From positions 275,590,001 to 275,654,000 of the forward strand of contig NC_088791.1 of NCBI RefSeq assembly GCF_011386835.1: DNA of 64,000 bases, given 5' to 3'. Shown in pieces: positions 1-64,000 of this stretch (positions are counted from its first letter, which is position 1; every line of letters starts with the position of its first letter). Source of the stretch: Chrysemys picta bellii. Lineage: Eukaryota. Made by a program: the position numbers and the translations under genes. The notes below the pieces were generated by a model. The model was not told where the DNA came from. It did not search any database and worked only from the letters and a program-made list of their open reading frames with translations.

Positions 1-553
1 TCCGGCTTTTCAGCAGTCAAACCCCTGTCCGGGGGGAATTGCCAAAAAGCCAAACATGTCCGGGAAAATGGCGGCTCTGCTCCTCCCCGGCTCTTCGGCT
101 CTGTTTAAGAGCCGGGCTGCCCGAGCGCTACCGGCTTCGGGCAGCCCCCGTGCCTCCAGACCCTGCGCCGCCGGAGCCCGGGAGGGGAAGTGCCCGGCTG
201 GGGGCGCAGGGTCCGGAGGCATAGGGGCTGCCCAAAGCCCGAGCGCTACCGGCTTCATGGTTTGCCGGGCAGCCTCCAGACCCTGCGCCCCTGGCTGGGC
301 GCTTCCCCTCCCGGGCTCCAGCTGCGCTGGGGAAGCGCCGGCTGGGGGCGCAGGGTCTGGGGGCTGCCCGGCAAACCCTGAAGCCGGTAGCACTGGGGCA
401 GCCCTTTCCCCCTGGCTGGGAGTGGGAGGGAGGAGGGTGCGGAGTTAGGGTGGGGAAGGGGCAGAGTTGGGGCGGGACTAGGGGTGGGGAAATGGGCGGG
501 GCCAGGGCCCGTGGAGGGTCCTCTTTTTTTATTTACGAGATATGGTAACCCTA
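1..553 (-). mobile_element. Non-autonomous hAT-type DNA transposon (TAGGGTTACCA-type TIR), truncated by window start
   Basis: Ends in TATGGTAACCCTA (541-553). The reverse complement of this end resembles the start of the element at 19131. GC-rich interior with repeated inverted segments. Confidence 0.8.
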
Positions 554-3386
554 GTTTCATTAGAAGACTGAGTAAGACTCTTCAGACTTTCCCCATTATT
601 AACAGGGTTTGTCCATTAACAGTTGTCTTAGCTTTGTAGAGACAATTCCTGAGTGATAATGAACACCCACAACTCTGCCTTAGTCAATGGAAGTTGCTAG
701 TGCTTGGAACCTCTCAGAATTCAATCTGGAAAGATTTTGCTTGCAGTGGTAAACTGCTTTCTGCCCAAGTGCAAGTTTAGGGTGGAATTTGTACTCAGAG
801 CTCTTTTTATTTAAGACCATTTTTAGGTGTTAACAGTGTGGGGGTGTTTTAACTGACTGTTTAAAATAACCCCTTTGACGCTTGAAAGCAAAATCTGTTT
901 TTTTGTTTAAATCTTCTTTCCTTCATCTCAGGAATCTTTGGTTTGTTGTTGTAGTGTTGCTCCTGATGGCTAGACTATTGCCGTGGATTCTTATTTTTTC
1001 TTATCAGACATGAATAATTACAGGGACTTTGCAACAAGGAAAGAAGCTAGTTCCAGTTTAGAGCTCACCAGTTTAAATTGTGTCCCAGTTGCAGCATGCT
1101 GTTTTACCTGTTGTGTGTTTTGACTGGCTACCAGTGAGTTACCAGTGTTTAAATTCTAGTTAGTATGCTTTCCAAATCTTTGAAATATTTAATTGCTAAC
1201 AATAAATTATTAGTGCTGTAGGAACTAAGAAAAGCAAAGGATTTAGGAGCAATCTCTGAACAAAATAGCAGCAGAAAAATAATCTTTTTCAGAATAAAGA
1301 TAACTGACAGGAAATATAACCAAAAGAGAGAGAAACTGGTGGGAACCAACTCTTTTTTGTCCCCTGAGGGAGGAATACTTTATTTCTTAACCTTATGCCA
1401 GTCCAAGTCAGAAGAATTTAAATTCCATGTGATCATTTGTACTGGATTTGGGATTGTTTGTCCATCTAGTTTTCAAACGGCAAAGCAGGTGCTCTATTTG
1501 CCCAACTGCTATTTAGTTAGTTGCATCAAAGAAAAGCAGAAGTTGTAGTGAAGTGAAAGCAAATTGAAGAAAATGCAAATCTTGACATGAACAGCAAGAG
1601 TAAAGAGTTACTCCTGGGTCAGTCGTAATGAAGGGATTTAAGTACAAAAAATTTCAGATAAGTATTGTAATTCAACGTGATCTTATTTCTTGGAAGAGCA
1701 ATCTTGGGAGGATACTTTACAGATTTATTTTGAAAGTAAGCTTTAGATAAGTGAAGAACAGTTTGTATTTGCAGTTAAATGAAAATAAGCAGTAAGTTAC
1801 AAAGTGTGTCATACATAATAACTGCCTCAAGAAGCTGTCTAGTTTTCAACATAGCATGTACTGTCTAGCATGTAGTACCTCACAAAAAGAGGTAGCAGAT
1901 ATACTGGTGTGCTTTAATATAATATAGTTAGAGTTTGCCAAAATGAGAAAATGGGTTATTGTTCCTTCAGACAGACACTTGAAAAATTTCCCATAAAGCA
2001 TGTCTTAAAGCTCTGGTTAATATACAGTATTCTACATTCTGTTTCTACAAGGCACCTATCTTCACATTACGTTCTGGCTGTCGAAGAGTTAAAGTACAAA
2101 CTGATAAATGTCTGAGGCATTTCATTGTATTTCTAATTTCGGTTTTTGGGTTATATATATGCAAAGGATTTCAGTATTAAGGATCAAAGAGTATATTTGT
2201 TCAGCAGCTTTACTGAGAATAATCATTTTTATTTAGAACTGAGCTGTGAAGAGAGTGCCTGGTAGAAACAGAATGTAGAATACTGTACTGTATATTAACC
2301 AGAGCTTTAAGTCATGCTTTAGGGAAAATGTTTTAACAGGCAATGACCAAACACATACAAACATGCTTCACCTTGCCAGAAGCCTTGTTTGTGCTTGCTA
2401 GACACAGAAAGGACCATTATAAACAAAATCCAAAGCTGTTTTTCCGGGGGCAGAAAGAGTCAATATATCAGAATTTTTAAATTTTTTTATTTTACTTTAG
2501 TTCAGTTAAATTTTTAGGGATCTCGTTGTATTTGCATGACTTCCAAACTGAGATCTTTATGTATGGAACCTTTACTATGAGAATGCATGCTCAACATTTT
2601 TAATGAGAAAACTGTTCAGGTGCTACAGCAACATCCATGTTTTTAGTTCAGCTGTTTGCACTATTCTTCAATCCTTTCCTTTCTAGCAATTCTACTTTTT
2701 GGCTGTTTAACATTTTATACCGTCAGATATTACCTACTTATGTTTGAAAATGCAGTGTATTTTAATTGCTTGTATAAATCCCTGCGTGCCTAAGTGTGGG
2801 TAGGCTATTAATATTACATAGCATGCAGTTGTAGTTTTAGTTTTACTAGTTCACATGTTATGAGACAACGAAAAGAACTGGGGGTAGAGGGAGGGTAGGG
2901 AAGGAAGGGAGGGTAGGGAAGGAATTCATCGCTTTTGAAGCAATTAAAAAATACCCCTTCTCGAAGCAACTTGTTTTCAATTCACGTTGAAAAATGCAAC
3001 AAATCTTTTTTTTTTTCTCTCCCTGTGTCCTATGAAAAGTTTCTTCCTAACACATGCTTATTGACTAAGCAAAATCTGAAATTAGAACTACAGTGATCAC
3101 CCTTAGTGTTTTTACCAGGAGGGATATTAGTAGAACCTGAATAAGCTTTCCAGCCTGTAGAAATGTTTGCCCTGTAAGGCCCAATGGTACCCTCCTGTGA
3201 TAAAGCCTTGGAAGACTCCTTTGAATGTTCCCCTCAGGTTGACATGCAGTTTGATGGATCACAGAGATAAGGATAATGCTTCCCAACCCTGGTAGCTGCA
3301 AAAACCTGGTGCTTCAGTTCTCCGTGCTGGTGGCTGGTCTGTTATTACCCCCATGGCAGCAGCCTCTGGAGCCATACTGCCATCAG

Positions 3387-4025
3387 TAGGGCCCTACCAA
3401 ATTCATGGTCCGTTTTGGTCAATTTCATGGTCATAGGATTTTAACAAGCGTAAATTTCATGATTTCAGATGTTTAAATCTGAAATTTTAGGATGTTGTAA
3501 CTGTGGGGGGTCCTGACACAAGAGGTTTTTTTGGGGGAGGTTACAAGGTTATTGTAGGGGGGTCGTAGTATTGCCACCCTTACTTCTGCACCGCTGCTGG
3601 TAGCGGTGCTGCCTTCAGAGCTGGGCGGCTGGAGAGCGGCGGCTGCTGGTTGGAAGTCCAGCTGTGAGGGCAGCGCCACTGCCAGCAGCAGTTCATAAGT
3701 AAGGATGGCATGGTATGGTATTGCCACTCTTACTTCTGCGCTACTGCCTTCAGAGCTGGGCACCCGGCCAACAGCTGCTGCTCTCCAGCAACCAGGGAAC
3801 AACACAGAAGTAAGAGTGGCCATACCATGACCCCCCTACAATAACTTTGCGACCCCCCCCCATGACTCCCTTTTGGGCAGGACCCCCAGTCTGAGAAACG
3901 CTGGTCTCCCCTGTGAAATCTGTATAGTATAGGGTAAAAGTACACAAAAGACACATTTCACGGGGAAGACCAGATTTCACGGTCTGCGACGCATGTTTCA
4001 CGGATATGAATTTGGTAGGGCCCTT
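3387..4025. mobile_element. hAT-type MITE
   Basis: TIRs TAGGGCCCTACCAAATTCA / TGAATTTGGTAGGGCCCT. Degenerate 8-bp TSD GCCATCAG/CCCATTAG. Internal duplication (ATTGCCAC.CTTACTTCTGC near 3570 and 3720). Confidence 0.8.
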
Positions 4026-6199
4026 CCCATTAGCATCTATGTCCATGCCTGGACAACTTCTCCCTCTGAGGGGAGCTGGGAGTTAATGTCTGGTTGCCCA
4101 CTGAGTTCAGAGTGGGGTGACTATAGTGGTGTTGATCCTTCTGACCTCCAGCATGCACCTGCCTAACCTAGGTACTAAAATGCTGGACTAGTACACATCT
4201 GAAGTAACTCCTCTGAAGTTAGCTAATCTGGATTTTCATTAGTGTAACTGAGAGCAGATTCCAGCCCACTAGGCCTCGATACTGAGTTGAACATTATGAG
4301 CAATACCTTAAGATAGTTGTATAGAAATCTATCACCACATACTTGAAAGTTTGGGAAAATATAGTAGAGCTGATATGACCACTTCTGCACCCAGCTTGGC
4401 CAGCTTCTGGTTCCATCTGCTCATTTTAGTGGTGGAGCTTATAAATAACTTGAATATTTATTTGAGGTGTGGGTTACTTACTTTTCCTGTTACCCTATAA
4501 TACATCCTTACATGCCTTTCAGATCAGATTTTAAATTTTAGGTCCTCTTAGCTCAGAGGCAAATTATCAAAGTAGAATTTAAGAAATTCCAAGGCACTCT
4601 ATTTTATGTTTTGTGGGTTTTTTTTTTAAATTTTATTTGAGGTATTCTCAGAAAAAATACTCTACACTTTTTTAAATAACCACTTGTATCCCATTGTATG
4701 CTTCAAGCTGTGTGCATAAGTCTGACACCAATTACCTCTACAATAGTCAATTGTTTTTGGAAAAAGAAATGAGGAACTAAGATAGTCATTCAGAATTACA
4801 GGGGAATTTTGGAAGATAATGCATAATTACCAGCATTATCTTACGTGCCCAAGGATGTGAGACTTATTGTGTGAAGTGCATAATGGTAGCCATGTTTGTC
4901 TACAGAGAAACAACCAGTGAAGCACAAGTAACTCATCACATTGTACATACTGAAGGTCAGAAAGGTGCAATATTAAACCATAGACTAAAATGTGCAGTAG
5001 CTACCTCTCCACCTCTAATTTTTCTATGCATGTTAAATACACTGGTGATGTTTCACCTTTCTTTGCAGTCACTTGCCCCAGAATTGCATGTCCCCAAACT
5101 GCATCCCCCTTTTGAGTGCTTGCGCTAGAATAATGGCTTTGTTTTTATTATTTGTATAAAGAATGATAAAAAGAAGGGGTTATGCTTCTCTTTTCTTGTT
5201 CTCAAGGGTTACATTTTTGTAAGATTTGTAATGATTTAGCTTTATGTTCTAATGCATGATGCAAACATTTGAATAAATGTAAATAGTGGTGGTAGTTTGC
5301 ATCCTTAGTAATACCTCTGTAACAAATTAATAAATAGACCCAAATCCTATTGCTTTACCTCCATGACTTGTCTCTTTGACGCTCTCATGAAGTGAGCAGA
5401 TTTTGGCCCAAAATGAATTGTATCTTCTGCAGTTACATGTCATGATTTTCAGACTACTCTTTTCATCACCTCATTTAGATTAGTATTCACATACCATTCT
5501 CTGTAGTTGTGTATATAATAGAAATAGTATTCCTTCTTTTATTATCCACAGAAAATGTGTAAGGCAACTATTGGACCATAGAAAGATTAAAAACTGGGAT
5601 TTTTTTCAGTGTTTTGGTAGGATGTGACACTAGCTAATCCAAAAACCAATCCTAGCTTTTACAATGGATCATTGTTCAGTTTACAGTATTCGATACAAGA
5701 GTTGCCCAAACCTCTGCTGAACCTGCAGTCCTTGAATGGGCAGATAAAACAAAAAAACAGGATAGATTGGGTACATACAGACTTAATGTGGTCCTTTTGT
5801 TCAGATGATAAACCGCATAATCGTTCTGTTTTAAAGTTCAGTAAACTGAAGTTTTCCAAAGACCAGAACTGGCTCTGATGAAGGTACATATTTGTGACCT
5901 TGGTTCAGCATGTTGCTTAGGGCAACATAGCGAACATAACTGTAGCTTTTAATATGACATGGTCTAGCTCACTTGCATGCTTTCTCTTTTTTTACCAGTT
6001 GAGAGGTCAGAGATGCTGTTTACAATTGGCAAATTGTTGTAACATTCCATTTCAGACTTACTTCCTAAATATTATAGTGAGCACTTGTTGACCTGTCAGC
6101 CCTCCCTTTTCTATAGATCCAAGAGTCTGTAGCAGCAGTATCCATGGAGGATTAACAAAATTATATAAGTACTATAAGTCCTGGGGGCATGAAAAGTTC

Positions 6200-7288
6200 T
6201 GGTTCTTTTAGAACTTTCCTGCCAAAGGCTGCATCTGTAGATGCAATGTTCTGTAGTGTCCTGACAACCCATCATGATAAAGTTGCAGCCTTGCAGTATT
6301 CCTCATTTGACACTTTCAACCTGTCTTCCTGATGCATTGCCATCCCACTGGTTGAGTGCGCAATGGTAGTTACCTGTGATATTGCCCTGCTAACTTTGTA
6401 AACCTCTAAAATACACTCTTTTAATTTTATCTTAGTATTGAGGCTTTGGTAGTCGTCTTCTTTCCCCAGATGGCAGTGTGGGGTAAAGCACTGTAAAAGG
6501 ACTGCAGACTTTCTGTAACCCAGAGTCCAATGCAGGTGTTCTTTGAGAAACTCCACTGAGTGCCACCCACCTTCTTTAGGGAAGAATAGCTCAGATTACT
6601 CTGAGGTGCTGCAACAGAACCCTAATGGAGTACACGGTAATCCTGTGACAAGCACAGGCAAATCTCTGGCATCCCCCTTTTAGAGGACTTCCATATTGTA
6701 CAGAAACCCCATCACTTTTTTGAGATGAATGGTCCATTCTACCCCTTCTTCCTCTGCTGAATGTGTTCCAGCAGACTATTCCAGGAGTGCAGTCACATCT
6801 CTGTGATCAAGGGTTGTCTCTAGTCCATTTGAGGATGGCTGGTGCTATTTGTCCTTATCAGCTGCTTCTGCAAGTGCTTTGTCCAAGCAGTGTTCTGCCT
6901 AAATATTTAGGATTGGTAAAGATTCGTTTGACTTGTACATCTGCCTTCGGCAAATAAAGCAGTAGGTGTCTGCAGGCCAGTGTAACTGCCATGCGCTGAG
7001 CCATGGAAGGAGTGCAGGGAAGGATCAGTTGCAACAGAGTCAGCCAAGATTTTTTTAGTAACATAGGAACTCTGGATATATTCGATGCCCTCGTGGATTC
7101 AACCAGTGATTTGTTTGGTTCAGTGTCCTGAAATAATGAGATTTTCACATAATGAAACTCAACAGGACTTGGGTTCCTACCTGACTTAAGTGCTTTTGAA
7201 AATTTTACCACTTTTCTCCAGCAATGGCTAGTGCCAGATGCTTTAGAGAGAGGCATTTAAGCACCATAGTGGACAATTATAATATAAC
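6200..7288 (-). mobile_element. Heavily decayed non-LTR retrotransposon RT remnant (Vingi/Ingi/RTE-like; clade uncertain)
   Basis: Minus-strand ORF 6858-7256 contains ALKSGRNPSP (cf. ALKxGKAPGPD) and NPKYLGRTL (cf. PKYLGVTLD). Boundaries approximate. Confidence 0.4.
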
Positions 7289-7296
7289 TACCTCAC

Positions 7297-7800
7297 CTAA
7301 GCTCCCTCTAAGCTGTGCAGCTGCGCAACTGCCTATTAAGTGCCACGCAGGCGCTCAGGGCTGCGGCAGGGAGAGATGCCTCTGCCCAGGACCTGGACCT
7401 GCCCCTCCCCCAGTCCCGACCTAGCTCAGCCCTGGACCTACCACGGCCGGGGGACAGGCACCCTGACCCAGCCCGGTCCAGACCTGCTGCAGCCAGGAGA
7501 CAAGCACTTCTCCCCCCTCCACTGTAGTCCCAGGGAGCCGCATTGCACTCCAAGCCCCTCATCCCGGCCCCACCCCAGCCCAGAGCCCGCAGCCCTAGCC
7601 AGAGTCCTCACCCCCCTGCACCCCAGCCCTCTGCCCTAGCCCTGAGATCCCTCCCACACTCCGACTCCCTCAGCCCGACCCTGCCACATGAATTTTATTA
7701 TGTGAACCAATATGGAGGTGATGTCACACATCACCTCCATATTGGTTCACATAACAAAATTCATTCTGCACATGGGTGGGAAAAATTAGAGGGAACACTG
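7297..7800. mobile_element. hAT-type MITE
   Basis: Perfect 8-bp TSD TACCTCAC (7289-7296, 7801-7808). Right TIR TTAGAGGGAACACTG; left TIR diverged (CTAAGCTCCCTCTAA). Confidence 0.85.
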
Positions 7801-8617
7801 TACCTCACAGGGGAAAGTTTCCTTCTAATCTCCTGCTCCTCCTTGCTCTCTGCTGCCTCTTCCTCCATCAGTATTATCTGCTCAACTAGCTTCCTGTGGC
7901 CCATTTCTACGTGCTGGTTGGGGGTGAGATCAGTCTCCTTTGGAGCACTGCGACAGGATCTCTCTCTCCCCTGCTTTCCTGGCCTCTGCTCCTTCTGCTG
8001 GGAATGCTGGTAGAGAATGCAGACTCCCCTTTAGTGTGAGGCAGCGGAGGGGGAACACTCTCTAGTCATCCCCTTGTTCCCTGTCACTGTCAGCCGTCTC
8101 CCTGAAGAGTGGGAAGAGGGATGATGCATGAGGGGGGTTGCCTGAAGCTATAAGCACTTCCACCTTTGGGCTCATGAGCCTGCTTACTTTTAGTCTGTCC
8201 TGCCAATTAAATGAGTTGTTGGGTTTTGTGCTCAAGCGATGTCCTCACTTTGATGTGTTGCATCAGATCCTCTTTAGGCTGAAAGGAAAACAAATTGCAG
8301 CCATTTGAAGCCTGAATATTAGTTTATTTTCCTGCACTTGAATGTTTCTTAGTTTTTCAAATGGAATTTTGAAAAAAGATAAGCTTGAATTCTGAACATT
8401 AGACTAAGCACTGTGTCTCTGTACTAATGCTCCCTCTACCTGCTGTCTGGAGTGAATTTTGCAGCATCATTTGGCAATTGTGTTCAGGTTGTGGTCTGTG
8501 ATCATGATCTGCCTAACACTGACTCAGCATATGCATGTGTCTTTTTTGTGGTGTACCTTTATCAACTTTGTTTTCAAGCTGATTTTTTGGTTGCACTCTC
8601 TGCTTGTTTTCCTCCAG

Positions 8618-8778
8618 TGATGGGGAGGGAAGGAAAAGGACCTCATCTGTCTGCAGCAATGAGTCTCTAAATGCCAGTGGGGTCACTCTTACCCCCCGCC
8701 GCATCTCCTGGCGGCAGCGAATCTTCCTGCGGGTTGCTTCACCCATGAACAAATCTCCCTCAACAATGCAGCATAAAG
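8618..8778 (+). CDS. TBC1D4: TBC1D4/AS160 coding exon (~human exon 13)
   Basis: cctccag| ... |gtccgt, 161 nt. Encodes [17 protein letters not shown]...[23 protein letters not shown], including the RxRxxS Akt-type motif RKRTSS. Confidence 0.96.
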
Positions 8779-9716
8779 GTCCGTGGGGCTTCAAAGAGGG
8801 CAAACTGTGCACATACTATTGCTTATTACTCCTGGAAAGAAAAGTAGATGTTTAACAAAAAGCAACTTAATGCAACATTTGTAATGTACTTGCTGAACCA
8901 GATTTGGGAAATGTCTCATTGGGGTGGCTTTGAGTCTTTGTTTTGAACTGGTGTTTCTAGCAGTAGACGCAAACTAATTGCATTTTGCTATAGTTGCCGG
9001 CAAGGGCAAAGAAACTGCAAGAACTGCCTTTAGGTGATCAAAATATCTCTGTCAGCAAATATTGCCACACCCTGCTTATATAAGAGACAAGAATATTTAT
9101 TTTTTAAAAAGAGAGCATTTTGCCAGTGTTCTGTCCCAAATAGAACACAATCTGGATGTTAAGCACCCTTCCCTATTTTCTTTCTTTTTTAGTTCTAGAT
9201 GTTAATCTACTGGTCTCCTAAATGCACTAATGCATGAAATTGCTTCTAAAAATTCAAAGTTCTGACTAGTAAATATGGCTCCTATATCACTCTTCACAGC
9301 TGTGGAGCCACTACAGAAGTTCTCTAGATTCAGCGATTGTAGATGAACTGATTTATTGCACAAGTACTGTGATAGCAGAGAGAAAAACATGGCATCTCTG
9401 CTAGGTGGAACGTATAGCAAACTATGGCAGTTAACAAGCTTAACTGTAGAAAGAGGTAATAAGGATGCAGTGGGAGTGGTCAGCTATTAAGATGCCCTTT
9501 GTAACTTGGAGGGAAGTTTGTGGAAGGGTGCTCAATATAGCCATTGACCTTAAAGCTTCATTTAAAATGTTGCCTCCACTGTTAGAAAAGTGTGGTTTTT
9601 AGCTTATAATCAGTGTATTGTTGCTGAATATGATAGTAGAAATTGCTGTCTTCATTGCTGGCATGTATAGCCAATGTAATCTGGATTTCCAGTGATAGTT
9701 ATGTGATTCTTTGCAG

Positions 9717-9926
9717 ATGGGCTTGAGGGGAATGAATTGTTGCCACTGTCCCCTCTTGCTCCAGCCTTGGAGGAGGACCCTCTTTCTTTGATATTGCAAA
9801 ATGAGGATGCCCCAGATAAGGCTGGTGGGAGAAAAAAATCGGAAGAGTTGCAGAGTCTGTGGAGAAAAGCTATCCATCAACAAATCCTACTGCTTCGAAT
9901 GGAAAAAGAAAACCAGAAGCTGGAAG
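9717..9926 (+). CDS. TBC1D4: TBC1D4 coding exon (~exon 14)
   Basis: ttgcag| ... |gttagc, 210 nt, phase 1-1. Encodes [10 protein letters not shown]...[23 protein letters not shown] (calmodulin-binding region). Confidence 0.96.
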
Positions 9927-9950
9927 GTTAGCCACTCAGAGAAACAACTG

Positions 9951-10014
9951 GGCCTGGTTTTCAGAGGCCCAGACCACAAGCAGCTCCCATTGACTTCAAC
10001 TGAAAATCAGGGCC
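9951..10014. repeat. Short palindromic MITE-like element (CCATTGACTTC family)
   Basis: GGCCTGGTTTTCAG ... CTGAAAATCAGGGCC inverted ends around CCCATTGACTTCA. Related copies at ~16714-16785 and ~28773-28844. Confidence 0.55.
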
Positions 10015-10981
10015 AGTGCTATTATAAGTTATGCAGTAGTTTCAGAAATAGAATTGGTGCAAGACTGAGGTTTACAATCTTAGAAGCGCTGCTGTTCCAT
10101 GCAAAACTTGCAGTTTTTCCTTGATTTAGTGATTAAAATACCTGAAAAGACTGGGCATATTAAAGGATGACACAGCTGGCATATGACTTATTGTTCTGGT
10201 TGTTTCAAAAAAGGCATAGATGCAAAATCTTCCATGATTTAAACACTCTTTTCATGAGGTGGAGCAAAGATATAGCATACTGCAGTACATTCTCCATCAA
10301 GTTCCCCTTCTTTATAAAAGTACACGCTTATATGTCAGTTTTGCAATTTAAAAACATGCTTTCTGTCAGAGTAAGATTCTGCATACTTGTGTGTGTATAT
10401 ATTTAGTATAAACCATTGCTATACATATCCTAGGCAACCAGATTCTGGAATACCACCATACAGGATTTATTCCTCTTTCATCTTATAGCAAACTGGCATG
10501 AATACTTAAATCATCAGTGAACTGCTCTCTTCATGCCTCATTTCAACAGGGTAGCGAATGATTTTATATTGCACTGTCCCGATAGGTGTTATACATCATA
10601 AAAACATATGATGTTCCAACAAATGTTTCTTGTATATTTTCCAGTCTTTCCTACTCTACCAGACAAGTAATTAAGGTCCTAAATTTTTCATGAGCAATTA
10701 GTATTTTGGTGCTTCAATTTTTTGAGTGCTCAACTTGAGATACCCTAAAGGTGCTTCATTTTTCAGAAGACGAGTGCTCAGCACTTTATGAAAATCAGGT
10801 CCTGATAAGGGTCTGAAGTTGGACACACACTCTATTCATTTATCAACATTTTGGCCAAGATTCTTACTACTGTTATTCAGGATTCCTTCTACAAAAGGTA
10901 GTAGTCAACATCCTGGTCTAAATGTAAAACTTGTAGAAATCAAAAAAGATTTAATTTACACTTAGTGCCTTTACCCTAAAG

Positions 10982-11293
10982 CAGGGGTCGGCAACCTTTC
11001 AGAAGTGGTGTGCCAAGTCTTCATTTATTCACTCCGATTTCAGGTTTTGCGTGCCAGTCAGACATTTTAAAATATTTAGAAGATCTCTTTTCATAAGTCT
11101 ATAATATATAACTAAACTATTGTTGTATGTAAAGTAAATAAGGTTTTTAAAATGTTTAGGAAGTTTAATTTAAAATTAAATTAAAATGCAGAGCCCCCCG
11201 GACCAGTGGCCAGGACCCGGGCAGTGTGAGTACCACTGAAAAATTGGCTCGCGTGCCGCCTTTGGCACGCGTGCCATAGGTTGCCTACCCCTG
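10982..11293. mobile_element. hAT (Charlie-like) MITE
   Basis: TIRs CAGGGGTCGGCAACC / GGTTGCCTACCCCTG. Perfect 8-bp TSD CCCTAAAG. Confidence 0.9.
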
Positions 11294-12633
11294 CCCTAAA
11301 GAAACTGCAAATAGTAATTTGCATATATTGTCCTGTGCAGTCTTTAAGTTTCCAGAGGCTGGCATTATGCTGCAGTCTCATTCTTTCAGCATAGAAATCC
11401 TTACCATCCTCATTTTGTGAAAGTCTCATGCCCACCTCCCATTTCTCCATTTCTTTAGTGCACCATATAGGCACCAGTCCATGCTAAGGATACTAGGGGA
11501 GAAGAAGAAAAAAAATGGCAGGAGCCTTTCCATGTGACTGCAAACCCATGCCCTTGAATACACTGCTTTAGCACATATTGTGTTACCCTCCCAGTTTGAA
11601 CGACATAGAGTTTGTAGGGAACATCTACTGATTATTTAGTCATTGAAGAATGGCCAATCCAACCAAATCCTTTATTCTTGGCTATTTTTTTTTTTAGCAA
11701 CCTGCCAGTCTGTGTTTGGGAAGAGAAGAGGCCACAATGAATAAGCCCTGGTTATTCCTTTAGATTCTTTGTACTTCAGCAAGGGCTGTTTGTATCTTGA
11801 AATCTCAAACCTTGCAGGTATCACAGACACTTAAAACTAATCTGACCTCTGCAAGAACAAATGATAAAACAGCTAAAGAAATAAGTGGTTTATAGAGTAA
11901 AGAACATAAAGCTAATGCCTCTTTCTTAGTTAATGATTAACACTAAATGTGCATGTCTGGTCTCTGGTAAAAACTAGAAAATAACAGTGTAGTAACTGCA
12001 TTCCAGTTTTGAACCCACTCGGTTCTCTGACTTGTGGAGTTTTATCAGCTGAGAATGCATTGCTGCCAATACATTGGACTTAATCTCACCAAGTAAATGC
12101 AGGTGACTTTGCTTAAGGAACCTAGGCACTGGTTATCCAGTGTAAGAGGGGACAGGATGACTTGAGACAAAGTATAGGTTGTTCTGGAAATTTTCCCAGT
12201 CTCCATATAAATTTTGCATTTGTTTGGTTGGCATATTTATAGTCCAAGCACGTGTGGTATTGTGTGGAAAGCACCTATTGAAAGCTGACGCACTTTGAAG
12301 TGAGCAGGGTATTTCATTATTACACCTTGATTCAAATGGTGGTTGGTCTCCCAACACTACAGTCCATTACAGACTTCAGAAAATGTAAACATAAACCCAG
12401 AACGGGCTGAAACCTCTAGTGGCAGCCTGATTCTTAGTTGTATATTCATCACACTGATTATTATTGCTTTGGTTTTGATGTGCAATTTCCACCCCTTTAT
12501 GAAATAGCTCTCAGCAGTTCTTATCTGCTAATGTGTTGTATTAAATGTACTGATTAAAATATTAACAGAATCTCTCCCACTGTTCTTTGTGCCTTCGAGG
12601 AGACTTGAATGCTAATAGTTATTTGTTCTGCAG

Positions 12634-12636
12634 AAG
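12634..12636 (+). CDS. TBC1D4: Candidate 3-nt alternative microexon of TBC1D4 (adds one Glu)
   Basis: gctaat...ttatttgttctgcag|AAG|gtaaga inside a phase-1 intron. G|AA G|CA gives KLE-E-ASR. Confidence 0.6.
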
Positions 12637-14084
12637 GTAAGATTTGTGAAGCAAATACCTATTGTTTTAATTTTGATAGTGGCTAAAGGCTACTTTTTTA
12701 AACACAATATTTCTAGGTGATTTCACAACAGGAAAATTTAAAGAGAATGGTAGCAAGCAACTAAATCTATAAAAAGCCTAATTTTGCTGCCCTATTCTCG
12801 CTGAGCAGTGCCTTACTCCACATGCAGTTCCACTGATTTCAGTGGGGTTAGTTTTGGAGCAGAGTACCACTCAACGTAAATAAGGGTGCCAGAATCGAAT
12901 GCCTTTTTGGCAGTACAGGAATTTCGCATTCTTATGGTCTTGCATTTATGCAACAGTTTGCATAAAAAAAATCAGTTGTGTGTTTGTGTTTTTGTTTTTT
13001 TGTTTGTTTGTTTGTTTTTTGCCTTTGAAGAACAACTGTTGTTCCCTAAAGATAACTTTTTAAAAAAATCCAGGGGCAATATCCAAGTTTAGATTGAAGC
13101 TCGTTGAAGTAGGAGCTCTCCTAAATGCTTCATGCCTAGCACAAAGCGACTGGGTCCCCTAGACACTACCACAATACAAATAATTACAAGAATTGTTTAT
13201 TGGGCCCTCATCAGTCAGATAAAGATGATAAATTATAAAGCACTTGGGAATACTCGGCAACTAGACTTGTGGAATGGCCTAGACATTAATTCCTGATCCT
13301 GCATGCACTTATGTATGTGTCCCAATTAACTGAGGCTTGTCATGGGTTTCTTCCACTTTTTGCCGAAGCGTCGGGTATTGGCCATTTTCGGAAATAGGGT
13401 AGCTAGTTGAGGGACAGAAGGTCTGATTTGGCTTTGCAAGTCCTATGTTCCCATAGAATCCCCAGTGTTGGTTTGTATCATTCTGATCTGGGGAAAAAAC
13501 AGTTAAAGAATCATGGTTCCTCAGTGAACCATGTAAACTTACTTCCAACAGTGATCATGGTAAATGTGTAAGACATAGAGTTATAGGAATCCTTGAGGGA
13601 TCATATTGTGCAATAATGCAGTATGTAACCTGCTCACATGATTATCAAAGACTCTATTTCCAACAATTGGACTCTGGAACTGCATGTGGGTTAAATCTCA
13701 ACGTCAGTAGCACGTGTGTGCATTAAGCCCTCCACTCGCTAACAAATGCACAGTAAAACGGCTACTGTGACATTCCCAGGTAGAAATCAAAATTAGGCCT
13801 CCATGAAAATCCAGAATTACCTGACAGTTGTTTTAGAAAAGTGAGTCTGTAGGAGTTGCTAGAAGAAGTGAGCATAAGGCAGGACCTAATGAGAAGAGTA
13901 GGTGGTAGAGCATCAGACTGGGTTTAGCAAATGGTGCATCTTAGAGTCAGGGAGATTAAAAACTCTTACCACTTTCTGCTATCCTGCATTGTGACTCTGA
14001 GCAATGGTGTTAAGGGGAAAAGATGCTAAAATAAAAACCCCATTGCGGTGAGAAGCATCTGTTTGAAACTGTCATGATCTATTA

Positions 14085-14500
14085 CAGGGGTGGCCAACCT
14101 GAGCCTGAGAAGGAGCCAGAATTTACCAATGTATATTGCCAAAGAGCCACAGTAATAAGTCAGCAGCCCTCCATCAGCTGAATCCCACGGCTCCCAGCAT
14201 CTCCCACCTATCAGTGCCTCCTGCTCCCTCCCTACGCCTCCCGATCAGCTGTTTCGTGGATGCAGGAGGCTCTGGGGCGGGGAGGAGTGAGGGCACAGTA
14301 GGCTGAGGGGAGGGGACGGGAAGGAGTGAGAGGGGGCAGGGCCTGTGGCAAAGCCGGGGGTTGAGCAGTGAGCACCCCCCAGAACATTGGAAAGTTGGCA
14401 CCTGGAGCTCCAGCCCCGGAGTCAGTGCCTATACAAGGAGCTTCATATTAACTTCTGAAGAGCCACATGTGGCTCTGGAGCCACAGGTTGGCCACCCCTG
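14085..14500. mobile_element. hAT (Charlie-like) MITE
   Basis: TIRs CAGGGGTGGCCAACCTG / CAGGTTGGCCACCCCTG. Perfect 8-bp TSD ATCTATTA. Confidence 0.92.
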
Positions 14501-15210
14501 ATCTATTAGGACCACTATGAACAGTGTACCTGGTGGGACCACATAATGTAATGATCTTGACTTTGTCATTTAAAAGAGAAGTTTCCTAAAAAGACTTTAC
14601 CAAAGCTCTTGCAGTTCGAGAAGGAGCATTCAAAGTCTGAGATTTCTCACAGTGAAGCTATTTTAATGTGCAATATACATAAAGTAAAAATTATCTGATA
14701 AATTGCTTTGCACAATTGTTTGTTGTTGAGATGTCAACATTTAGCCACAGAAAGACAACCGATAAATACCTCTCCATCATCAGCAGAACTCAGGATCATG
14801 TCTTTTGAAATATGGAGAGATGATCCTTTTGTTCATTCCATTGACATTGGTTTAAGTATTATAAGGATTCTGTTGCAGAATATTCATTTCACTCAGCAAA
14901 GTTTTGCTAAAGTTAAGAGAAGGCGCAGTTGTGGGAAGGGGAGGAAACACATCTGATTTTTTTTTCTTCTATGTTTCTTGTACATTGATTTGTGACTTTA
15001 TCATGTTCTTTATTCAGCAATATGAGTCATGTGTCTAGAGAGGTATAGCCCAGCAGTTCATTTAAAGTCAGTCTCCTATCATTTATCCATTCATTCGAAG
15101 TGTCCTATGCAGTAACAGAAGAGAGATTCTGGATATTACCTTGGCTGTATTGAGATATTTGATTTCTGATATGATCTCTCATATACTCTCCCTCATGTTC
15201 TATATTCCAG

Positions 15211-15369
15211 CAAGCAGAGATGAACTCCAATCAAGAAAAGCTAAATTGGACTACCTTGAAGTTGGTACATGTCAGAAAGATGTCATAAATATCTGGGATA
15301 AGAAGTTATTAAACTGCAGAGCCAAAATCAGATGTGACATGGAGGATATTCATACCACTCTGAAAGAAG
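15211..15369 (+). CDS. TBC1D4: TBC1D4 coding exon (~exon 15)
   Basis: attccag| ... |gtattt, 159 nt. Encodes [19 protein letters not shown]...[12 protein letters not shown]. Confidence 0.96.
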
Positions 15370-16221
15370 GTATTTATTATGTATGATGTGTTTTGGCTGG
15401 GACATTTGGGAGACTTTTTTTGTTCAGTCTTTAAGGTTATTTAAACCAAATCTACCTTCAGTAAGCTTGTTCCAATAGCACCAAATCGGTAAAAATTGCC
15501 CGTTGCCTTTTTTCCCAAACACCAACTATTTTGCAATGAGAACATATCCTGTTTCTGTTATGCCTACAATATATTGAGACAGTGCTGCAGAAAGATCAAG
15601 CGAATGATTACATAGTTGTACTCCTGTATGTAAGGTGATGTCCCCAGATAGGTTAGCATTGGTGGGGATTTCTCCTAGGGCCTTTGGATTTAAAAGCGTG
15701 AACCTCTACTCTCTGAGATGAAGAACCCAGTTCCTTGGCTCAAGGCTGTAGCAGACTCCTAAACCTGTGTACATGGACTAGTCACTAGACAGGGGACAGA
15801 GGGCCACAGTGCATCAGTGTGGGTTATACATTTGTCTGGGGAAGCTCACCCTGACAATTCCCATATGGGTTACCCCTTGTAACACAATGCCCCAGTTGGG
15901 AATTGAATCTGAGATATCTGGACCTAAAATCATGAGCCTTTGTTGTTTAATCACAAAGGCTAAGTCCATTAGCTTGAAGTCCGTAGTAGACTCATAAACC
16001 TCTATGTGAACTAGCCATAACATGGCAACAAAACGACTACACTATTAGTGTGAGTTACATGTAGATTAAGTCTTGTGGTTCTCAGCCTTCAAGTAAGGAA
16101 CCTTAGCTATAATGCATTGTATGACATTATCTTTATCAAACAGAAGTCACTATTATAGATAAAAAGCTTTCAGAATATTCAGCTGCTCAGAGCATTTGTT
16201 TTCTCTCACCTCTGATTTTAG

Positions 16222-16380
16222 GTGTACCAAAAAGCCGCCGGGGAGAAATTTGGCAATTTCTAGCTGTACAACATCGCGTAAGACATAGACTGCCAAGCAA
16301 ACAACAACCTCCTGACATCTCCTACAAAGAACTCTTGAAACAGCTGACAGCTCAGCAACATGCTATCCTTGTAGATCTAG
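16222..16380 (+). CDS. TBC1D4: TBC1D4 coding exon (~exon 16), start of TBC domain
   Basis: ttttag| ... |gtactt, 159 nt. Encodes [15 protein letters not shown]...QQHAILVDL. Confidence 0.96.
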
Positions 16381-16713
16381 GTACTTTTGTGGTGGCTGAT
16401 AGATACTCTAACGTGTACTTTGTGTCCTATTGCTGAGGTGACTGGAAAATGTTGTTTTTAGTTTAAGTTTTGGGTTGAGTTTCATATTGGTACAGAAACA
16501 AAGATGCTACTGTACATGAACATACGTTCTGTCTAGGCTGCCTTCAGTGTTGTCTTTGCTGAACACTCTGCTCCTTTTGTTTGTGCTGTATGCACACCAT
16601 GTCTGCAATGGGAGACACTTAACCATAAATTTGGTGAGTGCAATTTCGCAGGCTAACTGCAGAGCGGGAAGAAAATGGACTGTAGTGGAGCAGGAGTGAA
16701 CTACGAACTTGAA

Positions 16714-16785
16714 GGATGAAATTCTGGCACTGTTGAAGTCAGTGGTAAAATTCACTGTGATTTCAGTTGGGGGCAGGATTTCACC
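16714..16785. repeat. Short palindromic MITE-like element
   Basis: GATGAAATTCTGGC...GAAGTCAGTGG...GCAGGATTTCACC imperfect hairpin. Confidence 0.5.
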
Positions 16786-17082
16786 TGAAGGGTGAAAAGG
16801 AAAACAGGGCTGTGGGAAGAGAGGACAGGGCTATATATGCTGGCTGATTTATGAGAAAGCAATGGAACAGTCTGTAATGGTTGGAGGGAGATGACAGAAA
16901 AGCAAATAAAAATGAAGGGGAAAAGGGAGAGAGGAGATCAGGGTAACCTTAAGAATAATTATTCTTGGAGAACATGAATTCAAGTGTTACTTTATTTATT
17001 CTGTGTTTGTTTGGTTTTTTTTTTAATTACAAATGCATGTAATAGATCCTCTTCCTCTCTCTTTTCTCTCCCACCCTCTCGT

Positions 17083-17190
17083 ATGTTACTTGTCTTAGAT
17101 TGTAAGGGACTATCTTTCTGTGTGTTTGTATAGCATCTAGCACAATGGGGCCTGATCCTGATTGGAAACTTGGTAATACTGAACTAGAAA
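17083..17190 (+). mobile_element. L2/MIR-type 3' tail remnant
   Basis: CTTAGATTGTAAG...TGTTTGTATAGCATCTAGCACAATGGGGCCTGATCC, typical of the amniote L2 3' end. Confidence 0.55.
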
Positions 17191-17424
17191 TATTACATTC
17201 ATGTGTGAGTCAGTGTGATGGTCTTCATCTGGGCTGACTCCAGGGATTAGACTGGAAACGTCCAGAGGGAAATTATGAATGTCTACAGTTGAGCTAAAGA
17301 GCCAGGCTTTGTCGCTGCAACACAGGTTTGCAGAATTGGATCCTGCAGCTTGAACCTAGCCCTAACCTGAAGTATCTATAGTACAACTTTGGGGAAGAAA
17401 TAATAGGTTCCAGAACCTCTCTTG

Positions 17425-17448
17425 ATTATTATTATTATTATTATTATT
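17425..17448. repeat. (ATT)n microsatellite
   Basis: About 8 ATT units followed by a T run. Confidence 0.9.
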
Positions 17449-17754
17449 TATTTTTTTTTTCAGAAAAAAAAGTGTATAACAATTATCCAGTGCTTAGGTA
17501 CAACAGCAATGGGTGCCCTAGAACTACCCAAGATACGGTTTTATTCAGTACAACTTTGATATTGCTGTAGTCAGAAAGTATGACCAACTATCCAAATTTG
17601 TTTTATAATTTAAATCCAATTCTAAGGATATGTTCTGGGAAGGCTTGATAAGAGAAACTTCTGCAAATACAGAGGAGAGGAGTTTTATGGGTTTCTGTCT
17701 CTCTAGAAAAAAGAACTGAGAATTAAATGCCTCTCTCTTTTATTTTTACGCCAG

Positions 17755-17999
17755 GCAGGACATTCCCTACACATCCTTACTTCTCTACCCAGCTGGGAGC
17801 AGGGCAGCTGTCACTTTTTAATCTCCTGAAAGCTTATTCTTTGCTGGACAAGGAAGTGGGTTATTGCCAGGGTATCAGTTTTGTGGCTGGAGTACTGCTT
17901 CTACACATGAGTGAGGAGCAAGCCTTTGAAATGCTGAAATTCCTCATGTATGATCTTGGCTTCCGTAAACAGTACAGGCCAGACATGCTGTCACTACAG
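17755..17999 (+). CDS. TBC1D4: TBC1D4 coding exon (~exon 17), catalytic TBC core
   Basis: acgccag| ... |gtaagt, 245 nt. Completes the Arg finger (VDLGRTF) and contains the Gln finger (GYCQG). Confidence 0.97.
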
Positions 18000-18354
18000 G
18001 TAAGTTGGTCCTTTCTCCTAAAACAAACTAAACTTGAATCTGCTGTAGGATTTCCAAGAGGCTGTGCCTGTTCTAATACTTGGAAAGTTGTAGTTTGTTA
18101 GGATGATAAGTGCTAGAGGTGAGTAAAATGCATATAGTTCTCCTTGCCAAACATCTCTTGTTTTCTCATTTAGAAGTTGATACAGAAGCTTAAGAGTTGT
18201 AAACGTCTTCCCATCACAAACCCTGATACTCCTCCATTTGGAAACTGTGCCTTTTCTTTTCATCCCTTCCTTTCCTGCTCATTTTTCTGCCCTCTCCTCA
18301 AAAAAACAAAACAAAAGAAAGCAAAAACAACTACTCCCCAAACCCCATATAAAC

Positions 18355-19130
18355 CATGATCATGTTTATCTGCCTGCTTGCCCCTGCCTTCATGTAGAGA
18401 ATGAATAAAAACAAGGACACCCCCAACTAAAAGGTGAAGATTAAATGCCTCTCTGTTGTTTTGTTACATCATTTGTTAACTCTATCCAGAAGGATTTAGA
18501 ATTTTTAAAAAATGTGCTCCCACTGCTGCTTCACTTTGGGCAGCCTTTAAAGCCTTCATCAGAGGCTGTATCCTCTCTTATGCCACCTTTCAAAAGAAAT
18601 GGAGAGAACATAGAATTGATACCCTTGTGAAGGAAATTAAGGTCTTGGATGTAAACTATCCTTGTGCAGCCTCCCCAGAGAAACTCCAGATCCCTCATCA
18701 ATCTAAGATATGAAATCAACAAACTTCTGTCCCAAAAGGTTAAGTTTGCTTTATTTTGTTTGAAGCAAAACTACTAGGAATCTGGTGAGAGAGCTGGGAA
18801 GCTGTTGGCATATAGATTTAAGCAAAAGGCTTACAGAAATAAGATTGCTACTAATCGCCATAGTAGCAATAAATTATATACAACACAGACCTTAATAAAC
18901 AATTTCAAAAGTTTTATTCAAAACTATATTTACCTGGAGGGAATCTGTAAAGATGCCCTAGATAACCTTTTTAGTGGATTGTCTCTGCCACAGACCTGGC
19001 TGTTAGAAGGAACTTTTAGATGCCCCTCTAGAAATTGCAGAACGAACTCTGGCTATCAAAGGAATGACGGTTGGAAAGACTCCTGGTACAGATGGGTTCC
19101 CAATTGAATTAAACACCTAGATTATTGAAT
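18355..19130 (+). mobile_element. Decayed L1-clade LINE ORF2, 5' part
   Basis: Frameshifted WRLNASLL-like, WAAFKAFIRGCILSY, GKLLAYRFKQK and GKTPGTDGFPIE motifs. Confidence 0.8.
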
Positions 19131-20348
19131 TAAGGTTACCATATTTCAGCGAGCAAAAAAGAGGACGGGAGGAGCCCCGCCCTAGCCCCGCCCCTGCCCC
19201 TCCCACTTCCCGCCCCCCCTGACCTCCCAACCCTCCCCCCGTTCCTTGTCCCCTGACTACCCCCTCCTGGGACCCCTGCCCCTAACTGCCCCCCAGGACT
19301 ATCTAAGCCTCCCTGCCTCTTGTCCCCTGACTGCCCCAACCTTTATCCACACCCCCACCCCCAGACAGACCCCTGGGACTCCCACGCCCCATCCAACCAC
19401 TCCCCACCCCCTGACAGCCCCCCCCCCCAGAACTCCCAACCCATCTAAACCCCTCTGCTCCCTGTCCCCTGACTGCTCCGATCCCTCTCCGCACTCCTGC
19501 CCCCTGACAGCCCCCCCCAGAACTCCCAACCCATCTAAACCCCTCTGCTCCCTGTCCCCTGACTGCTCCGATCCCTCTCCCCACTCCTGCCCCCTGACAG
19601 CTCCCCCCCAGAACTCCCAGCCCCCTACCCCCCCCCGCTCCTTGTCCCCTGACTGCCCCCTCCTGGGACCCCTGCTCCTAACTGCCCTCCAGAACCCCAC
19701 CCCCTACCTAAGTCTCCCTGTTCCTTGTCCCCTAACTGCCCCCTCCTAAGACCCCCCCCCCCAACTGCCCACCAGGACCCTACCCCCTACCTGTACCCTG
19801 ACTGCCCAAAACTTTCTCCACTCCCCCCCAAAAGCCCCCCCCCGTTTCTTGACTGCCCCCTCCAGAACCTCCCTGCCCCTTCTCCTGCCCCCCTTACCCT
19901 GCTGCTCAGAACAGGGTGTTGGGCTCTGTGCGAGCCGGACACGTGGCTAAGCTCCCCAGCACAACAAAACCCGGTCCCTGGCCCTGCACAACAAAACCCG
20001 GTCCCTGGTCCGGACCGGGTTGCAGGGGAGAGCTGCCCTTGTATCAGCACAAAGTGCTCTCGCTCCCGTTTTGCTACGCTGCATGGCAGAAACCGCTCCC
20101 AGTTGCAAAAGGGGAGGGCTGCATTTTGTGCTGAGACACTTGCTCAGAATGCAGGGCGGAGCTCCTCTCCAGCTGCTCCGGAGTCCAGCCCGGGACTTTC
20201 CTGCAGCCCTCCCAGCCGCTCGCTCTGCTGTGCCAGGGGAGGGGGGAAATCCCGGACATTGTGAGTGCTTTACAAATTCCCCCCGGACGCTATTTTTAGC
20301 ACAAAAAGGAGGACATGTCCGGGTAAATCCGGATGAATGGTAACCCTA
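19131..20348 (+). mobile_element. Non-autonomous hAT-type element (Blackjack-like TIR) inserted in L1
   Basis: TIRs TAAGGTTACCAT / ATGGTAACCCTA flanked by a 7-bp direct repeat ATTGAAT. C-rich ~90-bp internal tandem repeats. Confidence 0.88.
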
Positions 20349-22270
20349 ATTGAATATTCAATGAGGCCAAGAATGAGCAAACTTTCCTGTCTGCTCTAAG
20401 AGAAGCTGTAACTTCAGTTATTCCTCAATCTGGGAAAGATGTTGGACTATGTAGTAATTACAGGCCTATTTCTTTAATCAATTGTGACGCTAAGATTTTA
20501 GCTAAAGCTCTTGCTATGTGATGAGACAAAGGTCTCTCACACGTCATGCACATAAATCAGGTAACTTTCTTCATAACAGACATAGCTCAGATAATTTGCT
20601 TCAACTGATTGATGATATTGCTGCTTCGGGATATTCTAAAGAATCCTTAGCTGTCACTTCTTGCGAGACCTTTGACCACATAGCCTGGGCCTATCTTTTT
20701 CATGTGTTAGCAAAGTTTGGATTTGGTAACCAATTTATTGCTTGGATTACACTTTTATACTCTAGCCCAACTTCCAAGGTAGTTACCAATAGTATTATTT
20801 CCGCCCCTTTTCCATTACAGAGACATATGAGGCAGGCCTGCCCCCTTTCTCCTCTTCCATTTGATTTAGCTCTAGAACCTTCAGCCATTGCCATTCAAGG
20901 AAATCAACATTCATGGTATCAGGGTAGGCCAAACGGAGCACAAAACTACGCTGTCTGCAAATGATGCTCTTATATTTGTATCTAAGTCCAAAGTTACCAT
21001 TCCTAGCCTTCTAAACACTATTAATAAGTTTGGACTTTTCTCAGGGTATAAAATTAATTTGGGGGGAAATCAGAAATCTTATGCATTAACAAATACACCC
21101 ACCAAGGCATTTCTTTCAAATTAGGACTTTCAATGGCAATCTTTTTATATGAAATATTTATGGATACTGAACACCGAAAACATTCCAGGACATCCGTAAA
21201 ATAAATATGTCTGGGAGAATTTTGTTTTCCCAACTTGGAAAATTATCATATCCTTTTTGTTAAGCCAGGCATCTTTGTGGCTGTTAAATATGACCATGTG
21301 GACCACACCTTGTGTTCAGATTGAACAAGAATTGGTATACCCTCTCCCCCTTTCAGGCATTGTAGGATCGAATTATTATGGATTTGATGGCTCCAGAGCT
21401 CCCACAATGATGGTGGTGGGGTAAGCTTGGTCAAAATTAGCTAGAAAGCTCTGCTTCCATCCATGTAGAGGCAGTCCTATTCTTAAAATCAGTGGCAAAA
21501 CCTTAATGTGGAAAGATTTGATGGAGAGAGGATTTATGACTTGGTTGCAGCTAACTGACAATGATGAATTTAAAGCATTTGTAGATCTTCAGCAACAATT
21601 TGGTTTGCCCTGTTCCAGACTATGGAAATATCTCCATTTAAAGCATTTACTTACAAATGTGTTTGGACAGGATGCATTGGGAGCTCCAGAACTTGTATTG
21701 TTTTGGAGGAAAGTTCCTAATTTCTTGGCCAGTGATGTCCTTTTACAATTTTATGGCCCAAAAAACCTCTGCCAAAGATTGATAATTTGAGAGTTTGAGA
21801 GTTGGAATAGAGATTTGGATACACAACTATCTCCGACCCAATGGAATACAATGGTATCTAATGTTAAAAAGGCAACTATAGGCCTGAGACTGCAGCTTAT
21901 TCATCAAAAGATAACTTTTTTCAAATATACTGGTTCCCACATAGAGTAATGGTAATAGGCCTCATAAATGCTGACCACTGTTAGAAATGTAATTCCCCAG
22001 GTACTACGTTAGTTCATATGTTTAGGCAGTGCCCCTGTATCAAGAATTTCTGGTAAGAAGTGGGTATTGGAAGCTAAATTGAAGCTCTCCCATTAAGTTT
22101 CATTCTTGGGCAGTGGCCAGTGCCAGATTTCTGTAAGAAAGGTGCAAGAAACCTCTTAGTGGGTAATTACAGAAGTCTTGCCCATACAGAATTTCTTCCT
22201 AACCCTCAGTTATAGCTTGACTTATGGTTAGAAGCATGAGAGTTCATATTTCAATTTTAGAAAAATCCTT
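20349..22270 (+). mobile_element. Decayed L1-clade LINE ORF2, RT and C-terminal zinc knuckle
   Basis: NYRPISLINCDAKILAKAL, QACPLSPL, FSGYKIN and a C-x-KC...HMF..CP motif near 21975-22035. Many stops and frameshifts. Confidence 0.88.
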
Positions 22271-22289
22271 ACTAATGTAACTCTGTTTA

Positions 22290-22600
22290 CTCTTCCTTTT
22301 TAGCCATAAAAATATCCAACTCTTCTTAGAATCCTGCAAACCTCTTAGCCTTAATCATACTTTGGGCAACAAGTTCCACATGTTGATTGTGCATTGCGTA
22401 AAATAATTTTCTTTTTATCAGTTTTTCATTTGATGCCTTTCAATTACATGGAACATATCTTTGTTCTTGTAATGTGAGACAGAGTAAACAGAAGTGCCTG
22501 ATCTGTGTTCTCTGTACTATTAATTTATTTTGTATTCTTCCAGCCTGTTTTCTTTTAATTTGTCTCCTCTCTCAACTAAACTGTCTCAATTTCTGGCTTC
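22290..22600 (-). mobile_element. Old CR1 3' remnant
   Basis: GGCAACAAGTTCCACATGTTGATTGTGCATTGCGTAAAA is the antisense of the CR1 RT C-terminal region. Confidence 0.55.
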
Positions 22601-25232
22601 CACCTGGATAGAATAAATTTTAGACCCTTTTTAAAGGAGGCTAGATGGCCATTAAGTAACTGGCTCTCACCTTTAGAAAATGGAGATCTGAACTCTGCTT
22701 TCATTGCAAACGTGGGTTCGGTTTCATCTCAATCTTTTGCAGATATTTGCCTGCATCTTGAAGCCACAACCTAATTTGGCATGATTGGCAGTCTTCAGTT
22801 GAGAGGCGTAAGTTCTTTGTAAGGGAATTGTGAGCTAAGACTCATGAGCTCTATCACAACTGTACTATATGGGAAAACATGCACAACTCCTGCCCATGTC
22901 ACACCTGGCTGTAGCATTTTAAAACTCGCTCAGAATAAAATCTCTCTCAAATTAGATCAACAGTGACATCCAGTGGTCAGTTAGGCTACTGATAGGACAT
23001 TATCTCTTCTGGCTATTCTAAATGACATATATCAATTCACTGATTTTTTTTTTTTCTGAAATAAAAATGGCAGAGAGAAGAAATGTGCGAAAATGTGTAA
23101 TCGTCAAGCTATAACCAGCACACTCCTGTATTATTCACATAGATATTATACATTTTCAATGAAAAATGTAAAGTTTAGGCTACAAAGTTTAAAAACGTAC
23201 TAAACAACTAGTCATCCAAAATTCAGCCCCTCTTTAGGAAAGAGCCCTCTTCTATGTAATCTATGTAAACTGTAGTATTCTAAATTTGATAATCCTTTTT
23301 TATTATGAGTTTAAAAAAAAAAACCTGTAGCTGTCTTTGAGTACCTTGGACTACTAGGAATTTCTGTGACACTTTAAAAACTGAAACCTAGTGTAGTAAT
23401 TCCACTAAGTAGACTTTGAATCTATTTGGTATCATATGCTTGCATTAGAAATAATTCATTATTGAACATAACAAATTGAACCATTATTCAATGGTGAATG
23501 AAAAGCAGCAGGTCATATATTATAAGCTCTCAGACAAGTCTGACAATTCATGCATTTATTTTCTTTCCTGGAATGGCTATTTTCAGTAATGGATTTGCTG
23601 TATTGAAAATAGGAGGGCCACGCTGTTAGACCCTTCACTTACAAATTTGCTTCAGAGACTCTGAAAAGGATCTAGTCTAACTGTCTCTGTGTTACCTGAC
23701 TCACCCATTTAGTCTACATCCTGGTGGATATGGGCCCTAGTTAACCTTGAACTGTCTCTGCATATGGCTCAAAAAGAGAAAGCATTGGGTGTTTACAGTG
23801 CTTTATTTCATGGAATGCTGCTCTAACTAGTGAATGCAAAACCCTATTCTCTCCTTAAAGCTTGAATTGTCTGAGCCACAGACAGGGAGATGTAGTCATA
23901 TTTTCAACCTTTGCACACACAAAAATCTGTAAAGTCTGAGTTTCAAATTGGGCTTCCTCCTGCACTGCATGTGTTTGACTGGGCCAATTTTACGTTAAGA
24001 GAGAGTTGTCTTTTTTCCATATTTCTGCAGGAGGAATTTAAGACCATAGTGTGAGGCTTATGCTTGATGACACTGTATATCTCTTCTCAATGTCTGTTCT
24101 GACTCAGTGAATGTGTTTTTTTTAGAATATGGAGACCCTGGGAGCAGGTGGTAAATACACAGCAATCAGAAATAATGACCGCATGAGGTTTGCACTTCTG
24201 ACTCACAACTGAGAAAATAGAGGCTCAGAGATATACAAAACCAACTTCCATTTTGTTTTGTGTAACTTCAGCAAAGTATGAAAGTGGCAGATCTAGAAGA
24301 AGACAGCCTTTGACTGAGTGGCTTGGCAATCATATATATATATAGCTGGCAATGGCCATCTAATAAACAATAGTCAAAACTTAGGTTAATATCTTCCCCC
24401 TGCAATCCATTGGTAGATATCTTTGAGAGTTAACCCATTTGGGGGGGGGTGGGGGGAGGCAGGAGGTAGAGGTGAGGTAGGGCAGGACAGGCCCCAGTCA
24501 TAGGACTTGTACCATTTAATAAATAAGAGGAGTATTTCTCCTTTTTGAGTCTTAGACAAATTATTTTTAAACTACAGGCTGGTTCTCTTATAATGAAGCA
24601 GAGAGTGTGAAAAGAAATAAAGAATTACTTTATCTGGGAAAAGTACTTTATCCATTGCAACTTCTGTGGTCTGAACTCTGATGGAGTCAAATAGGATGCA
24701 CGTATATCCATAAATTCCTCTTTTGTAAGAAACAAGAATGAGCATGGATGTTCTTATTTTTTAATGGGAAAATGTTATCATTTCTAGCTTTGTTTTCCAT
24801 CTATTAAAGAAAAATGACTTTTGATAACCAGAACTGGCTTCTAGGTGAATAGCTTATTTTAGACAAAAATACACAAATTTTTTCTGCTAAAGAGATTATA
24901 GAAGATGATTTAGCTAGAGGATCGAAAGCTAATTAAACGGAACATGTAGTTAAAACCAAATCCCATTTGGTTTTGGGCAGGATTAGAAAGTTTGCATAGT
25001 TTAAGTGCATAAGGCTTTACTAAGATGTGAACAATATTTTTTTCCCATAGAAAGAATTATTGATGGATTTATAGGTCACTGGTAACTGTTTTATTATTCT
25101 CCTTTGCCCATTGAATTCTAGGAGTTTTAGATTAATGCATCTCTTGCTTGGGAAAGAACAAGGAGTAACATTTTCAGAAGCACCTTGAATAGGCTATATC
25201 TCATTGAAAACCTGTTGGATTTAGGCTCCTAA

Positions 25233-37845: not shown

Positions 37846-38985
37846 CTTCTGGCTTTTTTTCATTTCTCCACATTTCTAGTACCAGTTTCTCACTTGGAAC
37901 AGTGCTGTCCTCATGGAAAAATTAAGGAATCTGTTTAGTCTCTATGTGTGGAAAAACAGGATTTGCAAAAGGATACAGGAAAAATGCAAACTATGACAAT
38001 TTAAACTATACAAACAATATATTTTTCAAAATTTCAAAGCCTGTATTCCCTTTTTTATCTGTTCACTTTCAATAGACAGATATGTTAGGAATGATAACTG
38101 TGGGAATTTGTTTAATTCAGAGGAAGGAATCTGAATCTCTCTAGCCTTTTGTGCCCTCATTTGAAAAACCTAGACAAGTGGTGACAAACCATTTTTTCAC
38201 GATGTATTCTATGTTATGAGACACTCATCATGATCTTTGTTCTGCACATGTGCATAATTTGTAATATATGTGTCTCTGGGGTGGCCTGCTTCAAATATAA
38301 AACCTACAAAGATCTGTTTAAGATGAATAACAATCAAAAGTATAGTTGAATTTGTCTTCTAGTTACAGGTTTTTCAGGGTGTGTGTATGTATATATATTT
38401 ATAACCAATCATTATATGTGATAGTTTACATCCTGAATCCCTAGTTTTTTATCAATTCTTGTTTTATTTTAAAAAAAAATCTAATTAGTAGTTTAGGCCC
38501 AAAAGGTAGATGAGTTGAAATAAACAATAAAACCTAATACCAATAAAAATGTGTTCCTGGTTTGCAGAAAAAAAATAAAGGGGTTGAGCATATTGCATAA
38601 ACATTTCCTTGCAGTATTTGCAAAGCTAATGCATGAGCATCAGAAATGTAAAAATGGACAGGCCATTTTCATAAAATGAGGGAAATCCAAAAAATAAACT
38701 AGCTTTCTTTTTAATTCCTTTTGTTTTAATAATTTACGGTATTAGCTACACAGATAAGAAATGTGCTTATTAAAATATATGGAATTCAATTCCACTCTGA
38801 TATATGTGTGCAAAACAATGGAAGATGTTGTATGAATGTAGCAGAGCAGCATTTTCCCTTGATTTTTTTTAACCTGACAGCATCCCTTTTACAAATGTCT
38901 GTACAGTTTATTACTTTCATGTGTAAAGCTATTGTTAGGAGAATGTGGCATACAGGTTCTTTAAACTATCACATACATTCACTTG

Positions 38986-38987
<2 letters not shown>

Positions 38988-39047
<60 letters not shown>
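38988..39047. repeat. (AC)30 microsatellite
   Basis: Perfect AC run of about 60 bp. Confidence 0.98.
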
Positions 39048-39049
<2 letters not shown>

Positions 39050-40369
39050 CTCCTAAGATGAAATTCTGAAACTATTGCTCAATGTACACCAATCCACAGG
39101 AAGTGAATGATGCCTTATGCAATTTAAACTGATGGTGTGGGGAAGTTAAGGTAAGAAGTGTTGGAGAAGGTGCTCCATCCTGCCACTCAGTCTGTGTGGT
39201 GGTCATCCCTTCTATTGCATTAGACAGGCTTCCTTGCTTCTTAACCTCCTCACTGCAATGCTGCCCAGGTTGCTCAGAGTTGCCTAAATGGAGGTATGCT
39301 AGGATGTAATAGAGGTTCTGAGGTCCAGCAATTTGAAGCACCCAGTTGTCCACAATGAGGACTTCACATTCTTGCATACTTAGTAAATGCTGCATCCCAT
39401 TGCCTGTTTGCCTAGAACTCTAAAAAAGAATCTAGCATCTTCAGAAGACACCTCCACTCGTGTCTGCCACTGGACCAGACATCATAATGAACCAACTCAC
39501 CATCCCTTCAGCTTGGTGTCTTTCCTTCATGGACATTAGATATAGAACTTTGTCTAAGTTGGGCATATTGAGACAGTCCAAATTCTGAGTGCCCACTGTC
39601 CCCTTCAGCTTGGTTCAGCATCAGGTTATTAAAGATTGCATAGAAGCCTGAAGATTTCTGCATCCACATTCCCTTGATGGCACTAAATTTGATTTTAGGT
39701 AACGTAAAGGATTGTAACTGATCCTACATTTTGTAGTTAGTTCAGATTTTAATATTGATGCTAGCTATTGAACCCATCGGTATATGATGGTGCTTCTCTC
39801 CCTTGCAATATTAATCTCCGAGTGAGCTTGTGGATGGGTCTGGGAGGGACTCTGTGCCCTCTTCTTCCTATCCCTCACTCCCATTATTTCTTTTGCCTGG
39901 GAGATGTGTCATTCAGCATGTCAACATTTTAAACTCTACTGGGACAATGGGCAAAGCTAAAATGAGGGGAATGCATTTTATCCTAGAAAGCATTAATGGC
40001 TACCTTCAATCAGTTCTTTGATCTGTAAAGATACCATCCTGGTTGAGGTGACTCTGCTAACCCAATGCCAGAAGCACTGTTTATCTCTCACCTCCCCCTT
40101 TTCATTTTCTGATTTTCACCAAAATCAGTAAGGTTCTGCCTACTGCTGCCTAGAACATTTCCAATTTTGGAACTGATCAGTTGCAAAGTTCAAAAGTTAT
40201 TGCATTACATACTGAGGGAGACTTGCCATCAAGTTGAGTGCAGGGCTTCCATATGGTTGGCCAATTACATATAAAACTACCATATTAAAGAATTGCAAGA
40301 TTGCAAAATTAAGCAATCAAATTAGGAATTGCCAGTGTGGTGAATGTGGAGATGTTCAGTGATGAATAT

Positions 40370-40591
40370 TATAATGTTGTAAGTATTTTTGGTATGCTTA
40401 TTTCCACCTGGTGGCCAAGGTGGGAATTGCTATTTACTGTTAAGAAGCCCTAAGATTCTACTGAACTTGTTCCAACAATTGTGTGAGGAAGTTTTTCCAA
40501 GCTGTAGGCTGATTAGTGGTCTGTGAACCTGTACCAGAATAAAAGATTTCCTTTTCCAGTTCTAATCGGTCTTGGATCTCTGTATACTATG
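40370..40591 (+). repeat. 5' LTR of Gypsy element
   Basis: Aligns with 47220-47292 plus 51531-51670. Contains GTGAACCTGTACCAGAATAAAA. Followed by PBS-like TGGCAACAAGGAT (40593-40605). Confidence 0.88.
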
Positions 40592-40639
40592 TTGGCAACA
40601 AGGATAAACTAAAAACAACAACCAGCAAGCTCTACATAC

Positions 40640-41722
40640 TGTGTGTGTAAGTGACCAACTTTTTTTTATTTTTATTTCATTATGGAAAAATGAAAGCATA
40701 TGATGCAGAGTAGGAGGACTGGACTCAGTACTCAGAGACTCTCCCAGAACTTTATTACAGATGATATAGAGGATGATAAAAAGAAACATGCCATTTTTAT
40801 TGAGTATTTGTGGAGCAAAAACATAGCTTGTTTAGATTTTTGGTGGCACTAGAAAAGCTCAGTGCCAAATATTTTGAACTAATTAAAGTTGTCATGCGCC
40901 ATCATAACCCAATGCCAGCTGAGATTGTGCAGTGTTTAAAATTTAAGTTTCTCCCACCAACCTGGAAAGTTGGTGTCAGTTTTTGTACCAGAACTACATT
41001 TGTCTCAGTGCTGTGGTTTTGGAGATACATTAAAAGCCGTGGCTATGGTATCAGTTATGAAAGAATTCAGAGATGTCTGCTGGCAGAATCCACCTCAGAT
41101 TTTAAAAAAGCTCAGGAAATAGCACAAAGCATGGAAGTAGCTGCATAGCAGGCTTTAAAGTTACACAGACGCACTAAGCAGCACATAGCTAGCCAGTCAC
41201 AGGCTATCCAGCACAAGTATCCAGCATTCCACACAGAGCAAATGAATCATTAAATTAACAGAGGTACCGCCTTAAGAACACACAACTGCTTTAGTTGTGG
41301 GGTGAAACATGACTATATCTCCTGCCCATTGAGTGCTGGGTTTGCCAGAAGTGAGGTCATCTTGTAAATGTGCACCATAAAAAACCAGACACATGGAAGG
41401 AAAAATGTGGGTCATGAGAGGTACATCATATTTAGAGTGACCAGACAGCAAGTGTGAAAAATTGGGATGGAGGTGGGGGGTAATAGGAGCCTATATAAGG
41501 GGAAAGACCCCAAAATTGGGACTGTCCCTATAAAATTGGGACATCTAGTTACCCTAATCATATTGCAGAGGAGAAAGAGAAGCTAAAAGCTGAAGACTGT
41601 GTGTATATTATGTTTAATGTTACTAGCAGTAGCCAAAAGAAGAAATCCCCTTGAGTGGATGTTACAATTAATGGACAAAGAATATCCATAAAGATTGATA
41701 TAGGAGCTTCGCTGTCTATAGT
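40640..41722 (+). pseudogene. Gypsy gag and protease remnants
   Basis: RHHNPMPAEIVQ, GISYERIQRCLLAES..DFKKAQEIAQSME, a CFSCG..H...C knuckle and INGQRISIKIDIGAS (DTG-type protease motif). Confidence 0.8.
41433..41556. mobile_element. 124-bp hAT (Blackjack-like) MITE inserted in gag
   Basis: TAGAGTGACCAGA / TCTAGTTACCCTA termini. Perfect 8-bp TSD ATCATATT. Confidence 0.88.
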
Positions 41723-41723
41723 T

Positions 41724-41845
41724 AGCCCAGACCTGAAGAAGATGTCTTTGTAAGCTCAAAATCTGCTCTCTCACCAACAGAAGTTGGTCCAATAAGAGGT
41801 ATTACTTCATCAACCACATGTCTCTCATAACACTGCTCTACAGCC
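41724..41845 (+). mobile_element. Penelope-like element pLTR fragment with degenerate hammerhead-like motif
   Basis: CCCAGACCTGAAGAAG...TAAGCTCAAAA...CAGAAGTTGGTCCAATAA. Same family as 52189-52368. Confidence 0.65.
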
Positions 41846-42004
41846 AAAATGCTTCTGAAATAAATGTAGTCAAACTTTACTAATTCTGGGTCACTGAGAA
41901 CGAAAATGATGCTTAAAATTGTTGATTGGCTCTAGTTTTCAAGATATGCTATTGGGTCAGTATATACGACCCTTGACTTGGGAATGGCGGAGGATAAGTG
42001 AGTT

Positions 42005-42192
42005 ATAGAATCATAGAATATCAGCGTTGGAAGGGACCTCAGGAGGTCATCTAGTCCAACCCCCTGCTCAAAGCAGGACCAATCCCCAGACAGATTTTTA
42101 CCCCAGTTCCCTAAATGGCCCCCTCAAGGATTGAACTCACAATCCTGGGTTTAGCAAGCCAATGCTCAAACCACTGAGCTACCCCTCCCCCC
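42005..42192 (-). mobile_element. Turtle Pol III/SINE (tRNA-derived head plus CR1 tail)
   Basis: Minus strand reads GGGAGGGGTAGCTCAGTGG (A box)...GAGTTCAATCC (B box)...GGACTAGATGACCTCCTGAGGTCCCTTCC...ATTCTATGATTCTAT. Confidence 0.92.
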
Positions 42193-42207
42193 ATATAAAG
42201 GGAAGGG

Positions 42208-42626
42208 ATCTCAATTTAAACCAGAAATGACTAAAATACATCTTTGACTGGATCTATGAATAAATCTATGACTGGGTTTGGACAGTACTTGCTTTTTAGG
42301 CAAAACAATGAATGATGCAATCCGAAGCTGGTATTGCGTCATACATGATATGAATTGCATCATGTTATTCCTAGAAGTCATGGATGATGCAATCATAACA
42401 AAGCTTACATCACTCTGCTGAACAAATTGCCCTATATCAGCTCTAGAAATCATACAGTGTCATGCTCTCTTATTTGTCAGTGTTTGATTTTGCAAAGGGA
42501 CACATTTCTGTTTAGCCAAAGTTAGCAGAGATGCCTCATACTTGTGTGAACAGTGCAGATAACTTCTGCTATGTTTGTGGTGAAGTGACTTTTGCGTCAC
42601 AAAAGCGCAGTATAACCACTATGGTT
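42208..42626 (+). mobile_element. DNA transposon 5' fragment with transposase N-terminus (possibly Chapaev3/CMC-like)
   Basis: ORF at 42531 begins MPHTCVNSADNFCYVCGEV...KRSITTMVKKA, then switches to unrelated sequence. Family assignment is from memory. Confidence 0.45.
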
Positions 42627-42895
42627 AAGAAAGCCTCCAGCTCAGCCAGCTGCCAGTCTGGGGTTCCGGCCACCAGCCACTTTCCAGCTGGGATCCCGGA
42701 CGCTGGCCCCGCTCAGTCCGCTGCTGGCCTGGATGAATGGAACCCCAGTCTGGCAGCGGGCTGAGCCCCACTGCCAGTCTGGGGTTCTGTCCGCCGGCCC
42801 CTGTAAATGTAATGTATTATTGGCATGCGAAACCTTAAATTACAGTAAATAAATGAAGACTTGGCACACCACTTCTCAAAGATTGCCAACCCCTG
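42627..42895 (-). mobile_element. hAT terminal fragment
   Basis: Ends GAAGACTTGGCACACCACTTCT...TTGCCAACCCCTG, the reverse complement of the start of the MITE at 10982. Confidence 0.8.
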
Positions 42896-44162
42896 AGCTA
42901 GAAGATCACAAGGTGATAAGTAACAGTCAGCATGGATTTGTCAAAAACAAATTGTGTCAAACCAACCTGATAGATTTCTTTGACAGGGTAACAAGCCTTG
43001 TGGCTAGGGGGAAGCAGTAGACATGGTATATCTTGACTTTAGTAAAGCTTTTGATACTGTCTTTCATGACCTTCTCATAAACAAACTAGGGAAATGCAAC
43101 CTAGATGGAGCTACTATAAGGTGGGTGCAAAACTGGTTGGAAAACCATTCCCAGAGAGTAGTTATCAGTGGTTCACAGTCATGCTAGCAGGGCATAACGT
43201 GGGGTCCAGCAGGGATCAGATCTGGTTCCGGTTCTGTTCAATATCTTCATCAGTGATTTAGATAATGGCATACAGAGTACACTTATGAAGTTTGCAGACA
43301 ATACCAAGCTGGGAGGGGTGGCAAGTGGTTTGGAGAATAGGATTATAATTCAAAATGATCTGGAGAAATGGTCTGAAGTAAATAGGATGAAATTCAATAA
43401 GAACAAATGCAAAGTATGTCATTTAGGAAGGAACAACCAGTTGCACACATACGAAATGGGAAACGACTGCCTAGGAAGGAGTACTGCGGAAAGGGATCTG
43501 GGGGTCATAATGGACCACAAGCTAAATATGAGTCAACAGTGTAACGCTGTTGCAAAAAAAGCAAACATCCTTCTGGGATGTATTAGCAGGAGTGTTGTAA
43601 GCAAGACACGAGAAGCAATTCTTCCGCTCTACTCCATGCTGATTAGGCCTCAACTGGAGTATTGTGTCTAGTTCTGGGTGCCACATTTCAGGAAGGATGT
43701 AGACAAATTGGAGAGAGTCCAGAGAAGAGCAACAAAAATGATTAAAGGTCTAGAAAATATGACCTATGAGGGAAGATTGAAAAAAATTCGGTTTGTTTAG
43801 TCTGGAAAAAAGAAGACTGAGAGGGGACATGATAACAGTTTTTTAAGTATATAAAAGGTTGTTACAAGGAGGAGGAAGAAAAATTGTTGTTCTTAACCTC
43901 TGAGGATAGGACAAGAAGCAGTGGGCTTAAATTGCAGCAAGGGAGGCTTAGGTTGGACGTTAGGAAAAACTTCCTAACTGTCAGGGTGGTTAAGCACTGG
44001 AATAAATTGCCTAGGGAGGTTGTGGAATCTCCATCACTGGAGATTTTTAAGAGGAGGTTAGACAAACACTTGTCAAGAATAGTCTAGATAATTAGTCCTG
44101 CCACGAGTGCAGAGGACTGGACTAGATGACCTGTTGAGGTCCCTTCCAGTTCTATGATTATA
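42896..44162 (+). mobile_element. 5'-truncated CR1 LINE
   Basis: SNSQHGFVK, YLDFSKAFDTV, KFADNTKLGG, LYSMLIRPQLEYCV and WNKLPREVVESPSLEIFK, then tail TTCTATGATTAT. Frameshifted. Confidence 0.95.
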
Positions 44163-44636
44163 GGAAAGGGTTGTTCCATTACATCTGCCTCCCATTTGGA
44201 GTGTCAGCAGCTCCAGGTATTTATCAAAGGGTGATGGACAATTTATTCCAAGGCATGCCACATGTCTGTGTATACCCTGATGATAGTCTGATTACAGGGG
44301 AATCTGAGTCAGAACACTTGCAAAACTTGGACCAGGTACTACAAAAATTGGATGATGCAGGAATGTGTCTTAAGAGAGAGACGTGTATTTTGCAGGCTGC
44401 CAAAGTCATTTACCTGGGACACAAAATTGGTGCAACTGGCTTACAACCAGTAGAGGAGAAGGCATGGGCCATTCCTGAGGTGCCATCACCAAAGTCAGTG
44501 TCTGAACTGAAATTCTTTCTAGGCCTGCTAAATTATTATGGTAAATTTTTAACCAACTTGGCATCCGTATTGGCTCCATTACGCAACTGTTACAGAAAGG
44601 GATAAAATCTCCAGTTGGGTCAAAACCAAAAAATAG
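44163..44636 (+). pseudogene. Gypsy reverse transcriptase remnant
   Basis: ORF 44171-44605: LPFGVSAAPGIYQRVMD...VYPDD...YLGH...FLGLLNYYGKF. Confidence 0.92.
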
Positions 44637-45511
44637 TGTAAGCAGAGTCAGGATGAGCTCTACCCTGACATCTGGTGGTGAATTGTGGCGAGTTGCGGAA
44701 AATAACTTCAGGGGCTGATCTTGTTTGCATAGGCACACTCACCCTCCATGAGCCCACAGTAGTCCAAATGGCTGCTGTGGGATCCCCAGTTTCTCTGTTA
44801 TTGAGGCAGGAAGAATAAAGTGTTGTTAACCTGATTATGTGAATCAAGGACAGTGGAACTGTTTTATGACAGAGGGACTCGCCATCAACTAAAGTAGCAC
44901 TTGCTAGACGAGGGACATGGGTTCCAAAACCCAGTAAATTGAGAGAGGCCGGGGACAGGTATGTGTACTTGATGGTATGGACCCCCTTTTGAGGGCCTGA
45001 AACACCAATTGCACCTCTTCCTCTCTCCACTGTGGAATATCAGAGCTAATTTTGATTCCATTAGGAGTCTAGTTACAGGCTGATGAGATGAATTCACTTT
45101 GGGCCAATGGTGCACCAGCACTGAGGCTCCCCTACTACAAGCTGAAATCACTAAAGAGCTAAAATTAGTAAGAGCTGAAATCGCTGAGTGCTGTGGGGGA
45201 CCCCTGAAGATATATTGCTGAGTGGCTGGCAGAGCATGTTTGCGGGACAGCTGGAGCGGCTCACGGGATGGCTGGTGGAGAGGAACGGCTGGCGGAGTGG
45301 CTTGTAGTGAAGGCTGCAGCAGAACCCATGGAGAGGTGGGGCAGTCGGCCTTGGACCATGTAAGGTGCCTCTTAACACCCCTGTGCCCCCCCCTTCCACC
45401 AAGGCTGGGAGGTAAAACTTTGTAGATAAACTTTTGAACTCTGGGGCTGCACTGACCAGGGACAGAGACTTGTTGGACTTTTGGGTGATTTTTGGGTTGC
45501 TGGACTCAAGA
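44637..45511 (+). mobile_element. Truncated LTR of a second LTR family inserted in pol
   Basis: Begins TGTAAGCAGAGTCAGG exactly where RT homology stops. Non-coding, with GAGCT.AAAT repeats. The host resumes in RNase H. Confidence 0.7.
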
Positions 45512-46800
45512 GACTGTTGGGATGTTGTACTTTTGGGACTTTTACCTATATGGCAGGCATTTTATTTTACATTGAGATCATAAGCAACTTAAAGGTCTGT
45601 TTGGTGAGAGCAAGTCTGTACTTGCTATAGCATCTGCCAGAATTCAGAGATGGGCTCTCACCTTTATCAGCTTATGACTACAAATTGTATTATAATCCTG
45701 GAAAGTACTGGGTAATGTGGGTGCTCTGACTAGTAATCCTTTACTAGGCAACCCCCCAGAAGTACCTCAGCCTGCAGAAGCCATCCTCCTTATTGAACTA
45801 CTGTCTACTTCTCTAACTGATGCCGCACAGCTAAAAAGAGAGAGAGAAACCCATTATTGTTTGAAGTGCAACAAATGTTTACAAATGGCTGGACAGAGAG
45901 GGTAAGTACAGAATTCCAATCTTATTACTCCTGAAACAAGTCTTTAAGTGTCCAGGTGATCATACTTCCTGTAAGTAGACTGATGGTGCTAAAATTGTTA
46001 CATGAAGCATATCTTGGCATTGTACACATGAAGGGGCTACCATGCAGTTGTGTGGGGTGGCCAGGAATAGATTGGGAAATCAAGACTTGTGTGACAGGGA
46101 ATGGTTTGTCAGTCCAGCTGCCATGCTCCACTAAAAGTTCCTTTGCACCCATGGCAGTGGCTTCCATGACCCTGAAGACTACGTTTTTAATAAGTGATGC
46201 TCCATTCAAAATGGATTGAGGTGCAAACTGTGCTCTCTACTGCAGCTGAGATTACAGTTGGCAAATGTGAGTTGCAGTTTACCATTTTTGGTTTGCCTGA
46301 GACAGTATCCAATTCACTGATGCTGTATTTCAGAATTTATGGAAAAAACCCAGCATCAAACCCGTTAGAACTGAGCCATACCACCCTTCTTCAAGTGCAG
46401 TAGCACAGCGGGCTGTGCAAATAATAAAATAGGGAATGAAGATGACGACACATGGTAGCATAGAAGCCAACCTGAGCAGGCTTCTTTTCTAGTTTGCTGT
46501 GACAGTCCACAACAGGAAAGTCACCTACAGAACTCTTAATGAGAACTTATGTGGACTCTCTACACCCTGATGAAGCTGCTAAGGTGAGGGAAAATCAGGC
46601 AGCCCAAAAGTTATATTATGCTGTACGAGCATCACTAAGAGCATCAGGTGTAAGTAATGTAGTATATGCTCTTAATTTTTGCCGTGGCCCGCTCTGGTTA
46701 TCAGATTGCATCGCAGCACATGCGGGACAACTTTTTTGGGTGACTGAGTTACCAGAGGGGGCGGAGGTACATTCAAAGGCATCAGAATCAGGTTAATCTG
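45512..46800 (+). pseudogene. Gypsy RNase H and integrase remnants
   Basis: YLYGRHF..DHKQL, SARIQRWAL, HEAYLGIVHMK...WPGID, SKWIEV and a LPETV-like motif. Multiple frameshifts. Confidence 0.85.
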
Positions 46801-47206
46801 TGGTACCGTGAAGAATTGCCTATAGACAATTCTCATTTGGATGTTGAGATACCAGGTATTACGGAGTCATTAGACTACCCAATTGCTACATCCAGTAATA
46901 GTGAGATTGTGGAAGACCACATACCAGCCACTACAGTGGACTTGGAAGATAAGGCTGTAGAAGTGGTTGTAGTATCAGAGAGCCCTTCTGCACCTGATCA
47001 AGGACCACACGTGTTTCCATTGTGCCATTTCAGAAGATCTCCCTAAGCTAGAGACAGATTGGATTTGTAGTAATAAAACAATTATGCTAGAGAGGGCAGA
47101 TTAATCTTGTAATTTTCTGTGGATTAGGGTAGTTTACGCCAACCTCTTAGTTAGGATGTTTTATTTTGTTTTGTTGATGTTTAAAGTTTATGATTACTAA
47201 TAATTT

Positions 47207-47219
47207 AAAGGGGGAGGAA
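47207..47219 (+). other. Polypurine tract
   Basis: AAAGGGGGAGGAA immediately before the TG of the 3' LTR. Confidence 0.85.
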
Positions 47220-47292
47220 TGTAATGTTGTAAGTAGTTTTGTTATGCTTATCACGATCTGATGGCCAAGGTGAGAAGAGCTATTTACTCTTA
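47220..47292 (+). repeat. 3' LTR, left part (split by Harbinger)
   Basis: About 12 mismatches in 73 nt against 40370-40442. Confidence 0.88.
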
Positions 47293-47681
47293 GCCCTGAT
47301 CTACACTACGTGTTTAGGTCGAATTTAGCCGTGTTAGATCGATTTAGCCCTGCACCCGTCCACACGACGAAGCCATTTTTGTCAACTTAAAGGGCTCTTA
47401 AAATCGATTTCTATACTCCTCCCCGATGAGGGGATTAGCGCTGAAATCGACATAGCCGAGTCGAATTTGGGGTAGTGTGGATGCAATTCGATGGTATTGG
47501 CTTCCGGGAGCTATCCCAGAGTGCTCCATTGTGACCGCTCTGAACAGCACTCTCAACTCAGATGCACTGGCAAGGTAGACAGGAAAAGCCCCGCGAACTT
47601 TTGAATTTCATTTCCTGTTTGGCTAGCGTGGCAGGCTGATCAGCACAGGTGACCGTGCAGAGCTCATCAGCAGAGGTGACC

Positions 47682-48225
47682 ATGGAGTCCCAGAATCACA
47701 AAAGAGCTCCAACATGGACCGAACGGGAGATACTGGATCTGATTGCTGTATGGGGAGATGAATCCGTACTATCAGAACTCCATTCCAAAAGACGAAATGC
47801 CAAAATATTTGAAAAAATCTCCAAGGGCATGAAGGACAGAGGCTATAACAGGGACCCGCAGCAATGCCACGTGAAACTTAAGGAGCTCAGGCAAGCCTAC
47901 CAAAAAAACGAAGAGGCAAACATCCGCTCCGGGTCAGACCCCCAAACATGCCGCTTCTATGATGAGCTGCATGCAATTCTAGGGGGTGCCCCCACCACTA
48001 CCCCACCCCTGTTCGTGGACTTCTGCAAGGGGGGAGTCTCACGCAACAGGGATGAGGATTTTGGGGATGAGGAAGATGAGGAGGAGGAGGAGGGAAGTGC
48101 ACAGCAGGCAAGTGGAGAAACCGTTCTCCCAGACAGCCAGGAACTGTTTATCACCCTGGAGCCAATACCCTCCCAACCCTCCCAAGATAGGTTCACGGAC
48201 CCTGAAGGTGGAGAAGGCTCCTCTG
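47682..48225 (+). CDS. Harbinger Myb/SANT-like (trihelix) DNA-binding protein, exon 1
   Basis: MESQNHKRAPTWTEREILDLIAVWG...QQCHVKLKELRQAY. Donor G|gtgagt. Confidence 0.85.
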
Positions 48226-48784
48226 GTGAGTGTACCTTTGTAAATATAATACATGGTTTAAAAGCAAGCGTGTTTAATGATTAATTTGCCCTGAAGACTT
48301 GGGATGTATTCACGGCCAATACAGCTACTGGAATGCATTCAAGCAAAACCGTTCTTTATCTCTCTGTGTTATCCTCATGAGAGTGATATCATTCATGGTC
48401 ACCTGGTTGAAATAGGGGAATTTTATTAAGGGGACATTCAGAGGTGGCCATTCCTGCTGGGCTATGTGCCTGTGGCTGAAAAGAAATCATCCCTGCTGTT
48501 AGCCCCCCGGTGGGGGGAGGGGTGAAGCAATCATCCCAGAGAATTGTGGGGGGGGGGGAGGAGGGGGGGGGCGGTTTAGTTGGGTTTGTGCTGCATGTTA
48601 ACCCCAAAACTGCAGCCCCTCCGAAAACCAACAGGCCCTCAATATAAGAGGCAAAATGCGACCTTGTATTGAAAGCACATGTGCTATGTAATGTTAACAG
48701 CTTGGTTCACCGTGAAAGAGTCTACACATTGTTCTCTAAAATGTGTCTTTTAAAAGAATACTCTCCCTTTTTTTCCTCCCACAG

Positions 48785-49302
48785 GTGCAAATGTTTCAGC
48801 GCTCCCCCTATCATCTCCGACCCAGAGGCTAGCGCAGAAAAGAAGGCGAAAAAACTGCACTCGCAATGAAATGTTTTCTGAGCTCATGCAGTCCTCCCGC
48901 ACTGAAAGAGCTCAGCAGAATGCATGGAGGCAAACAATGGCAGAGTCCAGGAAAGCAGAAAATGAACACGAGGACAGGAGGGACGAGCAAGAGGAAAGGT
49001 GCTGGGAGCAAGAGGAGAGGTGGTGGCAGCGAGATGAGAGGAAGCAGGATGCAATGCTGAAGCTACTGGAGGATCAAACTGATATGCTCCAGCGTATGGT
49101 TGAGCTACAGGAAAGGCAGCAGGAGCACAGACCACTGCTGCAGCCCCTGTGTAACCGACCGCCCTCCTCCCCAAGTTCCATAGCTTCCTCACCCAGATGC
49201 CCAAGAATGCGGGGGCGGGGGGGGGGGAGGTTCCAGGCACCCAACCACTCCACCCCAGAGGACTGCCCAAGCAACAGAAGGCTGGCATTCAATAAGTTTT
49301 GA
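48785..49302 (+). CDS. Harbinger Myb/SANT-like protein, exon 2 (coiled-coil)
   Basis: Polypyrimidine tract then acag|. In frame with exon 1 and with ORF 48871-49302. Spliced ORF is 1062 nt = 353 aa with no stop. Confidence 0.8.
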
Positions 49303-49540
49303 AGTGAAGTGTGGCCTCCTCCCCTCCTCCACTACCCCACCCGGTGCTTCCGTCCCAGGCTACCTTGGCAGTTATCCCCCTATTTGTGTGACGAATTAAT
49401 AAAGAATGCATGAATTTGAAACAACAATGACTTTATTGCCTCTGCAAGCGGTGATCGGGGGGGAGGGGCGCGGTTGGCTTACAGGGAAATAAAGTGAACC
49501 AAGGGGGCGGGTTATCATCAAGGAGAAACAATCAGAACTC

Positions 49541-50824
49541 TCACACCGTAGCCTGGCCAATCATGACACTGGTTTTCAAAACTTCTCTGATGCGCAGCGC
49601 GCCCTGCTGTGCTCTTCTAATCTCCCTGGTGTCTGGCTGCGCGTAATCAGCAGCCAGGAGATTTACCTCAACCTCCTACCCCGCCATAAACGTCTCTCCC
49701 TTACTCTCACAGATATCATGGAGTACACAGCAAGCAGCAATAACAATGGGAATATTGATTTTGCTGACGTCTAACCGAGTCAATAAACTGCGCCAGTGTG
49801 CTTTTAAACGTCCAAATGCACATTCTACCACCATTCTGCACTTGCTCAGCCTATAGTTGAACTGTTCCTTACTACTGTCCAGGGTGCCTGTGTATGGCTT
49901 CATGAGCCATGGCATTAAGGGGTAGGCTGGGTCCCCAAGGATAACTATAGGCATTTCAACATCCCCAATGGTTATTTTCTGGTCTGGGAAGTAAGTCCCT
50001 TCCTGCAGTTGTTCAAACAGACCAGAGTTCCTGAAGATGCGAGTGTCATGTACCTTTCCCGGCCATCCCACGTTGATGTTGGTGAAACGTCCCTTGTGAT
50101 CCACCAGTGCTTGCAGCACCATTTAAAAGTACCCTTTGTGGTTCATGTACTGGCTGCCAAGGTGGTCTGGTCCCAAGATAGGGATATGCATTCCGTCTAG
50201 CACCCCACCTTAGTTAGGGAATCCCATTGCAGCAAAGCCATCCACTATGATCTGCACATTTCCCAGAGTCACTACCCTTGATAGCAGCAGCTCAGTGATT
50301 GTGTTGGCTACTTGGATCACAGCAGCCCCCACAGTAGATTTGCGCACTCCAAATTGATTCCTCACTAACCAGTAGCTGTCTGGTGCTGCAAGCTTCCAGA
50401 GGGCTATCGCCACTCACTTGTGAACTGTGAGGGCTGCTCTCATCTTAGTATTCTTGTGCTTCAGGGCAGGGGAAAGCAAGTCACAAAGTTCCATGAAAGT
50501 GCCCTTACACATGCAAAAGTTTCGCAGCCATTGGGAACCATCCCAGACCTGCAACACTATGCAGTCCCACCAGTCTGTGCTTGTTTCCCGGGCCCAGAAT
50601 CGGCGTTCCATGGCATGAGCCTGCCCTATTGCCACCAGGATGTTCAAATTGCCAAGGCCCGTACTTTGAGAGAAGTCTGTGTCTATGTCCTCACCACTCT
50701 CGTCACTGTGCTGCCGACGCCTCCTCGCCTGCTTTTGCAGGTTCTAGTTCTGAACATACTGCAGGATAATGTGTGAGGTGTTTACAATGCTCATAACTGC
50801 TGCGGTGATCTGAGTGGGCTCCAT
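49541..50824 (-). pseudogene. Harbinger (HARBI1-like) DDE transposase pseudogene
   Basis: One frame of 427 codons with 5 in-frame stops and no frameshift. Catalytic motifs LDGMH, GDPAYP and VECAFGRLK are retained. Confidence 0.92.
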
Positions 50825-51530
50825 GCTTGCCATGCTATGGCGTCTGCAGGAGAGCAGAGTTGCAGCGGAAGCGGTGGCTGACGAAAGATGCCACGAGAAT
50901 AGATATTTATAGAGAACGACGAGAGGATCAGCGAGGTGGATTCAAGAGAGCAGGAGAGCAGAGTTGCAGTGGAAGTGGAAACCCATGACAGCCAACAGGG
51001 AGAAATTCGCTATTGATCGAGACAATTGCAGGAGAGAAGAGTGGCAGCAGAAGCGGTGGTTGGAAGACCAGTTTTTCCGACCTATTGCACCGTCTGCAGC
51101 CAGAGCAGGAGAGCAGAGTGGCAGCGGAAGCGGTAGTTCGATGACGATGGTTAACAGTCCTATTGCACTGTCTGCTGAAAGCAGTATGGTGCCCGCACGG
51201 AAAAAAGGCACAAAACAATTGTTTGCCGTTGCTTTCCCAGAGGGAGGGGCGACTGATGACATGTACCCAAAACCACCTGTGACAATGTTTTTGCCCCATC
51301 AGGCATTGGGAGCTCAACCCAGAATTCCAATGGGTGGTGGAGACTGCAGGAACTGTGGGATAGCTACCCACAGTGCAACGCTCCGAAAGTCTACGCTAAC
51401 CTCGGTACTTTGGACGCACTCCACCAACTTAATGTGCTTAGTGGGGACACACACAATCGACTGTATAAAACTGCTTCCTAAAAAATGGATTTCTATAAAT
51501 TCGACCTAATTTCATAGTGTAGACATACCC

Positions 51531-51670
51531 TCAGAAGCCCTAAGACTCTACTGAGCATGCTCCAGCCAGTGTGGGAAGAAGTTTTGCCAAGATGGAGGCT
51601 CATTCATGGTCTATGTGAACCTGTACCAGAATAAAATCTCTTTACAGTTCCACAGTTTCTATGTACTACA
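51531..51670 (+). repeat. 3' LTR, right part
   Basis: GAAGCCCTAAGA...GTGAACCTGTACCAGAATAAAA...TACTACA followed by TSD AATAT. Confidence 0.88.
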
Positions 51671-52188
51671 AATATTGATCTCTATCCTAAAATATGATTC
51701 ATGCATTGGATTTCTGAGATGGTGTTTTGGACTATCGGGGAGAGCAGACAGTTTCAGCACACTCCCCCACAGTAACAAGTCCAGTGATTTGGAAGCTATT
51801 TAGGCTGTATGGTCCCAAATTTTGATAATGGGGAATTTAAAATTCATATTTCTAGATAATTCTAATAAGTACAATTATACAAAGACAATTGGATAAATTA
51901 GTTCTCTTAAGCCTGCCTACTGGAATTAATGATTTAGCAATGTATTTTACAACTAACATTATTAATTTAGCTTCTTGTCCTTAAACTTTCCAATTTTGCC
52001 TTAGTAGACAAGGTTACCTAGGTGTCTGCAGTATTATCAAAATTTTCCTAACAATGAATCCTGAAAATTCAGCAAAAATAAATGGTACAAAGGGAGGGCC
52101 ATAAAGTACTTTCAAACTAGTTTTATCCCTAAATTGGCCATTAGGTGTCACTGTTGTTTTTACTTATGACATTTTCTTTTCATGTTCA

Positions 52189-52368
52189 CAGTGGTGTTGT
52201 AGCTGTGTCAGTCCCAGGATATTAGAGTGACACGGTGGGGGAGGTGATATCTTTTGTTGGACCAATTTCTGTTGATGAGAGAGACAAGCTTTTGAGCTTA
52301 CAGAGAGCTGGAGAAGAGCTCACCAGAAGTTGGTCCAATAAAAGATATTACCTCACCTGCCTTGTCTC
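52189..52368. mobile_element. Penelope-like pLTR inverted pair (hairpin)
   Basis: GAGGTGATATCTTTTGTTGGACCAATTTCTG is inverted to CAGAAGTTGGTCCAATAAAAGATATTACCTC. Confidence 0.7.
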
Positions 52369-55300
52369 CTTTATTTTCTTTTCATGAAAATTTAGTTTAG
52401 TTACTGTTCCACATGCTCTGTCTGAACAATTCAAAATATTGTGCTTACGGAGCACCAAGATTCCACTTTAAACAAGACACTCCATTTATTTTCATGTATG
52501 ATGGATATAACATTTTATTTATATTATCACAATACTGTACAACGTGGCTCTATTGGTCAAATAATTGTTTTGCTAATAGGAACTTCCTGGGGAAGGGTTT
52601 GCAGAAAGAGGGTACTTTACAGTTGGACCTAGACATAGTCAGGCTTGGGTTCAACCTGATGTGTTCTGGCAAGGAGTTGTATACAGATGGTCCTCTTACA
52701 GAGAACACTGTTCTCCACCAGCAACCAATACTCTGAACCTGGTATCTCCTGTTGCACTGTCCCTGTGGAGACGTGGAGAGTGAGGTGGCCTCTAAGGTAG
52801 TTAGCTTCCAATTCACTAATATTTATGAATTAAGATGAGAGCTTTGTATTCTGAAGGGAAATGAGGAATCCACAGAGAAGGGAAAAAATATGGCATTGGA
52901 GCTAATGCTGTCCCTATGTCCCTATTGAAAGCAATGACAAAGCCCCCAACTGACTTCTATAGTGTAGGATGAAGGCCTTACACAGGTTTTTAACAATGTA
53001 ATTTCCCGTTAGAACACTTACATTCATAGGCTCTTCTTGTAGTGGGATTCCCTTTGTTTTGAGTCACATAGGGGGTACTGAATATTTTCAAAGAGTTGGA
53101 CATTCTCCCCAAGTTTTATTTTCATTAATTCATAGTCATTTTCACTGATCAGAGCAAAATCAAGGAATTTCCTCCCGACCCTTTTTCATGAGACCACTGC
53201 GCAATCAACACTTGCCAGTTTCGTTTTACAATTTAAATTTATTCTCAGCTTTAAAAAGAACAGGCTTTGGATGTTGCATCTGTTTTAAAAGGCAGGAAAC
53301 ACATTCAGGGTAACAAGATGCGGCTTCAATTGCTATAACTCTAAAGACACAGCTATGACTAAATGTGTCTGGATGATGAGAGAGATGCATGTTTGCCTAC
53401 CAAACAAAGCCATAATGTTCGACTCACGCTCAGGTAATTATGGCATCAGTGGTTCCCTGGGGACTTCTGGACATAAGCAAAGAGACCATGTCTACTTTAT
53501 GATGTGTTTGCATTCCTGAGAGCACCAAATTATGGCCACGACTAATGGGCTGAAGATGCTTAAAGCAGGTCTAGGGCAGGTCATGTGCAATATACCACCA
53601 TTTTGAAAGCTATCGCATTGAGGGAACACCATTCAAAACCTAATTTAAATAATGTTAATGCCTGCCATGAAGATATATTCTGACATTTATAGGTTTTATG
53701 TCTATTTCTGCACTTTGCTGAAATGGATGGGCTGTGGGTGGACCTACAATTATTGTTGCACATTAATAATGTTGAGAGAAAAATTGTGGAGGCAGCTTGC
53801 ATTATGCCGAGGTAAATACAGATGAGAGAGAAACTACCAAGTTATTTTCTGGTATAACATATTTATGTAAATAACAATTGGAAAGGTTCTAGTCACTTAT
53901 TTTAGCTGCTGAGATGTCTAAAGCTTTGAGTAAGGGGACCTAAGAGAAAGGAAGGAGTTTTCACCAATACTAAGGAGGAAAAAAATCAAAACCTCCTTTC
54001 AGCTCATTACAAACGTTAATAAATTAAATGTTATGACACCCCCTTGGGGTATGTGTATATACATGTGTAAATATATATTCCCATTTGTATAGCTAGGGGA
54101 AATGAGGCACTTATGTTATGAACGGTCTGTGGGAGAGCCAGGGATAGACCCCCCAATCTCCTAACTCCCTTTTCTTTGGTTTAATCAAAGTCTAAATTCT
54201 TCCCCTCACTGACATGTACAAACAAAATAAAATGTACTAACTTACAAGTCCCTCTCTTCCCTGTTTTCCAATTCCTCCCTTCTCAGATGTCATCATCTGC
54301 TTTAATTATTTCAACAGTATTTATTTGTACTTTTCTATTTTTCCTTTCCTTTATCTCCCCCCCCCCGTTAGCTTGTCTTTGCTTTTCTGTTTCTTGAAAG
54401 TCAAATATTTCTTCATGTCTTTTTTTTTTTTTTTTCAATTTATTTCCCATTCTGTTTCCAATTGTTTAGCTTGTTGCTCTCTCTATACTCTGTCCTTTCT
54501 CCTGTGACCCTATCTCCTTTTCCCTTCTGGCCTCCTGATCTTTTGCTTTCAGCTCTCCTGCTGTCTATGTGTCTGTAGTGGTCCCCCCCCCCCCCTTCTG
54601 GAACAGCTGCTCCCCAATTGTGCAGCCTTCCCCTTCTCCTTTTCTTCAGAAGGGCTGGGAAAAGAAAGCTTTAGAATAGCCAAGGTTCTTTGGCCATTTC
54701 TTTGATTTGTGCTGACTTTACCTGCTTCCTACTATGGGAGCACAATGACACCTCCAAATAGAACACATCCAGCATCCAGAGAATTCTATTTCTGACAGCA
54801 CCCTGGGCATTGGAATTTCTGCCCTGCTTATGAAGAGGCAGATATCCTTGTCTATCAGTTACTCAGGGATAGTTGGCATACTCATGCTGAGTTTACACAC
54901 AAGCAATAGAAGATGATGCTCTATATGCACGACAGCTGGCTCCCTGTTAAAGTTCCAGGATTTTGATGCAAATTTAACTAACCCACTCCGTGGTGGTGCT
55001 TTTTTCCATCTCTCAGTGAAAATGAGCTTGCCATGGTTAGACCGCATCAGAGTAAACTTTTGTTTCCTGGTTTGTGGGGAAAGGTTGGGGTGGGTGAATT
55101 GGTTATGGTGATGATGAAAAAATGGAAATAGGGCGGAAAAGCCATAAGAAAGCATAAGGACTTTTGGTGTTAGACTGACTGATTCATTTGCATGGATATA
55201 TCAAACAACATAATAACGATAGGCGGCCTTGCCAAGTTATGAGTATTTTTGGCCTCTGAACATCTGTCCCACTTATTCCACACAATAAATTGATCCTATC

Positions 55301-56471
55301 TTTTCTAGTACCACCTGAATGAACCATGGCACCCAGAGAAAAGAAAGCATCATTACAGTGCCTTGTTTCATGTGCTAGTTGGCAAACGTGAACTTTGCAG
55401 GATATATTTGTTATTTGCAATGCAGTAGTATACAGAGGCTTCAGTCAGGATCAGGGCCCCATCGTTCGGAGTGCTGTACAAACCAAGAATAAGAGACATG
55501 TTGTGCCTAAGGAAGTACAATCATATCTAAGGCAAGATGCAACAAGTGGTTGTAACGAACAAACAAGTAAACAAAAGGATTTATGTGTTACCGGTTAAGA
55601 ACATGGTTATAGAGACTAGCTATATGTTCATGTAGGTAGTCTTAGCTCATTCAACATTTTTATTATTTTAATTTAACTATAAGAAATAAACAAAAATAGA
55701 TTTCAGTTACTTACTGGCCACTTGCCTAGCCACTAGGTAGCCTAGCCAAACCCTTAATTATGTGCTCTTGTGTGCAGGAAAGGAAAGTGATGGGGCTGTG
55801 GAGGAGAATTGTAATGTTGTATTGCATACCTTCTGTGTTATAGAGTAGGACCTATCTACTGGGTCTGAATGTCTAACTCACAAAAACGTTGATTTGTACA
55901 ATGGTTAAATATTCCTGCTACATTACTGAGTCCATGCTCTGTAAACAAACGATAGAGTCCCCAGACAGAGGATATATCAGATATTAAACTGACACGTTTT
56001 TTCTCAATGTGGAGGGGAGGTGTCCATGATAAGAAAAGGCTCACAAACCTCTGAAATAAAATGAATACATAACAAGACAATAGGACACTAGATGTACAAA
56101 ATTGCATGGCCACCCATAATTTAAAACTATGAATAGGATTGTTTGGGGGAAGTGGCACCAGTGCCTTCAGCTCTTGCTGAAAGGGCCTGGACTTAAAACC
56201 ATTTAGGAGGAGAGATTGAAAAACGGTGTAAAATTTAGAAACAAAATGGAGATGGTTTGTCTCCCACAGGAATAATTCACACTTCTGAGATGCTTTTCCT
56301 ATCCACAGACTTCCATTTTCTCCTGTAACAAATGGAATTGCAAGTGCTTGTCACTTCTGAGGACCAGGATCTTATGGAGAAGAACCCACGTGACATGCTC
56401 TCAATAAGCCTGGAAATACTTAAACTCCTCTGGGATCAAGTTTACTTCTGAACTTGAAAACCAGCCTTCTT

Positions 56472-56756
56472 GTATACGTCTACACTACCCGCCTGAATCG
56501 GCGGGTAGAAATCGACCTCTCGGGGATCGATTTATCGCGTCCCGTTGGGACGCGACAATCAATCCTCGAATCAACGCTCTTACTCCACCAGCGGAGGTGG
56601 GAGTAAGCGCCGTTGACAGAAAGTCGCAGAAGTCGATTTTGCCGCCGTCCTCACAGCGGGGTAAGTCGGCTGCGATACGTCGAATTCAGCTACGCTATTC
56701 ACATAGCTGAATTTGCGTATCTTAAATCGACTCCCCCCTGTAGTGTAGATGTACCC
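56472..56756. mobile_element. Harbinger-type MITE
   Basis: TIRs ..TACGTCTACACTAC / GTAGTGTAGATGTACCC with many TCGA motifs. An older related remnant follows to ~57000. Confidence 0.85.
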
Positions 56757-59731
56757 TAAGGAAATTCGTGGTGGTGTAATTACATCAGCGCAAATATCTA
56801 GTGTGGACATGCTGCACTGACAAAAACCAGGGCTGACAATGCTGCCGCTTAATCGGGAAACATACAGATGTAAACACCATCCTGGCCTATGAGTAGATGA
56901 CACTGCAGCAGTATAAGCCCTCTTTGTGTCAATGCAGGGGTTTGCACTGATGTAGCTACACAGATGCAGTTAGTGGAACAAATTTCCTTAATGTACAGAA
57001 GGCCTCAGACTGGATTTGTCAAAATGTTCACAAGCCCTGCTCATGGTCTAGAATGATTTATGTTGCTGTAGCAAACACTCATGGCTCTATATGTGTTTTT
57101 TACCCACGTAAAACTAGATGAAACTCAGAAGTTTTCACTGTGTTTTTTTGAATGACAGAACCAGCAATTAGGTGCAGAACTCTGAGTGTGAATGTACAGG
57201 AATCAGAGCAGGGGTAAATGTTAGCAAAACCGCTTCCTTTAGGATGAACCCTCCACATCTCTTTTAGCATGTTTGCTTTGCTATAATGGCCAATTCTCAA
57301 GTACTGGACACTTACCACTCCCTTGGTATACCTCCCATTTGAAGTGTGGGCAATACAGTAAATATTGTAGTAAAGATAAATCCTGGTATGTTAGACACTA
57401 TTTTTAATGGCACTTGCTGCATTACACAGTTTATTTAGATAAGATTTTCCTGGTTGGGACTCTGGTAGCAGTATAACAAAATGCTAATGCAGTATTATTA
57501 ATTTTTTGGGGGTAACTTTAATCATGCATTTGTATTTCAGTGCTGGAATGTATCGTAAAAGTTAACACAGCTCTTCAAATTGTTCCTCTTTCTATAAGCG
57601 CGGGCTACATAATAGAGATTTAGTGGGCTGTAAACAGGATGTCGTACCGTGTCCTCCGTCAAAAATTAATGATGGCAATGAAGATTAAATTATTCTTCCG
57701 TGAAAGTACAGCGCATACATGGGAGATGTTTGCAGGCAGGCTTAAAATAGGCCATTCCCTGAGGGCAGCCTGGAGAGCTTGCTGTCTCCTCCCTGTTCCT
57801 GGGGAAAGCCTTGGTCTGCCACAAAGGGGAGCTGTGCTTGATTTTTGCAGAAACGCACAACACAAAGGAAGGCTTTTGTTTTTCTCATTCCAGGTGGGCA
57901 CTATTCAGATCTATCTTAGGCTGTGGTATTCATGTAATATGATATTTGGCTACCTGCAGTGTAATCCCATTGCTCCAATTTGCACTGCTGGTGTCCTTTA
58001 ACTGTCCTTCATTGCGAGAATTCTTTGCATTTTGGTCTGTGGGGATTCATTGTGAATTCAACTATGCACATTTGCAGGGGGGAGGGGGAGTATTTCACAA
58101 TTGGAAATTGAAAACCTCCAACATGTCTATACATCATATACTTCTACTAAAATCATCTTCCTTTGATTATTTCTGGATGCTATGTGAACATGTTAGCGGG
58201 GAGAAGAAACATGTAATTGCTGAGACAGGTTTGTTCTGATGTTGGCCAGTATGAATAGTCTGGTGTCAAGCAAAGCTGTTTAATTTGGGGCATGAATTTC
58301 TATCGAGGCAGCTTCTGGGAAACCGGTGCTGTTTCTTGAATTTCATTTTATGCCTGTAGATGGCTCCATGTCTCTATGTAGGGTTTCAGTTGCCTGGTTT
58401 CAGTTAGTTCAGAGTATTCCCAAAGCTGCCTGCTTTTACATTCTCCAAGCTTGTTTTCCATATTACCACTCTGTAAAGATGTAAATATTAAACAGAAGAT
58501 TTCATGCCTTTTTACAAGGGCATGGCTTTCTATGGGAATTCACTCTTGATATCATGGAGAATATTAAGAAACTACATCTTCTGTGGAACACGTCACTGTG
58601 ACCTGTTATTCCCTTTTGAAAGAGCGGCTAAAACAATTCAGGCTCAATTATCTTTGTCTTCTCACTGCAGTTATTGGTTGGACTCCTGGAAAATCAGCAG
58701 ATTTTGTTTTTTGTTGTTTTTAAATTCCCCTCTCTCTTATTCTTCACTGCATCCAGTGAATTTACTTGTTTCGCTTATTCTACCTTATGTTTCTTCTAAC
58801 ATGCATTCTCTTGTGGGTAAATCTTTATAGCTGTGTCCAGTCCTGGAAAAAAAATCTTCTCCTGTTGTTTCTGAAGCCTAATGTTTGAGAGGTTAACATG
58901 TTTGGGTACACCTGGGATGTAGAGGATGACAGAAGTTACAGAGGGAAAAGACCTGCTATACTGAATCCATCTCTCTGCAAGTGCAGAATTATAGTCCCTT
59001 GGTAAAGAATGTATCTGTATTAAACAGATATTGCACTTGATCTTGGACATACTCAGTATGTTTGGATGGAAAGTACCCTTTGTATGCTTCAGATTTTAAT
59101 CTGCCTTGAAAACGTTTGGTGAACTTTAACAGTGTGGTGGGGGGGAATAAGAAATATCCTTGTATTAAAATAGTGTAAATTTGTCTGCTGCAATTTCCTC
59201 TGCAGTCCTTCACTTACTTTTTTTCCCCCAGGATACACTCACTATTTACAGATCACTAAAAGATTGTTGTTGCTTGTCTCAGAATTAATTAAGTAGCTTA
59301 TATCACTCTGTTAGAATGACTCAAACAAATAAAATGTGCAGGAATATAATTCCATTTTGATGTTGGCAGCTGGAAGCTACCAGCACTGGACATCACTATG
59401 ATAATCCACAGAGTGGCTAGCTATGATACTGAGGATGTCAACCAGGTAAATGAATGCTCAATTCAAGAACACTGCAAAAGTCACTAATGTTGAAGTCACA
59501 CATGCATAGCCACAATAGTCATTGAACAAAAACTTATTTTTGTATGTGTTGTGGTATCATAAAACACTGGAGTTGGGAGAGGAAAATGCACTTCTTCCAT
59601 TTTAATTTTTTTAGTCATGTTTGCATCCAATTTTGTATAGTAGTCATTGGGATTTTGTGGTATAATACCTGGGCTAGATCCAGAAATTGGATGCACCAGT
59701 GAGTTCAAGATGTGCAGGGGGCATGCCTGTG

Positions 59732-60211
59732 CAGGGCTGGTGGAAGGATGTTTCGTACCATAGGCGAAACTTCCACCTTGCGCCCCCGTCCCCGAGCCCC
59801 CGCTGTGGCAGCTCACCCCCTCCGCCCTGAGGCGCCCCCCCCCGCGGCAGCTCCCCACCCCCACCCTGAGACACCCTCCCCCCTGTCCCAGCTCACCCCT
59901 GCCCCGCCTCCTCCCCGAGCATGCCGTGGCTGCTTCACTTCTCCCACCTCCCAGGCTTGCGGCGCCAATCAGTGTGCTCGGGGGGGAGGCGGGGCAGGGG
60001 TGAGCTGGGGCGGGGAGTTCCCCTGCATGCCGCTCCCCCCCCCGGCTGCTCCCTGTGCTCCACTGCCCCAGCTCCCTCTGCCTAAATGCCGGCGGCGACC
60101 GGGCCGGACGAAGATCCGGCCGCCGCGGTCGCTGCCGAAGAAAATGGCGCCTCCCAAATCCTAGCGCCCTAGGCGACCGCCTAGGTCGCCTAAATGGTTG
60201 CACCAGCCCTG
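59732..60211. mobile_element. hAT (Tip100-like) MITE
   Basis: TIRs CAGGGCTGGTG / CACCAGCCCTG. Perfect 8-bp TSD TGCCTGTG. Confidence 0.92.
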
Positions 60212-61497
60212 TGCCTGTGTGAAGTCCAATGGAAGTCCAGGGTGCAGCTTGGTGGATCTAGTTTAGAATTTAATCCTCTTACTGTGTTGTAATTTTATCC
60301 AAATAGTAACCAGAAATCTTTTAGGGTACCATATGACCCCTTCTACCTCCCAAGCTCGTTTATTTTGGTAGTGGTAATTCCTCCCTAGTCCTGGTCTTCG
60401 GATCAATAGAAAAGCATATTTTTTGTTCCTTGATATCAAGAACTCTACCTTTGTGAGACCTTGCCAAGGGAGATACTTGATCATCTGTTTGGATTTACTT
60501 TTATCAGAAACCCGATGTTCTGACTGAGCCCACTAGGAACAATAGGCAATCTGGATTTCACAGTTATGATGAGATTTTCAGAATCACTCAAATAAAAAAA
60601 AAATGAGGGTCCGCTTCTTTGGGTTAGATGAAAGGGCCGGCATTACCCCTTGTGTAGGCATTTACACCTTTACAGAGTGAATGCAAAGAGAGTGTACAAC
60701 CACCACCAAATGAGATTCCTCCACTCACTTCCACACATGGTAGCATTTTACATCCACTTTGCTCAGGTGCAAATGACTGACAGCAGAGGCTGGATTGGGG
60801 GAGAAAAATGTATCTGTGTATCTTTAGAGTGTGGTGCAGACTGGGGGCAGGGAGGAAAGATGGGGAAAAAAATAACTCCCTTGAAAGAAAATGGGAGAGT
60901 GAGTTGGAGGAGCTCTGCAGGAGACCTTAGTGGGCTTCCACAAAGCTGAATGCAGGGCTTACAGTGGCTGTTTGATCTGTTATGGGTGTGAGGGAGAGGT
61001 GAAAACAAGTGGGAACACAAGCAGCAAAAGTATCCTGCTTTGAGCAACTCTTCACCACAAACAGCTGATCAGTTGATCCTACAAACACAGAAGAGAACTG
61101 TAGACATTGTAACTGAGGAAGTGGGGTATTATTTTCAGATGAGCAGCTCCTTTCTTTTTCTTTCTCCTGCATGGAGTCAGCAGAGAAGCAGACTCCCATC
61201 TACTACTTCAGCATTGACCAACCCCTGTAGACAGAGCTGCGGACAATGAGAAATCAATTGATGGTCACTGAAAAATAATACACCCAAAGGGTCAAATGTG
61301 GAGGAACCACTGTTCTTAATCTACCGTGCTGCATACTTATTGATCAGAAATGAACCCTGCCATAAATGAACATTTCTTTGCCTAATTTGTTTTCAGAGAA
61401 AAATCATTTGCTTAGTATTGGTGGAAATGAACACAAATACATTACATTAATTGTCTGGTGTCTGCTCAGAAAGACTTGAGTTCTTCAGAATATGTGG

Positions 61498-62145
61498 TGT
61501 GACAGACCCAGACCAGTGGGGTACAGGAGTCTGGTAGAGGGCAAATATACTGGTCACTAGATGAGTAGTTTTCTGTTCCCTGAGTGACCAGAGCAGGGGC
61601 TGCACTAGAGTAATCAGGAACCTGCTAGAACCAGTTAAGGCAGGTAGGCTAATTAGGACACCTGGAGCCAATTAAGAAGAAACTGCTAGAATCAATTAAG
61701 GCAGGCTAATCAGGGCACCTGGGCTTTAAAAAGGAGCTCACTTCAGTTTATGGTGTGAGGAGCTGGGAGCAAGAGGTGCAAGGAGTTGAGAGTGTGCTGC
61801 TGGAGGACTGAGGAGCACAAGCGTTATCAGACACCAGGAGGAAGGTCCTGTGGTGAGACTAAGGAAGGTGTTTGGAGGAGGCCATGGGGAAGTAGCCCAG
61901 GGAGTTGTAGCTGTCATGCAGCTGTTACAGGAGGCACTATAGACAGCTGCAGTCCACAGGGCCCTGGGCTGGAACCCGGAGTAGAGCCCGGGTTCCCCCC
62001 AAACCTCCCAATTGACCTGGACTGTGCCTTCTTCCAGAGGAGAAGGTCTTTGGGCTGTTCCCCAACCCACATGATGAATCTCTGAGGCAAAAAAATCCAC
62101 CAATAAGCGCAGGACCCACCAAGATAGAGGAGGAACTTTGTCACA
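61498..62145 (+). mobile_element. Solo LTR (Gypsy-like)
   Basis: TGTGACA...TGTCACA termini with 4-bp TSD GTGG. Confidence 0.9.
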
Positions 62146-62513
62146 GTGGTTAGTGGCAGAAGTACAAGGCAAATTTGAAAGTATAGATTTTTTTAAAGTA
62201 TTTTTGTCTCCAATATCTACTTTTACCCAAAAGTTTAGATAAGTTTCTCATAAATATCCATATTTTTCCAGCCTTATCTGACTGAAACCTCCAATCCTTG
62301 TCACATGCCCATCACAATATTTGTTTTTTTCTGGTCATGTGACACTAGATCTTAGAATAAACTGTTCAAAATCAGAGACTAACTGAAGCATGGTAGAAAG
62401 AGAGGATGAAGTAAGTAGTTAAGAAGAAATACTTTTTCTGCACTTACTGGATATCTCAAAGGCATATGCTGTATATAATTTTATTGTATGTATTTGTGGG
62501 AAATATATATCAT

Positions 62514-64000
62514 TAGGGCTGTTTATTAATCATAGTTAACTCATGCGATTAACTCAAAAAATTAATTGCGATTAATCACAGTTTTAATCGCACTGTTAAA
62601 CAATAAAATACCAGTTGAAATGTATTAAATATTTTTGGATGTTTTTCTACATTTTCAAATATATTGATTTCAGTTACAACACAGATTACAAAGTGTACTG
62701 TGCTCACTTTATATGATTATTTTTTATTACAAATATTTCCACTGTAAAAATGATCAACAAAAGAAATACAGTAGTATTTTTCAGTTCACCTCATGCAAGT
62801 ACTGTAGTGCAATCTCTTTATTGTGAAAATGCAACTTACAAATGTAGATTTTTTTTTTTGTTACATAGCTGCACTCAAAAACAAAACTATGCAAAACTTT
62901 AGAGCTTACAAGTCCACACAGTCCTACTTCTTGTTCAGCCAATCACTAAGATAAACAAGTTTGTTTACATTTACGGGATATAATGCTGCCCACTTCTTAT
63001 TTACAATGTCACACGAAAGTGAGAACAGGTGTTCACATGAGACTTTTGTAGCCGGCATTGCAAGGTATTTATGTGCCAGATATGCTAAACATTCATATGC
63101 CTCTTCACGCTTCGGCCACCATTCCAGAGGACATGCTTCCATGCTGATGATGCTCATTAAAAAAATGTGTTAATTAAATTTGGGACTGAACTCCTTGGGG
63201 AAGAATTGTATGTCTCTGGCTCTGTTTTACTAGCATTCTGCCATATATTTCATGTTTTATAGTAGTCTCGGATGATGATTCAGCACATGTTGTTCATTTT
63301 AAGAACATTTTTGCTGCAGATTTGACAAAATGCAAAGAAGGTACCCATGTGAGATTTCTAAAGATAGCTACAGCACTCGACCCAAGGTTTAAGAATCTGA
63401 AGTGCCTTCCAAAATCTTATCTGGATGGGGTGTGTGGAGCATACTTTCAGAAGTCTTAAAAGAGCAACACTCCGATTCAGAAACTACAGAACTCAAACCA
63501 CCAAACAAGAAAATCAACCTTCGGTTGGTGGCATCTGACTCAGATTATGAAAATGAACATGCGTCGGTCTGCACTGCTTTGGATTGTTATCGAGCAGAAC
63601 TTGTCATTAGCATGCACGCATGTCCTGTGGAATGGTGGATGAAGCATGAAGTGATATATGAATCTTGTAAATATCTTGCGACGCCGGTTACAACAGTGCC
63701 ATGCGAATGCCTGTTCTCACGTTCTGGTGACATTGTGAGCAAGAAGCGGGCAGCATTATCTCCTGCAAATGTAAACAAACTTGTTTGTCTGAGCGATTGG
63801 CTGAACAAGAAATAGGACTGAGTGGACTTGTAGGCTCCAAAGTTTTACATTATTTTATATTTTAATGCAGTTATTTTTTGTACATAAGTCTACATTTGTA
63901 AGTTCAACTTTCATAATTAAGCAATTGCACTACAGTACTTGTATTAGGTGAATTGAAAAATATTTTTTGGTTTTTTTTTTTACAGTGGAAATATTTGTAA
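62514..64000. mobile_element. Foldback hAT element with two inverted copies of the transposase C-terminus; runs off the window
   Basis: Starts TAGGGCTG with GCGATTAA subterminal repeats. ORFs 62924-63157 (-) and 63402-63815 (+) both encode the hAT dimerisation region (EWW...KYLA.P...C..LFS...VNKLV.LSDWLNKK). Confidence 0.9.

What the first reader, a model, noticed from the sequence alone, without database searches (positions are those of the whole stretch)
12575..12645. Candidate 3-nt microexon adding one Glu next to the AS160 calmodulin-binding helix
Deep in a 5.3-kb phase-1 intron the sequence reads: pyrimidine tract TCTCTCCCACTGTTCTTTGTGCCTTC, then AATGCTAAT (UGC plus branch-like CTAAT), then TTATTTGTTCTGCAG|AAG|GTAAGA. 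Inclusion keeps the frame and converts KLE-ASRDEL to KLE-E-ASRDEL, shifting helical register just before the GAP domain. A strong donor, a far-upstream pyrimidine tract and UGC near the 3' splice site are the established signature of SRRM3/SRRM4-dependent microexons. ORF finders and most annotation pipelines miss such exons. It may already be catalogued in mammals; I cannot check that here.
Basis: partly seen in the sequence, partly recalled or inferred. Interest (0 to 1): 0.72.

Follow-up and report, generated by a model that had tools for sequence, protein, structure and literature searches.

The report
Conserved 3-base TBC1D4 microexon (known)
The three bases AAG at 12634-12636 are the turtle copy of a real, very old 3-base exon of the glucose-transport regulator TBC1D4 that adds one glutamate; it is already in bird, rodent and dog gene models and is listed as an SRRM4-switched exon in human cells, so it is genuine but not new.

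Summary
Inclusion would turn KLE-ASRDEL into KLE-E-ASRDEL.

The motif alone is weak evidence: YAG-NNN-GTRAG occurs about once per 25 kb here. Conservation is decisive. Between turtle and bird, the only alignable non-exonic element in 28 kb of the gene is this island. The 10-nt core AGAAGGTAAG is invariant in the same intron of turtle, two birds, dog, an equid and three fish loci.

Gene models with exactly this extra Glu already exist for 14 birds, 7 rodents (including mouse isoform X5) and dog. A 3-nt human TBC1D4 exon, most likely this one, is VastDB event HsaEX1040144. It is an experimentally defined SRRM4 target in HEK293 cells (PSI 0.7 to 99.4; PMC7935315, S4 Data).

Turtle RNA contigs from two runs of unknown tissue show only the skipping junction, so inclusion in the turtle itself is inferred, not shown.

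No paper I could search discusses its function. The scan had not noted it before on other DNA.

The parts
9717..9926 (+). Upstream TBC1D4 coding exon (DUF3350 / calmodulin-binding region). It ends ...[10 protein letters not shown] plus the first base G of a split codon.
   Evidence: PF11830 hits; tblastn with Chrysemys TBC1D4 P0309, 98.6% identity. Spliced RNA contigs end here.
9927..15210 (+). Phase-1 intron of 5,284 nt (GT..AG) that hosts the microexon.
   Evidence: The direct exon-exon joint skipping 5,284 nt is seen in contigs of runs X1 and X21.
12556..12650 (+). Conserved intronic island around the microexon. It extends to 12698 against the sandgrouse locus.
   Evidence: It is the only non-exonic blastn hit between the window and bird loci L001 and L013. 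It also aligns to the dog locus L002.
12571..12596 (+). Distal pyrimidine-rich tract ending in a UGC (12590-12592) that is kept in all amniote copies.
12595..12610 (+). Spacer block TCGAGGAGACTTGAAT, identical in turtle and both birds and similar in dog and equid. Its role is unknown; a splicing enhancer is inferred.
12612..12616 (+). CTAAT, a candidate branch site 17-18 nt before the acceptor. This is inferred, and the sequence is not conserved letter for letter.
12619..12633 (+). Proximal pyrimidine tract and CAG acceptor.
   Evidence: The AG is invariant in 7 of 7 aligned loci.
12634..12636 (+). 3-nt microexon AAG. With the split codon it inserts one Glu (KLE-E-ASRDEL).
   Evidence: invariant; annotated +Glu isoforms; sandgrouse model; human VastDB HsaEX1040144.
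12637..12642 (+). Strong donor GTAAGA. GTAAG is invariant in all loci.
15211..15369 (+). Downstream TBC1D4 exon (A)[18 protein letters not shown]..., the start of the crystallised RabGAP domain.

Best explanation
AAG at 12634-12636 is the turtle orthologue of a genuine, alternatively spliced 3-nt cassette microexon of TBC1D4 (AS160). When included, it inserts one glutamate between the calmodulin-binding region (...[10 protein letters not shown]) and the start of the RabGAP domain (ASRDEL...). It is skipped by default. It is most likely included where SRRM4 or SRRM3 is expressed (neurons, probably endocrine cells), through the strong GTAAG donor and the conserved upstream pyrimidine/UGC island. 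Shown: the sequence, frame and gene identity; conservation from fish to mammals; annotated +Glu isoforms in orthologues; SRRM4 responsiveness of the human exon; and skipping in two turtle runs. Inferred: inclusion in turtle tissues, SRRM3/4 dependence in the turtle, and any effect of the extra Glu on calmodulin or GAP coupling.
For: Sequence and frame. Gene identity. The taxon is a cryptodiran turtle: the exon is 98.6% identical to Chrysemys, Terrapene and Gopherus TBC1D4. Conservation: bird L001, dog L002/L003 and equid L004/L005 all carry AG|AAG|GTAAG in the same intron, and the island is the only alignable intronic piece. Against sandgrouse L013, all ten blastn hits over 28.5 kb are coding exons or 3'UTR except this island. 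Three fish loci each carry exactly one AG|AAG|GTAAG in the same intron, and the 10-nt core is invariant in the alignment. Chance expectation for that 10-mer in a 1.3-5.3-kb intron is about 0.001-0.005. Annotation: 13 rodent entries (Mus musculus isoform X5, Mesocricetus, Peromyscus, Nannospalax, Ictidomys, Sciurus, Jaculus) and 15 entries from 14 birds plus dog read KLE-E-A(S/R)RDEL. In the sandgrouse model the extra residue is covered by neither flanking exon. Regulation: PMC7935315 S4 Data lists TBC1D4 HsaEX1040144, 3 nt, PSI 0.705 with GFP against 99.38 with SRRM4 in HEK293. S6 Data gives 0 to 48 and 0 to 72 after SRRM4 induction in cancer lines, and PSI is below 1 in normal non-neural tissues.
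Against: No turtle RNA evidence of inclusion was found. Contigs of two runs (X1 at depth 56.8, X21 at depth 5.5) join 9926 directly to 15211, and no contig carries the extra AAG. The tissue is unknown and contigs drop minor variants, so this is weak. All 27 Logan mRNA-contig protein clusters in the lists have the skipping form, so inclusion is minor or tissue-restricted. The four turtle entries retrieved (Ensembl/UniProt, about 1,022 aa) lack the Glu. That HsaEX1040144 is this same junction is inferred from its length of 3, the gene, and its position about 25 kb from the 3' end. It was not read from human DNA, which I did not fetch on purpose.
Confidence: 0.88

Rival explanations
1. It is a chance splice-site look-alike in a long intron that is never spliced in.
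For: YAG-NNN-GTRAG occurs 5 times in the window on both strands, about 0.2 expected per intron of this size. A second such motif at 17096 is not conserved. Turtle contigs show only skipping.
Against: The 10-nt core is invariant in the same intron in turtle, two birds, dog, an equid and three fish loci. It sits in the only conserved intronic island. +Glu isoforms are annotated in 22 species.
Confidence: 0.03
2. The island is conserved for another reason: an intronic enhancer, a structured non-coding RNA, or a longer poison exon (for example 12570-12636, which has an in-frame TAA). On this view the AAG is incidental.
For: Conservation extends about 80-100 nt upstream of the AAG, including a 16-nt block identical in turtle and birds.
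Against: There is no Rfam match over 12200-13000 apart from one far-sub-threshold hit outside the island. The consensus fold is weak, -4.7 kcal/mol with a positive covariation term. Indels in the upstream part argue against coding. The invariant letters are exactly the acceptor AG, the exon and the donor GTAAG. Long conserved upstream flanks are typical of microexons (established knowledge). The annotated products carry exactly one extra Glu.
Confidence: 0.05
3. It is a real microexon, but in turtles it is not SRRM3/4-controlled or neural. Instead it is a low-level or broadly used variant under other factors such as RBFOX or PTBP.
For: The UGC next to the acceptor is absent in birds, the equid and fish. 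Dog and equid carry UGCAUG (an RBFOX motif) about 20 nt upstream of the acceptor. Many bird models, including those for genomes with little RNA data, use the +Glu form.
Against: The human exon switches from under 1% to 99% on SRRM4 expression alone. A UGC about 43 nt upstream next to a pyrimidine tract is kept in all amniote copies.
Confidence: 0.15

Closest known systems
Human TBC1D4 3-nt microexon, VastDB event HsaEX1040144 (chr13:75308250-75308252)
   Same: Same gene and same 3-nt length. It lies a comparable distance from the 3' end of the gene. It is skipped in non-neural tissue and fully included on SRRM4 expression (PMC7935315 S4 and S6 Data).
   Different: Identity of the junction was inferred, not read from human DNA, which I deliberately did not fetch. 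The turtle copy has no RNA evidence of inclusion yet.
RefSeq/Gnomon TBC1D4 isoforms carrying KLE-E-A(S/R)RDEL (for example Mus musculus isoform X5, dog isoform X4 XP_022263735.1, Aquila chrysaetos X5, Pterocles gutturalis)
   Same: The extra Glu is at exactly this exon junction. The dog-identical locus L002 and the sandgrouse locus L013 carry AG|AAG|GTAAG in the orthologous island.
   Different: These are predicted models. The four turtle entries retrieved lack the Glu.
Other 3-nt microexons, for example cytohesin-1 (adds a Gly and switches phosphoinositide specificity, PMC6314551), and VDAC3 and MON2 in the same SRRM4 target tables
   Same: One residue is inserted at a functional interface, and the exon is deeply conserved and missed by standard aligners and ORF finders.
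   Different: A different gene and residue. For TBC1D4 no functional consequence has been reported in any paper I could search.

Membership tests
SRRM3/SRRM4-dependent (neural/endocrine) microexons | Length of 3-27 nt that preserves the frame | tested here: met
   A 3-nt exon in a phase-1 intron; GAA G|AA G|CA reads E-E-A.
SRRM3/SRRM4-dependent (neural/endocrine) microexons | High conservation of the exon and its flanking intron across vertebrates | tested here: met
   The core is invariant in turtle, birds, dog, an equid and three fish loci. The island is the only conserved intronic element.
SRRM3/SRRM4-dependent (neural/endocrine) microexons | UGC and UC-rich enhancer elements upstream of the 3' splice site | tested here: inconclusive
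   The turtle has UGC at -43, -23 and -4, plus a UCUCUCC tract. Only the -43 UGC is kept in all amniotes, and none is evident in the fish loci. About one UGC per 64 nt is expected by chance.
SRRM3/SRRM4-dependent (neural/endocrine) microexons | Inclusion depends on SRRM4 or SRRM3 | not testable with these tools
   This cannot be tested for the turtle. For the human orthologue, PSI goes from 0.705 to 99.38 on SRRM4 overexpression in HEK293 (PMC7935315 S4 Data).
SRRM3/SRRM4-dependent (neural/endocrine) microexons | Tissue-restricted inclusion, skipped elsewhere | tested here: inconclusive
   Two turtle-lineage runs of unknown tissue show only the skipping joint. All 27 Logan mRNA-contig clusters are skipping forms. 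Human non-neural PSI is below 1. No neural turtle data were available.
TBC1D4 (AS160) orthologue | Closer to TBC1D4 than to TBC1D1, with the DUF3350/CBD exon followed by the RabGAP-TBC domain | tested here: met
   71.6 bits against 31.3 bits. Nine exons match Chrysemys TBC1D4 at 84-100% identity. Domain order is as described in PMC8131924.

The most novel reading that the evidence does not exclude
The microexon dates back at least to the common ancestor of bony vertebrates, since it is present in three fish loci. It may act as a neuron- or endocrine-specific switch that changes how calmodulin binding is coupled to RabGAP activity in TBC1D4. No searchable paper has examined this function. The TBC1D1 paralogue of the green turtle shows no equivalent.
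Probability: 0.3. Interest if true: 0.55.

Novelty: already known. Interest (0 to 1): 0.3.

Why it matters
TBC1D4/AS160 is the central brake on GLUT4 traffic, and its calmodulin-binding region has been linked to contraction-stimulated glucose uptake. A switch-like, 400-million-year-old single-residue insertion directly after that region, turned on by SRRM4, suggests a neuron- or endocrine-specific tuning of the protein that the TBC1D4 literature has not addressed. For genome annotation, it shows that reading the sequence alone can recover a 3-nt exon that ORF finders miss and that the retrieved turtle gene models lack. As a discovery it is not new: the exon is in VastDB and in many RefSeq models.

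Tried and rejected
(1) Reads. The single read-laying run (X1, X3, X23, X21) gave only the skipping joint. X3 and X23 did not cover the exons, so they add nothing.

(2) The word search with the upstream exon alone returned only genomic ORFs reading into the intron (KLEG*), not spliced products. These were still useful as handles to fetch orthologous introns.

(3) Locus P0022 had no DNA available. Locus L007 (an unidentified mammal) ends 2.7 kb after the exon without the motif, so it is uninformative.

(4) Paralogue assignment of fish loci L008 and L010 failed. PDB scores were tied between TBC1D1 and TBC1D4, and a 9-sequence tree was uninformative because of a very long fish branch. Their junction (AIHQQ...RLE|ASRDEL) is TBC1D4-like, whereas true TBC1D1 reads AILQQ...KLQ|ASENDLL.

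(5) TBC1D1 of the green turtle (L012, a 13.2-kb intron with 1.9 kb of N) and of the song sparrow (L011) show no equivalent microexon or island.

(6) AlphaFold2 of the CBD-GAP region with and without Glu gave mean pLDDT of 51 and 46. The junction falls in a long predicted helix (36-76 and 35-77), but confidence is too low to support the register argument.

(7) Structured-RNA alternative: there is no Rfam family and the consensus fold is weak.

(8) Literature. No main text pairs TBC1D4 or AS160 with microexons. Supplements of MicroExonator and of the 2025 zebrafish microexon paper had no hit. Two other papers held no supplements, and Irimia 2014 is not held.

The joined (spliced) exon model was never built or searched; exons were searched one by one by reference. 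Clusters P0010-P0017, which I take to be human or primate genomic ORFs, were not fetched, and no human DNA was fetched to confirm HsaEX1040144's junction.

Full report
**Observation.** The window reads ...ttatttgttctgcag|AAG|gtaaga... with AAG at 12634-12636. The upstream exon is 9717-9926 and ends CTG GAA G|gttagc. The downstream exon is 15211-15369 and begins |CA AGC AGA GAT GAA CTC. The intron is therefore 9927-15210, 5,284 nt, phase 1. Inserting AAG gives GAA GAA GCA, so KLE-ASRDEL becomes KLE-E-ASRDEL, as claimed. The window contains no N.

**Gene and organism.** The downstream exon matches the crystallised RabGAP domain of TBC1D4 (3qyb, 71.6 bits) far better than that of TBC1D1 (3qye, 31.3 bits). 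Nine exons between 8613 and 35742 match Chrysemys picta TBC1D4. The two exons flanking the intron are 98.6% and 98.2% identical to Chrysemys, Terrapene and Gopherus TBC1D4, so the window comes from a cryptodiran turtle. The upstream exon carries Pfam DUF3350. This is the region called the calmodulin-binding domain, which lies just before the GAP domain (PMC8131924).

**Is the motif more than chance?** On its own it is not. YAG-NNN-GTRAG occurs five times on the two strands of the window, about 0.2 expected per intron of this size. A second instance at 17096 is not conserved.

**Conservation.** I used the genomic ORFs found with the upstream exon as handles to fetch orthologous introns.
- In a bird contig (L001; exons 82-88% identical in DNA; intron 3.6 kb), the only parts of window 9000-16000 that align are the two exons and 12556-12650, which carries tttacag|AAG|gtaag.
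- The same motif and island occur in a contig whose exons are identical to dog TBC1D4 (L002/L003) and in an equid-like contig (L004/L005).
- Across 28.5 kb of the gene compared with the sandgrouse locus L013, all ten blastn hits are coding exons or the 3'UTR except this island, 12556-12698.
- Three fish loci with a TBC1D4-type junction (RLE|ASRDEL) each contain exactly one AG|AAG|GTAAG in the same intron.
- In the seven-way alignment the invariant run is AG-AAG-GTAAG, that is, the acceptor, the exon and the donor.

A given 10-mer is expected about 0.001-0.005 times per intron of these sizes, so repeated chance occurrence is excluded. There is no Rfam family at the island, and its consensus fold is weak. 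The upstream part has indels, so it is non-coding.

**Is it spliced?** The only reads call allowed showed spliced contigs in two runs (X1 at depth 56.8, X21 at depth 5.5). Both join 9926 directly to 15211 (GT..AG, skipping 5,284 nt). No contig carried an extra AAG or a joint to 12634. Tissues are unknown and contigs drop minor variants. This shows that skipping is the major form there, not that inclusion is absent. X1 also holds an unspliced contig, 12270-12888, in which the motif is unchanged.

**Is it annotated elsewhere?** I obtained spliced TBC1D4 proteins from the one exhaustive search and used them as long queries restricted to the junction region.
- Among the 120 best hits to a hamster query, 13 read [16 protein letters not shown]. 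They cover Mus musculus isoform X5 (1,252 aa, against isoform 2 at 1,251 aa), Mesocricetus, Peromyscus, Nannospalax, Ictidomys, Sciurus and Jaculus.
- Among the hits to a snake query, 15 read KLE-E-ASRDEL: 14 birds from tinamou to passerines, plus dog isoform X4.
- In the sandgrouse, whose NCBI model carries the Glu, residue 315 is covered by neither flanking exon. The orthologous island holds tatag|AAG|gtaag at L013 20099-20101.
- All 27 clusters derived only from assembled mRNA contigs have the skipping form, consistent with a minor or tissue-restricted isoform.
- The four turtle entries retrieved lack the Glu.

**Regulation.** No main text in the library pairs TBC1D4 or AS160 with microexons. 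The supplements of PMC7935315 do list the exon.
- S4 Data lists TBC1D4, event HsaEX1040144, chr13:75308250-75308252, length 3, PSI 0.705 with GFP and 99.38 with SRRM4. It is one of 314 exons defined as SRRM4 targets in HEK293 cells.
- S6 Data gives 0 to 48 and 0 to 72 after SRRM4 induction in cancer lines.
- The normal-tissue table gives PSI below 1.

That this event is the same junction is an inference. It rests on its length, the gene, and its position about 25 kb from the 3' end of the gene (gene coordinates from my own memory), compared with 23 kb in the turtle.

**Mechanism.**
- Shown: a strong, invariant donor; an invariant acceptor; and a conserved upstream island holding a pyrimidine tract and a UGC about 43 nt upstream in all amniotes.
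- Inferred: exon definition fails by default for a 3-nt exon. SRRM4 or SRRM3 bound near the UGC/UC elements rescues recognition in neurons and endocrine cells, as established for this exon class.
- Not supported as a conserved feature: the UGC adjacent to the acceptor, which is absent in birds, the equid and fish.
- Protein level: the Glu falls between the calmodulin-binding region and the first GAP-domain helix. AlphaFold2 models with and without the Glu place the junction in one long helix (36-76 and 35-77), but at pLDDT of about 45-53, which is too low to rely on.

**Paralogue.** True TBC1D1 reads ...KLQ|ASENDLL. The 13.2-kb orthologous intron of green-turtle TBC1D1 (with 1.9 kb of gaps) shows no equivalent exon or island. 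Which fish paralogues carry the exon could not be settled.

**Rules followed.** Exons were searched one at a time by reference, and the joined spliced model was not built or searched. Clusters P0010-P0017 look human or primate and were not fetched.

**Verdict.** The exon is real and ancient, but it is already catalogued in VastDB, in a published SRRM4 target list and in RefSeq models. What remains open is its function and its use in turtles.

Noticed in passing
window 17096-17106: There is a second YAG|ATT|GTAAG motif in the next-but-one TBC1D4 intron. It has no counterpart in the two bird loci, so it is probably chance.
   Followed up: partly
window 10979-11372 and 13934-14524: Contig depth is very high in all four runs (up to about 57,000), which marks interspersed repeats inside the intron. 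Run X1 (organism A) joins 13569 to 14762 with one T between. This is a 1,192-nt insertion/deletion difference between that relative and the window, spanning the second repeat.
   Followed up: no
L002 5035-5045 and L004 4128-4138: The dog and equid copies carry UGCAUG (an RBFOX-type motif) about 20 nt upstream of the microexon acceptor, where turtle and birds have AATGCTAAT and AATACTATT.
   Followed up: no
P0282 (turkey, UniProt/Ensembl model): This model reads KLE-V-ASRDEL at the same junction, a Val instead of Glu. It is probably a gene-model artefact around the 3-nt exon.
   Followed up: no
L013 19692-19701: The sandgrouse intron holds a second, non-orthologous ttttcag|AGG|gtgaaa that would also encode Glu. 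I could not see which site the NCBI model uses; the conserved site is at 20099-20101.
   Followed up: partly
L012 29545-42712 (Chelonia mydas TBC1D1): The paralogous intron of TBC1D1 (13.2 kb, with 1.9 kb of N) has no equivalent microexon or island. The deposited protein model P0084 reads into this intron after KLQ.
   Followed up: partly
window 47682-49302: An earlier first-stage note (s1-318459) flags a Harbinger Myb/SANT gene here, downstream of TBC1D4. I did not examine it.
   Followed up: no
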